Shown in pieces: positions 1 to 64,000 of a DNA stretch of 64,000 nt; the first letter of the stretch is position 1; every line of letters begins with the position of its first letter. A program made the position numbers and the translations under genes. The notes under the pieces are model-generated. The model was not told the origin of the DNA and searched no databases. It saw only the letters and a program-made list of their open reading frames with translations. Source of the DNA: a bacterium (GTDB taxonomy: Bacteria; Electryoneota; Electryoneia; Electryoneales; Electryoneaceae); assembly GCA_963669175.1 (NCBI GenBank), contig OY769902.1:3648001-3712000 (forward strand), written 5' to 3'.

Positions 1-1080
1 GGCATGGGTACAGACCTGAAATCCTGCACGAAGCGCACGGCGTGTCATTTCCGTGAGCTGTTCTTCATTCGTGGTAAGCAAGCCGGTATTGCCCGGATCA
101 TCGCTATAGGGTTCCAAGAGCGCAGCGCCACGTGATCCCAAGGCACCATCAGCGAACATCTTCACCATACCAACCTGTACCAGCGATTCCGGATCACGTT
201 GCGGCCCAAGCTCAAGCTGCCTGTTCAGGAATGCGGTATCTTCCTCCTCTGATGCGAGCATGCAGCATACACGGAAATTAAGCTCGCCTTCCGATTCCAG
301 TTCACGCAATGCCTGTAACGATTTTTCATCGGTCCAGGCATCATGAGTTCCGGTCAAGCCGACCTTGTGGCATTCACGCACGGCGTCACGTATCCACTGC
401 TTGATCTCTTCAATCGTCGGGTCAGGAATGTGTTTCCTGATAAGGTTAGCCGCATTGTCCACCAATACGCCGGTCGGGTTTCCGTCATCATCTCGAAGAA
501 TGCGGCCGCCATCAGGATCGGGAGTATCTTTCGTGATTCCGGCAATCTCCAGCGCACGTCTGTTCACCCAGGCAGCATGGCCGTCAATCCTGCGCACATA
601 AACCGGTTGCGGGATGTCCGGCATATCAGAAAGCGTGGGAAATTGTTTTACTTCCCAGTCGTTCTGATCCCAGCCACGCCCGGTGATCCATTCATCCGGT
701 TCCTGATTTCGAGCGTACTCAACGATTTTCGTCTGGATTTCGTTGATAGAAGCTGTTCCGGTGAGATTCAGCTCATTGAGCAAACGTCCAAGGTTGTACA
801 GGTGCGCATGGGCATCCACGAAACCGGGATAGGCAAACGCTCCCGCAAGATCAAAAACCTCTGTCCCTTTGCCCTGAAAAGTCTTTACTTCGTCCGCATT
901 CCCTACGAAGACAATCCTGTTGCCACGGATGGCTAGCGCTTCCGCCTCCGGTTGTTCAGGATTCATGGTGATAATGGTTCCACCGGTAAGGATAATGTCC
1001 GCTTCATGATTCTGCATGCACCCGCTCGCTATAACAAGAATGAATAGAAAAGTCACGTTAATCAACTGGACACTTTTCAT
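1..1080 (-). CDS. Amidohydrolase family protein (YtcJ-like, Amidohydrolase_3), 3' end runs off the window; possible lipoprotein
   Basis: Manual translation from ATG at 1080: MKSVQLINVTFLFILVIASGC... then PGFVDAHAH, GRGWDQNDW, RIDGHAAWVN, KMFADGALGSRGA and QVCTHA motifs. Absent from the ORF track because it has no stop inside the window. Confidence 0.9.
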   Translation of the reverse strand, partial: MKSVQLINVTFLFILVIASGCMQNHEADIILTGGTIITMNPEQPEAEALAIRGNRIVFVGNADEVKTFQGKGTEVFDLAGAFAYPGFVDAHAHLYNLGRLLNELNLTGTASINEIQTKIVEYARNQEPDEWITGRGWDQNDWEVKQFPTLSDMPDIPQPVYVRRIDGHAAWVNRRALEIAGITKDTPDPDGGRILRDDDGNPTGVLVDNAANLIRKHIPDPTIEEIKQWIRDAVRECHKVGLTGTHDAWTDEKSLQALRELESEGELNFRVCCMLASEEEDTAFLNRQLELGPQRDPESLVQVGMVKMFADGALGSRGAALLEPYSDDPGNTGLLTTNEEQLTEMTRRALRAGFQVCTHA

Positions 1081-1228
1081 CCCAACCCCCATCGGAATGT
1101 TGCCAGTGAGTATACAGGATATGGTCAGCAATAGCTACATGTTAACTTCATAAAGACAAAAAAATAATCACTTTGAGGCGTAAAAGTAGTCAGAGATAAC
1201 CAATTATCCTGTATCCTGAAAAAATAAC

Positions 1229-1251
1229 ACACCCGTCTTCAGGATCGGGTG
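1229..1251 (-). terminator. Probable intrinsic terminator after the biotin carboxylase/carrier genes
   Basis: CACCCG...CGGGTG stem with a nearby A-run on the + strand (U-tract on the - strand). Confidence 0.4.
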
Positions 1252-1309
1252 CGTTATTGCACATCAACTATCGCAAAAACTGCAAGAGTACACTTCCGTT
1301 CAGCGAAAC

Positions 1310-1804
1310 CTATTCGCCTGAGTCAATCTCCAGTAAGGGTACCTTGGCGTCCACTTGCTGCCCTTCTTCACAGTTCAAAGCGCTGACTGTTCCTGCTAAC
1401 GGCGCAGAAAGGGTATGTTCCATCTTCATGGCTTCGACAATGATCACCTGCTGGCCTTCTTCGACTGTATCGCCCTGCTTGACCAGCACCTTGATCACTT
1501 TGCCCGGCATCGGCGCGGCAACGGAATTTTCCGCCATGGCAGCGCCGCCCATTTCATCCTGTGCCCGTGCATCTTCGAAGATGTACACCCGGCCATTGAC
1601 CGCAGCCCACACTCGTCCATCCTGCTCCGCTGCCACCACACGGTAGGCAACATCACCAACACGCCAGATACCTCTGCCTGTACCAGTCTTCAGCAGTTGT
1701 CCTTCAAGCAATTCCTCGCCCACCTGGGCCCTTAGTAAACCGTCACGAATCTCTGCTTTCACTTTTACGGTGTCGTTTTCCAACGCGAATTCACGAGTTC
1801 TCAT
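1310..1804 (-). CDS. Biotin carboxyl carrier (biotin/lipoyl attachment) protein of an acyl-CoA carboxylase
   Basis: APMPGKV and EAMKME biotinylation motif; ATG at 1804 overlaps the upstream TGA (ATGA coupling). Confidence 0.9.
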   Translation of the reverse strand: MRTREFALENDTVKVKAEIRDGLLRAQVGEELLEGQLLKTGTGRGIWRVGDVAYRVVAAEQDGRVWAAVNGRVYIFEDARAQDEMGGAAMAENSVAAPMPGKVIKVLVKQGDTVEEGQQVIIVEAMKMEHTLSAPLAGTVSALNCEEGQQVDAKVPLLEIDSGE

Positions 1805-3303
1805 GCACCTGCTCCAATGCGCCATGCGCTAAAAACTTTCCACGGTGATGGGATACCGGTCGCCTGATCGCCATCACCTTCCATTGTAACAAACCCTTTT
1901 TCCGGCATTGCCGCTGCCGCTGCCAGGGCTATCTTTCGTTCCTCGTCACACTGACCATGCCAGCCGTCAAAGTGACGCGGAATAAAGTCCGTACGTGTAT
2001 CACCCTTTATAAATGGTTCTGACGCCAGAACATCCCGAAGGAATGAAGCTGTCGTCGGAACTCCGAGAGCAACATAGTCTTCCAACGCCAGGATCAAGCG
2101 TTTCCGTGCAGTTTCACGATCCGGACCATACGCAATCACTTTCGCCATGATCGGGTCGTAATCCATCGGAACCGCCACCCCCTGCACTACGCCGCCATCC
2201 ACACGAACTCCCGGCCCGGTCGGTTCTTGCAGATACAGCAACGGTCCCGCCGCAGGCAGGAATCCTCCCGCCGGATCTTCCGCATAGATACGCGCTTCAA
2301 TCGCATGCCCGTTCTGGCGAAGATCATCCTGCGTCCAGCTTAGTTTTTCACCGGCCGCAACACGGAACTGCTCGGCTACCAGATCCACCCCGGCGACTTC
2401 TTCAGTAACCGGATGTTCTACCTGAATCCGAGTGTTCACTTCGAGGAAATAGAAATTGCCATGCTTGTCAAGCAGGAATTCCACCGTCCCGGCATTGACA
2501 TATCCCGCCGCCTTGGCCGTAGCTACCGCGGCATCGCCCATCTTCTGCCTGAGTTCAGCCGTGACCGCAGTCGAAGGGGTCTCTTCAACGACTTTCTGAT
2601 GACGACGCTGGATGGAGCACTCACGTTCGAATACGTGAATGTAGTTGCCGTGTGTATCGGCAAAGATCTGGAATTCCACATGACGCGGTTCTTCCAGCCA
2701 TTTTTCCAGGAATACACGTGAATCGCCAAATGCGCCCTTCGCTTCACGCATCGCGCCTTCAATAGCATCAGAAAGCTGTTTTTCTTCGTGAACGACACGC
2801 ATGCCCTTGCCACCACCGCCCGCAGCGGCTTTCACCAGCAAGGGATAGCCGATTTTTCCGGCTTCCTTCTTGTAAACTTCGATATCCTCAGTCTCACCGG
2901 TAAAACCGGGTGTTACCGGGACACCGGCCTTTTCCATTGCGATTCGGCTGCGCACCTTGTCGCCAAGAAGGTCAATCACATCCGGCGGCGGTCCAATCCA
3001 CACCAATCCAGCGTCAATCACGGCTTTTGCAAAAGCAGCACGTTCCGCCAGGAATCCATACCCGGGATGAATCGCTTCACAACCGGTGCGTTTTGCAGCG
3101 TCAATCAGCTTTTCGATTGCCAGATAACTTTCACCCGGCGGGGGAGCTCCCAAGTGTACCGCCTCATCAGCAAGACGCACGTGCAGCGCCTTCTCGTCCA
3201 CATCACTGTAGACAGCGACCGGGGATATTCCGAGTGTGCGACACGCTCGTATAATGCGTACCGCTATCTCTCCCCTGTTTGCGATCAGTACTTTCTTGAA
3301 CAC
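1801..3303 (-). CDS. Biotin carboxylase subunit of an acyl-CoA (acetyl/propionyl/methylcrotonyl-CoA) carboxylase
   Basis: KVLIANRGEIA, HPGYGFLAE, GGGGKGMR, ERECSIQRRHQK, FLEVNTRIQVEHPVTE; GGAGG RBS before the GTG start. Confidence 0.95.
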   Translation of the reverse strand: MFKKVLIANRGEIAVRIIRACRTLGISPVAVYSDVDEKALHVRLADEAVHLGAPPPGESYLAIEKLIDAAKRTGCEAIHPGYGFLAERAAFAKAVIDAGLVWIGPPPDVIDLLGDKVRSRIAMEKAGVPVTPGFTGETEDIEVYKKEAGKIGYPLLVKAAAGGGGKGMRVVHEEKQLSDAIEGAMREAKGAFGDSRVFLEKWLEEPRHVEFQIFADTHGNYIHVFERECSIQRRHQKVVEETPSTAVTAELRQKMGDAAVATAKAAGYVNAGTVEFLLDKHGNFYFLEVNTRIQVEHPVTEEVAGVDLVAEQFRVAAGEKLSWTQDDLRQNGHAIEARIYAEDPAGGFLPAAGPLLYLQEPTGPGVRVDGGVVQGVAVPMDYDPIMAKVIAYGPDRETARKRLILALEDYVALGVPTTASFLRDVLASEPFIKGDTRTDFIPRHFDGWHGQCDEERKIALAAAAAMPEKGFVTMEGDGDQATGIPSPWKVFSAWRIGAGA

Positions 3304-3386
3304 ATTGCCTCCATAGGCTATAGGTTCACGTAGTCTTCGCTCGCATACTCTACCATACAGACTGACTCACATGACACACACGACTC

Positions 3387-3560
3387 ACAGGATATTAGGA
3401 TATAAAGATATTCAGGATAAAAGACTATTAACGCTAAAAACACTTTCCATTTTCCTTGCTTATTTCAATTATTTTGCCTGCATCTATTCTCGTTGTTTTC
3501 ATTCTTAATTTTTAATTTTTAATTCTTTATCCTTTACATCCTATTATCCTACTATCCTGT
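3387..3560. repeat. Imperfect inverted repeat built from 9-nt periodic AGGAT units, enclosing TTTTAAT heptamer repeats
   Basis: ACAGGATATTAGGATATAAAGATATTCAGGATAA (3387-3420) versus the reverse complement of 3527-3560, ACAGGATAGTAGGATAATAGGATGTAAAGGATAA. Confidence 0.6.
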
Positions 3561-3576
3561 TAAGAAGATTCTCTTG

Positions 3577-6183
3577 TTACCCAAAGAACAGGCCGTACAC
3601 AATGATCAGCGCGATCACAACCATCATCAATCCTTCACCGGCGATCAGGCCGCTGGCCAGTGAGAAACCGTACTTTTCAGCCTTTTCCGCATAGCGTTTT
3701 TCGTACCAGCCATAGCCCACAGCACCCAACCACATGGCAATAGAGTATACCGGATGGACCATGAATGCAATACTGAATGCAACCGGGCTGGGCAGCCATT
3801 TACCAACTTTCGGCGCCAGCTTGCCGATTACCGGAACAACAATACCGAAAATCGCGCCAGCCAAAGCGCCCCACAAAGCGCCCGGCGGTAACGCGCTGAA
3901 GCCCTTGCTGAGGATTTCCGCCATCTTATACCAGGCGAACACGGCCGGACCGGGGAACACATCACCGGGAATATCATAGGCCAGCATCAGCACCTTGAAA
4001 GTGGCCGAAGCTGCAAACACACCGACAATCACACCGATTAACTGGGTGATGACCTGCTTGCGTACGGATACCTTCAGCATATGCCCGGCTTTCAGGTCGT
4101 GCATCAGGTCGCCTGCCTGGCTGGCTCCCGCAGCAGTAATACCGGCAGCCATCAGGTTAGTCTGCATATAACCGGGATGCAACGCGCCGAACACGACCTG
4201 CGTGATCTTGCCCATAGCGCCGACCGGGTTAATGTCTGTTTCCCCCGTAGCACGCACTGCAATCGCCGCAACCAGTAACGACAGAATTACCGCCAGCACA
4301 CCCATCCAGACCGGAATCCCAAAATAGGTATAGGCCAGAAATGCGGTCAGGAAGGTTGCCAGCGCCATCCCGATCGCCCAGTACTTCATCGGGTAGGGAT
4401 CTGGCGCGTCTTCCTCTTCGTCCGCATCTTTCGCAGCAGCAACACCCTTGATCGAAGTGAAGGTTCGTGCAATGGATTTCCACTGGAACGCCAGGCTGAC
4501 AAAACTGGAGGTGATCATCAGCGAAACACCGGTCCAAAGCACCCAGTTGAAACCGGCTCGATAGGGACTGGTTGTATCCGGAAGATTATAAGCAAGTACC
4601 GTTTTGTTTTCTTGCGAACGAATCCGCAGCTCATCTAGCGTCATGAGTGGTTGAGGTGGATCCAGCGCCAGTTTTTTTCGTGTTTCTGCCAGTAAAGTTA
4701 ACGCATATGGCCCGACACTCTGTACGGACAAACTGTCCACACTACGTGTCCCCAACATAATGGCAGCCATCTGGTAAGGACGCACAACTTCATCTAAATC
4801 AACATCTTTACCATTAACAACACGTGTTGAAGCACGTGCCAGGTCTGCCTGCATCATCCATTTCAGATGTTCAATCGGTTCAACCATGGCTGTGCTGTCC
4901 AGCATGGCATGAAGCTGCTGAACTTCGGTGTTGCTGGACGTAATCAGGGTCAGGAGATGAGTCGCTACGTCCTTATCAAGTTGTGTATCAAGGATAATCG
5001 GATTGTTAAATCGAGGAGCTTCCCACTCGATTTCGCCATCCAGCATTCCCTGGCGTACAAGGGTTGCCAGCGCGAAGTTCACAACACGCTGATCATCCTG
5101 ATCGAGTCCTGCCAGTTTTTCTTCCAGCAGAGCCTCGTCCAGAATCCCAAGTTGCGCCGCGCCCAGGATATCTCGTGCAACTTCAATATTTTCGTCGGTA
5201 GTGCGATGCAGCAGCTCAATCACATCCGCTTCAATGTACGCTGAGACGATAGAAGCAGTTGTCGACGCTTCACCGGGGGAATCCTTGGTACGCATCTGTT
5301 CATTTTCGGCAAGGATCCCGGTTCGTCGCATCACCTCCTCAACGGCACGGTTCAGCTCCGCCTGATCACCATGTATGTTTCGTCGTACCGCAGCGATATC
5401 GGGAGCAACTTCTACTCGACCGCTGTCGAGGAGAATCGGGGTAATGATGCCCCATGCCAGCACCGCGCCGCCCAACAGGCTCCACCCCACCTTTTTCCCG
5501 ATCAGGATACCGGCACCGATCATCATCGGGGACATGTTCAGCCCGAAATAAAGCGACTGAAGTGAGAAGCCCATCAGGGTAATGGCCGTAATGCCAAAGG
5601 TTTCGATGTAAAGATTTTCAACCACACCGGCGGGTGTATATTCCATCAGCGCTTTCCAGACTGCCGCGCCAATCGCAGCCCACATCAGCACCTTGGTTTT
5701 TTTCATCGCTTCCACACCGGAAGCATACATGGCCTTGATGGTTTCACCGGCAGCCGTACCTGTCGGGTAACGCAGTTTCTCGACAACCACCATCTGTTTG
5801 CGAAGCGGCACCGCGAAATGAACCCCGAGAAATGCGATGCTGATCGCCCAGATCATGTATTGCCACAGGGTGAGCGGATCCTGCCCATTGGCCAGACGGA
5901 TCATTTCCAGCGCAGGGATCGACGACACAAATCCACCTGCCGACGCCATGGTTCCGGACGAGGAACCGGCTGTCGCCGAGATCAGGTTTTCTTTGCTGGT
6001 ATAAGGGTTTCGGAGTCCGCGCATGGCGGAAAAGATGGCAAAACTGATGACTGCTGCAGTGATGGAGGCGCCAAAGGTCCAGCCGATTTTTAGGCCGATA
6101 CAAACATTGGACATCGCTATCAATGAACCGACAAAAAGCCCCGAAATCACTGCTCGAAAGGTAAGTTCCGAGTGGTTGTTCAT
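3577..6183 (-). CDS. OPT-family oligopeptide transporter with a large soluble insertion
   Basis: ELTFRAVISG, LRYPTGTAA, GETDINPVGAMGK, DLMHDLKAG, ASGLIAGEGL motifs; start moved to ATG 6183 after GGAGA. Confidence 0.9.
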   Translation of the reverse strand: MNNHSELTFRAVISGLFVGSLIAMSNVCIGLKIGWTFGASITAAVISFAIFSAMRGLRNPYTSKENLISATAGSSSGTMASAGGFVSSIPALEMIRLANGQDPLTLWQYMIWAISIAFLGVHFAVPLRKQMVVVEKLRYPTGTAAGETIKAMYASGVEAMKKTKVLMWAAIGAAVWKALMEYTPAGVVENLYIETFGITAITLMGFSLQSLYFGLNMSPMMIGAGILIGKKVGWSLLGGAVLAWGIITPILLDSGRVEVAPDIAAVRRNIHGDQAELNRAVEEVMRRTGILAENEQMRTKDSPGEASTTASIVSAYIEADVIELLHRTTDENIEVARDILGAAQLGILDEALLEEKLAGLDQDDQRVVNFALATLVRQGMLDGEIEWEAPRFNNPIILDTQLDKDVATHLLTLITSSNTEVQQLHAMLDSTAMVEPIEHLKWMMQADLARASTRVVNGKDVDLDEVVRPYQMAAIMLGTRSVDSLSVQSVGPYALTLLAETRKKLALDPPQPLMTLDELRIRSQENKTVLAYNLPDTTSPYRAGFNWVLWTGVSLMITSSFVSLAFQWKSIARTFTSIKGVAAAKDADEEEDAPDPYPMKYWAIGMALATFLTAFLAYTYFGIPVWMGVLAVILSLLVAAIAVRATGETDINPVGAMGKITQVVFGALHPGYMQTNLMAAGITAAGASQAGDLMHDLKAGHMLKVSVRKQVITQLIGVIVGVFAASATFKVLMLAYDIPGDVFPGPAVFAWYKMAEILSKGFSALPPGALWGALAGAIFGIVVPVIGKLAPKVGKWLPSPVAFSIAFMVHPVYSIAMWLGAVGYGWYEKRYAEKAEKYGFSLASGLIAGEGLMMVVIALIIVYGLFFG

Positions 6184-6316
6184 GCATTCTCCCAACTATG
6201 GAAGCTTTTAAGATACACTACAATACCGGGAGGTGCAAAAGCTCGGGAAGCCTGAGAAGCGATTCATTTAAGAAGTGTATTGTTCGCTGAGATGGTTTTC
6301 TGACATGCCTTTCCTG

Positions 6317-6799
6317 CTACCTATCTTCTTGTTGTTTAAGAGGTAGCTTTGTTTCCGGTTTCGTTTCTTCGGATGCAGTACCCGGGATAGGTATACCCAA
6401 CATTTCAGGTGTTAGTGTGGAGAGTTGAGCTCGTTTTACTGTGGCTATGTCGTTAGTACGTTTCACTTCTTTGGCACATTTGGCACAGGTCGCTTCACGC
6501 CCCAACCGGCTTCGACAGGCAATCCCATGACGACACACATATTCAATCCCCTGGGATATCAGCACAAAACCGGGATCAGTTGACGGATCTGGATGATAAC
6601 CGCCATCCTCGTAGACCTTCCCCTTGTGCCCTGAGAACCCGGAAACTTTTTTCCCGAGGGACACAGTTGGCCACTCCGCATAGAGCTCGGCAAGGGCCTG
6701 ATCCGCGGCGCTCACATACCCCGTAGCCTTCACTTCAGAAAACTTACCCAGTCGCTTCCTGATTTGCCTGACCAAGTTCAGCATCGCTTCCTCGTCCAA
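6317..6799 (-). CDS. Hypothetical protein (possibly a fragment) with a C-x5-C and CxxC cluster
   Basis: 160 aa ORF with a TTG start and no clear RBS; no family recognised. Confidence 0.35.
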   Translation of the reverse strand: MDEEAMLNLVRQIRKRLGKFSEVKATGYVSAADQALAELYAEWPTVSLGKKVSGFSGHKGKVYEDGGYHPDPSTDPGFVLISQGIEYVCRHGIACRSRLGREATCAKCAKEVKRTNDIATVKRAQLSTLTPEMLGIPIPGTASEETKPETKLPLKQQEDR

Positions 6800-7007
6800 A
6801 TGGCAGCATTAATAAATATAAGGAGATGGACGAGGAAATCAATACTCGATTCGACATATTTTGATATTTATGATTATTATTGTATTTTGGCGTTTTTCGT
6901 GTTTAAAGCCGTCGGGCTCGAGAAAATACATTGTTTACTCACTACTTACTTTTTCTCTGATTACTGCTCCTGATTCTGATGTTTGTCTCTCAAGGAGCAT
7001 GCCTTTT

Positions 7008-9320
7008 CTAAAACTCCAGGCTGACACCGATAGAAGGCAGTAAACCGATCGAATCGCCTTTTATGGCTCGCTGTTCACGTTCGTCCCATTCGGGCGCGTA
7101 ATCTGTTTTGTGGTTGTACACGTTCTGCACATCGATATAGGTGATCAGGTTATAGTTCGCAAAGCGCCAGAAACGGTCCACACGGATATCCAGGCTGTGA
7201 TTGATACCGGTCCGTTTCGAGTAATAGTCCTCGACGTCCTCGCTGCCATCCGGGTTGTATGGTGTGTAAGGACGCCCGGTGGCCAGGCGGAACTTGGAAG
7301 AGACTTCCCATTTCTGGTCGAACATGAATCCCACGCCGAGGTTAAAAATCCAGCGTTGATCCCACGCGCCAGGCCGTTCAATACCATCCAGTCCGGTAAA
7401 CCAGGTTTCACTGTAGGTAAGCGATGCAGTGCCGTAATGAGGATTATCAGAGGATTTCTTCTGCACCAGCAGCTCCACCCCACGTGACCAGCCTTCTCCC
7501 TTGCTGACCAGGGGATCAAAACCGTAACTGGCGAAACCTTCAGTCGCTCCTCCATACCCCGCCCCGGTATTGGCAAGCACCAGCCAGGGACGAGTAGTAC
7601 TCGCAGGATAGTTGAAGTAATCCTTGTAATAGGTCTCAACCTGTACGCGAACATCGGAACGCAGGAAATATTCTGTTCCCAGCACCAGTTGATCCGCGCC
7701 GATTTGTTTCAGTTCTCGGTTCTTTTCATTAGCCACCAGCCAGATATAGCTGGGCGCCTGGTGATAACGTCCCACGCTGGCGTTCAGTTTCATGTTGTCA
7801 AACAGTTGGTAGGACATGGCCAGACGCGGACTGAAGGCCCAGCCATCCTCGATCATGTCGAAATAATCAGCGCGTCCCCCAAGGGTAGTCGTGAGAAAGC
7901 CGAATTTTTTCGCCAGTTGAACATAGGCCGCTGATTTGAAGGTTGCAGAGTTATAGTGTTCGTTCAGGTACAGTGTCTGCACTGGTGTAATCTCGGTACT
8001 GTCCAGGAAGATGTCGGCATTGAATCGAACCAGTTTCTGTTCTACACCTGTGGTGATGCGCAGGTCGTCAGCAGGATCGAAAACAACTTCTCCTATCAGG
8101 GAGGTTTCATCTTCAAAGGATTTGTTGTAGAAGAATTGCTGCATCAGGGTGTCATTCTGCCCGATATCAAACGTGACATAGTTTTTACCAAGGGTCAGGT
8201 TGGTGTATCCGCTGCCGAAGAAGTGCTTCCAGGTAACCCCGCCAATATACTGGTTAAGCGATGGAAATGGCGTCTGGGCGTTATCATAGCGCTGATCAGC
8301 GTCATCGTTAAACAGCTTGACACGATCCAGAACGACCAGCCCTACCCCGCTCAGCTTGTCCCTGGGGCCGAGATCGTAATTCACCTTGCCCAGGAAATCC
8401 CAGTATTCCGGGACGAAGCCAAACCCTGCCGCTTTGAAGATAAAATCCAGGTAGCTGCGTCGTGCTGAAAACAGGAATCCATTGCTGGAACCATCCGCAT
8501 TCTTTGCCAGCGGTCCCTCAAGATTGAAACCGAACTGGGATGCGGAAATGTTGGCTTTTCCGCCGATACGATCACTGCGGGGATCACGAAGATCTATGCT
8601 GAGAACGCTGGAGAGTTTATCCCCGTAGCGCACTCCGAAACCGCCAGTGTTAAAAGTGGTACGGTCAATATAGTCCAGATTGATGAAACTCTGCGGACCA
8701 CCGCCAGCTCCCTGGGTTCCGAAGTGATTGATATTATTCAGTGGGATATTGTCAAGAATAAAGAGGTTCTCTGAAGGCGCGCCGCCACGGACAACCATAT
8801 CATTGCGTCCCGGTGTCGCCTGGGCTACTCCCGGCAGAATGGACACGGCACGAACCACATCCTCAAAACCGCCAGGGAAACGTCTGATCTCTTCATTGCT
8901 CTGGGTGATGGTACTGACAGTGAAGTCGTCCGGCTTTCGGAAATAGCCGGCGGTGACTTTTACCTCTTCCAATTGCAAGGTCGTTGGCTCTAGCGAAATG
9001 TTCAACTCGACCGGACGCGCATTGGTCACCACCACATCCGGCTGAATCGTTGTTGCGAATCCCAGGGCAGTGATTTCCAGCGCGTAATGCCCGGGCGGGA
9101 TTGATTGAATTGCAAAACGTCCATCCAGATCTGTGGCGCTGCCATATCGGGTACCTTGAACAACCACATTGGCCCCGACTATTGGCGAACGATCTTTCGC
9201 ATTCAGCACCTGTCCGATAATAACACCATTATCAGCTTGCGTAGCGGCAATAGAGCTCCCGATCACTAGTGAGAGCATCAGTACGCTGCCCAGGACCAGA
9301 ATTGTCACATTGCGCATCAT
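7008..9320 (-). CDS. TonB-dependent receptor with an N-terminal carboxypeptidase-regulatory-like domain
   Basis: Signal peptide, GSATDLDGRF, VVRGGAPSEN plug motif, GGFGVRYGDKLSSVL, C-terminal Phe; GGGAG RBS before ATG 9320. Confidence 0.9.
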   Translation of the reverse strand: MMRNVTILVLGSVLMLSLVIGSSIAATQADNGVIIGQVLNAKDRSPIVGANVVVQGTRYGSATDLDGRFAIQSIPPGHYALEITALGFATTIQPDVVVTNARPVELNISLEPTTLQLEEVKVTAGYFRKPDDFTVSTITQSNEEIRRFPGGFEDVVRAVSILPGVAQATPGRNDMVVRGGAPSENLFILDNIPLNNINHFGTQGAGGGPQSFINLDYIDRTTFNTGGFGVRYGDKLSSVLSIDLRDPRSDRIGGKANISASQFGFNLEGPLAKNADGSSNGFLFSARRSYLDFIFKAAGFGFVPEYWDFLGKVNYDLGPRDKLSGVGLVVLDRVKLFNDDADQRYDNAQTPFPSLNQYIGGVTWKHFFGSGYTNLTLGKNYVTFDIGQNDTLMQQFFYNKSFEDETSLIGEVVFDPADDLRITTGVEQKLVRFNADIFLDSTEITPVQTLYLNEHYNSATFKSAAYVQLAKKFGFLTTTLGGRADYFDMIEDGWAFSPRLAMSYQLFDNMKLNASVGRYHQAPSYIWLVANEKNRELKQIGADQLVLGTEYFLRSDVRVQVETYYKDYFNYPASTTRPWLVLANTGAGYGGATEGFASYGFDPLVSKGEGWSRGVELLVQKKSSDNPHYGTASLTYSETWFTGLDGIERPGAWDQRWIFNLGVGFMFDQKWEVSSKFRLATGRPYTPYNPDGSEDVEDYYSKRTGINHSLDIRVDRFWRFANYNLITYIDVQNVYNHKTDYAPEWDEREQRAIKGDSIGLLPSIGVSLEF

Positions 9321-9515
9321 CGACTCCCTGTCTTGTTTTGTTTTCAACAGTTAGACGCACTTAATATTTTTTCGTTCCTACCCCGATTTATGAGCTGTCT
9401 CTGGAGAACCCCTAACAATATCCTTACAATCAAGCGGCATTGTTGCTAATCACAAAACAGATGTACTGAGTTTAAGACAAAATAAGTGTGACCTGAAACT
9501 GAACGGGAGGACATC

Positions 9516-10646
9516 ATGCGTTGGACAGGGCTGTTCATCTTGCTTACTGTATTTGTTGCCTTTACATGTCAGGCTGCGATTCTGAACGTGCCTGATCAAT
9601 ATAAGGAGATTCAACAGGCCATTGACGCTGCGGCAGATGGTGATACGGTACTCGTAGCGCCCGGAACTTACAACGTGAATGAAAAGACCATTCCGCAGAA
9701 GAAGATTGAACAAGTTGCCGATATTATTGAAATTGAAGAAAAGCCTGGACTGTTGATCATCAACAAAGAGATCATTCTGGCTTCACATTTTATTGTTAGC
9801 GGGGACACCTCTTTCATCGCCAGTACCGTGATAAGTGGTGGCGGCTTCATTAAGGAAGGCAAAGGCTGGAAAGGTGGAACCGGAATTACAGTTGGTGGAT
9901 CGAAAACTGTCACAATCACCGGGCTCACCATTCGTGACGCCAATGACGGTATCTATCCCACCTGCCGTATCAACCTCACCCATTGCCATATCTTCAATAC
10001 TCACGACGGCGTGGACTTCGAATCCGGCAGCGGCGGCTATGTAGCGTATAACGTGATCGAACGAAATACGGATGATGCCCTCGATTTTGACGAAGACCTG
10101 GACATCGTGTGCGAGTATAACATCCTGCGCGCCAACGATGACGACGGCATCGAAATCCGTCTGCAAGCCTGGAGCGGCCATACCCTTTATTCCACAATCC
10201 GTAACAATGTGATCAGTGGAAACGCGGAAGACGGCATTCAGTTCATCGGCTACAATGTACCGACCAACCGTGTTTTCGAAATTCATGACAACCTTTTCGC
10301 CGGCAACGAAATTGCGGCTATCGCCTGCATGAACGATTCCAATACGATTGAGGACAAGCGTGGCGCGCAACTGACCGAGAAAATCATCGTTAAAAACAAT
10401 ATCATGTTGGATAACGAATATGGGATTATCGGCGGTGGCAATATGATTATCAAGGAAAACATGATCGCCAATTGCACCGGGGTTCCGCTGATGAACATTC
10501 AGGGAAAATCGAAGATTTGTGAGACGATGCTTTGGAACAACGCAAAAAAAACCGTAAACTGTAATATAACGGACAAATCGATTCTGAATATGCACCCCCA
10601 TCCGGAAGGGAGGCCCTATTTGAACCCCAAGTGGCCCCGGAAGTGA
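9516..10646 (+). CDS. Secreted right-handed parallel beta-helix protein (pectin lyase-like fold)
   Basis: Signal peptide, VPDQYKEIQQAIDAAADGDTVLVAPGTY, repeated N..DGI motifs. Confidence 0.8.
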   Translation: MRWTGLFILLTVFVAFTCQAAILNVPDQYKEIQQAIDAAADGDTVLVAPGTYNVNEKTIPQKKIEQVADIIEIEEKPGLLIINKEIILASHFIVSGDTSFIASTVISGGGFIKEGKGWKGGTGITVGGSKTVTITGLTIRDANDGIYPTCRINLTHCHIFNTHDGVDFESGSGGYVAYNVIERNTDDALDFDEDLDIVCEYNILRANDDDGIEIRLQAWSGHTLYSTIRNNVISGNAEDGIQFIGYNVPTNRVFEIHDNLFAGNEIAAIACMNDSNTIEDKRGAQLTEKIIVKNNIMLDNEYGIIGGGNMIIKENMIANCTGVPLMNIQGKSKICETMLWNNAKKTVNCNITDKSILNMHPHPEGRPYLNPKWPRK

Positions 10647-10668
10647 TGGGGCGACATCGGGGGATGGT

Positions 10669-11178
10669 ATGGAAGGAAAAAAACTGTTCAAACGCTGGTT
10701 CGCACCGGTTGGTGTCAGTATAGGAATAACCGTTCACCTGTTCATCTGGAGCAGAGTTGTCAAACGGTACGAGATCGATAAGATCTCTGCCGTTTTCTCG
10801 TTTATGCCAAGGAAATTTATAGTGATCCCGGGCCTTATATTGTCTATCATTGGCCCGATTGTCTTCCTTTCCGGTATTATCAGGCTGGGGCGTGATGCTG
10901 CTATCGGCTATCCGGACAAGCTGGAAAGCGATGGCATTTTCAACTTGATCCGTAATCCCATGTATGCCGGAGTTATTTACACACTGCTTGGGGCAGGACT
11001 CTTGTTTGACAGGCTGGCGCTGGCGCTGACCGGGATAAACTGGTTCGGTTGGTCATTCTTGCAGGATAAAAGAGAAAAACGTGAGTTGACTCTGAAGTTT
11101 GGTGAAGCCTACGAAAGCTACAGAGAAAAAACTCCCGGATTCTTTCCGGGATTCAGATGCTTTTCCTCCGCCGATTAG
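10669..11178 (+). CDS. Isoprenylcysteine carboxylmethyltransferase / PEMT family membrane protein
   Basis: GIFNLIRNPMYAG and EKRELTLKFGEAYESYREKTPGF motifs. Confidence 0.8.
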   Translation: MEGKKLFKRWFAPVGVSIGITVHLFIWSRVVKRYEIDKISAVFSFMPRKFIVIPGLILSIIGPIVFLSGIIRLGRDAAIGYPDKLESDGIFNLIRNPMYAGVIYTLLGAGLLFDRLALALTGINWFGWSFLQDKREKRELTLKFGEAYESYREKTPGFFPGFRCFSSAD

Positions 11179-11197
11179 TTCATGCGTTGGCAAGCCG

Positions 11198-14014
11198 TTA
11201 CTTCTCTTCGTTGGAATCTGAAGGTTCAGCCTCATCGGATCGGGCTGCTTCTTTCCTATCTCTTTCAATTGATTTCTGAAGGTCAATAATTTTCAGGCCA
11301 TGCGTATATTCAATTTCTTCAACATGTTTCAGAGTTAATAGCTTTTGCACAAGCCCATGCATTCGCTGAACCTGCGTAGGAATCTTCTCGAGTAACGGTT
11401 TCCTGTTTTCGTCTTCCAGAGCATCGTCTGCCAACAGATCCGCACATCCCTGTATAATTGCGAGCGGATTATTGAATTCATGGGCGATTGTAGCTGCAAT
11501 CTGGTTCGTTCTTTTTACCTGTTCAGCCTCGAGCCGCGCTCTTGCCGCTCTATCCTGTTCCCTGACAATCTGCCGGGATCGTTCTTCCACAAGTTTCTGC
11601 AAGCGTACACGTTCACGTTCCAGACGTCCAAGTCGCCATTGAATCAATCCCAGGATCAGAGCCGCAATGAGTAACAGATACAACAGATACACCCACATGC
11701 TTCGGTACCAAGGCGGAAGAACTCTGAAACTGAATTCTGCAGTTTTCCCCACGAGTTGATACCCATCGCGTCCGCGAACCTCAAAACGATATTTCCCTTC
11801 ACGCAAGCCTGAATACTCGTGAATGTTTTCTTTCGTCCATTCCGACCAGGCGCTGCTTTGCCCGACTAAACGATACTGGTAACGATTCTGGTTATATGTA
11901 TCATATGCCGGGATGGCAAATTCGAAGCGGACAGTATTGTCATCATATTTCAGGATAGTTGGCTTTTGAGAAGCCAATGCCAAACCGCCGAATAACAGCG
12001 AATCTTTGTTGGCGTACACTCCTGTAATGATTGAGTTTACAGCTTCTTCGCTACCATAGGAAAGATCTCCATGATAGCGTATCAGCGTATTCCCGCCACC
12101 ACCGGCCCAAATTGTATTATCTGCTCTGTCGAAATAAAGAGTGCGAATATCAGGAAGTGATGCCGGCGCCAATGGGAGGTTGAAAGTCGGGATATTGTCT
12201 GGCGAAAAGCTGACCCTGGGATTATAGAATCCCCTGGAACTGAACCATAAATTACCATCAGGATCAACATGCGGGAATGACATTTGATCACCAGTCGGCT
12301 TGAAACGATCTCCCAGCAGATCGCTTGCTATAAAACAGTCTTCTGATTCATCATACTCGTACAAACCATCAACCCCTGACAGATAAATACATCCATTGAG
12401 CAGGAATGGTTGGCACTCCCCCGACGGGACTCCTTTCGTGGAATCATACACCTGTACAGACATTTCAGAAAAATCATCATGAATGCTGTGAACGGAGATC
12501 CTTTCAAGATGATCCCAGTCTGCATTGATCCATAGATTATTGTTTTTATCAATTGCCATGGGCCCAATATGTGTCGTAAGCCCAACCGCATCAACACGCC
12601 TGGTAATCCAGCGATTTCCCTCCAGTTTCAGTAAATGGAGCCCGTTATAATAAGAGCTTACGGCAATGGTGCTTGAATCAGGCAGAACAACAAAGGACTG
12701 AATATCATAGGGAAGTTGTTTCACCATCCTTACCTGGCCTGAAGCCAACAATTCCTTCACGCCTTGTGCTGTTGCGAGTAACAACCTGTCCTTTAATGGT
12801 AGCATATCCCAGCATGTAGTGTTGCAACCTTGTACAAGATGGAATTTGGCCGGGAATCCCTGTTTGGAAGATTCTTCAAGGGCAAATAATCCCTGCATGG
12901 TCGCAACGTAGATCTGTCCATTAAACATTCTTATACGATGCACTCCTCCTCGTAAGCCTAATTCATAGTTAAATTTTGACATTTCAGGCAGGATCATTAC
13001 ACGTGCAAGACCGTAATCCAAAGGTAACCATAGACCACCTTGTCTATCTGGAAAAGATTCCCCGATAACTGTTTCGTCAGAAAGACCGACATCCTGATTG
13101 AGTAGCCTGATTACTTCACCACGCTTATTGATAACGGCAGCGCCATGCTCCTCAAAAGTCAAACAAAACAGTTCATCATTTATTCGCGAGAGATCGCGTC
13201 CAATGTACTTTTCCGCATATTCCAGCACATCCCAATTGGTTGATTTTAAATAATCTCCTTCAAGAAATGCAACATAGGGTTCTCCCCAACAGGATACCAG
13301 CGTATCACCATCAACACGAAACAGTTGACGAATAACAGTATCGTTTGGAATCTGAATGGGGCGAGGAATCAGTGAATCGCCAACGACTTTGAAAAACTGC
13401 TTATCTCTGGTCTGAACAAAAATGGCATTTTCAAACTCAAGCAGTGTAGCCCAGATATCCTTTTTTGGGGCAAGGATGGCAGAGATTTTACCGGTGGCCG
13501 GATTTTGATCATACTCCACATGCAAGAGAATTGAATCGGCCAGGAAATAGGCATGCCCGGGAATGGCTTTTGTATACCAGACATCAAAGAAATCTCGACT
13601 CAGGTTTTCGGGGATTAACTCCTTGTATGATTTGAAGGTCCGTTTGCCAAGCGTGTCTGTCTGCAAGAATCCGATATCGCCTTCCCATCCGACGAAGATA
13701 TTGTCAAACTCATCAATATCCATTGAAAGCGGAAATACTCCTTTGGGGTGCGCTATCATCCTCCAGTGGATTCCATCAAACTCAAGAATGCCTGATCCAT
13801 TGGCTATATATATGACACTTCGCGCATCCTGTAAGATGGCAAAATTCTGTACATGTCCGTCATACTCTTCAGGAAGAATGGTCTGGATGAAGGGTAATCC
13901 ATTTGTGGTGGCATTGGCGCTATAGGGCAGAGTACTGACGAGAAAGAGCAACAGGAATACTGCTGCCGAATGATATCCTGCCCTGAAGCGCGCGGTAAGC
14001 AAGTGGTGCCCCAC
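11198..14014 (-). CDS. Membrane sensor: extracytoplasmic beta-propeller, Y_Y_Y domain, TM helix and HisKA domain, with no HATPase domain
   Basis: YQYRLVG...WSEW...YSGLREGKYRFEVRG, VLPPWY followed by a TM helix, AHEFNNPL H-box; the protein ends about 85 aa after the His. Confidence 0.8.
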   Translation of the reverse strand: MGHHLLTARFRAGYHSAAVFLLLFLVSTLPYSANATTNGLPFIQTILPEEYDGHVQNFAILQDARSVIYIANGSGILEFDGIHWRMIAHPKGVFPLSMDIDEFDNIFVGWEGDIGFLQTDTLGKRTFKSYKELIPENLSRDFFDVWYTKAIPGHAYFLADSILLHVEYDQNPATGKISAILAPKKDIWATLLEFENAIFVQTRDKQFFKVVGDSLIPRPIQIPNDTVIRQLFRVDGDTLVSCWGEPYVAFLEGDYLKSTNWDVLEYAEKYIGRDLSRINDELFCLTFEEHGAAVINKRGEVIRLLNQDVGLSDETVIGESFPDRQGGLWLPLDYGLARVMILPEMSKFNYELGLRGGVHRIRMFNGQIYVATMQGLFALEESSKQGFPAKFHLVQGCNTTCWDMLPLKDRLLLATAQGVKELLASGQVRMVKQLPYDIQSFVVLPDSSTIAVSSYYNGLHLLKLEGNRWITRRVDAVGLTTHIGPMAIDKNNNLWINADWDHLERISVHSIHDDFSEMSVQVYDSTKGVPSGECQPFLLNGCIYLSGVDGLYEYDESEDCFIASDLLGDRFKPTGDQMSFPHVDPDGNLWFSSRGFYNPRVSFSPDNIPTFNLPLAPASLPDIRTLYFDRADNTIWAGGGGNTLIRYHGDLSYGSEEAVNSIITGVYANKDSLLFGGLALASQKPTILKYDDNTVRFEFAIPAYDTYNQNRYQYRLVGQSSAWSEWTKENIHEYSGLREGKYRFEVRGRDGYQLVGKTAEFSFRVLPPWYRSMWVYLLYLLLIAALILGLIQWRLGRLERERVRLQKLVEERSRQIVREQDRAARARLEAEQVKRTNQIAATIAHEFNNPLAIIQGCADLLADDALEDENRKPLLEKIPTQVQRMHGLVQKLLTLKHVEEIEYTHGLKIIDLQKSIERDRKEAARSDEAEPSDSNEEK

Positions 14015-14229
14015 CAGAAAAGGAATCTAAAATCAAAACCGATTGAATTTCCATGTCGATTGTATAAAGGAAAATTATAATGAACCTGATCACAATAAAC
14101 CTTAGTTGTATTATGTATTATAAACGTACACCTTTTCGGGTCCAATGGCAATCAAGAAAAAAGGCTGCTATCCTCCAAATGAGGACCAGCCTCAATGATT
14201 TTCAACTCGATATTTCCACGAACTTACGT

Positions 14230-14925
14230 TCAGTCATCCGAAACCATGCCACGAAGGACAAGTAAACGAAGCAACTGGACAACAGCCATCGTTGCCGAAG
14301 CCACATAGGTCCATGCTGCTGCACTGAGAACTTTACGGGCGCCAGTGACTTCTTCTGACCGCAGATAGCCATCCGTTCCCAGGATCTGGATCGCGCGTCG
14401 GCTGGCATCAAACTCAACAGGCAATGTGACAAGGTGAAAGACAACAACCAGCGCAAACAGGACGATTCCGATATCCATCAGTGATTGGAATGACGAGAAA
14501 ATCAAGCCAACGAAAAACAAGGGAAACGCCAGCCAGCTTCCCAATTGAACCGGTCCAACCAGCGCATGACGAAATTTCAGCGCAGAATATCCTTCGGAAT
14601 GCTGTATTGCATGCCCTACTTCATGTGCAGCGACAGCAAGAGCGGCCAGTGATGGGCTTGCAAAGTTGCCTTCCGATAACCGCACCACGCGTTTTCCGGG
14701 ATCGTAATGATCTGAAAGTACGCCCCTGGTCGGCTCAACTTTAACATCAAACAGTCCAAACCTGTCAAGAATTCGGCGTGCAACATCCGCCCCCTTCAGG
14801 CCGGCGCTATTGTAAACCTGGCTATATGTCCTGTATGCCCCCTGGACCTTTGATTGTGCCCAGAAAGCCAGTATCAGCGCCGGAATCAACAGGAAAAATG
14901 TCGGATCAAACATCATGAACGGCAT
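14230..14925 (-). CDS. Putative neutral zinc metallopeptidase (YugP / Zn_peptidase_2 family)
   Basis: LSDHYDP, AAHEVGHAIQ (HExxH), TLPVEFDASRRA, AAAWTYVA. Confidence 0.92.
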   Translation of the reverse strand: MPFMMFDPTFFLLIPALILAFWAQSKVQGAYRTYSQVYNSAGLKGADVARRILDRFGLFDVKVEPTRGVLSDHYDPGKRVVRLSEGNFASPSLAALAVAAHEVGHAIQHSEGYSALKFRHALVGPVQLGSWLAFPLFFVGLIFSSFQSLMDIGIVLFALVVVFHLVTLPVEFDASRRAIQILGTDGYLRSEEVTGARKVLSAAAWTYVASATMAVVQLLRLLVLRGMVSDD

Positions 14926-15055
14926 CTATCCACTACTCCTTTTGCTCGTACGATATCAGCTTCACACCATGTAAACAACTTTGTATAGACAAAACTCAAA
15001 ATTCTGATACGGAGTTCCCACATTTTCATCACACCCTGAGCCATTAATTGAAGGA

Positions 15056-15324
15056 CTAGTGGACCATTGCACCTGATATGAGTTGTTCTGCTTGTTTTTG
15101 ATGAGTCGAGTTCAAGACAGTTACACAAAAACATAGTGTTCTATATTGAGTGTAACTAACGCAGAAATCGACCATCAAAAACAAGCCCGAAGGGAGCGCG
15201 CGCTTTACCCCATGACTGCGTTGCTTTCCCTTGAAATAACCCGCTATGTCTGTAGTCAAGCGCCTTTTCCTGAGGTAAAGCGCGCAGCTCAGAAAACATC
15301 ATAGCAGGTGCAATGGTCCACTAG
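15056..15324. mobile_element. MITE-like non-autonomous element (269 bp including the flanking CTAG)
   Basis: CTAGTGGACCATTGCACCTGATATGA at 15056 is the reverse complement (1 mismatch in 26) of TCATAGCAGGTGCAATGGTCCACTAG ending at 15324; no credible internal gene. Confidence 0.75.
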
Positions 15325-15407
15325 CCCGAATATTTCACCAATGCAATTTCAAATTTGGTATTTGATGGAATGGCCAGTACAAGAACCACGGCAGTGGTTC
15401 TCTGTAT

Positions 15408-15635
15408 TAGCCCACCGTCCAGCGCCGTCTGTTTGGCGCTCACGGTGGGAATAGGATGTACGCTACTTGCCAACCCCGGCAGCGGGTTGCCTGAATATTT
15501 CCACTGTATACTTTTGATAATTATCAGGTTACTCCTTCCGGAGTAAATATATGGTGCGCATTATCTCCCCGGGTAGCCGCCAAACTGACGGCGGCTGCCC
15601 GGGGCTAATACAGGTTGCCCCTGCCGGGGCGGTTG
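15408..15635. repeat. Cluster of REP-like GC-rich palindromes
   Basis: CCCACCGT...ACGGTGGG, CAACCC...GGGTTG, CCCCGGGTAGCCGCC-N8-GGCGGCTGCCCGGGG (15567-15604) and GCCCC...GGGGC hairpins in an intergenic region. Confidence 0.6.
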
Positions 15636-15862
15636 CCGATTCTCAGCCTATTTTGCCAGCGAAACAGGGAATAGACACGCAAAGGGATACCGGAGCAAAC
15701 TGTCCCCTGAAAAATGCTGTATGAATCAGTTGTATTGTGTTGATATGAACTGTGTTAAGATGAATATCCATGTTCCGTTCATGAAATATTCGGGCTAGTT
15801 ATTACTGAAGGGGAAATTTCTTTAATTCTTGCAGGACTTCCCGTCGGACACTATTTTCCGGT

Positions 15863-16543
15863 GTGAACAAACCGACTGCCATCATCATCCCCCTTTACCG
15901 GTATAGTCAGCATCTTGAGACTGTGCTGCAGGGATGTTTGCGTCATTTCCCGGCAGACCGAATCCTGGTCGTTGATGACGGCAGCCCCGACCTGGCCAGC
16001 GCCAGAGCGCAAAAATACGGGGTTCACGTGCTTCGGTATCCGGTTAACCGTGGCAAGGGCGCTGCGCTGCGTGCAGGTATCGACTTCTGGCGTGAACGAA
16101 AAATCTCCTGGGTAATCACGCTTGATTCAGATGGTCAACATGATGTCGCGGATCTTCCAGCATTCATTTCAGCAATTGCTGCAGGCGAAGCCGACGTTAT
16201 TCTTGGTTGGCGTAAAAACAGATCGGCAATGCCTGTTGATCGACGAATCTCCAATACCCTGACAAGTTGGATAATAAGTCGGCTGGCGAGAACATCCATA
16301 CCGGACAGTCAGTGTGGATATCGTGCTTTGAAAACAGACCTTTTACCCGGCCATCGATGGTTTGAAGACGGTTTTTTCTTTGAGAGCGAATTCCTGCTCA
16401 AGTGTGCTGGCAATGCCTGTCAAATCAAGTATATTCCGGTGCGCACAATCTACCACCCTGGTGATGTAAGCTCCATTCGCAGGTTTCCGGATACAGCAAG
16501 GTTTATCCGATTGGTGATACGAAGGATCACAGGACGTGATTAA
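15863..16543 (+). CDS. Glycosyltransferase family 2 (DPM synthase-like)
   Basis: VVDDGS, NRGKGAAL, LDSDGQH, DSQCGYRA. Confidence 0.9.
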   Translation: MNKPTAIIIPLYRYSQHLETVLQGCLRHFPADRILVVDDGSPDLASARAQKYGVHVLRYPVNRGKGAALRAGIDFWRERKISWVITLDSDGQHDVADLPAFISAIAAGEADVILGWRKNRSAMPVDRRISNTLTSWIISRLARTSIPDSQCGYRALKTDLLPGHRWFEDGFFFESEFLLKCAGNACQIKYIPVRTIYHPGDVSSIRRFPDTARFIRLVIRRITGRD

Positions 16544-17183
16544 TTATCGTTTGGAAAGAGAACAGCTCGTAGACAGTTTGCAGCGCAAGGGCATCAGGGA
16601 TAAACGTGTCCTTGAAGCCTTGCGAAGCTTGAAACGGCACAACTTTGTTCCATCCAATATGCGCGCGCGTGCATATGAAGATAATCCCCTGCCCATCGGC
16701 GAAAACCAAACGATTTCGCAACCGTATATGGTTGCAAAGATGACCGAACTTCTGGAACTATCCGGCAATGAAAAAGTACTGGAGATTGGAACCGGGTCCG
16801 GCTATCAATGCGCTTTACTGGCCATTTTAGCCAAGAAAGTCTTTACCGTTGAACGGATAACCAGCCTGGCACAACGTGCTCGTGAGCAATTTTCCAGGTT
16901 GGAACTTGGAAATGTTATTCAGAAAGTTGGTGATGGCAGCCTTGGGTGGCCTGATTTTGCGCCCTATGACAGAATCATTGTAACTGCCGGTTCGCCGAGC
17001 ATACCCAAAAAACTTACGGATCAACTGGCAGACGGCGGCATCCTGATCATTCCTTCGGGAACCAGGAGAATCCAGGATTTGAAGAAGATCACACGCCAGG
17101 GAGATGAGATTATAACATCTTCGGAAGGCGCCTGTGTTTTTGTTCCCCTGGTGGGAAGTGACGGCTGGACTGACAACGATTAG
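16536..17183 (+). CDS. pcm: Protein-L-isoaspartate O-methyltransferase
   Basis: QTISQPYMVA, VLEIGTGSGY, APYDRIIVTAG, FVPLVG. Confidence 0.95.
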   Translation: MINYRLEREQLVDSLQRKGIRDKRVLEALRSLKRHNFVPSNMRARAYEDNPLPIGENQTISQPYMVAKMTELLELSGNEKVLEIGTGSGYQCALLAILAKKVFTVERITSLAQRAREQFSRLELGNVIQKVGDGSLGWPDFAPYDRIIVTAGSPSIPKKLTDQLADGGILIIPSGTRRIQDLKKITRQGDEIITSSEGACVFVPLVGSDGWTDND

Positions 17184-17239
17184 CGGACCAGAAGCATGTA
17201 GCGGTCCATTTGACGCCCAACAAAAGCGAACAACGAGTA

Positions 17240-17875
17240 ATGATGGAACATAAAAGTCTGGCTGATGACCTTCGCGATCTGGCCGTCCAATGCGGAACGG
17301 ATACAGTCAGCCTGGGAGATATCACCAGGATCATGGGTGAACGTGGCTTTGGGATGCTTTTCATCATTCTGTCACTCCCCAGCGCAATGCCAGTCCCGGC
17401 CCCCGGATACAGCACCCCATTCGGCATCCTGATGGTCCTGCTCGGACTCCAGCAACTGGTTGGCAAGTCCAGCCCCTACCTGCCGCAATGGGCGCTCAAT
17501 CGTGAACTCAAATCAAAGACCATGGCTAAAATCTTCAATGCCGGTGGCGCTTTCTTCGACAAGATGGAATACCTGATCAAACCGCGCTTTGGTTGGATTG
17601 GAAGCCGACTCGGGCAATCTGTCATCAGCCTGCTGGTTATCATTATGGCCACCTTGATGATTTTCCCGATTCCGTTGACAAATACCGCTCCGGCCATTGT
17701 AATCTTTATTCTCGGCATCGGGATCCTTGAACGTGATGGGCTGGCGATTGCCTTTGGCGCTGTTGTGGGCTGGCTGGCAGTTCTTCTCTACGGATTTGTT
17801 ATTTATTCCATCATTTACCTTGGCACCAGCCCGGAAGAAGTGAAGGAAATGGTCAAAGGATTCCTGGGAATGTGA
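17240..17875 (+). CDS. exoD: ExoD-family exopolysaccharide synthesis membrane protein
   Basis: GERGFG.L...LSLP, PIPLTNTAPA, ERDG motifs. Confidence 0.85.
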   Translation: MMEHKSLADDLRDLAVQCGTDTVSLGDITRIMGERGFGMLFIILSLPSAMPVPAPGYSTPFGILMVLLGLQQLVGKSSPYLPQWALNRELKSKTMAKIFNAGGAFFDKMEYLIKPRFGWIGSRLGQSVISLLVIIMATLMIFPIPLTNTAPAIVIFILGIGILERDGLAIAFGAVVGWLAVLLYGFVIYSIIYLGTSPEEVKEMVKGFLGM

Positions 17876-17983
17876 GCAATGTGCGCATAATAAGTGCAGC
17901 ACATGCCAGCAGGCGTGTATATTGTTCACACCTGCTTACCACCTCAACATCATATGTTTATATTTACAAGTACTTAACAAAAC

Positions 17984-17999
17984 TGGCACACGGCTTGTA
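17984..17999 (+). promoter_or_regulatory. Putative sigma-54 (-24/-12) promoter
   Basis: TGGCACACGGCTTGTA versus consensus TGGCACG-N4-TTGCW; spacing is correct but -12 is GT rather than GC. Confidence 0.5.
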
Positions 18000-18009
18000 A
18001 CTGTGCATA

Positions 18010-18256
18010 TCAGACCCCCAAGGCAGCCAAACCTTGGTTGTGGAATCAGGCCGACGACTGAAGGATTGGGCTTTCCCACCCCTTCCGAAGCCGAAGTCTT
18101 AACCACCATTCTTTCGGAAGTGGCTTGATTTCCGGGTCTGTTTTTAGAAAGAGGGTTCCCGAAAGGGACTGAACATAGCAGTTGGTGCATCCCCGCACCG
18201 TTTGGCCTCAGCCATTCGCAACACTTGGCCGGTGTTGTAGGCTGGGGCTTCTCTTT
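18010..18256 (+). ncRNA. Candidate structured small RNA (family not recognised)
   Basis: Nested stems 18011-17/18134-40, 18018-23/18032-37, 18042-52/18122-33 and 18082-90/18112-20; GAAA tetraloop hairpin 18157-68; terminal hairpin 18205-18248 followed by TTCTCTTT. Confidence 0.5.
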
Positions 18257-18396
18257 GCGACTTAGGTTATAAACAATTACAAGAATCTTCTTCCACACCC
18301 TGATCTCCATACTGCGCACAGCATACGCAGAAGCAGGATTGAATCTGACAGCAGTATGCACTATACTCCAGCACGAAGAATACAATTGGAGATAGA

Positions 18397-19308
18397 GTGA
18401 CCAACGGATACAGCAAAATACCAGTGAACGGCCCCTTCCGTTTGGCAACGGCGCTTAATGTCCTTTTCCGTTATGAACGCCCACGGCTCAATCCAAGGGA
18501 ACCGGCTCGCGCATCCTTTTCCCTGGAAGTCCCTGATGGCGCGGTGGAGGTTACTGTCCGACAACAGCGCCCCGGCGATACACTGGAATTCCTCGTACTT
18601 GGCGACCGTGCTTCACAGGAGACCATCGAGTATGTCAATAAAACACTGATCAGGATGTTCGCGCTGGATGTTGATGCATCTGACTTTTTTGAACGTGTGC
18701 GTGATGATTCACATTTGAAACTGGCCTCTTCCCTGTACCCGGATTTGCGTCCAGTTCGCATGCCAACCCCATTTGAAGCAGCGATAAAACTGATCATCGG
18801 GCATCGGATTTCGCCGGAAACAGCGGTAGCGTTGATACGGAACCTGGTTGAAGTTTGCGGAATTATTCCGTCCGGACGTCCAAACGCCAGACCGGCATTC
18901 CCTGGAAGGGCGACGATTCTTGCCATGCCGGATAAACTCCTGGAGATCACCGGTATCGTAAATGAGAAGATTCAGAAGATTCGCGAGCTGGCCTCTTCAC
19001 AATTCGGTGAAGAAGCTGATATGGAATCGATTTTCGCCGAGAGTGATCCGATGATTGCCAGGAAAAGACTGGAAGATCTCCCGGGCATCGGCAGGCGAAC
19101 AGCCGAGCATATCCTGCTTCGCGCTTACCCTTTCAATGACATGTTGAATGATGACCCGATCCTTCAACGTGCCGTTCAACGGTTCTATCATCTTGCGCAA
19201 ATGCCTGACGAGAAAACCATGAAACGATTTGCTCAGCCTTTTATGCCGTGGCGAAGCTGGTGGATGTTCCTGCTTTATACTGTAAATGAGACCTCGGTAA
19301 TTGTGTGA
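18397..19308 (+). CDS. DNA-3-methyladenine glycosylase II (AlkA-like, HhH-GPD)
   Basis: TPFEAAIKLIIG, LEDLPGIGRRTA HhH motif, PWRSW. Confidence 0.8.
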   Translation: MTNGYSKIPVNGPFRLATALNVLFRYERPRLNPREPARASFSLEVPDGAVEVTVRQQRPGDTLEFLVLGDRASQETIEYVNKTLIRMFALDVDASDFFERVRDDSHLKLASSLYPDLRPVRMPTPFEAAIKLIIGHRISPETAVALIRNLVEVCGIIPSGRPNARPAFPGRATILAMPDKLLEITGIVNEKIQKIRELASSQFGEEADMESIFAESDPMIARKRLEDLPGIGRRTAEHILLRAYPFNDMLNDDPILQRAVQRFYHLAQMPDEKTMKRFAQPFMPWRSWWMFLLYTVNETSVIV

Positions 19309-19704
19309 GCCATGGTGATTTTTCGGTTATCGCTTGTTGCTTATAGCGCTTGTGCTTATCTTAGTGAGTTATGTTCCATCTGTCAGATTGTTTCAGAAGC
19401 AGGAATTTCTGAATAACCCTATGATTTCAGGCATATCTGCTTTGTCATATATTATGGTTGATGAATCATGTGGGCTTCATCAGCAGATGTATGACTGAAA
19501 TCAGATGAAAATCTTTGCAAGTTATTGATTTTCAAAAGCAGCAAATCACATTTCATATAATATCAACATGTGGTGCAGGAAGGTTGAAAACGACAAACAA
19601 GATGACGTTACTCAAGCAAACCTGTTTTAATTCCGTTGCCACCCGGTGAAACAGGCCCCGTAAAAGAGTAGCGAAACGGTTTACATAGTTTGAAGGAGAG
19701 TCCC

Positions 19705-21492
19705 ATGAGGCATAAAACGCGACACCTGTACACGTTAGCACTTATTGCGCTGGTGGCAGTATTGGCGATGAGCGGCGCAGTAAATGCATTCTACCAGAGC
19801 CTGCTTCATGAGAATTTTGAGCAGGATCAGGGGCTTTGGCCCTGGGATACGGACAACATAGGTGACCAGGGGTGGATGATTTCCCCCGGCGCCAACACGC
19901 AGCATCCTTACTACACCTGGGCAGTCGAAGAAAGCACGATTTACCACTACATTGGCCCAGATTATTACCGGTCTATCTGGTGCTGTGGTCTTCCCAACAA
20001 CTACCTGCCCGGCCAGGATGATTATCCGCCGAACCAGCTTGCATGGGTAATCTGGGGTCCCTTTGACATCAACAGCCTCGATATGTTCCAGGTTGGTGGC
20101 GTCTTTTACCATTGGGCTGAAACTGAACCCTGGTACAGTGGCGCTGGCGATGCTTTCTGGATGGTCGCGAAGGATGACCCGAACCTGCAACAGCTTGACA
20201 TTACCGAATGGTATATCGGTTACGCGCATGAGACCGGTGTAACGCAACCGCCGCAACAATGGATCCCCATGTCGTTTGACTTCTTCGACCTGGTTACCTG
20301 GGAAGGTGATTCCGTTGCCCTTATGCCCGAAGATGGCGAAACACTGAACAACGTCTATTTCGGATTTGTGTTCTACTCCGATAGCGATGATCTGCGTGGA
20401 CGTGGTGTATTCCTCGACGATATTGATTTTGGTTACGACGATGGTCAGTTTGACTATCAGGTCATGACACCGATGTACTACAAGTATGCAGATTCAGTCC
20501 TTACACAGGCGTATACCATTCACCAGAATGATACGATTGCCATCAAGAACCGTTTTAACGCGCATGGAGCCACACCAGAGATTGCGGCAACACATGTTGT
20601 TTATATCAACAACGATGTCAGGAATCCGGAATCTGAATGGATCCCCCTGGATTCCATGACCGGTCAGTGGATCGCCCATCCCAATGGACGCATCAACAAC
20701 GTGTATTTCGAAGAATACTGGGTACCGGATGATACCGGCTATTGGGGCGTCAAGATCTCGCTTGATGTTGACGATGTTCAGATGGAATCGGATGAGACCA
20801 ATAACATCTTTGTCGATACGATCTACGTAGATGCACCGCAAACAGCGCCTTACATCATATGGCATGACCTGATCGGAACTTCGGAAAACGACACGCTTGT
20901 CGTGGTTGACGTTGGCGAAGTTGATGCTTTAACGATTGATTACACGGCAATTAACTCACCGCCATCCGAGGCGGCAGGGTTATCGTTCCTGTATTGTGAC
21001 AACGATACCAGCACACAAGATGTCATCATGGAATTGTTCGGTATCATCATTGATAACGAACGGCATCAGGTTGAGTGGCACTTGTCAGAGTTGGAAGATT
21101 CCGTGGTCTATCGTCTTTATGCCTTCATGGATGACGGCAGCTTCCTTCCGATTACGGATCAGGCTCCGCAGTACATCATGAAGGTCGAGACCGACGATGT
21201 TGATGATGTGCAGGCATCGACTTTACCGACAGAGTTTGCTATTGAATCCATATACCCGAACCCCTTCAACCCGACAGTTGAAGTAGAGTTTGCCATGCCC
21301 CAGGCTGGCGACATCAAGATTCAGTGGTATTCACTCGAAGGGCGTCTGGTTGATGTACAAACTATTGCAGGCGCGATGCCAGGCTTCCACAAGATTGCCT
21401 GGACACCGCAGAATCTCGCCAGCGGTATGTACCTGATGCGTGCCAGTAGCCCAGCCGGCGAATTGACGGGCAAGGTTCTTTACCTGAAATAA
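19705..21492 (+). CDS. Secreted acidic protein with a CARDB-like segment and a T9SS type A C-terminal sorting domain (paralog 1 of 3)
   Basis: Signal peptide, ESDETNN, IYPNPFNP...LASGMYL...KVLYLK; AAGGAG RBS before ATG 19705. Confidence 0.85.
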   Translation: MRHKTRHLYTLALIALVAVLAMSGAVNAFYQSLLHENFEQDQGLWPWDTDNIGDQGWMISPGANTQHPYYTWAVEESTIYHYIGPDYYRSIWCCGLPNNYLPGQDDYPPNQLAWVIWGPFDINSLDMFQVGGVFYHWAETEPWYSGAGDAFWMVAKDDPNLQQLDITEWYIGYAHETGVTQPPQQWIPMSFDFFDLVTWEGDSVALMPEDGETLNNVYFGFVFYSDSDDLRGRGVFLDDIDFGYDDGQFDYQVMTPMYYKYADSVLTQAYTIHQNDTIAIKNRFNAHGATPEIAATHVVYINNDVRNPESEWIPLDSMTGQWIAHPNGRINNVYFEEYWVPDDTGYWGVKISLDVDDVQMESDETNNIFVDTIYVDAPQTAPYIIWHDLIGTSENDTLVVVDVGEVDALTIDYTAINSPPSEAAGLSFLYCDNDTSTQDVIMELFGIIIDNERHQVEWHLSELEDSVVYRLYAFMDDGSFLPITDQAPQYIMKVETDDVDDVQASTLPTEFAIESIYPNPFNPTVEVEFAMPQAGDIKIQWYSLEGRLVDVQTIAGAMPGFHKIAWTPQNLASGMYLMRASSPAGELTGKVLYLK

Positions 21493-21514
21493 AATGATCC
21501 TGATTGCTTCCCCG

Positions 21515-21550
21515 GCCCCTTTCCGAATTTGGGAAGGGGCTTTTTTTTTT
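21515..21550 (+). terminator. Rho-independent terminator
   Basis: GCCCCTTTCC-GAATTT-GGGAAGGGGC followed by T10. Confidence 0.9.
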
Positions 21551-21657
21551 GTGCTGTGTCATGTTTATCACTCTCCCATTGTCTCTATTCCGGGTGACCT
21601 ATCTTATCGATGTGCTTATATTCCAAGTTCATCCGAACGAAAACAGGATTGACTCTC

Positions 21658-22683
21658 ATGCATGAAAAACTGGTTGAGCTGGATCAGCATCGAAGTGCTT
21701 TTCTAGACGAGCTTTCCGGCATCTCGGCATTAGATTCGCTTGAACAGCTCCGGGTTAAGTACATAGGTCGAAAAGGACTGATCGCCGGGCTCTTCAAGGA
21801 AGTCGGAAAACTTCCCAATGAGGTAAAAGGACCATTTGGGAAAGCGTTGAATGAGCTGAAAACACTTGCCACAGAACAGATCGAAGCAGCACAACAACGT
21901 CTGGAAGGTGAACAGATACGTACCGAAGTGGATTTGACACTTCCAGCCAGACTGCCTCGAACGGGTTCATATCATCCCCTGGCGCTGGTGGAGCGTGAAG
22001 TTCGCAAAATCTTTCAGCGTATGGGTTTTACGGTTGAACGTGGTCCGGAAATCGAAGATGCCTGGCACTTGTTTGACGCTTTAAATACACCGGAGTGGCA
22101 TCCTGCCCGTGAACCTACCGATACGTTTTATCTGGAAGAAGGCGGCATTCTGCGTACGGAAACCAGCCCGATCCAGATCCGTGTCATGGAACGGGACAAG
22201 CCACCGATCCGCATCATTGCGCCGGGAAAAACGTATAGAAACGACAAACCAGATGCCACCCATTCCCCCATGTTCAGCCAGGTTGAAGGGTTATACGTGG
22301 ACAAAGGTGTGACCATGGCGGACCTGAAAGGAACAGTACTGGCATTTTACCGTGCTTTCTTCGGATCGTCTGTGAAAACACGCTTCCGTCCGCATTTCTT
22401 CCCCTTTACCGAACCATCGGCAGAAGTAGACATCACCTGCGCTTTTTGCGGCGGGAATGGCTGCCGTGTTTGTAAAGGCTCAGGCTGGATTGAGATGGGC
22501 GGTTGCGGCATGGTGGATCCCAATGTGTTTGACGCTGTCGGGATTGATTCAGAGGTCTACACCGGCTGGGCCTTCGGGCTTGGCATCGAACGGCTTTCCA
22601 TGCTGGCATACGATATAAACGACATCAGGCTTTTCCACGAAAACGATTACAGGTTCCTGGGACAATTTGGAGGCAGGCGATGA
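21658..22683 (+). CDS. pheS: Phenylalanine--tRNA ligase alpha subunit
   Basis: HPAR..DTFY, LRTETSP, DATHSPMFSQVEG, FPFTEPS, GWAFGLGIERL. Confidence 0.97.
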   Translation: MHEKLVELDQHRSAFLDELSGISALDSLEQLRVKYIGRKGLIAGLFKEVGKLPNEVKGPFGKALNELKTLATEQIEAAQQRLEGEQIRTEVDLTLPARLPRTGSYHPLALVEREVRKIFQRMGFTVERGPEIEDAWHLFDALNTPEWHPAREPTDTFYLEEGGILRTETSPIQIRVMERDKPPIRIIAPGKTYRNDKPDATHSPMFSQVEGLYVDKGVTMADLKGTVLAFYRAFFGSSVKTRFRPHFFPFTEPSAEVDITCAFCGGNGCRVCKGSGWIEMGGCGMVDPNVFDAVGIDSEVYTGWAFGLGIERLSMLAYDINDIRLFHENDYRFLGQFGGRR

Positions 22684-25109
22684 AGGTATCATATAACTGG
22701 CTGAAGGAATTCGTCGATTTCGACGCAACTCCCGAGCAAATCGCCGAGATCCTCACTTTCCAGGCGTTTGAGCTGGAAAGCATGGAAAAAGTCACCCGCC
22801 ATGTGACAGGTGTCGTCGTTGGTAAAATCCTTGAAGTCACCCCACATCCGAACGCGGACAAGCTCAAACTGACCAAAGTCGATATTGGAACGGAAGTTCT
22901 TGATATCGTTTGTGGCGCTCCGAATTGCCGTGCCGGGATTAAAGCACCAGTGGCAAAGCCGGGAACACAACTGGGCGATATTACCGTAACGCCGCGAAAA
23001 CTGCGTGGCGAACCATCTAACGGTATCATCCTGTCAGAACGTGAGATGAACATCAGCGGCGATCATGGCGGTATCCTGATTCTGGATGATTCCCTCGAAA
23101 TCGGCACAGAGATGTCCACCCTGGTTCCACCGGAAGACACCATCCTCGACTTCGAGATCACGGTCAATCGTCCGGATGCGATGAGTCATCTTGGTATCGC
23201 GCGTGAACTGGCAGCGCATTTCAACCTGCCACTGACCATGCCGCCGACAGATGTCACAGAAATCGATCTGCCCGCTTCGGACTGGATTAAAGTGGATATC
23301 GAGGATCCGGAGTATGGTCCACGCTATGTGGCACGAGCGGCGCAGCATGTCAAAGTCGCTCCTTCCCCGCTCTGGATGAAAGCCCGCTTGTGGGGATTGG
23401 GACAGCGTCCGATCAATAACGTCGTTGATATAACCAACTATGTCCTGCTCGAGCTGGGACATCCGTTGCACGCCTTCAATTATCACCTGGTCAAGGATGG
23501 TCACATCATTGTCCGCCTTGCCAATGAAGGTGAGAAGTTCACCACGCTGGATGATCAGGAACGTACGATGAAGACCACGGACCTGATGATTGCCGACCCT
23601 GAGAAGGGTGTCGCTGTTGCCGGAGTCATGGGTGGCGCGAACAGCGAAGTGGATGAATCGACAAGTGACGTCCTGATCGAAGCAGCTTATTTCAATCCTG
23701 TCAGTGTCCGAAAGACTTCGAAACACCTGGGCCTGATTACGGAAGCCTCCAAGCGCTTCGAACGTGGCCAGGATCCGGCAATGGCGCCTGTTGCGGCACA
23801 ACGCTGCGCGCATATGCTGCAACAATTGACCGATGCCGAGATCCTGAGAGGCGCGGTTGATGCGTATCCGCAGGAAATTCTGCCATGGACGGTTACGCTT
23901 CGCCCCTCACGCGTCAATCATGTTCTTGGAGTCGATATCAAGCGTGAAGACGTGCTTGACAGTCTGCACAGATTGAACCTAGAGGTTGCTGAAGCGGGCG
24001 AAGACAGTCTGACCGTCACGATTCCAACTTTCCGCCCGGATCTGACTCGTGAGATTGACCTCGTTGAAGAAGTTGCCCGTATTGTGGGCTATTACAAGGT
24101 GCCGGATGCGATCCATTCCAGTATTGTTCTTGAGCGCAAGGATACCGGTGTTGAAAGCTTGCTGGAAGCGGCGTCTGATACGATGGTTGGCCTTGGATAC
24201 AACCAGGCTGTCACCATTGCCATGATCCAGGACAGCGATCAGACAGCATTCCAGCCATCACTCCATCCGTTCCATATTAATCATGCTCTTAGCAAGGAGA
24301 TGAACAGCTTCCGTGCATCTTTGATCCCTGCTTTGCTTCGAGTTGCGGAATACAACTTGAACCGTGGTGTCGAAGATATTCGTTTATTCGAAATTGGGCA
24401 GACCCAGGTAGCAGAAAAAGTGGCTGGTGGCTGGTTCAGTGAATATAGTGACGCCCGTGAACATCTGGCATTTATTTCAATTGGATCCTCTCGTTCGGCT
24501 TCCTTTGACGAGAAATCACCAAGAGAATATGATATTTTTGATCTTAAAGGGGACGTAACTGGACTTTTGTCAGGTATTTGTCTTGACAATTTCCCGGTTC
24601 TTTCTTATGATACGGTTGAGCATCTTGACCTTGCTTTATCCATGTTTGATGCGCAGGGGAATTTGCTTTTGAGGGCTGGTCGGTTAGCGCGAGAAACTGC
24701 AGAAGCATTCGGAATAGATAAACCGGTATTTGTGTGCGAAGTAGATTTGTTTGCACTGGTACCACTCGAGGGTCACGAGGGGATTCTCAGACCGGGTGCC
24801 GCGAGTCGTTTTCATTCCTTCTCTCGCTTTCCGACAAATGAGCGCGATTTAGCCTTTATTGCCCCCAAAACAGTTGCAGCCGGTACTATTGAGCAGATCA
24901 TTCGGGAAAAAGCCGGAGCATTGCTGGAAAGTGTCAGACTGTTTGATTTGTACGAAGGAAAACCGTTGGCTGATGATACACGGAGCCTGGCATTCAGGCT
25001 GGTATTCAGGGCTGACGATAGAACATTGACAGATGATGATGTCAATCCACTGGTAGCAAAAGTTATTTCTGCCGTGGAAAGTTTGCCGCAAGTAACATTG
25101 CGGTCATAA
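22680..25109 (+). CDS. pheT: Phenylalanine--tRNA ligase beta subunit
   Basis: HPNADKL, IVCGAPN, NRPD, INNVVDITNY, RPDLTREIDLVEEVARI, C-terminal FDX-ACB domain. Confidence 0.97.
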   Translation: MKVSYNWLKEFVDFDATPEQIAEILTFQAFELESMEKVTRHVTGVVVGKILEVTPHPNADKLKLTKVDIGTEVLDIVCGAPNCRAGIKAPVAKPGTQLGDITVTPRKLRGEPSNGIILSEREMNISGDHGGILILDDSLEIGTEMSTLVPPEDTILDFEITVNRPDAMSHLGIARELAAHFNLPLTMPPTDVTEIDLPASDWIKVDIEDPEYGPRYVARAAQHVKVAPSPLWMKARLWGLGQRPINNVVDITNYVLLELGHPLHAFNYHLVKDGHIIVRLANEGEKFTTLDDQERTMKTTDLMIADPEKGVAVAGVMGGANSEVDESTSDVLIEAAYFNPVSVRKTSKHLGLITEASKRFERGQDPAMAPVAAQRCAHMLQQLTDAEILRGAVDAYPQEILPWTVTLRPSRVNHVLGVDIKREDVLDSLHRLNLEVAEAGEDSLTVTIPTFRPDLTREIDLVEEVARIVGYYKVPDAIHSSIVLERKDTGVESLLEAASDTMVGLGYNQAVTIAMIQDSDQTAFQPSLHPFHINHALSKEMNSFRASLIPALLRVAEYNLNRGVEDIRLFEIGQTQVAEKVAGGWFSEYSDAREHLAFISIGSSRSASFDEKSPREYDIFDLKGDVTGLLSGICLDNFPVLSYDTVEHLDLALSMFDAQGNLLLRAGRLARETAEAFGIDKPVFVCEVDLFALVPLEGHEGILRPGAASRFHSFSRFPTNERDLAFIAPKTVAAGTIEQIIREKAGALLESVRLFDLYEGKPLADDTRSLAFRLVFRADDRTLTDDDVNPLVAKVISAVESLPQVTLRS
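24583..24611 (+). promoter_or_regulatory. Internal sigma-70 promoter within pheT
   Basis: TTGACA-N17-TATGAT. Confidence 0.6.
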
Positions 25110-25153
25110 TTGTTATTAGTATTTGATTCCGATTCCAACGAGTGAGACTAGTG

Positions 25154-25411
25154 ATGCAGATCGAAGATTTACAACAACTAGAAGCAAAAATCGCTGGCGT
25201 GCTTGAGAAAATGGAAACACTCAAGCAGGAAAACGGCGATTTGCAAAGACGGCTGGACGACCTCCAGTCGCGATACGATGACAAAGCAGCCAGGCTTGAA
25301 GAAGTATCCCTAGAGCTTGAAAAAGCCCGATCCAATGCAAGGGACTTCGAAAAGGAGGAGAAGATCCGCACGAAGGTGTCGAGTCTTCTGGAGAAGCTCG
25401 ATAGCTTCTAA
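25154..25411 (+). CDS. Short coiled-coil protein, ZapB-like
   Basis: Heptad-rich, about 85 aa, directly upstream of zapA. Confidence 0.75.
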   Translation: MQIEDLQQLEAKIAGVLEKMETLKQENGDLQRRLDDLQSRYDDKAARLEEVSLELEKARSNARDFEKEEKIRTKVSSLLEKLDSF

Positions 25412-25490
25412 GCTACGTTGCAGTGTTGGTTCTTAAGGAGCGATTTTGATAAAGTAACGGCTACATTACACTTCAGGATACGGACGGTCC

Positions 25491-25799
25491 ATGAACGAGA
25501 AAAACCGGGTGGTACAGGTCGACATATTTGGGCAAGTTTATTCCATCCGGGCCAGCGTGCGTGACGAGGAGTATATCCAGTCCATAGCCCGGTATATCGA
25601 CGGCAAGATGCGGAAAATTGACAAGACGATGAAACCGAATTCCGCACAGAAAGTAGCCATTTTAGCTGCTTTGAATGTTGCTGACGAACTACATACGCTC
25701 AAGCGGAAATACCAGGAACAATCGGACCGGCTGGCGAAGTATAAGGAGAAAATCCAGACATTTTCTGACGTTCTGGACAAGAATCTGATCCAGAAATAG
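25491..25799 (+). CDS. zapA: Cell division protein ZapA
   Basis: VDIFGQVYSI, IARYIDGKM, AILAALNVADEL. Confidence 0.92.
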   Translation: MNEKNRVVQVDIFGQVYSIRASVRDEEYIQSIARYIDGKMRKIDKTMKPNSAQKVAILAALNVADELHTLKRKYQEQSDRLAKYKEKIQTFSDVLDKNLIQK

Positions 25800-25817
25800 C
25801 CGTAAAAAAGTTGCTAG

Positions 25818-26001
25818 AAAGCCCTGCACCTCACGCAGGTTACAAAAGAAGAACCAACACTTTAGAAAAGGGAGTTCGACTTCGGTGGTGGCTGGCATGC
25901 CTCCCTGCCTCGCAGGCTAGAGGAAGTCAAATACTACTGGGCGGACACCCACCGTGTTGTACACGGTTCTCTCTTCTTTGCCTGTGGGGGTGTTGGGTTT
26001 T
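25818..26001 (+). ncRNA. ssrS: 6S RNA
   Basis: Lies between zapA and rny (well-known synteny), about 184 nt; 5' AAAGCCCTGCACCTCACGCAGG pairs with 3' CCTGTGGGGGTGTTGGGTTTT. Confidence 0.8.
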
Positions 26002-26032
26002 TTATATACATAAAGGATAGGAGCTTAACTCC

Positions 26033-27601
26033 ATGTTAGGATACATCATCGCCGGGATCGTCGGCCTGCTGCTGGGCGTCGCGGTGGGAGCTGTTGTCGG
26101 CATTAAGCTGAAAACAGCCGAAGACAAGAAGAAGAAACTGACCGCTCAGCAGGAAGCGGATCAGATCCTGGAGATCGCCAAAAAAGAGGCTGATTCGCTG
26201 AAACGCGAAAAACTCCTGGAAGCCAGGGACGAAGCTATCGCCCTGAAACGTGAACAAGACAAGCAATACGATAAAAAACTTGATGAACTGCGATCAGAGC
26301 AGAAAAAATTGCACGATCGTGAAGTGGCGCTCGATCGTCGTTTTGAGAAAAACCGGCAGTTGGAAAAAGAACTGAAAGATAAAGATCGTGAAATAAAAAG
26401 GTTAATGCAGTCCAACCAGGACAAACAGGCGTTTCTCGATGATGCCGTAACCAAGCAGAAAGAGCTGTTGGAACGTACCGCCCAGATGACTCGCGAAGAG
26501 GCACTGGAGCAACTCAAGGGCACCCTGATCGACAAGGCGCGTCGCCAGACCGCGGAAACGATCAAGGAAATGCGCGATAAGGCTCGCCTGGAAGCCAACC
26601 GTGAAGCTCGTGAGATCATCATTCAGGCAATTCAACGTAGCGCAGCGGATCATGCGGCAGAGAACACCGTCACCGTCATCAACCTGCCGAACGATGATGT
26701 CAAGGGACGGATAATCGGACGTGAAGGCCGCAACATTCGCGCGTTGGAAGCGGCTACCGGCGTTGATATCATCGTTGACGACACACCGGAAGCAGTTATT
26801 CTTTCAAGTTTTGACCCGTACCGCCGTGAAATCAGCCGTATCGCACTGGAGAAGCTGATTACGGACGGTCGCATCCATCCTGCACGTATCGAGGAAGTGG
26901 TTGCCAAGGCTCAGAAAGAACTGGATGAACGTGTGCTCGAACTGGGTAAAAACGCCCTGATCGAAGCCAAGGTACACGGCCTCCATCCTGAATTGATAAA
27001 GTTGCTGGGACGTTTGAACTACCGTACCAGCTACGGCCAGAATGTCCTGAAGCATGTTACTGAAGTAGCGCACCTGTCCGGTCTGATGGCCATTGAGCTT
27101 GGTCTTGACGCCAAGATCGCACGCCGCGCCGGTCTGTTGCATGACATCGGCAAGGCGGTTGACCGGGAAAGCGAAGGCACCCACGTCAAGCTCGGCCTTG
27201 AACTGGCAAAGAAATACGGCGAAGGTGGCGTGGTTCAGAACGCGATCATATCGCACCATGAAGACGCACCACCGGATAACCCGATTTCCGTGCTGGTGCA
27301 AGCCGCAGACGCGATCAGCAGTTCACGTCCGGGCGCACGCCGTGAATCCTTGGAAGGCTATATCCAGCGTATGCACGGGTTGGAAGAAATCGCGTCCAAC
27401 TTCGAGGGCATCAACAAGGTTTTCGCGATCCAGGCAGGACGCGAGATCCGCTGCATCGTAGAGCATGAGAAAATCACCGATGCCCTGGCCGATGCGCTGT
27501 CCCACGACATCGCGGAAAGGATCGAGCATGAACTTGAATACCCGGGCCAGATCAAGGTTACGGTGATCCGTGAGTATCGTGCCGTGGATTATGCAAAGTA
27601 G
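26033..27601 (+). CDS. rny: Ribonuclease Y
   Basis: N-terminal TM helix, coiled coil, KH domain ([12 protein letters not shown]), HD domain (LLHDIGK), QAGREIR. Confidence 0.97.
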
Positions 27602-27634
27602 GCTTTACCTCTAGAGATTGAACATTCCCCCCCC

Positions 27635-27656
27635 CCCGCTTCGGCGGGTTTTTTTT
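27635..27656 (+). terminator. Rho-independent terminator after rny
   Basis: CCCGC-TTCG-GCGGG followed by T8. Confidence 0.85.
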
Positions 27657-27810
27657 ATACTATCCCATTGATAAATATTTTACTTAAAGAATCAAATTAC
27701 TCGAAACTCATATACTCAAACATTTTTGAGTTGAGTATAATTTCTATATTACTAAAGCTTGAGAATATTGCCAGTGACTCTAGAGTTGAAGATAATTAGC
27801 TGTCTCTATA

Positions 27811-27839
27811 TTGACATTTGAAACTACATTTAGTATCAT
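27811..27839 (+). promoter_or_regulatory. Sigma-70 promoter of the HicA-HicB-SecB-like operon
   Basis: TTGACA-N17-TATCAT; inverted repeat TATACTCAA/TTGAGTATA upstream at 27711-27739. Confidence 0.65.
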
Positions 27840-27867
27840 TTTTGTCAGTAAGAAAAAAGCGGAGACT

Positions 27868-28200
27868 ATGAGCAAAATCCAGAAGACTTTTGAACAGCTT
27901 ACGGGAAAAGGTAGAAAACTACCTAACGAAATCGAGTTTAAAGTTCTTAAAGATGTGCTCGAGGAAGCCGGATGTACAGTAACACACTTTCCAACTGGTT
28001 CACACTGGCGTGTAACCCATCCAGATTTATTTAAACACCCAGATTTTAGTAGATCAGGCCATTTTGAGATTCCAGTTCACGGTGGAAGACAGGGTGGTCA
28101 ACATGTCAGAAGAGCAAGGATCTACATACAGAAAGTTGCGAAAGTCGTGGAGTTCTTAAGGGAATACGAGGAGATAAAACGTGGAAAAGCAAGATCTTAA
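27868..28200 (+). CDS. HicA-like toxin (dsRBD-fold mRNA interferase)
   Basis: LKDVLEEAGC...TGSH...HP...IPVHG pattern; GGAG RBS before ATG 27868. Confidence 0.7.
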   Translation: MSKIQKTFEQLTGKGRKLPNEIEFKVLKDVLEEAGCTVTHFPTGSHWRVTHPDLFKHPDFSRSGHFEIPVHGGRQGGQHVRRARIYIQKVAKVVEFLREYEEIKRGKARS

Positions 28201-28765
28201 GGCACTTATCGATAGTCACTATCCTATTACACTTATCAAAACAGAAGATGGTATTGAAGGATGGTATGAGGATTTTGGACGTGGTACAACTGGTACCATT
28301 GCTGATACATTGGAAGAGGTTGTATTCGATCTAGAGAGTATTTTGATGAGTACTCTTGAGTATATGGTTGAACAAAGTCTCGAAATTCCTCAACCACATA
28401 GCGAAATAATTGATAACTTCAGTGGCCAGTTTATTGTCAGAGTCCCAAGAAGTTTGCATGCTGACCTTTCTAAAAACGCTAAAAGAGAAGGAGTTAGTTT
28501 GAATCTCTATGTAAATAATATTTTATCTGAACGCAATATGCTCAGTCAAGTCAATAATAAAATTAACAATTTACAATTAGGACACGATAAAATATTTGAT
28601 AAATTTCAATCCATTATACCTGAGCCAAAGAAAGACACCTATACATTTGATTATAATCCTACCCCTAGTCAATCAACAGCTTTGATATTGGAAATGAATA
28701 CACCATCGGTAAAAGGAGAAACCCAACCATGGTCAAGTAATAATTCAACCGCAAATTCGAATTAG
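28181..28765 (+). CDS. HicB-family antitoxin with a C-terminal extension
   Basis: YPITL...ADTLEEV...EIPQP then FSGQFIVRVPRSLHADL...AKREGVSLNLYV (RHH), followed by about 75 extra residues. Confidence 0.8.
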   Translation: MEKQDLKALIDSHYPITLIKTEDGIEGWYEDFGRGTTGTIADTLEEVVFDLESILMSTLEYMVEQSLEIPQPHSEIIDNFSGQFIVRVPRSLHADLSKNAKREGVSLNLYVNNILSERNMLSQVNNKINNLQLGHDKIFDKFQSIIPEPKKDTYTFDYNPTPSQSTALILEMNTPSVKGETQPWSSNNSTANSN

Positions 28766-28779
28766 AGTAAAGAAACTAC

Positions 28780-29274
28780 TTGGAGGTAGCAGTGAGGTCA
28801 AAGGAAAATACGATTAGCTTTGAAGAAGCGAAAAACTGCCTCTCATACGAAGAATACAACCGTTTACTTTCGGAGTGTGAACTGCAGCAGATAGAACTGG
28901 TCAGTCTTTCTTCAAAGAAATTTGGATCATATGAAAATAAGTCCTTTAAATTGGAACCGAACTTAACACATAAATACTTTAAGACAAAGAAAAATCAATC
29001 CTATAAATTTGAGACTAATTTTTCTTTACATTCTTATGAGGCGAGAGATAATTCTAAGGGAAGTGATTCTAAGCGTGATAAACTAGTAGAGATACAGTGT
29101 AAGTATAATATCTATCTTACTACAGATAATGATTTACCTGAGGAATTTTTAGTAATTTACATTAACCTAACTTTAGGTTTAGTAATATGGCCTTTTATCA
29201 GAGAAATGGTTGTCGATATATCGCAAAAAATGATGCTACCACCTATCATTCTTCCTATGATAAGAGTAGGATAA
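28780..29274 (+). CDS. SecB-like chaperone (putative TAC chaperone)
   Basis: C-terminal IWPFIREMVVDISQKMMLPPIILP matches the SecB-like signature; follows a TA pair. Confidence 0.7.
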   Translation: MEVAVRSKENTISFEEAKNCLSYEEYNRLLSECELQQIELVSLSSKKFGSYENKSFKLEPNLTHKYFKTKKNQSYKFETNFSLHSYEARDNSKGSDSKRDKLVEIQCKYNIYLTTDNDLPEEFLVIYINLTLGLVIWPFIREMVVDISQKMMLPPIILPMIRVG

Positions 29275-29356
29275 CACAAAATCCCTTAAGATATTGATGT
29301 ATTGGTATTTCTCAAGACACCTAGAAATGGGTGTCTTTTCTCTTGCCATGAAGGAT

Positions 29357-29388
29357 AAAAAAAATCGGACGACCGAAGAGCCGTCCGA
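29357..29388 (-). terminator. Rho-independent terminator on the minus strand
   Basis: Minus strand reads TCGGACGGC-TCTTCG-GTCGTCCGA followed by T8. Confidence 0.8.
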
Positions 29389-29576
29389 ACAAGAGTATTT
29401 TCGAAAGTCAGTGGGAAGAGGCCACCTATCAACCACTGTCTTTCACGAAACCAGGGGAGGGCCTGGCTTCGCCATCCGGTTTCACCCGCTCGGGTGGCGA
29501 AACGTGGTGCGCCCTAGGACGCCGCATCCCCGCACCTAAACGTCTGTCGAAGCGCTCACACGTTTCGTCGCCCTTG
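29357..29576 (-). ncRNA. Candidate sigma-54-dependent structured small RNA (family not recognised)
   Basis: Lies between the promoter at 29588-29603 and the terminator; stems 29559-73/29492-506, 29446-55/29462-71 (CCCUCC loop) and 29403-14/29433-44. Confidence 0.55.
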
Positions 29577-29587
29577 CTACACCTTTT

Positions 29588-29603
29588 TGCAAGCGACAGA
29601 CCA
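29588..29603 (-). promoter_or_regulatory. Putative sigma-54 (-24/-12) promoter
   Basis: Minus strand TGGTCTGTCGCTTGCA, with exact GG-N10-GC spacing and TTGCA at -12. Confidence 0.55.
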
Positions 29604-29970
29604 GTTTGGTATTATCGGGCTTCTGGAGACCTCCCCTGAATATTTCACGAGATAGAACCTCTACTAGCAAACACATACATCATCACTAATCCGGGGCTGG
29701 GTATCCTGTGCACACAGGTGGGAACGACGTGCGCAGTTTTGTATTATTATCCGTCCCATAGAGTTGATTCACTGTATCAGCCCACCTTCCAGCGCAGTTG
29801 TCTTCATCCTGCAATGCCTGCTACAGTGAGAAGCAGACGAATTCTCCACGGGACTTTTTACCTTGGTTAGCGTAGTCCCCCTTGGTATATTAAAGGTTTA
29901 GAAAATTTGGGAGTTCATGGGAACTCCCGCATGGTTGTAACGTACCAAACGCAACACATATGGGGTCGCT

Positions 29971-30996
29971 ATGCGAGTGCTGATCACCGGAGGCGCTGGG
30001 TTTATTGGATCAAACCTCGTGCATTACCTGGTAAGACTCCGTCCTGAGTGGGAGATTGTCAACCTGGACGCACTCACCTATGCCGGAAACCTGGAAAACC
30101 TGACTGCGATTGAGAACCACCCCGGCTATACTTTCGTCCATGCTGATATTACCGATGACAAGGCTGTCGCAGCCACTCTCGACAAATACAGGCCGGATGC
30201 GATCATGCATCTCGCGGCTGAATCGCATGTTGACCGTTCTGTTCATGGCGCTCAAGTATTTGTCCATACCAACGTCATGGGAACACAAATCCTGCTGGAT
30301 CATTTCCGCAGGGTGAATCCGGATGGACGTTTTCTCCAGGTATCCACGGATGAAGTCTATGGCTCGCTTGGGCCTGAAGGCTATTTCACCGAAGAAACTT
30401 CATTGGCGCCCAATAGCCCCTATTCGGCTTCCAAGACTGGCGCTGACATGCTGGTGCGAGCTGCGCACCACACGCACGGTATGGACACGGTCATTACCCG
30501 GTGCAGCAATAACTACGGCCCATACCAGTTCCCTGAGAAGTTAATCCCGCTTATGATCGCCAACGCCATGGCCGGGAAGCAGCTACCTGTCTACGGTGAT
30601 GGGATGAATGTCCGGGACTGGTTATACGTCGAGGATCATTGTTCTGCACTGGTGACCGTCCTGGAAAAGGGGAAAGCCGGTGAGGTATACAATATTGGTG
30701 GTCACAACGAAAGGGCTAACCTGCATATTGTCAAGCTGATCCTCCAGCATTTGGGGGCGTCGGAAGAGCTGATCCATTTTGTCACGGATCGTCCCGGCCA
30801 TGACCGTCGTTATGCGATTGATGCAGGCAAGATAGAACGTGAACTGGGCTGGACACCGAGCCGTACCTTTGAGCAAGCGCTTCCGGCTACGATTGAGTGG
30901 TACAAGGATAACCAGGAATGGGTACAGCGTGTCATGAGTGGTGAATATCAGAAGTATTACCAGGATATGTACGGAAGCAGGCTGGCATCCGAGTAA
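29971..30996 (+). CDS. rfbB: dTDP-glucose 4,6-dehydratase
   Basis: TGGAGFIGSN, AAESHVDRS, STDEVYG, YSASK, DRPGHDRRYAID. Confidence 0.96.
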   Translation: MRVLITGGAGFIGSNLVHYLVRLRPEWEIVNLDALTYAGNLENLTAIENHPGYTFVHADITDDKAVAATLDKYRPDAIMHLAAESHVDRSVHGAQVFVHTNVMGTQILLDHFRRVNPDGRFLQVSTDEVYGSLGPEGYFTEETSLAPNSPYSASKTGADMLVRAAHHTHGMDTVITRCSNNYGPYQFPEKLIPLMIANAMAGKQLPVYGDGMNVRDWLYVEDHCSALVTVLEKGKAGEVYNIGGHNERANLHIVKLILQHLGASEELIHFVTDRPGHDRRYAIDAGKIERELGWTPSRTFEQALPATIEWYKDNQEWVQRVMSGEYQKYYQDMYGSRLASE

Positions 30997-30999
30997 AAC

Positions 31000-32751
31000 A
31001 TGCGCACAAAATGGCTTACATCGATTTTTCTGGTTGCACTCCTCGCCTTGACCGCTGCCGGTCAACCGGTTCCGCTGGGTGATCGGGTCTATACCCTCCT
31101 GGATGCAGGCTATAGTCGTGGTCTCATTACGGATGGAGCGATAACCCAGCTTCCCCTGATGCGTTCGGAAGTGGCGTTCTACCTGGTGGAAATGGAAGAT
31201 GCCCGGCAGGATGGGCATTACCTCCCCTCCGCCCTTAGGGACGAACTAGCTCAACAGCTCCGCTGGTATAAACGGGAAGTAGACAAGATCGTTGAAGACA
31301 AGTGGTGGACCAATGTCACCCCTGGTAAAGCCAAACTCGCACGTCTTACCGGAAATCCACTGGTAAATTCACTCTGGTCCGGCATCATTTTGGCCGAAAA
31401 CGGGCACATTCTTGATCTCACGTTTAATGAGAATGTGTGGCTGACGGCAGATCCTACATATGCATTTGATTATTATCATCTTCCTTATCAAGACGACGTA
31501 CTCAACCGTCGCTGGGGATTCGTTTTCGAAGCGAGTACAGCGGATTGGGCCAAGGTGTATCTGCGCTGGCGAGATGTGGCAGAATGGGGCAATGGTCCTT
31601 ATTTCCACTGGAATGTAAGAGATGCGCTCTATGATAATCGCGCCGGGTACCTGAATCCCAATGCGGAAAACCTGGTTGCTTATGAAGATTTTTGCGGTGG
31701 TGTGGTAGTCGAGAAGGCCCCCTTCACTCTTTTCTTCGGACGGGATGTTGTCCGCTGGGGACCGGGCCGGTTTGGCAACCTGATGATGGGCGGCGAAGCT
31801 CCCACGTTCGCCCATCTCAAACTAACAGCAAACCTGTCGCATAAAGTACGCTACACCTATTTGCATGGTTCGCTGCATCAGTGGCCGGAAATTGCGGACA
31901 CGCTGTATACGGCATCATCAGGACGTGTCAGAAGACATTTGGAAGAGAAGTATATTGCCGGGCACAGGTTGGATATGAAAGTATTCCACTGGTTGAATCT
32001 TGGACTTGAAGAAACAGTGGTTTACGGTGAACGCGGACTTGATTTTGATTACTTGAACCCAGTCAGCGTCTTTTTCAGTGAAGAACATGATACTGGTGAT
32101 CAGGACAACGCACTGATGGGAATCGATTTCCTTGCAGGGCCGTTCGGACCTTTCACAGCCTGGGGCGAGCTGGTTCTGGACGACTTTGTATTCAGCAAAC
32201 TGGGTTCAGATAACGCCAGTAACAAGATTGGCTGGCTTGGGGGCGGCGCAGTGCAGGGCCCGGGCGGCTGGTTACCTTTGGAAGCGATGGTAGAGTATGC
32301 CGGGCTTCGTCCCTTCATGTATTCGCACTTTTACCCGATCAATGTGTATAAACAATGGAACTCATCCCTGGGCTTGTCCCTGCAACCAAATTCGGACCGA
32401 TTAAGCGGTAGTATCGCATGGCAGCCATATCAACCGTTACGCTTTGGAATAGAATCCCATTATCTTCGCCACGGCGCCAATACGGCCACGAGCAATGTTG
32501 GTGGAGATATTGACATATCCAGAAATATCGATTCAACTGAAGTTGCGCCTTTTCTGGATGGCTTGCGACAGGACAGCTACCGTGCGGTTTGCTGGGCCGA
32601 GTACGAAGTGTTTGAACAGTTTCAGATATCTGGTATGATGGGCTACGATGGATTTGTCGATGATTGGCGTGATGGTGGCATTGTCGCGTCTCTGGGCGTA
32701 TCGTGGTTCCGTCCGGTTGATAGACCCTATACCCTTGTTGGGAGACAATAG
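31000..32751 (+). CDS. Capsule assembly Wzi-family outer-membrane protein
   Basis: Signal peptide, GRDVVRWGPG, GHRLD, DNALMGID; located in a polysaccharide locus. Confidence 0.7.
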   Translation: MRTKWLTSIFLVALLALTAAGQPVPLGDRVYTLLDAGYSRGLITDGAITQLPLMRSEVAFYLVEMEDARQDGHYLPSALRDELAQQLRWYKREVDKIVEDKWWTNVTPGKAKLARLTGNPLVNSLWSGIILAENGHILDLTFNENVWLTADPTYAFDYYHLPYQDDVLNRRWGFVFEASTADWAKVYLRWRDVAEWGNGPYFHWNVRDALYDNRAGYLNPNAENLVAYEDFCGGVVVEKAPFTLFFGRDVVRWGPGRFGNLMMGGEAPTFAHLKLTANLSHKVRYTYLHGSLHQWPEIADTLYTASSGRVRRHLEEKYIAGHRLDMKVFHWLNLGLEETVVYGERGLDFDYLNPVSVFFSEEHDTGDQDNALMGIDFLAGPFGPFTAWGELVLDDFVFSKLGSDNASNKIGWLGGGAVQGPGGWLPLEAMVEYAGLRPFMYSHFYPINVYKQWNSSLGLSLQPNSDRLSGSIAWQPYQPLRFGIESHYLRHGANTATSNVGGDIDISRNIDSTEVAPFLDGLRQDSYRAVCWAEYEVFEQFQISGMMGYDGFVDDWRDGGIVASLGVSWFRPVDRPYTLVGRQ

Positions 32752-32761
32752 AGAGGCGACG

Positions 32762-33967
32762 ATGTTAGAACAGCGGGACCAGTTAGCTTCATCCAATCTC
32801 TGGGATCATCTTGCGCTCATCCTGAAATGGAAGAAGCTTTTCGCCATGATCATGCTGATTACAGCCGTTATCGCAGTTATTGTAGCTTACACTCTCAAGG
32901 AGTGGTACTACAGTGATGCCCAGATAATGCCGCCTCCTCAGCAGATGCTTAGCCTTATGGGCGGCCTACTCCCTTCCCTTGATATGGGTTTGCTTGGGCA
33001 GATGGGTGGCATGACCAGCGAGACACGTTTAATCGCTGCCATCCTTGAGAGTCGAAGACTACAGGACATGGTCATTGATGAGTTTGGCTGGATGGAGAAA
33101 TTCCATTTCAAGTATCGTGAAGGCGCGTACAAGCATTTCCTGAAAAATGTAATATGGGAATCAACGGAAGCGGGTACCATCTATCTTCGTGTCAATGATA
33201 CAGATCGCAAACGTGTAGCTGAAATTGTCAATTTTATTCTTCATCACCTGACCATCGAATACACTTCAATTACAGCGGCTCAGGCCGGTAGCCAGCGTCA
33301 GTTCATTTCCGCCAGGGTTGATTCTATCGAAGCAAACTTGCGTCGCACTGAACAGCGTTTCCTTGAATTCCAGCAGGAAACAGGTATCATTGCCGGTGAA
33401 GAGCAAATGGCGGCCACAGTTCGAGCGCTTTCAAACATACAGTCCGAATTGATCCTTGCTGAAGTACAGGCTGAGGTACTTGAGAAAACAATGCCTGCCA
33501 GCTCTTCCATGGTTATTCAAGCTAGAGCCCAGGCTGAAGCGCTTCGCAAACATCTTGAAGACATGAAGCACACTGCGGATGACAAAGATCGTTCAATCAT
33601 TATTGGTTTAGATGAAGCGCCAGAAGCCGGCGTTGCATATCTGCGCCTGTTACGAGAACTGGAAATCCAGCAGAAGGTGCTGGAAGTCATCATGCCGCTT
33701 TACGAACAATCCAAGATATTTGAGAATGAGGATGCAGGGATGTTGTACATCCTGGATCGTGGCGAGGTCCCGGAGAAAAAATACAAACCCAAGCGCGCTT
33801 TCCTGATCCTGGCAATTCTTGTGCTTGGTTTTATTCTTACATACCTGTATGTACTGTTCATCGAATGGTATAACAGGTTGCAACAGGTTGATCAGGAACA
33901 ATACGCCATAGTACGGAAGGTCCTGGTTGGGCTGAAGCCGAAGAATTTGCTTTCTTTCAAGGAGTAA
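32762..33967 (+). CDS. Polysaccharide chain-length determinant (Wzz/GumC family)
   Basis: Two TM helices around a coiled coil, PEKKYKPKR before the C-terminal TM; GAGG RBS before ATG 32762. Confidence 0.85.
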   Translation: MLEQRDQLASSNLWDHLALILKWKKLFAMIMLITAVIAVIVAYTLKEWYYSDAQIMPPPQQMLSLMGGLLPSLDMGLLGQMGGMTSETRLIAAILESRRLQDMVIDEFGWMEKFHFKYREGAYKHFLKNVIWESTEAGTIYLRVNDTDRKRVAEIVNFILHHLTIEYTSITAAQAGSQRQFISARVDSIEANLRRTEQRFLEFQQETGIIAGEEQMAATVRALSNIQSELILAEVQAEVLEKTMPASSSMVIQARAQAEALRKHLEDMKHTADDKDRSIIIGLDEAPEAGVAYLRLLRELEIQQKVLEVIMPLYEQSKIFENEDAGMLYILDRGEVPEKKYKPKRAFLILAILVLGFILTYLYVLFIEWYNRLQQVDQEQYAIVRKVLVGLKPKNLLSFKE

Positions 33968-33976
33968 GGCGGATTT

Positions 33977-35446
33977 GTGGAAATGAAGTCAGGCTCCTAC
34001 ATCAGCCGTATTGGTGGCCAACAGCATACGGGAGTTCTTCCTCTATACACGATTGCTACGATTGTTTTTTTGATCTTCGTTGCAATCATCAGGGGAAAAA
34101 CATATGCGTTGCTCGGATCTGCCATGGTTGTTGCCACTGTGGGGTTTGTCTGGCGACCATGGGTTTTCCCGGCTCTCTATCTTGCCTATATATGCCTGTT
34201 TCCTTCCAGGCATGGTGGCGATGAGCAAAATTTTTATCCGGTTCATTATATTGCTCAGACCTCCCTGATATTCCTGACTGGAATGGCAGTTGTACTTCAG
34301 GCCAACCGTGGTGTTGAATTCCTGCGTGAGCGCGGAAAAGACCTCTATCGACAAACCAGGAATTTTGCAGATCCCGCCGGTTTTTTCATGACTCTGCTTG
34401 TCGGTTGGTTCATGATAATGATTCTGTACGGTTTGAGTGTTGGCAATGATCCGAAGATGATATTGTTTGAAGTATCTCATGTCTTTGTTGTGTTTGGGTA
34501 CTTTGTATGGCGAGCATTATTCAGGCGGTATGGAAGTATTGAAAATTGGTTTTTCTATTTCATCTCCATTTCCTTTATTACCGGCTTGATCTTCCTGTTC
34601 TATATTGCTTCGAACTGGCAGGGGATTATCAGTTTTGTTGTGTATCGTATCCTGTCCAGGCAGGGCAATATCATTCTTGTCGCTATTCCTGTGATTATGA
34701 GTTTCCTCCTGATCTCCAAGTCTTGGAAAGCGCGGGTTATGTGGGGCTTTGCCCTGTTCCTGTCCTTCATTCAAATGTTCATGGCGCAAGCCAGATCATT
34801 GTGGCTTGCGGTATTCCTGTTAAGTTCTATTTACTTCAGCCTATATTCTTTTCGAAATGGTTTCACTTGGAAAGGATGGCGCACGTTCCTCAGCGGCCTG
34901 CTACTGGTTCTTTTACTCTTGACCATTCTCCTTCTGGCTGTGATGAATATTTTCGACGCTGATATGTCAATTCTGTTCAGACGCTGGGAAGATTTCGGCA
35001 CACTGAATGACAATTCTACGATGATGCGTGTTTTTGATGTTCGTCATACGTATGCCCTGGTTAAACAATCGCCGATTTTTGGGTACGGTATGGGCGCTGA
35101 GATGTATTCTGTTCCCAATGCAGGGTATTCTCTCTACATCGACAATAGCTTTATGCACGCCCTTTATAAGGGCGGGTTCCCTTACCTGATCATCTTGATG
35201 GGTGTCTATTTATCCGGACTGTATCGTTCATTTCAGATTTATCGCCAGATGGATGATCCGGAACTCAGTATTTTCGGAACGGCATTCATATCAACCCTGT
35301 TAACGCTGCTTTTCATTGGTAATGTGCATACGGGGTTGACAGTGTACCGTTTTGGATTTCTTTGGATGATGGTTATCGCCGCTGCACAGGTGATGTACGA
35401 GAACTGGCGGCTTCATAAAGAAGGAAAGCTAACAGAAGATGTCTAA
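33977..35446 (+). CDS. O-antigen ligase / Wzy polymerase-family membrane protein
   Basis: Many TM helices, ARSLW, PIFGYGMG, IDNSF...LYKGG. Confidence 0.75.
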   Translation: MEMKSGSYISRIGGQQHTGVLPLYTIATIVFLIFVAIIRGKTYALLGSAMVVATVGFVWRPWVFPALYLAYICLFPSRHGGDEQNFYPVHYIAQTSLIFLTGMAVVLQANRGVEFLRERGKDLYRQTRNFADPAGFFMTLLVGWFMIMILYGLSVGNDPKMILFEVSHVFVVFGYFVWRALFRRYGSIENWFFYFISISFITGLIFLFYIASNWQGIISFVVYRILSRQGNIILVAIPVIMSFLLISKSWKARVMWGFALFLSFIQMFMAQARSLWLAVFLLSSIYFSLYSFRNGFTWKGWRTFLSGLLLVLLLLTILLLAVMNIFDADMSILFRRWEDFGTLNDNSTMMRVFDVRHTYALVKQSPIFGYGMGAEMYSVPNAGYSLYIDNSFMHALYKGGFPYLIILMGVYLSGLYRSFQIYRQMDDPELSIFGTAFISTLLTLLFIGNVHTGLTVYRFGFLWMMVIAAAQVMYENWRLHKEGKLTEDV

Positions 35447-36617
35447 GAGAGCTGGAAACATCCTGATGCTCACATCACGGCATCCGGCATACGATGGACG
35501 GATCTTCCACTTGGAAGCTGCTGCCTTGCGTGATGCCGGATACAACGTGACAATTGTTGCTCCCCGACAAAAGGATGAGCCAGTAGAGACTGTTACTGAC
35601 GGAATTCGAGTCGTTGTTTATGATAAACCCGCATCCGGAATAAAACGTAAACTGGCCAGTTTCACTGAGCTCTATAAAGCGGCGATGCGCTTTGAGGCTG
35701 ATGTAATCCATGTGCATGAAGTGGATGCGCCGCTGATGGCTGCCGCAATTGCCAAGCGAAAGCTTGCGAAAAATGGACGAAAAGCAAAACTGGTCTTCGA
35801 TTCGCACGAAGTCTGGCCATTCTTTTACGCTGTAAAGAGCAGGCGAAGCATCCTGCAGCATCTGTTCAAGCATGCAACGATTTTCGCTGAAGATATCCTT
35901 CTGTCAACAGCGGTGGATGGGGTTATCGCCGCACATGTTCTGGAAGAGCATTATTACCTGTTCCTGAATCCCTGGTTACCGGTAAAACAGGTGTATAACA
36001 GCCCGCCCATATCAAGCTGGCCTGTACCGCGTGAACGCAAGGGGCCGATAAAAATTATAGGTCATGACGGCTATTTCACCAAACACCGCGGCATGGAAGC
36101 CATGCTTGGCGCGTTCGAGCAGATAGCGCCGGATTTCACGGAAGTAAAACTCCTGGCCGCCGGGGCTTTTATGACAGATGACGATGAGCAATACTATAAG
36201 GAATGGGAAGCGCGAACAGGACTGGGCGACCGCGTTGAAGTAGCTGGTTGGGTTGACCGGAAAGACATTATCTCCTATCTGGACCGGATGGATATCGGCA
36301 TTGTAGCGAACAGGCCGGACATTCACAGTGTACGTTGCTGGCCGGCGAACAAAATGATGTTTTACCTGGGCAGGGGACTTCCTGTATTATCAACCCCTTC
36401 CCCATTGTACAAACGCTATATTCAGAAAGTTGGCTGTGGTGTCAGCGCTCGAGGATTCAGCGCTTCGGCCATGGCAAAAGCCATGCGCTGGATGTTGACG
36501 CATCCGGAAGAAACCCGCAAAATGGGAAAACGGGGTTACACTAACGCCGTTCACGATTTTGACGACAAACAGGCAGTGCGAAACCTGCTGGACTTTTACA
36601 GGGAAATTGGACTTTAG
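35439..36617 (+). CDS. Glycosyltransferase family 4
   Basis: HPAYDGRIF, FDSHE, NKMMFYLGRGLPV. Confidence 0.85.
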   Translation: MSKRAGNILMLTSRHPAYDGRIFHLEAAALRDAGYNVTIVAPRQKDEPVETVTDGIRVVVYDKPASGIKRKLASFTELYKAAMRFEADVIHVHEVDAPLMAAAIAKRKLAKNGRKAKLVFDSHEVWPFFYAVKSRRSILQHLFKHATIFAEDILLSTAVDGVIAAHVLEEHYYLFLNPWLPVKQVYNSPPISSWPVPRERKGPIKIIGHDGYFTKHRGMEAMLGAFEQIAPDFTEVKLLAAGAFMTDDDEQYYKEWEARTGLGDRVEVAGWVDRKDIISYLDRMDIGIVANRPDIHSVRCWPANKMMFYLGRGLPVLSTPSPLYKRYIQKVGCGVSARGFSASAMAKAMRWMLTHPEETRKMGKRGYTNAVHDFDDKQAVRNLLDFYREIGL

Positions 36618-36618
36618 T

Positions 36619-37773
36619 ATGGGTAGCCGTGTTCTGATGCTGGGATCGCTATTCCTCGTGGTTTACCACCATTTTCTCTACCCCATCCTGCTGTGGGTAT
36701 TGGGAAGATCACGCCCTGATCAGAAATTTGAACAACTGCCTGAAGAGAATCTTCCTACTGTCGCTCTGCTGATTCCGGCACGAAATGAAGAAGCCTCAAT
36801 CGCTGAGAAATTGGATAATTCACTGGCGCTGGACTATCCAAAAGAAAAGCTGACCATTTTTGTGCTGGCGAATGGTTGCACTGATCGAACAGCCGATATT
36901 GTCAAACAGTACGCTGAAAAGGGTGTACAGCTCTTTGAGTTTGGTGAGATCGGCAAAGAGATGGCGCAGAATGAAGCGGTCAGGCAGGTAAGCGCCAATA
37001 TCCTGGTTTTTTCTGATGCCAATACGCCCTATCGGCCGGAGTCATTGCGACGCCTGGTTGAGCCATTTGCCGATCCAACAATCGGAAGTGTTGGCGGCCG
37101 AAAGGTTGTCAAGAATGACAACGAGACGATTGGCAGCCTTGAGAAAACATATTGGAAAAGTGTTGAGGATGTTCTGCGTAAGCTTGAGACCCGTCTTGGT
37201 GGCGTAGCCGGTGCAGATGGTCTGATCTATGCCGTTCGTCGTGAACACTATGTCGATATTCCAGCCGGTGTCACCAGCGATCTATACCTCCCGCTACTCG
37301 TAGCCGCGAAAGGCTTCAGAACAGTATTTCAGCCCGACGCTATTGCCGAGGAACAGGCGAACAAGGATTTCAAAGCTGAATTTCAACGCAGGATTCGCAT
37401 TACCCGGCATTGCATTTCCGGCATCAGGACGTATCCCTGGCTGCTGTTTCCCTGGAAAACTGGCAGGTTAAGTTTCGTCCTTTGGTCTCACAAAATGATC
37501 CGCTGGTTTGAGCCTTTCCTGCTCGGCCTTGCGTTATTAGCTGCAATGTGGCGCATGATCACAGGAAAAGCCCGCAATTTTGAAGTAATTGTTTTTGGCG
37601 GCGCTACGCTTGCCGGATTCCTGGGTTTACTGGGCCGTGGCATGGGACGCGAGAAACCGGTCAAAATTATTACCCAGGTCTATTACCTGCTTTCAACCTT
37701 TTATGCTGTTGCGACCGGTGTTGTTTTTGCTTTTACCAAGGGCAGGTTGGGCGTGTGGAGCCACGAACGGTGA
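36619..37773 (+). CDS. Glycosyltransferase family 2
   Basis: IPARNEE, FSDAN, RRIRI, SHKMIRW. Confidence 0.88.
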   Translation: MGSRVLMLGSLFLVVYHHFLYPILLWVLGRSRPDQKFEQLPEENLPTVALLIPARNEEASIAEKLDNSLALDYPKEKLTIFVLANGCTDRTADIVKQYAEKGVQLFEFGEIGKEMAQNEAVRQVSANILVFSDANTPYRPESLRRLVEPFADPTIGSVGGRKVVKNDNETIGSLEKTYWKSVEDVLRKLETRLGGVAGADGLIYAVRREHYVDIPAGVTSDLYLPLLVAAKGFRTVFQPDAIAEEQANKDFKAEFQRRIRITRHCISGIRTYPWLLFPWKTGRLSFVLWSHKMIRWFEPFLLGLALLAAMWRMITGKARNFEVIVFGGATLAGFLGLLGRGMGREKPVKIITQVYYLLSTFYAVATGVVFAFTKGRLGVWSHER

Positions 37774-39191
37774 GATGGCTCATTCGACATCGGACCCTGC
37801 CCCGGCTGATCATGGATACTACAGGCTTTTTCCTGGCCTTTGTGGTGTTCTATGTCTTCCGTTTCCAGGCTCATCTTGTCAGTAATCCAATAGATATCTC
37901 CCAGCAGGCAAATTTCGGGGCTGTTTTTTTCATCATGGGGCTGACCCTGTCAGGCTACTGGCTGTTCATTTATGCCCTTAACGGGATGTACAAGCATAAT
38001 ATCAGCGTCTCAAGGTATGAAGCTGTAGCAGACACATTAAGCGCTGCTGCAAAGGGCACTATCATACTGATTATCCTGGTCACCATTTTCATGCCGCTTC
38101 AACCAACTCGATTCCTGATCTTTATTTATGGTGGAATGGTATTCGCTTTTACGGCTTTGTTTCGAATCCTGTTTCGCACATTCATACTACGTATGTTCCG
38201 TAAACGGGTCGGGCTGTATAACGCAGTCCTGGTAGGTTTTGGCAAGCGCGGACAGCAGTTGTACGAAGTGCTTACCACATCTCCCGGCTTTGGCTACACG
38301 ATATCAACAATTGCCATCCTGCGAAAACAGGATCACTCCAATGTCCCGGAAGGTGTAAACTGTATCTATATTGACGAGTTGGAAAAGGTTCTGAATCCGG
38401 ATTGTGAAAATCCGGCCGAGTATGTTCTGCTTACACTGGAACCAACCCAACGGAAAGTACTTCTGGATATTATCAGTAAAGTATCCAATTATCCAGCCAA
38501 GATGCTGATCACACCGGATTTCTACCAGATGCTTGTCGGGTTGGCCCGGAGCCAGCAGGTTTACGGTATCCCGATGATGGAAGTCTTCCCGGAGCTAATG
38601 ACCCCGTTCCAGAAAATCGTAAAGCGAGGAATGGACATTGCAGCAGGCCTGACCATTCTCGTACTCGGACTTCCGGTGTTGATTCTCGTAGGGTTAGGAG
38701 TTAAACTCACCTCGCGCGGTCCCATGTTATACACGCAAAAACGGGTCGGTTTACATGGCAAAGAATTTACCATGTACAAGTTCCGGTCCATGCGTGAAGA
38801 TGCAGAGAAACTAACCGGACCTGTTTTCGCGCAGGAAAATGACCCGAGAATTACCCCGATCGGACGTATTCTTCGGAAAACCAGGCTGGACGAAACTCCT
38901 CAAGCCTGGAACGTGCTCATTGGAGATATGAGTCTTGTCGGGCCGAGACCGGAACGAAAGGTATTTGTGAATGAATTAAGCAAATCCGTACCGTTCTATA
39001 GTCGTATACTTAACACAAAACCTGGCTTGACCAGCCTGGGACAGGTAAATTTCGGTTATGCACATGGTGTTGATGAAGTGCGTGAGCGTGTTCAATATGA
39101 GTTATTTTATCTTCAAAACATGTCCATCGGATTGGATATCAGAATTATCCTGCATACGATATGGGTTGTGTTGAAGATGGAAGGCAAGTAG
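37755..39191 (+). CDS. Polyprenyl glycosylphosphotransferase (priming sugar transferase, WcaJ/CpsE-like)
   Basis: KRGMDI, YKFRSM, DPRITPIG, RLDETPQ, GDMSLVGPRPE. Confidence 0.92.
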   Translation: MEPRTVRWLIRHRTLPRLIMDTTGFFLAFVVFYVFRFQAHLVSNPIDISQQANFGAVFFIMGLTLSGYWLFIYALNGMYKHNISVSRYEAVADTLSAAAKGTIILIILVTIFMPLQPTRFLIFIYGGMVFAFTALFRILFRTFILRMFRKRVGLYNAVLVGFGKRGQQLYEVLTTSPGFGYTISTIAILRKQDHSNVPEGVNCIYIDELEKVLNPDCENPAEYVLLTLEPTQRKVLLDIISKVSNYPAKMLITPDFYQMLVGLARSQQVYGIPMMEVFPELMTPFQKIVKRGMDIAAGLTILVLGLPVLILVGLGVKLTSRGPMLYTQKRVGLHGKEFTMYKFRSMREDAEKLTGPVFAQENDPRITPIGRILRKTRLDETPQAWNVLIGDMSLVGPRPERKVFVNELSKSVPFYSRILNTKPGLTSLGQVNFGYAHGVDEVRERVQYELFYLQNMSIGLDIRIILHTIWVVLKMEGK

Positions 39192-39242
39192 AAAAGGTTA
39201 TACCCGGCAGGAACCGTCGGAAAAAAGGAAACAGGTTACAAG

Positions 39243-40526
39243 ATGCATGACATACGCAGGTTACGTGAACAGGCTGACCTTGTAAAAGCCAATATCAAGC
39301 GCAAGGGATTCGATGCGGATACGGATGCCGCGCTTGCGTTGGATAAAGAATGGCGTGAACTGACCACAAAAGGCGACCAGCTCAAGGCTGAATTGAATAA
39401 GGCCAGCAAGGCTATCGGCATGGCGAAAAAAGCTGGCCGTGACGCCGCCGAGGAGATGGAAGCCGCACGGCAAGTACGTGATAATATCAGCGCGACAGAT
39501 GAGCGCAAGAAAGTTCTGGAAGAACAGATCCGTATCCTGCTGCAATCCTGGCCGGCAGAACCGGATACGAAAGCGCCCGAAGGATTGACCGCTGAGCAGA
39601 ATATTGTTGCAAGTGAATCCGGTGAAAAACCGAGCTTCGATTTTAATCTGTTAGATCATCTCGAACTGGGCGAGAAGCTTGATATCCTCGATATGCCACG
39701 TGGTTCCAAGATAACGGGATCAGGATTCCCCGTATATAAAGGACACGGTGCAACATTGGAGCGTGCACTGATTCAGTTCATGCTGGATACTCATATCCGT
39801 GAACATGGCTATACTGAGCTGTTCGTTCCTTTCATGGCAAATCGTGATTCCGTCCTCGGTACAGGTCAGCTTCCCAAGTTGGAAGAAGATATGTACTACA
39901 TCAACAAGGATGAATTCTATCTTATTCCGACGGCGGAAGTTCCTATTACAAACATGCACCGTGACGACACCCTTCGTCACGATGAACTCCCGGTAAAATA
40001 CGTGGCTTATTCCCCCTGCTTCCGTCGTGAAGCGGGTACCTATGGCGCAGACACGCGCGGTCTGTTACGCATCCACCAGTTTAACAAAGTGGAACTGGTT
40101 CACATCGTAGATCCGGAGAAGAGCGAAGCGGCACAGCTTGAGATTCTGTCTCATGCCTTGAAAATTCTGGACACGCTTGGAATAACCTGGCGGGTGCTGG
40201 ATCTTTGTGCCGGGGATATGTCGTTTGCCGCAGCGCGTTGTTTTGATATCGAAGTCTGGGCGCCCGGAACCGGACGCTGGCTGGAAGCGAGCAGTGTCAG
40301 TAACTTCCGTGATTTTCAGGCACGCCGGATGAACCTGCGGGTCAAAATACCCACTGAGAAGAAACCTGTATTCCCGCATACGCTGAATGGTTCCGGTCTT
40401 GCCACATCACGTCTGATGGTTGCCCTGATGGAAACCTGGCAGACTCCTGAGAACCGGATTCGTATTCCCAAACCGCTTCAACCCTATATGAACGGTTTGG
40501 ACCAGATACGGGGTAAAGCAGGATGA
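39243..40526 (+). CDS. serS: Serine--tRNA ligase
   Basis: LIPTAEVP, CFRREAG, RIHQFNKVE, HTLNGSGLA. Confidence 0.97.
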   Translation: MHDIRRLREQADLVKANIKRKGFDADTDAALALDKEWRELTTKGDQLKAELNKASKAIGMAKKAGRDAAEEMEAARQVRDNISATDERKKVLEEQIRILLQSWPAEPDTKAPEGLTAEQNIVASESGEKPSFDFNLLDHLELGEKLDILDMPRGSKITGSGFPVYKGHGATLERALIQFMLDTHIREHGYTELFVPFMANRDSVLGTGQLPKLEEDMYYINKDEFYLIPTAEVPITNMHRDDTLRHDELPVKYVAYSPCFRREAGTYGADTRGLLRIHQFNKVELVHIVDPEKSEAAQLEILSHALKILDTLGITWRVLDLCAGDMSFAAARCFDIEVWAPGTGRWLEASSVSNFRDFQARRMNLRVKIPTEKKPVFPHTLNGSGLATSRLMVALMETWQTPENRIRIPKPLQPYMNGLDQIRGKAG

Positions 40527-41869
40527 AAATCATCATCGTAGGCGCCGGTGAAGTCGGCAGTCACCTTGCCGGGCTGTTGAGCCGTGAACATCAGGACATC
40601 GTTGTCATTGATCGTGATCCGGCAAAGGTAGCCCGTATTGCGGAGAAGTTGGACGTCCTTACCCTGGAGGGAAATGGGACCAGCCCAACTCTGCTCAAGG
40701 AAGCCGGTATTCAAAGCGCTGACATGATGATCGCCGTGACAGCAGTGGATGAGGTCAACATTCTGGCCTGTACCATCGCCCGTAATTTTGGTGTTCCGAC
40801 AAAAATTGCACGTGTACGTAATAGTGAATTCTCCGGCGAGGCCGGGTTCTTGAATCCCAAGGATCTGGGCATTGATCAGATCATTCACCCGGAACTGGAG
40901 TGTACACGCGAAATTGTACGCCTCATCCGTTATCCCCAGGTTCTCGAACTGTTCACATTCTGTGAAGGCCAGATCGCCATTGCCGGCTTAAAAGTAACGC
41001 CAGAATCACCGTTTATCGGTTACAGCATGATTGACTTGGCGAAACAGATATCTGATTACCGTTTCCGTCTTGTTACTATCACCCGCAACGGTCACACCCT
41101 GATTCCTCGCGGTATGGACCAGTTGGAAGCGAACGACATCGTTTACATTGCTGTTGAAGGGGATCATCTCAACGATATTTTCGGGGTTACCGGCCATCGT
41201 GAATCCGAAACCCGGAATGTCATGGTTGCCGGCGCTGGCCTGATCAGCCGCATGGTTGCCGAAGAACTGGCGACAGATAAAAAGCTCCATGTCAAGCTGA
41301 TCGAGTCAAACCGTCAGCGTGCAGAAGATGTAGCCGGGATGTTGTCATCAGCGATGGTGGTACATGGTGAAGCATCGGACATTGACTTGATCACACAGGA
41401 AGGCATCATTGATCAGGATGTGTTCCTTGCACTTACGATTGATGATGAGAGCAATATCGTAACCTCACTGCTGGCGCGTCATCTTGAAGTTCCAAAAATC
41501 ATTACACTTGTCAGCAAAGCGGACTATATCCCAATTGTAAAAACTATCGGACTCGATATCGCCATCAACATGAACATCCTGACATCCAACGCCATTTTCA
41601 AGTACATCCATCATGGCGGGATTGTCAGCCTGCGTCACCTGGTCGGCATTGATGCTGAGACTATTGAGTTCAAGATTGGCGCAAAATCACGTGTTGTCGG
41701 AAAGCAGATCAGCGATATCAAGTTCCCGCATGGGTGTATCGTTGTAGCCGTGGAACATGAAGACGGCGCAGAAATACCTGTTGGCACGACCAAGATGTTC
41801 GTGGGAGACCGCATTGTAGTTTTCTGTTTGCCGCAGGCCATAAAATCGGTGATTAAGCTTTTTGAGTAG
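40523..41869 (+). CDS. trkA: Trk system potassium uptake protein TrkA
   Basis: MKIIIVGAGEVG and two RCK N/C domain pairs. Confidence 0.93.
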   Translation: MKIIIVGAGEVGSHLAGLLSREHQDIVVIDRDPAKVARIAEKLDVLTLEGNGTSPTLLKEAGIQSADMMIAVTAVDEVNILACTIARNFGVPTKIARVRNSEFSGEAGFLNPKDLGIDQIIHPELECTREIVRLIRYPQVLELFTFCEGQIAIAGLKVTPESPFIGYSMIDLAKQISDYRFRLVTITRNGHTLIPRGMDQLEANDIVYIAVEGDHLNDIFGVTGHRESETRNVMVAGAGLISRMVAEELATDKKLHVKLIESNRQRAEDVAGMLSSAMVVHGEASDIDLITQEGIIDQDVFLALTIDDESNIVTSLLARHLEVPKIITLVSKADYIPIVKTIGLDIAINMNILTSNAIFKYIHHGGIVSLRHLVGIDAETIEFKIGAKSRVVGKQISDIKFPHGCIVVAVEHEDGAEIPVGTTKMFVGDRIVVFCLPQAIKSVIKLFE

Positions 41870-43325
41870 ACGATCCCGCACCCCCATCAACCCGCGCGCG
41901 ATTTCACGTGTGCTGGGCGCTATCCTCCTCATGCTGGGCGGCAGCATGGGGCTGTCCCTGATTGTAGCATTCATTTATGGTGATGGCGATGCGTTGGGTA
42001 TCGGTCTGGCCATGGCTGCTACCATCGGACTGGGACTGCTGATGATGATGGTCATCGGCAAGGGATCGGACCTGACGGCTCGTGACGGCTTCGCGGTGGT
42101 TACCTTTGGCTGGTTCCTGATGAGCCTTACCGGGGCGTTGCCCTTCCTCTTTACCGGGGCTATTCCCAACCTGACCAACGCACTGTTTGAATCTGCTTCC
42201 GGTTTCACTACAACCGGGGCATCGATTCTGAACGATATAGAAGCGCTTCCCCATGGTATTCTGTTCTGGCGCAGCTTTACCCATTGGGTCGGCGGCATGG
42301 GAATCATCGTATTCTCCATCGCCATTCTCCCCTTCCTCGGTGTCGGCGGAATGCAGATGTTCAAAGCAGAATCCCCCGGCCCGACTGCGGATAAGCTTAC
42401 ACCTCGCATCCGTGGCACAGCAGAGATCCTGTGGGGAGTCTATGTGATAATAACCGCCGCGGAGACAGCTCTACTGCGACTTGGCGGCATGCCCTGGTTT
42501 GATTCCGCCTGTCACGCTTTCGGCACCATGGCTACTGGTGGTTTCTCTACCAAGCAGGCTTCAATCGGCTATTACACATCGCCTTACATTCAATACGTCA
42601 TTACCATTTTCATGCTAATCGCCGGTATCAATTTCGCGCTGCACTTTCATGGTCTGCGTGGACGTCCGAAAAAGTACCTCGAAAGCCCGGAATTCCGGTT
42701 CTATATGGTTCTGATTTTCGGAGCAATCCTGCTGATGACGGTTGTTCAGTTTTTTGGCGGCGATTCGTTGGAACAGTCCTTCCGTGACTCAGCCTTTACT
42801 GCGGTCTCGATTTCAACCACAACCGGATATGCAACGGCAGATTTTGAGTTCTGGCATCCTTTATCACGTGTTATTCTTGTTGCGCTGATGTTCGTCGGCG
42901 GCATGTCCGGGTCAACCGGTGGTGGCATGAAGGCAATCCGTGTCCAGATCCTGTTGAAGCAGGCCGCAGTCGAGTTAAAAAAATTGGTTCATCCGCGCAC
43001 CATTTATCCTATACGGCTTGGCAAGAAAACCGTACAGGCGGATATTGTACAGAATGTCCTCGCTTTCTTCCTGCTCTATTCCCTGCTGGCAACATTCGGC
43101 ACTCTTTTCATGTCCATCCTGGGACTGGACCATATCACTGCTTTTACCAGTGTGATAGCGTGTTTGAGTAACATCGGTCCCGGTCTGGGTGAAGTCGGTC
43201 CTGCGGACAATTACTTCGCTATTCCCGCTATTGGTAAATGGATGCTCACCTTCCTGATGATTGTAGGCCGTCTTGAGATTTATACCGTGCTTGTCCTGCT
43301 GACCACAACCTATTGGCGGAATTGA
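41862..43325 (+). CDS. trkH: Trk system potassium uptake protein TrkH
   Basis: FESASGFTTTGAS, GGMGII, ATGGFS, TTTGY, SNIGPGLG, GRLEI. Confidence 0.93.
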   Translation: MSRRSRTPINPRAISRVLGAILLMLGGSMGLSLIVAFIYGDGDALGIGLAMAATIGLGLLMMMVIGKGSDLTARDGFAVVTFGWFLMSLTGALPFLFTGAIPNLTNALFESASGFTTTGASILNDIEALPHGILFWRSFTHWVGGMGIIVFSIAILPFLGVGGMQMFKAESPGPTADKLTPRIRGTAEILWGVYVIITAAETALLRLGGMPWFDSACHAFGTMATGGFSTKQASIGYYTSPYIQYVITIFMLIAGINFALHFHGLRGRPKKYLESPEFRFYMVLIFGAILLMTVVQFFGGDSLEQSFRDSAFTAVSISTTTGYATADFEFWHPLSRVILVALMFVGGMSGSTGGGMKAIRVQILLKQAAVELKKLVHPRTIYPIRLGKKTVQADIVQNVLAFFLLYSLLATFGTLFMSILGLDHITAFTSVIACLSNIGPGLGEVGPADNYFAIPAIGKWMLTFLMIVGRLEIYTVLVLLTTTYWRN

Positions 43326-43565
43326 TAACTGTTTTTTATCGTTACATTCTTTTCCCCTGCAACAGAGAACAAATTCGAATCCTGTTCCCCAGATAATTCT
43401 GTAATAAAACGCCTGTTGACCTTGAGTTTCGTGCTCATTGCTGGTATTTTTTTATCAGTCGTACAGTTGTTGCCATTCTTTCTTTCTCTGTGAACATGTA
43501 TTGTCGGATGTTGAAAAGCACTATGGTGTATCAGGTTCTGCGACATTGATTCGGGGGGCACGCAC

Positions 43566-45305
43566 ATGAACAGGTTATTTGCTTTGGTTTCTCTTCTGTT
43601 TTTATTCCTGCTGGTTATCCCTTCCCTTTCCTTTTCCCAGGTATTCCTGAACGAGAATTTTGAACGGGATCAAAACTCCTGGCCCTGGATGACCACTGAG
43701 ACAAGCGGCTGGGAATGTGAGCCCTGGCCTGCCTTTCATCCTGACTACACGTGGGGTGTAGAAAGAGAAGCAATCTATCGTTATATAGGCAATGACTATG
43801 TCCAATCGCTTTGGTGTTGCGGTCTGCCTAATAATCTGATTGCTGGCTCAGATGATTATATGCCCGGGCAGGAATCATGGGCAATATGGGGACCGTTCAG
43901 CACAACACAAGAGCTGATTTCCATTGTGGGGCGGTTTTATTTGTGGGCTGATAGTGAACCCTGGAACGATGGCGAAGGCGACAATTTCTACATGCTCGCT
44001 GCCGAAGATCCTGAATTTACCAATATGGAAGACTGGAACATTGCATTCGATTTGAGCAGTGCCGAAGATTTAGAACCGGGATCATTTAATTGTATCAGTT
44101 TTGATCTTAACCAGACGTGGGATTGGAACGGCAACTCCGTCAATATGATTACGATAGGTGAAGCGACGGACGACCTGTATATAGCATTTGTATTCATATC
44201 TGATGACGATGACAATACCGGTTCTGGCGTCTTCATTGATGATATCTTTATGCACGGGTATCCGGCAGATGTTTTTGATTTCGCGAAACATCAGATTAGC
44301 TTCTGCTTGTATGATGATGGTGAGTATAGAACTACCGATTTACTTTGCATGTCTGACAACTTGTATACATTGAATAACTTTTCTGTTTTTGGTATCACGG
44401 AAATAGAAGTGCAGCATGTTCTGTATGTCAATGAAGATGTGTTGAATCCTGCTTCTGAGTATGTTCCTGTTGATACCATGACTGGGAGATGGTCCGGAAG
44501 CTCAGTTGATTATACCTTTTTTACCCCTCGTTATGAAACTCCCCTGGTTTTTTCCGACACGGGCCTGGTTGGCATTAAAGTTGTTTTGGACGTGGAAAAC
44601 ATTATCGAAGAGACTGACGAGGAAAACAATGTACTGATTGATACTGTAAGAATCCTGATGCCCCAGACACAGCCGGAAATGGAATGGTTGGAGCTTGGCG
44701 GTGCTTATGAGACTGATTCATTGGTCTTTGTTGACCCATCTTCCCCCACCCTCAGTGTACGTTACCATGCAACAAATCATCCTGTTGAAGAATTAGCCAG
44801 TTTTGAATTCTTCATCGGGAGCGACATGGACTCTGTAATACAGAGCATTCCACAAAGCAGAGTCACAATCGACAATGAAGAGCACCTTGCAGAAATCGAC
44901 ATGGCCACCTATCCTCTTGATACGCCTGTCTATTTCGGAGCCTATCTGGTTGATAGGGTAACCGACCCAGTCTATTCTTATGCCCCGAAACGTATTGTAA
45001 GCACAAATTCAGTTGGTGACGATACTGAGAAGGGCGCGATCCCAGGTGAGTTTCAGATTGTATCAGCCTATCCCAACCCCTTCAATCCGACTGTAGAATT
45101 GACCTTCACCATGCCCCAGGCAGGCGAGATTGAACTTCGCTGGTATTCGCTTGAAGGCAGGCTCGTATCACGTCAAATCAGAACCGTATCCGCCGGGTAT
45201 CCAGTCCTGAGCTGGACTCCGGATGGTCTCGCCAGCGGTGTTTACCTGTTGCAGGCGCATACTCCCTTTGGAGTGGCCAATGCCCGTGTTATCTATCTGA
45301 AATAA
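43566..45305 (+). CDS. Secreted acidic protein with a T9SS type A sorting domain (paralog 2 of 3)
   Basis: Signal peptide, NENFERD..WPW, EETDEENN, AYPNPFNP...LASGVYL...YLK; the TAA stop abuts the element's left end. Confidence 0.85.
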   Translation: MNRLFALVSLLFLFLLVIPSLSFSQVFLNENFERDQNSWPWMTTETSGWECEPWPAFHPDYTWGVEREAIYRYIGNDYVQSLWCCGLPNNLIAGSDDYMPGQESWAIWGPFSTTQELISIVGRFYLWADSEPWNDGEGDNFYMLAAEDPEFTNMEDWNIAFDLSSAEDLEPGSFNCISFDLNQTWDWNGNSVNMITIGEATDDLYIAFVFISDDDDNTGSGVFIDDIFMHGYPADVFDFAKHQISFCLYDDGEYRTTDLLCMSDNLYTLNNFSVFGITEIEVQHVLYVNEDVLNPASEYVPVDTMTGRWSGSSVDYTFFTPRYETPLVFSDTGLVGIKVVLDVENIIEETDEENNVLIDTVRILMPQTQPEMEWLELGGAYETDSLVFVDPSSPTLSVRYHATNHPVEELASFEFFIGSDMDSVIQSIPQSRVTIDNEEHLAEIDMATYPLDTPVYFGAYLVDRVTDPVYSYAPKRIVSTNSVGDDTEKGAIPGEFQIVSAYPNPFNPTVELTFTMPQAGEIELRWYSLEGRLVSRQIRTVSAGYPVLSWTPDGLASGVYLLQAHTPFGVANARVIYLK

Positions 45306-45404
45306 GGAAATACTTCCGGTAGGTTTGGCGATTTGCTTCTTGTTTGCGACCTTTGTATTCGGGTTGGCAATCGGAAGCGATCGCGTAACATGCTGGAGGA
45401 CAAG

Positions 45405-46238
45405 ATGTTACATACTTCAACGAGCCTGTATGACCGGTGTATGGAGAAGACGCCGGAGCAGGTGTTTGTGAACTCGCTTCGTCGCGAGTTTGAGCTTTCA
45501 CCGGCTGCGAGTACGGGGATATTGGAGCTTGCCAAGCGTTGTTTGTTCGGTACGATGCCGTCAACGCTTGGCAAGCTTCGTTTTTTATGTGCGTCCAAGA
45601 AAGCTCGTCACGGTCGTCCCTTACGCGAACAAGACCTGATTCGTGTCGAACTGACACTGGATGACGGTGTTGAGGACTTGGATGTTCTGCGCGAACTGGG
45701 CGCTTCATCGCTTCGTCAGCAACGGATTCTTCGGCTAACCGAAGAGACGTACCAGCAGGGTGGGTTGCTGACACAGGAGGATCTGAGTCGTCTGCTGCAC
45801 GTTTCAGATCGGACCATCCGCAAGGATATTGCGTTGCTGCTTGCTGACGGGAATACGGTGCATACGCGTGGCTACGACCATGACATTGGGCGTGGGTTAT
45901 CGCACAAGGCACGGATCGTTGATTTGTACCTGGGTGGCCGGACCTATGATGAGATCATCCGTCTGACACGTCACAGCGCGTTTGCGATCAAGCGCTATGT
46001 GAGTACGTTTGGACGCTTGTTGCTTCTGCTTAGCCATGACATTACCGAGCTGACCGACCTGAGCCGTCTGCTTCAACAGAGCGAACGGTTGACGGGTGAG
46101 TACCTGGATCTGTTTGCAAAATACAAACAGGGTGATCACTGGCCGACAAGCTATGTCGAACTTCTGGAGCAGTTGCAAGCACAGTATCCCTCAAAAAAAA
46201 GAGCGGGACAAGGTGGCGGAGGCGTCCATGAAAACTGA
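45405..46238 (+). CDS. DUF1670-like HTH protein, OrfA of the element
   Basis: QQGGLLTQEDLSRLLHVSDRTIRKDI (HTH) and TRG..HDIG.G.SHK..I..LY motif, recognised from memory as DUF1670; GGAGG RBS before ATG 45405. Confidence 0.75.
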   Translation: MLHTSTSLYDRCMEKTPEQVFVNSLRREFELSPAASTGILELAKRCLFGTMPSTLGKLRFLCASKKARHGRPLREQDLIRVELTLDDGVEDLDVLRELGASSLRQQRILRLTEETYQQGGLLTQEDLSRLLHVSDRTIRKDIALLLADGNTVHTRGYDHDIGRGLSHKARIVDLYLGGRTYDEIIRLTRHSAFAIKRYVSTFGRLLLLLSHDITELTDLSRLLQQSERLTGEYLDLFAKYKQGDHWPTSYVELLEQLQAQYPSKKRAGQGGGGVHEN

Positions 46239-47058
46239 GGTACGGAACCGTTATGAATCCCTGCCGAAGCGGAACTTTCGCACTGCGATCATCCGGTTGT
46301 TGGAAGAGCAGTACAAGATTCTTGGCAGCCACAAGGTCTTGGCCATGGTGGCGGATGACATCATGCAACTGCACCGTGAGTTCTATCCGGATATCGAGCA
46401 ACGCAGCGGTGGCAGTATTGTGTGGCGTACGACAGGTGCACAGTGCCACAAGCCCAGCTATGGGACACGGGTAGAAGACTATGAGGTGAAGACCGTCATT
46501 CTTCCGCTTGTCACTGAAGAAGATGTGGTTGATCGTATTCGTCGCCACTATGGAAAAGACGGTGCGGGCAAACAGCGCGACAGGGATATTGCAGTGCTGG
46601 CGCGGTTGGTGAAAAGCGCGTACGAACAAGGCGGGTTATTAAGCGGCGCGGAATTGAGTGTGTTGTTGAACCGGTCGCTGACGACCATTGGCAAGTACAT
46701 CCAACAGTATCATGAAACGCATGATGACATCCTGCCGACGAAAGGAATCATGTTGGACCAGGGAAGCCGTCCCACACACAAGGCCGCAATCATTGACCTG
46801 TACGAACAGGGCTATCCGGAACCGGATATCGCTCGCTTGACCACGCATACCCTTGAAGCGGTGGGTCGTTACTTGCGATCTTACAAAAACATCAAGTTCC
46901 TGATGGTCAAAGAACTTAATCTGATGGAAATTGTGCGTACTACCGGACTCGGACGTAGTACAGTGGTCCAATATCAGAAACTGGTGATGCAGTATCATCC
47001 TGACCTTAAACCTAAAGATAAACAAAAAGATACAACGAAAAAGGACAAGAAAAAGTAA
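46228..47058 (+). CDS. DUF1670-like HTH protein, OrfB of the element
   Basis: EQGGLLSGAELSVLLNRSLTTIGKYI and TKG...DQG...THK..I..LY, a paralog of OrfA; GGAGG RBS before ATG 46228. Confidence 0.75.
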   Translation: MKTEVRNRYESLPKRNFRTAIIRLLEEQYKILGSHKVLAMVADDIMQLHREFYPDIEQRSGGSIVWRTTGAQCHKPSYGTRVEDYEVKTVILPLVTEEDVVDRIRRHYGKDGAGKQRDRDIAVLARLVKSAYEQGGLLSGAELSVLLNRSLTTIGKYIQQYHETHDDILPTKGIMLDQGSRPTHKAAIIDLYEQGYPEPDIARLTTHTLEAVGRYLRSYKNIKFLMVKELNLMEIVRTTGLGRSTVVQYQKLVMQYHPDLKPKDKQKDTTKKDKKK

Positions 47059-47334
47059 CCACTATCAACTGAAAACCTACCGGAAATATTTCCTAATAGT
47101 AAATAGACAAGATTTAGAAAGAAGCGTCACTGGGTTATTTCCAAATCACATTTTTTCAGAATATTGCAGGAGAATCATTGTTTGAATCTTGCTTTTTAAA
47201 CTCTCATACAGATATATTTTATCTGTTGGGAGAGGCCACCTTTCAGCACACCGTCGCGCTCTGTTCGGATTTCATAATCCGCAGTAACAGGCGCGTTTTT
47301 CTTTGTACCCAACCATCGACGCGGAGAACTGATC

Positions 47335-49089
47335 ATGAATACGATGCGTGGTACCGTTGTGCTTTCTTTCCTGCTGGTAGCTATTCTTCTGCTACCTATC
47401 TCCACCCAGGCGCAGATGATCCTGAACGAGAATTTTGAGCAGGATTCGGATACCTGGCCATGGACAACTGGTATGACTTCAGGTTGGCAGTGTGCTCCCT
47501 GGCCTGCAACCCACCCGAACAACTATACATGGGGTGTTGAGGACAGTTGTGTATACCATCGCGTCCATGACGGCTGGTATCGATCCATGTTCTGCAATGG
47601 CCTGCCAGACAACCTGAGTCCAGGTATTGACGATTATATGCCCGGTCAGGAATCCTGGGCAGTATGGGGGCCATTCGATGCGACACTGGAAATGGTGACC
47701 GTTATCGGCAACTTCTACGCCTGGTCCGATGTTGAACCGTGGGATGATGGAGAAGGTGACAACTTCTACATGCTGGCAGCGGTTGATCCCCAGGATCTGG
47801 TTATGGAAAACTGGGATATCGCTTTCGATATGGGCAATGATGAAAGCTTCCTTCAAAGCCATTGGACCTCTGTAGGCTTTAACCTGAACCAGATGTGGGA
47901 TTGGGATGGTAATCCTGTCAGCCTGATTCCCGAAGGTCAGGCAGTGGAAGATATCTATATTGCATTCGTTTTCATTTCCGATGATGATGACAATACCGGG
48001 CTGGGTGTTTTCGTTGATGATATCTATGTTTCCGGGTATGACGGCTCGTATGATTTTGAAATTGATGAACCTGACTTCATGGTTTATGAAGATGGCGAGC
48101 TGGAAACATGTTCGGGGTTCACGACGGAAGATGAAGTATATGTCGCAAACAACTTCACCTCATTTGGTCTACCCCTCGAGTATGCGACCAGCCATGTTCT
48201 ATACCTCAATGAAGATGTGATGAATCCTGAATCAGAATATGTGCCAATCGATACCATGACTGCTATCTGGCCAGCCAACCCACTGCTGGGGACCATTATT
48301 GATTCTCTGTTCCAATTGCCTTTGACATTTTCCGATACAGGCTGGGTAGGTGTGAAAATAGTTCTTGACGCTCCTGACGATGTCGTGGAAATCGACGAAG
48401 AGAACAATACCTACATTGACACTTTTTATGTAACCTTCCCGCAGACTCGTCCGGAAATGATTTGGCATGACCTGAACGGAAGCGATGAAACAGATACCGA
48501 AGTAACGGTTGATCTTTCTGAACGTACGACTCTGATCATTGATTACACAGCGATGAATTACCCCATTCAGGACAACGCGACCATTTCATTTGGTATCGGC
48601 GAGGAACTTGATTCTACCGGCAGCTTCATCGGCAGCCTGACCAACCTGACGATTGACAATGAGCAGCATCAGGTTGAATGGGATGTGTCGGACATGCCGC
48701 AGAATCGTGAATTCTACCTGTTTGCTTACCTGACTGACAATGCGACCGCGCCTGTCTACAGTTATGCTTCCCAACAGGTAATCATTATAACCCCGGTCAA
48801 GGATGTATCGTCCGATGCGGGTATTCCTGAGAAGTTCGCAATTGCTTCCGCATACCCGAATCCATTCAATCCGACCGTGGAAGTGCAATTTGCCATGCCA
48901 CAGGCCGGTCAGATTGAAATGCGCTGGTACTCACTGGAAGGACGCCTGGTCGATCACCAGGTAAGAACAGTTTCAGCGGGGTATCCGGTGCTTGGCTGGA
49001 CACCACATAGTCTCGCCAGCGGTGTATACCTGCTACAGGCTGAGACACCGTCCGGGATCGCAAATACAAGGGTGTTTTATCTGAAATAG
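47335..49089 (+). CDS. Secreted acidic protein with a T9SS type A sorting domain (paralog 3 of 3)
   Basis: Colinear with 43566-45305 (DDYMPGQESWA.WGPF, EPW.DGEGDNFYMLAA, AFVFISDDDDNTG.GVF); AYPNPFNP tail. Confidence 0.88.
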   Translation: MNTMRGTVVLSFLLVAILLLPISTQAQMILNENFEQDSDTWPWTTGMTSGWQCAPWPATHPNNYTWGVEDSCVYHRVHDGWYRSMFCNGLPDNLSPGIDDYMPGQESWAVWGPFDATLEMVTVIGNFYAWSDVEPWDDGEGDNFYMLAAVDPQDLVMENWDIAFDMGNDESFLQSHWTSVGFNLNQMWDWDGNPVSLIPEGQAVEDIYIAFVFISDDDDNTGLGVFVDDIYVSGYDGSYDFEIDEPDFMVYEDGELETCSGFTTEDEVYVANNFTSFGLPLEYATSHVLYLNEDVMNPESEYVPIDTMTAIWPANPLLGTIIDSLFQLPLTFSDTGWVGVKIVLDAPDDVVEIDEENNTYIDTFYVTFPQTRPEMIWHDLNGSDETDTEVTVDLSERTTLIIDYTAMNYPIQDNATISFGIGEELDSTGSFIGSLTNLTIDNEQHQVEWDVSDMPQNREFYLFAYLTDNATAPVYSYASQQVIIITPVKDVSSDAGIPEKFAIASAYPNPFNPTVEVQFAMPQAGQIEMRWYSLEGRLVDHQVRTVSAGYPVLGWTPHSLASGVYLLQAETPSGIANTRVFYLK

Positions 49090-49508
49090 TTGCCCTGGTT
49101 CAGGCCGCTATTTGTAGAAGTTGCGCGGTTTTTAACTGACTTTTACCATGCGGGTGATCGCATCTTAGCGGTTACCCGCTTTTTTCGCCTTTCCCGACTT
49201 GCTCATCCCCTTCATCTCAGGCCGACGATTTTCCAGTGTCGTCAACATCTCCATAAGGTCCATACTCAACTTCGGCAAATCGGGCCACGCACGCGGTTGA
49301 TTGCGTCATGCAGATATCCGGCCAATCGGACCATACAGTCTGTTTTCCTTTTTCACTTTTTTCACTGTCCACTTTTTTCACTTCTACACATATCATAGAA
49401 CAGCCTCCATTTTGGCTCCTGCAAGAATCTTGTATTCCAGAAAAATTCTCGACAGTTTATGTGATTATTCTGTTTGACCGCTTGAATTGATTGTGGCAAG
49501 GGCTTTCC

Positions 49509-52436
49509 ATGCGTTTTTACTTACTGGCAGTAGTATTCCTCCTGATGCTACTGACTATCCAGATTGTAAAATCACAACCATTTGAAAATGGTTTCGAATT
49601 CCCAATTGCGTTTTTCGATACCACCTCTTCTCCCTTCCTGCCGGCAAACCGTCCCAGTCCCATTGGACCAGAGTCAATTGTCACCATTTCAGAAGAAGGA
49701 CACTTCCTGGTTGGTGGCGAAAGAATTCGTTTTTTTGGCATGAACCTGGATAGCGACGCCAACTATCCACCCTATGAGCTGGCTGATTCCATAGCTGCAC
49801 GTCTGGCCTATCTTGGTGTAAACATTGTCCGCATCCACAAACTGGATCAGGCCTGGGATGGGCTGTCAATCTTCCTTGACGACAGCAACACGCGAACATT
49901 TGACATGGAAAAAGTGGATCGTGTTGACTATTTCATTTCACGTTTGAAGGCGCATGGTGTATACGTTGACATGAACCTGCTTGTTTACCGCAAGTTCAGA
50001 CCGGGTGATGGTGTAGCGAATGCCAACAGCATACCGGCAGGAGCGTCCGGTGTAGCTTTCTTTGATCAACAACTCATAGATCTTCAAAAGGAATACGCAG
50101 AATTTCTCCTTGGACATGTGAACCCGTATACGGGAATACCTTTAGCTGAAGATCCTGTACTGGCGATTATTGAAGTTGTCAATGAGAACTCGTTATATGA
50201 ATGCTGGTATAACAACCGTTTCAAACCATCGTGGGATGGTGGGGTGATGCTTCAGCGTCACCTGGATCAGCTTGACAGCATGTGGACAGCCTTCCTGCGT
50301 GAGAAGTATCAAACTCATACCAACCTGGAACTTGCCTGGCAGGGCGCATTCTGTCCGGAAACACCAATGCCTGATGGCGGTTTCGAAGAACAGTCCGCAG
50401 CTTCACCGTGGCAATTGCAGGTTATATCACCAGCAGAAGCTGAATTTGTGATCATTGAAGATGAAAACGCCCCCGAAGGAAATCACATTGGATCAGTAAC
50501 CATTACAGAATCTGCATCGAACAACTGGGCCATCAAGTTAGGACAAAATGGTTTTCCTGTATCCCCGGATTCCATCTACATTTTCAAATTCATGTCCAGG
50601 GCTGATCGAGTTACATCCTATACAGTAGCTGCGCAGGAAGCCGTATCACCTTACCGTCCCATCCAGTCAAAACTCATCAGCCAGAATACAGACTGGCGAG
50701 AAACGATTTTCACCTTTAAACCGACCGTCGAGATGCGTGATGTATTCCTCTCGGTTGCCCTGGGACGATCACGCGATACTTTCTATTTTGACGATTTTCG
50801 TTTCTTTTCCACAACAGGTGGAGGGTTGCAGGAAGGAGAAAACCTGGATTCCGGGACGGTAGCGATCATTCCCTACCAGTCAAGCGCTCTTTATACGGAT
50901 CAGCGAGTTGAGGATACCAGCGAATTTATAGCACAGGTTATGCTCACCTATTCTGACGATATGATTGAGTTCCTCCGTGAAGACTTGGGCGTCAATGCTG
51001 CAATTGATGTCATGAACTGGCGTTATGGTCCGGTAGATTTGCTTATACAGGAAAACTGTGATCTTGTCGACCAGCACTTTTACTGGGATTTGCCGCCTTC
51101 TCAAAATGTCTCCGATGACTGGTACATCCATAATCAATCCATGATCGCTGAACCCTATAACCCGGTTACAGCGGCCATTCCATATTCACTTGTTGAAGGG
51201 AAACCATATATCATCAGCGAGTTTAACCACATTTTCCCAAACCGTTATCAGTGTGAAGGATTGCCCATTATGACAGCTTATTTAAGCTATCATAACGTGG
51301 ATGGCATGTTCATTTTCCAGTATAATCACTCCGACAACTGGTCCAGCGACAGGATCGAAGGGTTCCATGAAGTAGATGCCAATCCTGTATTGCTGGTACA
51401 GTCAATGATTTCGTCGTATGCCTATAGAAATAACCTGATTTCCACTTCCGCATCACCACTGTCCTGCCAGATGAGCCGAGAAGATATTTATACCTGGCCC
51501 AAGTATTTCCCTGCCAACTGGGGGCTTCTGCCATATGATCGCCTGTTGATCTTTATGAGAAGCCTGAAACTTGAATCACTGGACGCAGACTCATCGACAG
51601 ACTTGACATACATCCCCATCCCATCAAATGAGTTTCAGACGGATACGGGTGAGACAACCTGGGACTTTGACGGTATGGTGTCTACTGTTGCGCCAGGCTA
51701 CATCACCATCACCGGGTTCCTGGATCACTATGAAGGCTGTGAGTATGGTCCTGTGATCCTGGAACAGGGGCCGGAACATGCGAGCCTGACCTGGATGTCA
51801 CTTACAGAAGATCAACTTGTAGAATCGCAAAAGTCGCTCCTGACATTTGTAACCCAGGCTCAGAATGAAGGCATGTCACTTGAGCCGTTGAATCCGACTC
51901 AATGGTGGTGTGATCGCAGTAACGGTGGCTGGGGCAATGCGCCCACCCAGGTTAGACCTGAGCAAATTTCCTTTGCTGTCACATCCTCAGCAGATTCATT
52001 GCGCCTGATTCCTCTCGATTCACATGGCCAACCACGCTACGATGACCAACGCTACTACTACCGGGATGCCAACAGCCGATTTTATATTGACCTGGACCAA
52101 TATGTTGACCAAACCCTCTGGTATGGAGTCGAACTATTCTTCTCGTCTCCCTCGGATTCAGACGGGGTTCTCCCGACAGCATTCCAGCTTGATGGATGCT
52201 ATCCGAACCCATTCAACAACTCGACCCGGGTTATATTTAAGCTGTCATCTGCGCAAACATTGAGGCTTACAGTATTTGATATCCTTGGACGAGAAGTTTC
52301 ACATCAATACATGTACGGAAAACCAGGAACAAATAAGGTGACGATTGCCCTTGAAAATCACTCCAGCGGAATCTATTTCTGCAGGTTTGAGGGGCAGAAT
52401 GTGTCGGAAACTCTGAAAATGACACTTTTACAGTGA
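49509..52436 (+). CDS. Secreted glycoside hydrolase (clan A, GH5-like) with an inserted CBM4/9-like domain and a T9SS sorting domain
   Basis: GERIRFFGMN, GVNIVRIH, HVNPYTG, NENS (acid/base), IISEF (nucleophile), DGGFEE CBM-like start, CYPNPFN tail. Confidence 0.75.
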   Translation: MRFYLLAVVFLLMLLTIQIVKSQPFENGFEFPIAFFDTTSSPFLPANRPSPIGPESIVTISEEGHFLVGGERIRFFGMNLDSDANYPPYELADSIAARLAYLGVNIVRIHKLDQAWDGLSIFLDDSNTRTFDMEKVDRVDYFISRLKAHGVYVDMNLLVYRKFRPGDGVANANSIPAGASGVAFFDQQLIDLQKEYAEFLLGHVNPYTGIPLAEDPVLAIIEVVNENSLYECWYNNRFKPSWDGGVMLQRHLDQLDSMWTAFLREKYQTHTNLELAWQGAFCPETPMPDGGFEEQSAASPWQLQVISPAEAEFVIIEDENAPEGNHIGSVTITESASNNWAIKLGQNGFPVSPDSIYIFKFMSRADRVTSYTVAAQEAVSPYRPIQSKLISQNTDWRETIFTFKPTVEMRDVFLSVALGRSRDTFYFDDFRFFSTTGGGLQEGENLDSGTVAIIPYQSSALYTDQRVEDTSEFIAQVMLTYSDDMIEFLREDLGVNAAIDVMNWRYGPVDLLIQENCDLVDQHFYWDLPPSQNVSDDWYIHNQSMIAEPYNPVTAAIPYSLVEGKPYIISEFNHIFPNRYQCEGLPIMTAYLSYHNVDGMFIFQYNHSDNWSSDRIEGFHEVDANPVLLVQSMISSYAYRNNLISTSASPLSCQMSREDIYTWPKYFPANWGLLPYDRLLIFMRSLKLESLDADSSTDLTYIPIPSNEFQTDTGETTWDFDGMVSTVAPGYITITGFLDHYEGCEYGPVILEQGPEHASLTWMSLTEDQLVESQKSLLTFVTQAQNEGMSLEPLNPTQWWCDRSNGGWGNAPTQVRPEQISFAVTSSADSLRLIPLDSHGQPRYDDQRYYYRDANSRFYIDLDQYVDQTLWYGVELFFSSPSDSDGVLPTAFQLDGCYPNPFNNSTRVIFKLSSAQTLRLTVFDILGREVSHQYMYGKPGTNKVTIALENHSSGIYFCRFEGQNVSETLKMTLLQ

Positions 52437-53126
52437 TTCAGCTTTTGCTTTTGCAGACCATTTGTAGCCGACTTTGTACACGGTTTCAATTGATGCTTCC
52501 GTTATTCCCTGCTGGTCCAGACGTTTACGCAGATGAGAAACGTGCGTATCCACAGTCCGGTCGGTAATGTCCTCCCGCAGTCCCCAGACTTCATTTATAA
52601 GGTATTCTCGCGACAATACCTTATCCGGCTGACTGACCAACAGGTACAAAAGATCAAATTCCTTTGGAGCCAGTTGAACCGCTTCACCACGCATCTCGCA
52701 CTGCCTCGCCTCGGGATCAACCATAACCCCGGCAGAATTTGCAACCATCATGGATTCGATATAGCCACTACGCTTCAACACCGCGCGAATACGTGCGATC
52801 AATTCCGGCAAAGAGAAAGGTTTGGTGACATAGTCGTCACACCCGGCCTGAAAACCGTCCAGGCGTTCCCATTCATTGCCTTTTGCCGTCAGGATGATAA
52901 CCGGAGTGTGAATCCTGATCTTCCGCATTTCTTTCAGTATATCCAGACCGTCCATTTTGGGAAGCATCAGGTCCAGTACGATCAGATCCGCCTGGCCTGC
53001 CCGAACTTCATCCCATCCCCTGCGCCCATCGGAAGCAAGGGTGGTGCGAAATCCGGACAGGTCAAGCGTACGCTGTAACCGTGGTCCCAAATGCGGATCA
53101 TCTTCAATGATCAGAATATGCGCCAC
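52428..53126 (-). CDS. OmpR-family response regulator
   Basis: IIEDD, LDLMLPKMDG, DDYVTKPF, winged-helix RTVDTHVSHLRK and ETVYKVGY. Confidence 0.93.
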   Translation of the reverse strand: MAHILIIEDDPHLGPRLQRTLDLSGFRTTLASDGRRGWDEVRAGQADLIVLDLMLPKMDGLDILKEMRKIRIHTPVIILTAKGNEWERLDGFQAGCDDYVTKPFSLPELIARIRAVLKRSGYIESMMVANSAGVMVDPEARQCEMRGEAVQLAPKEFDLLYLLVSQPDKVLSREYLINEVWGLREDITDRTVDTHVSHLRKRLDQQGITEASIETVYKVGYKWSAKAKAESL

Positions 53127-53366
53127 GCTTTTACTCCTTCTCTTCCCGGTTCAGATACCGTCAGGTCACACGCACGAAACAACATGTGCGCAAGACCTGA
53201 CGGAACCTGGAAACTTGTGTTACTTCAAAAGATCGCGTAAGGCTTTACACTTCTTCAATACTCACTTTGTCAGGATCTGACAATAAATGAAGTGCAAGCA
53301 AAACCTAGCCTGTTGTGTCAGGTCTTGCGTCGCGAAGCGGCGTGTGACCTGACACTATTCTGCAAC

Positions 53367-55094
53367 TCATGCACAAGGAAACAGCATTTCAAACCGTGCG
53401 CCACCAATGGAATTGTCATTCACAGTGACACTTCCCTTATGAATCGTGGCAATCTCTTTTACCAGCCACAATCCCAATCCCAGCCCGGTTGCTCCGGTAC
53501 CGGCGTCACCTTTGGTATGACCAAACGGTTTAAAGATAAACTTCCGGTCTTCCTGGGACAAACCACCGCCGGAATCATCGACACGAATCCGAATCTGTCC
53601 GTCCGTACGATCAAGGTTCACCCGTACCATACCACCGGCTTGAACGGCTTGACTGCGTTGCTTGCGGACATGGCGCAAGCTGTTATCCAGCAGGTTATCC
53701 AGCGCCAGGGCGATCAATTCACGGTCGGCATTACAAATGTATTCCTTCTCTGCAATTTCCACCTCAAAGCCAACCTTGTGGTAACTGAAATGCTTCTCCC
53801 AGCTCTTTGTCACGTTACTGACAATCGCACCAAGGTCTTCCCTTTGCGCATGCAGGTGCAGCTTGCCCTGTTCCAGGCTGCGCGCCGTACTCTCAACAGC
53901 ACGCTCCATGCGCTGGCATTCTTCATCCATCTCAGCCAGTACTGATTTTTCTTCATCCGGCGACGCGACCAGTCCTTCTTTCAAGGTATCCAGATCCAGC
54001 CGTATTCGGGTCACCGGCGTCCGCACCGCATGGGCAAGATGCGACATGGCGATGCGGTTACGCCGGGCCTGGAGGTTCACTTGCCGAATGGCGATAATGA
54101 TCAGTGTTGCCAGGAGAAGCGCCAATACTTCTATTGAGATCATGACCACAGTCATCTTCTTGAATTGACCGGTCCTGAATTCTGTGTAGCTCAGGAACTC
54201 TGCCTTGACATAGACAACGAACCCGAATTCCTCCATGCCCATGTAATACAGTACTGGAAAATCGTTTGCCAGGGCTTCCTTTGAGAAGAGATCATAGCTG
54301 GGATCGCCATGCCACCACAACGTATCCTGACCGTTCCAGATGCCGATGGTTTGCTTCCATGTACAGTTAGCGCTGCTCCAGGGATCACGATCCTCGGTCC
54401 ACCAATCCGGCGCTTCGTCCACATTCCACTGCTCCCTTGGTCTGGGAATAGCCGCAAAATTCAAGGGAATATTGTCGTTTAACGCGCTGTCCAGATAGGC
54501 TGGCATCATTTCAAAGAACCAGTTCCGGTCTACTACCAGCCCGAACACCTGGTCAGCATTGGCTGGCGAATAGGTGTTATGATAGCGCACCAGGAGAAGA
54601 ACAGTATCTTTAAGGGTAGGTGAAAATGCCAGCTCGTAACGCACTTGACGACCGTAGGTGCGTGTGCCTAATCGGAGCCAACCTTTAGCCGGATCTTCAT
54701 CGCGTCGGTCCAGTTGTTGAAATAATGAATCGATTGGCACGGTCTGGTTTTGAGTCCAGCCGGAGTGGGTCGGAAAATCGAGCCGAAAGGCATCCAGAAC
54801 GCCACCCATTTCTCCCATTCCGGATAAGTGATCTTCCAGTTGCGCATCCGGCAGGTTAAGACTGTCTGTCTCAAGCAAAGCAATCACATGATTGGCCCAG
54901 AATTCATCCAGCTCCTGCTTGATTGTCGTAACCAACCGCAGGTTAGCGCCCATATTTGTTTCCTGCATGTTGCCGTAGGTATGTCGTTCCTGGAGAAAGA
55001 ACAACCAGATAAATACGTGCAGTACAAAAACAGCTACCCCAACCACACTCAGGGCAATGACTGTTCCCCGCTTCATCGTCTTGATCGCTGCCAT
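53367..55094 (-). CDS. Membrane sensor histidine kinase
   Basis: Two TM helices, AHAVRTP H-box, NLLDNS, DDSGGG, GLGLGL; GAGGAG RBS before ATG 55094. Confidence 0.85.
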   Translation of the reverse strand: MAAIKTMKRGTVIALSVVGVAVFVLHVFIWLFFLQERHTYGNMQETNMGANLRLVTTIKQELDEFWANHVIALLETDSLNLPDAQLEDHLSGMGEMGGVLDAFRLDFPTHSGWTQNQTVPIDSLFQQLDRRDEDPAKGWLRLGTRTYGRQVRYELAFSPTLKDTVLLLVRYHNTYSPANADQVFGLVVDRNWFFEMMPAYLDSALNDNIPLNFAAIPRPREQWNVDEAPDWWTEDRDPWSSANCTWKQTIGIWNGQDTLWWHGDPSYDLFSKEALANDFPVLYYMGMEEFGFVVYVKAEFLSYTEFRTGQFKKMTVVMISIEVLALLLATLIIIAIRQVNLQARRNRIAMSHLAHAVRTPVTRIRLDLDTLKEGLVASPDEEKSVLAEMDEECQRMERAVESTARSLEQGKLHLHAQREDLGAIVSNVTKSWEKHFSYHKVGFEVEIAEKEYICNADRELIALALDNLLDNSLRHVRKQRSQAVQAGGMVRVNLDRTDGQIRIRVDDSGGGLSQEDRKFIFKPFGHTKGDAGTGATGLGLGLWLVKEIATIHKGSVTVNDNSIGGARFEMLFPCA

Positions 55095-55215
55095 GTTTTC
55101 ACTCCTCGCTGTTGTTAACTGCACGCAAGATAGAATACGGATTCAGACGAGTTGTTATGAAGTTATGAAGAGACAAAATGGCAGCATTCAGTTTCACGAC
55201 ATCGACAAAACATGC

Positions 55216-55456
55216 GCGAAAAACGGGACTGCTACCTTTTCATTTACAACAAATTAGGAACCTATCAACCAAGAGTTTCCGAAAAGGTAGCTGTACCAGA
55301 TTTTTCGCTGGCTGTTACTTCATGCGGATTGAAATATGCCGGGACAGCTACCTTTTTCGCTTGATTGTCTCGTATGGGTTAATCTTATTCGAAGACTGCA
55401 AAATGACATCACAGTCGCCTTCATAGGCACATGCGAAAAAGTGTAGCAGTCCCCAT
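55216..55456. repeat. Four-unit GTAG-type REP doublet cluster, copy A
   Basis: Units near 55216-41, 55281-308, 55336-60 and 55433-56 in alternating orientation, core GGGACWGCTACMYTTT. Confidence 0.8.
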
Positions 55457-55482
55457 ATTCCGATATTCTTGAGAATACCAGC

Positions 55483-55511
55483 AAAAAACCCGAGGCATAC
55501 ACCTCGGGTTT
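55483..55511 (-). terminator. Rho-independent terminator after groEL
   Basis: AAAAAA-CCCGAGG-CATACA-CCTCGGG-TTT on the + strand. Confidence 0.85.
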
Positions 55512-55539
55512 GGATATTTCTATGAAAGACTGAATCAGC

Positions 55540-57174
55540 CTAGTACATGCCTCCGCCCATGCCGCCACCCGGCATCGGGGGCATAGCAGGCGCGTCTTCC
55601 TTGGCGTCGTTGATCGTCGCTTCGGTCATCAGCAGAACGGATGCGACAGACGCGGCATTTTCCAGTGCGGTACGGGTAACCTTGGTCGGGTCAATGACAC
55701 CGGCGCTCAGCAGGTTGTCGTACTTGCCGGTCAGGGCGTTGTAACCGAAATCATCCTTGCCGTGCTTGACTTCGTTGACCACGACAGCGCCTTCAACACC
55801 GGCGTTGGTGGCAATCATGCGAAGCGGCTCTTCCAGGGCGCGCAGGATGATATGACGACCGATTTCCTCGTCGCCTTCGAAACTGACTTTTTCCAGGGCC
55901 GGAAGGGTGCGAACCAGGGCGACACCGCCACCAGGCACGATACCTTCTTCGACTGCGGCGCGTGTAGCATGCAGGGCATCTTCCACACGGGCTTTCTTTT
56001 CCTTCATCTCGACTTCAGTCGCGGCGCCGATATGCAGCACGGCAACACCGCCGGCCAACTTGGCCAGACGTTCCTGCAACTTTTCACGGTCGTAGTCGGA
56101 TGTGGTGGTTTCGATCTGCTTCTTGATCTGCTCGATACGGGCCTTGATATCGGTAGCTTCGCCAGCGCCTTCGACGATCGTGGTGTCGTCCTTGGTCATA
56201 ACGATGCGCTTGGCTGTGCCCAGATCATCCAACTGGGTGTTTTCCAGCTTGAAGCCGGCATCTTCGCTGATGACACGGCCACCGGTGAGGATGGCGATGT
56301 CTTCGAGCATGGCTTTACGACGGTCGCCGAAGCCCGGAGCCTTCACGGCCGCGATCTTCAGGGTGCCACGCAGCTTGTTGACCACGAGGGTCGCCAGCGC
56401 TTCGCCTTCAACTTCTTCCGAGATGATCAACAGGCCCTTGCCCATCTGGGCAACACGCTCGAGAATCGGCAGGAGGTCTTTCATGACGCTGATCTTCTTG
56501 TCGTAGATCAGGATCATCGGATCTTCGAGAACTGCTTCCATGTTGTCGGCATCAGTCACAAAGTAGGGAGACAGGTAGCCACGGTCGAACTGCATACCCT
56601 CGACCACTTCCATATAGGTATCAATACCCTTGGCTTCGTCAACGGTGATAACGCCGTCATTGCCGACCTTCTCCATGGCGTCCGCGATCAGCTTGCCGAT
56701 TTCATCGTCGTTATTGGCGGAAATAGCGCCAACCTGGGCGATGGTGTCACGGCTGCCGCCGACTTCCTTGGACAGGTTCTTCAGTTCGCTCACGACCACA
56801 CCGACGGCCTTGTCGATACCACGCTTGAGCAGCATCGGGTTGGCGCCGGCCACGACGTTACGGAAACCTTCAGCGACAATCGCCTGGGCCAGAACGGTTG
56901 CTGTGGTGGTGCCGTCACCAGCGATATCCGAGGTTTTGCTGGCAACTTCACGGACCATCTGGGCGCCCATGTTCTCAATGGGATCTTCCAGTTCAACTTC
57001 CTTGGCTACGGTGACGCCGTCCTTGGTTACGGTCGGGGCGCCGAACTTCTTGTCAATGACCACATTGCGGCCACGGGGACCAAGAGTAACCTTCACAGCC
57101 TTCGCCAGCTTGTCTACACCGCGCTTCAGGCCATTGCGGGCTTCCTGATCAAATACGATCTCTTTATGTGCCAT
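55540..57174 (-). CDS. groEL: Chaperonin GroEL
   Basis: [29 protein letters not shown]-rich tail. Confidence 0.98.
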
Positions 57175-57211
57175 CTTTTTAACTCCTCTTAAAAGCTGCT
57201 TGTGTTACAGG

Positions 57212-57511
57212 TTACTTCTCTAAGACACCAAGAATATCGCTGCGATTGACCAGCAGGAACTCCTCGTCGTCAACCTTGACTTCAGTGCCGCCGTACTTGG
57301 AGAACAGGACACTGTCACCAACCTTGATCAGTTCTGACAAGGGCTTGCGATCCAGATCCTTGTTTACAACATCATCACCCAAAGCGACTACTTTGCCGAC
57401 CTGGGGACGTTCTTTTGCTGCGGTATCCGGAATAATAATTCCGCCAACCTTGCGCTCTTCTTCTTCCACGACCTTCAAGAGTACGCGTTCATCAATCGGA
57501 CGTACCTTCAT
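57212..57511 (-). CDS. groES: Co-chaperonin GroES
   Basis: GGIIIPDTA, KVGDSVLFSKYGGTEV. Confidence 0.97.
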   Translation of the reverse strand: MKVRPIDERVLLKVVEEEERKVGGIIIPDTAAKERPQVGKVVALGDDVVNKDLDRKPLSELIKVGDSVLFSKYGGTEVKVDDEEFLLVNRSDILGVLEK

Positions 57512-57569
57512 CGTAGATCCTCCTGGTTTTTAAAAGTTACCCATAGCTGGGTGGTTTCGCTTTGCCGCC

Positions 57570-57596
57570 CTGGCACTCTCCCGTTGGATGTGCTAA
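57570..57596. promoter_or_regulatory. CIRCE element (HrcA operator) 1
   Basis: CTGGCACTC-N9-ATGTGCTAA upstream of groES. Confidence 0.75.
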
Positions 57597-57655
57597 ATCA
57601 AGCTGTATGACAAAGCCTACCATGTTATGAATATCAATAGCTTACAAAAAGAAAA

Positions 57656-57682
57656 CTAGCACTCATCAGAGTTGAGTGCCAA
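57656..57682. promoter_or_regulatory. CIRCE element (HrcA operator) 2
   Basis: CTAGCACTC-N9-GAGTGCCAA. Confidence 0.85.
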
Positions 57683-57954
57683 TGATCAGAAACATAGGTT
57701 TCCAACCGCATTGAGTCAACGATCAATGTACCCGCCGTCTCTGCAAGGGGTGTGCCGAACTCCGGTTTGCTCTCAACCGGTTTCCGCACCTCCCATTATT
57801 GCCCCGTTATACCCTTTCTCCTCCATCCTGTTCCCTGCTCCCTCTTCACGGCGCAACTCCAACAGCGTAGCACCCTTGCAGGTCAAACCTGTATATTGAG
57901 CCTGATCGATTCAGCAGAATTGTCCAGACAGGTTTTCAAACTGAGCAGGAAAGC

Positions 57955-60021
57955 GTGAAGTCTTCCAGAGAGCCATTTCAGCCAGACAGATTCTCTTTCA
58001 TACTGGCACACTCTCGCAATAAAGGCAGAATGCCTGTCATTGTGGCAGTAGTCTTCTCCCTTCTATGCTGTATGGCTTTGCCTTCGTTTGCCCAGACTTC
58101 ATCTGAAAATCCGAAAAAGCCGCCTATACCTGGATCAAAACCGGTTCCATCTGCGTTGCCTGCCGAATCGGACAGCACGCTGCTTCCCTATGACAGCCTG
58201 GCTACCGATTCGCTTGCCGACCAGCGACGCCGACGCCAGCGTTCTGCGCCAGCCTTTGTTCCGGACACAACTGCCCCGGCTCCGGCATTATTCCCGGCCA
58301 TGCGATTCGAACGGGATGTTTTCTGGCGTATTTCTTATAAGGATGCCGGTGAAGCGATTGGAATCGCACCGGGCTTGTTCCCGCGTCAGAGCAGTTATTA
58401 CGCGGAACCGTTCCACCTGACACCTCCCGGCGGCGACGGACGTGACCTGCTGGTTCTTTACCGTGGACGTCCTTTCAATGATCCCGTCACCGGGGCAGCA
58501 ACCATGAGCGCCTTTGCTGTGGAAGAAATGGCCTCTTATGACCTGTCGCCCACATGGTCCGGCGTTGGCCCTTCCTCCTCCGGTCCGGTGCTCAAGTTGA
58601 ATCAGCCATATCGTTACCCGGTGAAGCCGATGACACGTGTTATCTATCGCCAGGGGTTCTACGGCCTGGGGCATGCCGACTGGCGTATTCAGCAGAAAGT
58701 GTCGCCGTATTTCCGGTATTACTTCGGTCTTGATTATGGGCAGTATGAGGGACGCAAACCCAACACCGATTCACAGCCGACCTGGATACGTCTGGGTGGA
58801 CGTCAGAAGCTCTACGATTGGGGCTATCTTGACTTCGCCTGGATGCAGAACCGCATTGAATATGGTTATGCAGATCGATCCGGCATACGGCGTACACACC
58901 GGAACGATGTCGATCTCGCCTTCACCCGGAATACCCATGGCGACAGCCTGCGTTGGACTGCTGCTGGCTGGTACGTCCGTTCTGAACGGAAATACTACCG
59001 GGGTAAAGAGGACGGCAACCGTCTCGGCTTCCGGTTTAACCACCAGCGACAACTGACAAATCGTGAAGTAGAACTACAGTTGGATGTAGAGCGTACAGCC
59101 GCCCTGTTCGGCACTTTCCCGGTAATTGAGAATCCCAAGGGTGACCGTACTGTCGCAGGCCTGACCGCCTCAGACAAGTTGACATTGGACCTGTTCACGG
59201 CGGGGTTGAGCCTGCGTGCGGAAACAGGCAATCGTGCCGAAAAGGCGGATGGCAGTGGTGAACGCTGGCTGACACGTTTCGGCGGAACAGTGAACGCAGA
59301 ACTGGGTGACTCCACCGGACATGGCCTGCTGGGACTGGCGACATTGGGTTGGCGCTGGCCGTCGCTGGATGAATCTTACGGTTTCTGGAAAACCAATACC
59401 CCGGAACGCTACGTGGACCTCTTCCCCGTCCCGGATTCGATTCTCAGTTATTCCGGCAATGGCGCTCTGGATCCTGTGGGCGGTCTGTTTGCCGGCGGCG
59501 GCTATCGTTACCGTATAAATGAACGCTACCATCTTCGGGTCATGGCTGGCTATCGAAAATATATTGATCCGATCAACGTGGTAATGACCGCGCCGAAAAC
59601 GTATACTCGTGAAACCGGTGACGATGTGGATGGCCTGGAGGTGACCGGATTCGCCTGGCTGCCGGTTTGGGGGCCGTTCTCGACCACGGGAAGCTGGACC
59701 ATGAGCAGCCTGCCCGATGAAGGTGTCCCCATCCCCAACGAATGGGGATTCGCCGGACTGCGGTACGAGCAGTTCTTCTACAATGGTCAATTACGCTGGC
59801 GGGCAACTGCCGACGCGCGATACTGGGGTGATTACACCTACCTCGGCGTCACTGAAGAAGGTCGCTGGCACTTCAACGGCATGATCTCCGCAAAAGTTCT
59901 GAGCTTCGAAGTCTACTTCGGGTACAACAACTTCCTCAGCAACCTGTACGAATTCCAACCCGGCTATCCCTCCATGTTCCGTGAAGAATTCTGGGGAGTG
60001 CGCTGGACGCTGTGGAATTAG
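57955..60021 (+). CDS. Putative outer-membrane beta-barrel protein (TonB-receptor or putative-porin-like); true start may be ATG 58030
   Basis: Signal peptide, plug-like segment, alternating beta strands, C-terminal WGVRWTLWN. Confidence 0.65.
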   Translation: MKSSREPFQPDRFSFILAHSRNKGRMPVIVAVVFSLLCCMALPSFAQTSSENPKKPPIPGSKPVPSALPAESDSTLLPYDSLATDSLADQRRRRQRSAPAFVPDTTAPAPALFPAMRFERDVFWRISYKDAGEAIGIAPGLFPRQSSYYAEPFHLTPPGGDGRDLLVLYRGRPFNDPVTGAATMSAFAVEEMASYDLSPTWSGVGPSSSGPVLKLNQPYRYPVKPMTRVIYRQGFYGLGHADWRIQQKVSPYFRYYFGLDYGQYEGRKPNTDSQPTWIRLGGRQKLYDWGYLDFAWMQNRIEYGYADRSGIRRTHRNDVDLAFTRNTHGDSLRWTAAGWYVRSERKYYRGKEDGNRLGFRFNHQRQLTNREVELQLDVERTAALFGTFPVIENPKGDRTVAGLTASDKLTLDLFTAGLSLRAETGNRAEKADGSGERWLTRFGGTVNAELGDSTGHGLLGLATLGWRWPSLDESYGFWKTNTPERYVDLFPVPDSILSYSGNGALDPVGGLFAGGGYRYRINERYHLRVMAGYRKYIDPINVVMTAPKTYTRETGDDVDGLEVTGFAWLPVWGPFSTTGSWTMSSLPDEGVPIPNEWGFAGLRYEQFFYNGQLRWRATADARYWGDYTYLGVTEEGRWHFNGMISAKVLSFEVYFGYNNFLSNLYEFQPGYPSMFREEFWGVRWTLWN

Positions 60022-60038
60022 TGACTTGCTGACAGGAA

Positions 60039-60276
60039 ATGGGGACTGCTACACTTTTACGCTTGCGAATATGCCAAAAGTTTAAACTATGTTTGATTTA
60101 GACGCAAAACTTTGATTTTTGTAAAAATATATTGCGTAAAAGGTAGCTGTCCCAGCATTTCCCTGACCGAACATACCCTTTGCAGGCGAAAAATCTGGTA
60201 CAGTTACCTTTTCATCAACATTGAATGCAACAACTTGTATCTGTGCCCGTGAAAAGGTAACAGTCCCATTTTTCGC
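60039..60276. repeat. Four-unit GTAG-type REP doublet cluster, copy B (inverted relative to copy A)
   Basis: Units near 60039-62, 60134-58, 60186-213 and 60251-76; the reverse complement has the same unit order as copy A. Confidence 0.8.
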
Positions 60277-60817
60277 CAATAATTATCCCCATCATCATCC
60301 TGGAAACGCTGGTGTTTAGCGTTGTCCGGGATATACTCCTCAGGACCAACCCGCCAATGTTGACTCAATGAAATCTGTCACTATTGCGCGTTATTTCTTA
60401 ATGGTGTCATTGCTGGTGCGTGCAGCTCAAGCCAGATCCAGCTATGATTGATGGGTGGATTCTATCTGTCTCGTCCTAAACCTTACCTCATCTCACAGTA
60501 CAACAGGAAAGCCTTTTACATCAACCAACCGGAGTGTTCGTCAGCAATTCGGGCCATGCCTTTCTACGAATTCCACCCCGGTTATCCTTTCATGTTTCCT
60601 CTCCGACTTCCTTCGTACACGTAGTAAATGTTCAATAGTGGACACTCTTCTTGCCTGTTCGCCTGTTTTATAGTATTTTAACGATGAGCCGGAGTACCGA
60701 AGGAGTAGACTGATGTCTGGTCTGGGTACCGGCTTTTTGTGTATCCGATACCTGCCGTATCTCCTTTAGACCTGCATCTATTCCAACTCCATGTTATATC
60801 TGCGTGAAGGAGGGAAC

Positions 60818-61489
60818 ATGCGTCTTGTGCAATCCGGACGGCGGCAGTGGCTTGTATTACCACTGATCCTGTTGTCCCTGTTGATCGCGACATCTGCCCA
60901 GGCGATCAACGTGCTGGTGATTTTACCCGCCAATTATGGCACCAACCTTTTCCTGAACTGGAATTACATGCAGGAACTCGGTTGGGATGTCACCCTGACC
61001 GGAACAGCAGACCCGGTCCCCCCCTGCACCTGGGCACGGGATCGTGTCATCGCAAGAACCTGTTCACTTGATGTGCTGATTGACGACATCGAGGATGTTA
61101 CTCAATACGACGCTATCATCGTATCCTTCGGTTCGAACCTGGCGGCAAATCCTTGCGGTGACCTTATCAACAGTGATGCAACGCTGAATCTGCTCTACGC
61201 GGCTGACCAGGCGGGAATCGTAATAGCCGGAATGTGCGGTGCGGTGCGTGTACTGGCAGCCGCTGATGTGATCGATGGCCATCATATCACCGGAAAAGAA
61301 TACTACCAAGATGAGTACGTCGCTGCCGGGGCGATCTATGACGGCCCGGAACTGGCGCCGATCATTGACGGAAACATCGTTACCTGCACTCGTGGCATGT
61401 ACTACTACATGCAGAATATTGACGCTGTGCAGGATGCGATTTACAGAAACCTTCCCATTGACCGGCAAACACAGGGAGGTCAACGATGA
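60818..61489 (+). CDS. DJ-1/PfpI-family protein with a signal peptide
   Basis: YDAII, IAGMCGAVRVLAAADVI, IDGNIVT; GGAGGG RBS before ATG 60818. Confidence 0.75.
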   Translation: MRLVQSGRRQWLVLPLILLSLLIATSAQAINVLVILPANYGTNLFLNWNYMQELGWDVTLTGTADPVPPCTWARDRVIARTCSLDVLIDDIEDVTQYDAIIVSFGSNLAANPCGDLINSDATLNLLYAADQAGIVIAGMCGAVRVLAAADVIDGHHITGKEYYQDEYVAAGAIYDGPELAPIIDGNIVTCTRGMYYYMQNIDAVQDAIYRNLPIDRQTQGGQR

Positions 61490-62949
61490 AAAAGACATTC
61501 CTGAGCTTGCTGTCACTTTTACTCATTGCAGTGGCTGGCTTTGCGCAGTCCGAAATCCTGTGGACCAACCTGTATGGCGGTGAGATGCATGATGAGGCAA
61601 ACGACCTCATCGTTACTCCTGACGGTGGTTATGCCATGATCGGTTTCTCCCAGGCAAATATCTTCCACTATCAGCTCGCGATTTACAAAACCGATTCGGA
61701 CGGCCAGGTAGAATGGAGCTATCTATATGGCGATATGTTCCGCAACCAGGGCAACTCCATCTGCAACGCTCACAACGGTGGCTTCGCCTTCACCGGGTAT
61801 TGCGAAGGGGAAACAATTGGTGATCGTGATTTGCTGTTTGGCACGGTAGACTCTGACGGCCTCAATCCGAACATCGTTACGTTCGGCAATGAATACACCA
61901 ATGTCGGTTACGGCATCTGCCCCACTGCTGACGGTAACTACCTGGTAACCGGTTGCACGGTGACCAACTGGGATTCATTACAGATTGATGTCTGGCTGCT
62001 GAAACTCTCTCCGGCAGGCGAAATCATTTGGGAACAGACCTATGGTGACGAACTGTGCGAATTCGGGATGACTGTCACTGAATTATCGGATGGTTCCATT
62101 GCGATTGGCGGTAACTACGGTACTGCGGGCACCCAGAACCAGAATGCCTGGCTGATCCGTACAGACAGCGATGGTACAATAACCGACAGTGATCAGTTCG
62201 GAACCAACGGCTATGACTGGCTGCACAACATGTATCCCCTTGATGACGGCGGCTTTATCATGGCCTGTGAAGCGGATATTCACGGCATCAATTTCATGAA
62301 TTCCTTCCTGGTTCGCTCTGATTCAAGCGGTATGCAATTGTGGAGCAGCAATCGTGGCGTCAACGCGTTTTACCAGTACGGTTACGATGTTTGTGTAACT
62401 CCCGATAGCGGCTATTTCGTGGTCGGCGGATCTCGCCTGTTTTCCACTTTCTGCAACGATATATACATCATGAAATATTCTTCACGGGGTTCCATGGAAT
62501 GGTCCCAGGTGATCGGCGGTGAGAACACTGAAGAATGGGCAACTGCGGTTTGCAGGCTGGAAGATGGAGGCGTGGTAATCGCAGGATACTCAAACGACGG
62601 CAGCAATGGCGGCCTGGACATGATGCTGATGCGGCTCAGTTCAGAAGGGATGATTGTCAAGGAAAACGACGATTCTTTTAGACCTGCGGGATTCGGTCTG
62701 ATGCAGAACTATCCGAATCCCTTCAATCCTTCCACCACGCTACGGTTCAGGCTGGAATCGCCAACGGAGATCACGCTCTCCGTATTTGACATCCAGGGAC
62801 GGCTGGTGCAGACCTATGCGCTGGGGACCATGCCCGCCGGACAGCATGGGATTCCGTTTGATGGCTGCACCCTTTCCAGCGGTACCTATTTCTGCAGAAT
62901 GGAAACACCGGAGATGGTACAGACGAAGAGGATGCTTCTTCTGAAATAA
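61486..62949 (+). CDS. Secreted beta-propeller repeat protein with a T9SS type A sorting domain
   Basis: Repeated W...YGG and DGGY units, QNYPNPFNP...LSSGTYF...MLLLK. Confidence 0.85.
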   Translation: MKKTFLSLLSLLLIAVAGFAQSEILWTNLYGGEMHDEANDLIVTPDGGYAMIGFSQANIFHYQLAIYKTDSDGQVEWSYLYGDMFRNQGNSICNAHNGGFAFTGYCEGETIGDRDLLFGTVDSDGLNPNIVTFGNEYTNVGYGICPTADGNYLVTGCTVTNWDSLQIDVWLLKLSPAGEIIWEQTYGDELCEFGMTVTELSDGSIAIGGNYGTAGTQNQNAWLIRTDSDGTITDSDQFGTNGYDWLHNMYPLDDGGFIMACEADIHGINFMNSFLVRSDSSGMQLWSSNRGVNAFYQYGYDVCVTPDSGYFVVGGSRLFSTFCNDIYIMKYSSRGSMEWSQVIGGENTEEWATAVCRLEDGGVVIAGYSNDGSNGGLDMMLMRLSSEGMIVKENDDSFRPAGFGLMQNYPNPFNPSTTLRFRLESPTEITLSVFDIQGRLVQTYALGTMPAGQHGIPFDGCTLSSGTYFCRMETPEMVQTKRMLLLK

Positions 62950-62967
62950 GTTGGAAGCGGTTTGAAC

Positions 62968-63015
62968 AATCCCGTAGTGGTTTCCTCCATGGAAATTGCA
63001 ACGGGATTTTTTATT
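62968..63015 (+). terminator. Probable rho-independent terminator
   Basis: AATCCCGT...ACGGGATT stem followed by a T-run. Confidence 0.65.
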
Positions 63016-63131
63016 GTGATTCCCTGACGAATATTTCATTCCCGACTTTACTTGTGCGCCGAGGCATATCGGGGATCTCGTTCCGATATTGTAAATACTA
63101 ATTCACAGCGACAATCATGTGCCTCCAGCGC

Positions 63132-63764
63132 TCATTCACAAGAACAACCTTTTCCTTCAAGCCTGCCAATCACATGATACCCGGCAGATGAGTCTTGTAT
63201 CACCGACACTTTATACCCTTGATTTTCCATCATCTCGCCGAGTTCAGCCGCCGGTGGCAGGATATCCGTAACAACTGACGGATCCACCCGTGAATGAATC
63301 TCGTTCACTTCTTCCCTGCTCAACAGATGCCATACATGCAGCACCCCGCCCGTTTTCAATACCCGGGCGAACTCTGCGAAACCGTCTTCCATCGGATCAA
63401 TATGCGGCATGGTGGAAAAGACCAGCACGACATCAAATGAGTCAGCTTCGTAGGGCAATTCTCGAGCATCAGCAACGTGAAACGATACTCGTTCATCTTG
63501 CAGATTCTGCCGTGCCTGTTCAACCATACCCGGCGAGAAGTCAATCGCCTCAACCATTGCGGTTGGTTCCAGTATTGGCATCAGTGCACGTGTCAACACG
63601 CCTGTCCCACACCCGATATCCAGGAAGCTTCCAGACAGCGGCAGCTCCCACTCCGTCAGTTGATCACGCAACCGGAGAATCATTTTCCCCGTATCCAGAC
63701 GCGCGTCCCACCCTTCCGCGATTCTGTTGAAATACGCGATACGTCCACGATCCAGCTCGTTCAT
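63132..63764 (-). CDS. Class I SAM-dependent methyltransferase
   Basis: FLDIGCGTG, IDFSPGM, ADARELPY, RVLKTGG. Confidence 0.9.
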   Translation of the reverse strand: MNELDRGRIAYFNRIAEGWDARLDTGKMILRLRDQLTEWELPLSGSFLDIGCGTGVLTRALMPILEPTAMVEAIDFSPGMVEQARQNLQDERVSFHVADARELPYEADSFDVVLVFSTMPHIDPMEDGFAEFARVLKTGGVLHVWHLLSREEVNEIHSRVDPSVVTDILPPAAELGEMMENQGYKVSVIQDSSAGYHVIGRLEGKGCSCE

Positions 63765-63910
63765 CCTTATCGCCTTAACTCTGTACTCTTACCAACACAA
63801 AATGTATCATCCCGAATATAGAAGAACCTCTGCCATGAATTGTATCTCGGAGGGCACAAAAAAAAGCCAGCCCAAACGGACCGGCGGAATTCTTCTCTTT
63901 GCAGCAATGA

Positions 63911-64000
63911 TCAGTCGCCGAAGGACATGGCCTGCTTTTCATCGTTCAGCTTGATCGCGGTGCCATAGACCTTGGTCTCAATCTTGACATACAGACCGAA
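63911..64000 (-). CDS. 3' end of a gene entering from the right edge
   Basis: Open frame FGLYVKIETKVYGTAIKLNDEKQAMSFGD-stop on the minus strand, followed by a terminator-like sequence near 63857-63890. Confidence 0.4.
   Translation of the reverse strand, partial: FGLYVKIETKVYGTAIKLNDEKQAMSFGD

What the first reader, a model, noticed from the sequence alone, without database searches (positions are those of the whole stretch)
45303..47096. Intact-looking mobile element encoding only two DUF1670-like proteins and no recognisable transposase
Seen: 21 bp terminal inverted repeats with one mismatch, TAA directly outside both ends, and two paralogous ORFs of about 277 aa, each with a GGAGG RBS, filling the 1,788 bp. 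Removing the element and one TAA restores CTGAAA-TAA-TAG, so it sits exactly at the host gene's stop codon without damaging the protein. I see no DDE/RNase H, HUH or serine-recombinase signature. Both ORFs share QGGLL-HTH, T(R/K)G-x3-D-x-G-x3-(S/T)HK and H-x6-RY (TRHSAFAIKRY, TTHTLEAVGRY). Inference: OrfA's HKAR...H...Y loosely resembles the H-x-x-R...H...Y catalytic box of tyrosine recombinases. This is either a new IS class mobilised by a DUF1670 heterodimer, or a non-autonomous derivative of a larger element whose transposase acts in trans.
Basis: partly seen in the sequence, partly recalled or inferred. Interest (0 to 1): 0.85.

Follow-up and report, generated by a model that had tools for sequence, protein, structure and literature searches.

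The report
Mobile element targeting secretion-gene ends
This is a small jumping gene, present in seven near-identical copies, that inserts only at the very end of genes for type IX-secreted proteins, repairs the gene end with its own last codon and stop, and carries just two related proteins of unknown function that match no known transposase.

Summary
Window 45300-47100 is a 1.8 kb element with 21-bp terminal inverted repeats. It encodes only two overlapping DUF1670 (PF07900) paralogs. The genome holds 7 near-identical copies, one copy at 67% identity, and scars.

All 8 copies here, and 43 relatives in other genomes, lie at the stop codon of a gene ending in a T9SS type A sorting domain (51 of 51 tails hit TIGR04183). 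All are in the same orientation as that gene.

Three orthologous empty sites in a sister genome fix the insertion point just 5' of the gene's last Lys codon. The element brings its own AAA-TAA. The original Lys-stop (here AAATAG, 47101-47106) is displaced to the right end, after a 7-nt spacer. Any duplication is at most 2 bp (AA).

No DDE, DEDD, HUH, serine or tyrosine recombinase domain was detected by Pfam, NCBIfam or fold search. The proteins look like an N-terminal alpha/beta domain, a winged helix and two HTH repeats. The "H...RY" motif lies in those repeats, so the tyrosine-recombinase analogy is weak.

No longer copies and no other IS with these ends were found. IS630-type DDE genes were not found in 4 of 5 carrier genomes. 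I read this as a new IS-like family, probably mobilised by the DUF1670 pair. Catalysis is unproven.

The parts
43566..45299 (+). Host gene: T9SS cargo protein (579 aa with the next two codons) ending in a type A sorting domain. Its body ends at CTG 45297-45299.
   Evidence: ORF. Last 90 aa hit TIGR04183 at E 3.7e-07, 30 bits against a cut-off of 23. Pfam Por_Secre_tail E 6e-4.
45300..45305 (+). AAA-TAA: the Lys codon and stop that now finish the host gene. They travel with the element (or form the junction core).
   Evidence: Invariant in 8 of 8 copies here. In 67 elements the left hexamer was AAA+stop in 64 and never AAG. Absent from the orthologous empty sites.
45306..45326 (+). Left terminal inverted repeat GGAAATACTTCCGGTAGGTTT. 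Its outer 12 bp (45306-45317) form a near-palindrome.
   Evidence: Same type of end in relatives.
45405..46238 (+). orfA, 277 aa, DUF1670 paralog A (shorter N-terminal part, wHTH, HTH repeats). GGAGG at 45394-45398.
   Evidence: PF07900 E 2e-45, HTH_11 E 1.7e-7. 469 homologues. pN 0.27 vs pS 0.65 against the divergent copy.
46228..47058 (+). orfB, 276 aa, DUF1670 paralog B (full-length match). GGAGG at 46217-46221. Start overlaps the end of orfA by 11 nt.
   Evidence: PF07900 E 9e-49. 1628 homologues. AF2 model pLDDT 90.7. pN 0.22 vs pS 0.73. The same 11-nt overlap occurs in L034.
47073..47093 (+). Right terminal inverted repeat AAACCTACCGGAAATATTTCC. Its outer 12 bp (47082-47093) form a perfect palindrome.
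47094..47100 (+). Element-borne right-end spacer TAATAGT, between the repeat and the host's displaced Lys-stop.
   Evidence: Invariant in the 7 copies. Replaced by GAAACGT in the divergent copy and by TAAACGT, TTGT, ATGT or AGT in other subfamilies. Retained in two solo sites.
47101..47106 (+). AAA-TAG: the host gene's original last Lys codon and stop, displaced to the right of the element.
   Evidence: In the 7 copies this hexamer varies among AAATAG, AAGTAG and AAGTGA. It was AAR+stop in 55 of 67 elements. It equals the gene end at the orthologous empty sites.
47335..49089 (+). Neighbouring paralogous T9SS cargo gene ending CTG-AAA-TAG. It is an unoccupied site of the same kind.

Best explanation
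Window 45300-47100 is one copy of an autonomous, IS-like, site- and orientation-specific mobile element that belongs to no described family.

Shown:
- It is multi-copy and recently active.
- It has 21-bp terminal inverted repeats whose outer 12 bp are palindromes.
- It carries only two conserved, translationally coupled genes for DUF1670 paralogs.
- It inserts immediately 5' of the last Lys codon of genes that end in a T9SS type A sorting domain, always co-oriented with that gene.
- It supplies its own AAA-TAA, so the secreted protein is unchanged. The original Lys-stop sits behind a 7-nt spacer at the right end. At most 2 bp (AA) are duplicated.

Inferred:
- OrfA and OrfB act together, probably as a hetero-oligomer. 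Each binds the palindromic ends through its wHTH and HTH repeats.
- They recognise the DNA that encodes the conserved C-terminal strand (...K-M-x-L-L-K-stop).
- They most likely also carry out breakage and joining, using a conserved polar set shared by both paralogs: R/K-G, D/N-x-G, (S/T)-H-K, H-(S/T), (R/K)-Y.
- The junction geometry fits either a conservative exchange with a 2-bp AA crossover against a circular form whose joined ends read ...TTTCC-TAATAGT-AAATAA-GGAAA..., or a cut-and-paste insertion with 0-2 bp duplication.
- Transcription probably comes by read-through from the host gene, because the host terminator now lies behind the element.
For: Mobility:
- 7 copies differ by 0-5 positions of 1794. 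There is one copy at 67% identity and a 154-bp fragment.
- In two public runs the element assembles as its own 1803-bp contig, at depth 157 and 220 against 24-30 for the flanks.
- Homologues sit mostly on 1.7-2.5 kb contigs.
- Distribution is patchy: 3 of 79 genomes of the phylum, G000 included. Other carriers hold up to 13 pairs per genome.

Target:
- All 51 upstream gene tails scanned hit TIGR04183.
- Of 67 elements with a clear inverted repeat, 64 have AAA+stop on the left and 55 have AAR+stop on the right.
- In 19 of those 55 the two hexamers share only AA.
- Three of three orthologous empty sites read [codon]-AAR-stop, against [codon]-AAATAA-element-TAAACGT-AAR-stop when filled.

Autonomy:
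- OrfA lies directly upstream of OrfB in 79 of 80 loci.
- Both genes are under purifying selection.
- Antisense ORFs have no Pfam hit, and in two relatives checked they differ in size and position.
- No other sequence in the genome carries these ends with 4 or fewer mismatches, apart from the copies and scars.
- The other IS of the genome (IS110, DDE_5, IS3, IS630, IS4/5, IS1182 types) have different ends.
- DDE_3 was found in only 1 of 5 other carrier genomes. It was not found in G044, a 6.5 Mb genome whose loci come from a chromosome-level record and which holds 13 DUF1670 pairs.

A and B acting together:
- Natural fusions carry 2-3 DUF1670 units in one protein of 530-950 aa.
- Complex prediction gave weak support: score 0.39 against a best control of 0.00. 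That mark was reached by 58 of 80 solved complexes and 2 of 110 mismatched pairs, but at 0.60 or under by only 7 of those 80 solved complexes and by both mismatches that passed. Runs agreed in at least 81% of contacts, and partner pLDDT was at least 67.

Conserved polar residues:
- OrfB: H184 and Y215 are invariant. R126, G173, D177, G179, K185, H207 and Y249 are at 90% or more in 79 sequences down to 23% identity.
- OrfA: R155, G156, H167, K168 and Y198 are invariant, and H190 is at 90% or more.
Against: - No catalytic domain was detected. Pfam and NCBIfam gave only DUF1670 and HTH families.
- Foldseek against the PDB gave no hit at E <= 1e-3.
- VIA-align gave a best Z of 6.4, and only winged-helix and HTH domains matched.
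- The N-terminal domain folded alone had pLDDT 70 and a best Z of 4.0.
- A profile search against PDB sequences found only a designed HTH repeat protein.
- The invariant Tyr sits at a repeated HTH position (Y215 and Y249), so it may be structural rather than catalytic.
- No circular junction or empty site was seen in this organism's own runs, although these are contigs, which drop rare variants.
- A host enzyme cannot be excluded.
- ISfinder could not be queried.
Confidence: 0.6

Rival explanations
1. The DUF1670 pair only binds DNA, giving end recognition, target choice and synapsis. DNA breakage and joining are done by a host-encoded enzyme such as a chromosomal tyrosine recombinase, in the way IMEX elements borrow XerCD.
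For: Every recognisable part of the proteins is a DNA-binding fold. The ends are palindromes, and joining them would give a dyad-symmetric site. Two solo sites keep exactly one palindrome plus the spacer (TAA-GGAAGATCTTCC-TAATAG-TAA and TAA-GGAAGATTTTCC-TAACAG-TAA), as if the two end palindromes had recombined.
Against: Both end palindromes are complete at every insertion. A single reciprocal exchange at a one-palindrome site cannot produce that at a naive target. The 12-bp palindromes do not look like a 28-bp dif site (recalled, not tested). Invariant His, Lys and Tyr residues in two paralogs down to 23% identity are unusual for pure HTH proteins. No candidate host partner was identified.
Confidence: 0.25
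2. The element is non-autonomous. A classical transposase of another IS in the cell, for example IS630-like, recognises its ends and moves it in trans. The DUF1670 genes are passengers or regulators.
For: The weak Pfam HTH hits (HTH_23, HTH_28, HTH_29) are, from memory, types found in the DNA-binding parts of IS630/Tc1 transposases. This genome has 5 copies of an IS630-type element, whose end begins ACTAGTGCCAtTTT. That resembles the TAGTGCCATTTGG ends of one DUF1670 subfamily in other genomes.
Against: Nothing else in this genome carries the GGAAATAyTTCCGGTAGG ends. DDE_3 was not found in 4 of 5 other carrier genomes, including one with 13 DUF1670 pairs. No locus or fusion joins DUF1670 to a known transposase domain. 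Both ORFs are intact and under purifying selection in every subfamily. The junctions do not show the TA duplication of IS630.
Confidence: 0.07
3. One reading: DUF1670 is a tyrosine-recombinase analogue (H-x-x-R ... H ... Y) that inserts with a 3-bp TAA duplication.
For: Invariant His and Tyr with nearby Arg and Lys in both paralogs. Insertion is site- and orientation-specific with almost no duplication, which suits conservative recombination.
Against: There is no match to Phage_integrase and none in the fold searches (which are inconclusive). The motif lies in tandem HTH repeat units, with Tyr at the same place in both units. The TAA duplication is contradicted by 19 of 55 junction pairs that share only AA, and by the empty sites.
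Confidence: 0.12
4. It is not a mobile element. It is a regulatory gene pair that spread together with duplicated T9SS genes by homologous recombination.
For: The flanking genes are paralogous families with similar 3' ends.
Against: The flanks of the 7 copies are unrelated beyond the last few codons on the left and 6-9 nt on the right, while the element itself is 99.7-100% identical. Sharp boundaries, inverted repeats, orthologous empty sites and presence across several phyla all indicate transposition.
Confidence: 0.01

Closest known systems
Tn7 insertion at attTn7 (TnsD pathway)
   Same: It uses a conserved protein-coding 3' end as a safe-haven signal and inserts in one orientation without harming the gene (recalled knowledge).
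   Different: Tn7 has one site per genome, about 25 bp beyond glmS. It makes a 5-bp duplication and needs TnsABC+D with a DDE-type TnsB. Here there are hundreds of potential sites (about 230 Lys-ending T9SS-like genes). Insertion is inside the last codon boundary, and there are only two small HTH-rich proteins.
Integrative elements in tRNA/tmRNA gene 3' ends (tyrosine integrases)
   Same: The element carries a copy of the gene's 3' terminus, so the gene stays intact and the original terminus is displaced to the far end. Insertion is orientation-specific (recalled knowledge; geometry shown).
   Different: The replacement here is only 6 bp (Lys + stop). There are 21-bp terminal inverted repeats. 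No integrase is encoded.
IS110/IS1111 family and IS607 family
   Same: Small IS with site- and orientation-specific insertion and 0-2 bp duplication. A 2-bp crossover as in serine transposases would fit the AA core (recalled knowledge).
   Different: Those encode DEDD or serine catalytic domains, and IS110 types use a guide RNA. Neither domain was detected here, and no Rfam family matched. The IS110-type elements of this genome are separate, with 12 copies.
IS630/Tc1-mariner
   Same: Terminal inverted repeats, a 2-bp footprint at the junction, and the same Pfam HTH types (HTH_23/28/29) that those transposases carry in their DNA-binding part (the link to IS630 is recalled).
   Different: No DDE_3 domain is present. 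The junction dinucleotide is AA, not TA, and there is a 7-nt asymmetric spacer at one end. Target specificity is strict.
REP/BIME-targeting IS (IS1397, ISKpn1)
   Same: They insert into a short sequence motif repeated many times per genome (recalled knowledge).
   Different: Those are IS3-family DDE elements that target extragenic palindromes, not a coding 3' end.

Membership tests
Pfam PF07900 (DUF1670) | Match to the family HMM above its gathering score | tested here: met
   OrfA scored 155 bits and OrfB 166 bits against a cut-off of 25.
Insertion sequence (generic) | Several near-identical copies with sharp common boundaries in unrelated flanks | tested here: met
   7 copies with 0-5 differences over 1794 bp and unrelated flanks. 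Depth ratio of about 6-7 in the runs.
Insertion sequence (generic) | Terminal inverted repeats | tested here: met
   21 bp with 1 mismatch. Conserved types in relatives.
Insertion sequence (generic) | Empty sites exist | tested here: met
   3 of 3 orthologous sites in G047 for copies of the related element in G044. None was found for the 7 copies of this genome.
Insertion sequence (generic) | Encodes its own transposase | not testable with these tools
   Only OrfA and OrfB are conserved. Their catalytic activity is inferred, not shown.
IS630/Tc1-mariner | DDE_3 catalytic domain | tested here: not met
   No hit in OrfA or OrfB. Not found in 4 of 5 carrier genomes.
IS630/Tc1-mariner | TA target duplication abutting both inverted repeats | tested here: not met
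   The shared junction bases are AA, and the right repeat is separated from them by 7 nt.
Tyrosine recombinases | Phage_integrase catalytic domain or fold with the R-K-H-R-H/W-Y residues | tested here: inconclusive
   No Pfam or NCBIfam hit. None appeared among the fold matches, which does not exclude a distant relation. The His/Tyr motif lies in HTH repeats.
Serine recombinases / IS607 | Resolvase catalytic domain with an N-terminal Ser | tested here: inconclusive
   Only a sub-threshold hit to the resolvase HTH (HTH_7, E 0.0044), and no catalytic domain. The N-terminal domain gave no fold match, best Z 4.0.
IS110 (DEDD) and IS200/IS605 (HUH) | DEDD_Tnp_IS110 / Transposase_20 or Y1_Tnp domain | tested here: not met
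   No hit in OrfA or OrfB. The genome's IS110 elements are separate loci.
ISfinder families as modelled by NCBIfam | Match to a transposase model at its cut-off | tested here: not met
   The best match was the IS21 model at E 0.052, 13 bits against a cut-off of 160. ISfinder itself could not be searched.
MITE / non-autonomous derivative | No conserved coding capacity, and a longer autonomous partner with the same ends | tested here: not met
   Two intact ORFs are under purifying selection. No longer partner was found.
T9SS type A sorting domain (host gene) | TIGR04183 match at the C-terminus | tested here: met
   51 of 51 upstream tails matched. The window's gene scored 30 bits against a cut-off of 23.

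The most novel reading that the evidence does not exclude
The DUF1670 A/B pair is a previously unrecognised class of DNA transposase or site-specific recombinase. It is built from a small alpha/beta domain plus winged-helix and HTH repeats, with no RNase H-like, HUH, serine or tyrosine recombinase fold. It reads about 15-20 bp of sequence encoding the conserved end of T9SS sorting domains. It inserts its 1.8 kb element scarlessly with a 2-bp (AA) exchange. If so, PF07900, including the Methanosarcina members, marks a new mobile-element superfamily.
Probability: 0.4. Interest if true: 0.92.

Novelty: new variant of a known kind. Interest (0 to 1): 0.8.

Why it matters
- It gives a function-level context to a Pfam DUF with more than a thousand members: the two genes of a mobile element.
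- It adds what looks like a new IS family that current annotation calls 'hypothetical', 'biotin operon repressor' or 'CsgD regulator'.
- The target logic is unusual. The element uses the DNA that encodes a conserved secretion signal, repeated up to hundreds of times per genome in T9SS-bearing phyla, as a safe landing pad. It also repairs the gene with its own last codon and stop.
- If the two roughly 277-aa proteins do the chemistry, they would be a new and compact sequence-specific DNA insertion system. They would also be a new catalytic solution for transposition.
- For genome annotation, it explains contig breaks at T9SS gene ends in assemblies of Ignavibacteria, Bacteroidota, KSB1, Marinimicrobia and related groups.

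Tried and rejected
TAA as a target duplication was rejected. AAATAATAGTAA as the native target was also rejected, because it occurs 0 times unoccupied in the genome.

A 4-bp AATA or 5-bp AAATA duplication was rejected. In 3 of 7 copies here, and in 19 of 55 junction pairs overall, the left and right hexamers share only AA.

A single-palindrome attP/attB exchange was rejected as the primary insertion route, because naive empty sites lack the palindrome. It remains possible for the two solo sites.

Empty sites for this genome's own copies were not found. This covers the same-genus genome G001 and four family members and the contigs of runs X1-X3. No contig joins across the element. These are contigs, so rare forms would be lost.

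The genome-contig scan with the single protein found nothing. The wide alignment A1 was too diverse for that tool, and the narrower A2 worked.

tblastn of OrfB against plasmids gave no match. Rfam gave only two sub-threshold chance-level rows. The promoter and terminator scan was not above the shuffles.

ESM Atlas gave only HTH_23/GerE clusters at 0.81 or less, which is a lead only. Fold searches found no nuclease or recombinase fold. This does not show that the fold is new.

Literature:
- 'DUF1670' returned 0 papers.
- 'PF07900' returned 0 papers.
- The four-term T9SS / insertion sequence search returned 1 unrelated preprint, seen in the listing only.
- 'Por_Secre_tail' + 'transposase' returned 1 unrelated paper, seen in the listing only.
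- 'novel transposase family' and related terms returned 0 papers.
- I read no paper. Supplements are closed. Statements about Tn7, tRNA integrases, IS110, IS607, IS630, IMEX/Xer and REP-targeting IS are recalled, not looked up.

The T9SS-like gene count comes from a crude regular expression, not an HMM.

In some searches, only 51 of 78 elements were scanned. The 78 are 70 loci with an inverted-repeat call plus 8 copies of this genome. The 51 are those with an upstream frame of at least 60 codons ending within 10 nt of the repeat. The other 27 had short or truncated left flanks or a mis-called repeat.

In one search, 12 of 67 elements lacked a right Lys-stop. Five of these are cut by contig ends, and two have mis-placed repeats.

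Full report
**1. What is in the window**

The sequence reads ...CTG AAA TAA | GGAAATACTTCCGGTAGGTTT ... AAACCTACCGGAAATATTTCC | TAATAGT AAATAG ACAAG. The 21-bp inverted repeats (45306-45326 and 47073-47093) differ at one position. The outer 12 bp of each are a palindrome or near-palindrome.

Between the repeats lie two ORFs on the + strand. orfA is 45405-46238 (277 aa) and orfB is 46228-47058 (276 aa). Each is preceded by GGAGG, and they overlap by 11 nt. Both match PF07900 (DUF1670) at E 2e-45 and 9e-49. The only other Pfam hits are weak HTH families: HTH_11, HTH_23, HTH_28, HTH_29 and HTH_7. No NCBIfam transposase model comes near its cut-off; the best is IS21 at 13 bits against 160. The two proteins are 33% identical over 132 residues.

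**2. It is a mobile element**

- The genome is one contig of 5.45 Mb. It holds 7 copies with 0-5 differences over 1794 bp, one copy at 67% identity, and a 154-bp left-end fragment.
- In two public runs of the same organism the element is a separate 1803-bp contig (45300-47102). Its depth is 157 and 220, against 24-30 for the flanks.
- OrfB has 1628 homologues and OrfA 469 in the large protein collection, mostly on contigs of 1.7-2.5 kb. Their only names are 'hypothetical', 'DUF1670', 'biotin operon repressor' and 'CsgD regulator'.
- In genome contigs, 163 stretches encode relatives, and 80 loci were fetched. By record title they come from Ignavibacteria, Melioribacteraceae, Bacteroidota, KSB1, Marinimicrobia, Caldithrix, Cloacimonadota, Gemmatimonadota, Eisenbacteria and others.
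- An OrfA-like frame lies directly upstream of OrfB in 79 of 80 loci. The exception starts 146 nt before OrfB.
- Within the window's own phylum the family was found in only 3 of 79 genomes, G000 included.
- Other carriers hold up to 13 pairs.

**3. Target**

All 7 copies and the divergent copy follow a gene whose product ends ...L-(L/V)-K.

I took the last 90 or fewer residues of every upstream frame that stayed open for at least 60 codons and ended within 10 nt of the repeat. That gave 51 of 78 elements examined. The other 27 had short flanks or mis-called repeats. All 51 hit TIGR04183, the T9SS type A sorting domain. Every element is co-oriented with that gene.

**4. Exact junction**

The left hexamer is AAATAA in 8 of 8 copies here. 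Only 48 of about 230 Lys-ending T9SS-like genes of this genome end in AAATAA, and those 48 include the occupied ones.

To the right of the repeat there is an invariant TAATAGT. After it comes a hexamer that varies between copies: AAATAG four times, AAGTGA twice and AAGTAG once.

Across 67 elements with a clear repeat:
- The left hexamer is AAA+stop in 64 and never AAG.
- The right hexamer is AAR+stop in 55, with AAG in 19 of them.
- In 19 of those 55 the two hexamers share only AA.

Three copies in genome G044 have orthologous, unoccupied sites in genome G047, with flanks 80-90% identical.
- Empty sites read TTG-AAATAG, ATC-AAGTAG and CTT-AAATAG.
- Filled sites read TTG-AAATAA-[element]-TAAACGT-AAATAA, ATA-AAATAA-[element]-TAAACGT-AAGTAG and CTC-AAATAA-[element]-TAAACGT-AAATAA.

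The element therefore enters just before the last Lys codon, or within its first two bases. It supplies a new Lys-stop and pushes the original one to its right end. The duplication is at most 2 bp.

In the window, the unit is 45300-47100 and the displaced host Lys-stop is 47101-47106. The restored site is most likely CTG-AAA-TAG, as in the neighbouring paralog.

**5. Derivatives**

- Two T9SS genes of this genome carry only AAATAA plus the first 13-14 nt of the left repeat (C1:800638 and C1:2946992).
- Two solo sites in other genomes keep one 12-bp palindrome plus the spacer: AAATAA-GGAAGATCTTCC-TAATAG-TAAATAG and AAATAA-GGAAGATTTTCC-TAACAG-TAAATAG. The second follows a gene ending ...KMILLK.
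- These look like recombination between the two end palindromes. I cannot tell whether it was enzymatic or by slippage.

In the Melioribacteraceae subfamily the native sequence after the stop is itself a palindrome (AGTGnC...GnCACT). It resembles the element's end TAGTGCCAAATGGC. I leave this unexplained.

**6. What the proteins are**

- The AF2 model of OrfB is confident, with pLDDT 90.7.
- Foldseek finds nothing at E <= 1e-3.
- VIA-align gives a best Z of 6.4. It matches only residues 113-177 (winged helix, including the CAP-like domain of Topo VI-A/Spo11 at Z 6.2 and 5.3, which I take as generic) and residues 179-259 (sigma region 4, LuxR, DeoR and TrpR-like HTH).
- The N-terminal 112 residues folded alone gave pLDDT 70 and a best Z of 4.0.
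- A profile of 79 diverse OrfB-type sequences hits only a designed HTH repeat protein in the PDB. That hit shows residues ~180-215 and ~216-249 to be tandem repeat units.
- The invariant Y215 and the near-invariant Y249 occupy the same place in the two units. This weakens the idea of a catalytic tyrosine.
- Still, both paralogs keep R/K-G, D/N-x-G, (S/T)-H-K, H-(S/T) and (R/K)-Y down to 23% identity. That is more than I would expect of plain HTH proteins.
- Longer relatives are fusions of 2-3 DUF1670 units. None is fused to a known catalytic domain.
- Complex prediction for A+B gave weak support only. The score was 0.39 against a best control of 0.00, a mark reached by 58 of 80 solved complexes and 2 of 110 mismatched pairs. 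At 0.60 or under it was reached by only 7 of those 80 solved complexes and by both mismatches that passed. Runs agreed in at least 81% of contacts, and partner pLDDT was at least 67.
- Both genes are under purifying selection. pN/pS is 0.27/0.65 for orfA and 0.22/0.73 for orfB against the divergent copy.

**7. Autonomy**

- Nothing else in the genome has these ends with 4 or fewer mismatches.
- Self-comparison finds other IS of the IS110, DDE_5, IS3, IS630, IS4/5 and IS1182 types, all with different ends.
- DDE_3 (IS630 type) was found in 1 of 5 other carrier genomes. It was not found in G044, which has 13 DUF1670 pairs.
- Antisense ORFs have no Pfam hit, and in the two relatives checked they differ in size and position.
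- A host recombinase cannot be excluded.

**8. Comparison and novelty**

In its logic the element resembles three known systems:
- Tn7 at glmS, which uses a conserved coding 3' end as a safe site.
- Integrative elements in tRNA genes, where the element replaces the gene's 3' end.
- IS110 and IS607 types, which insert site- and orientation-specifically with 0-2 bp duplication.

It shares the defining catalytic domain of none of them. These comparisons are recalled, not looked up. Five literature searches found nothing on DUF1670 or on IS at T9SS gene ends. ISfinder could not be searched. I file it as a new variant of a known kind: an IS-like element of a new family. There is a substantial chance that its proteins are a new class of recombinase.

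**9. Verdict**

Interest is 0.8.

Noticed in passing
G000:C1:800638-800651 and C1:2946992-2947004 (outside the window): Two further T9SS-type genes end AAATAA followed by only the first 13-14 nt of the left repeat and then unrelated DNA. They look like scars of old insertions.
   Followed up: partly
G000:C1:2071034-2071187 (L009): A 154-bp left-end fragment at 78% identity follows a frame ending ...AMNK with AAG-TAA. Here the left hexamer is AAGTAA, not AAATAA.
   Followed up: no
L127 (G042:C9:302779-302799) and L128 (G045:C280:84660-84680): Solo sites: one 12-bp palindrome plus the 6-nt spacer, flanked by Lys-stop hexamers. One lies directly behind an element of another DUF1670 subfamily, and one lies behind a T9SS gene.
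   Followed up: partly
L061 4579-4613; many places in G041: A hairpin of about 35 nt (AAACCTCCGGGG...CCCCGGAGGTTT) is repeated on both strands at dozens of places in a Melioribacteraceae genome, often right after T9SS genes. It is terminator- or REP-like.
   Followed up: no
G000:C1:1200590-1200876 (L129 7590-7876): A stretch of about 230-290 bp matches more than 80 places, on both strands, in the same-genus genome G001. It is probably a MITE-like repeat.
   Followed up: no
G000, whole genome: Other IS families are present: IS110 type (about 12 copies), DDE_5 type (7), IS3 type (6), IS630 type with a split frame (5), IS4/5 and IS1182 types. The IS630-type end ACTAGTGCCAtTTT resembles the TAGTGCCATTTGG ends of one DUF1670 subfamily in other genomes.
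   Followed up: partly
G044:C1, e.g. 56543-58049: The same genome holds a second DUF1670 subfamily in 6 copies beside the 7 copies of the AAACG type. Its ends and targets were not examined.
   Followed up: no
window 43566-45305, 47335-49089, 49491-52436: Three consecutive genes for large secreted proteins are present. The first two are paralogs, and two of the three have a T9SS sorting tail by Pfam. Only the first carries the element.
   Followed up: partly
control genomes: Among 14 named control genomes PF07900 was found only in Methanosarcina acetivorans. I did not check whether the archaeal members are also IS-like pairs.
   Followed up: no
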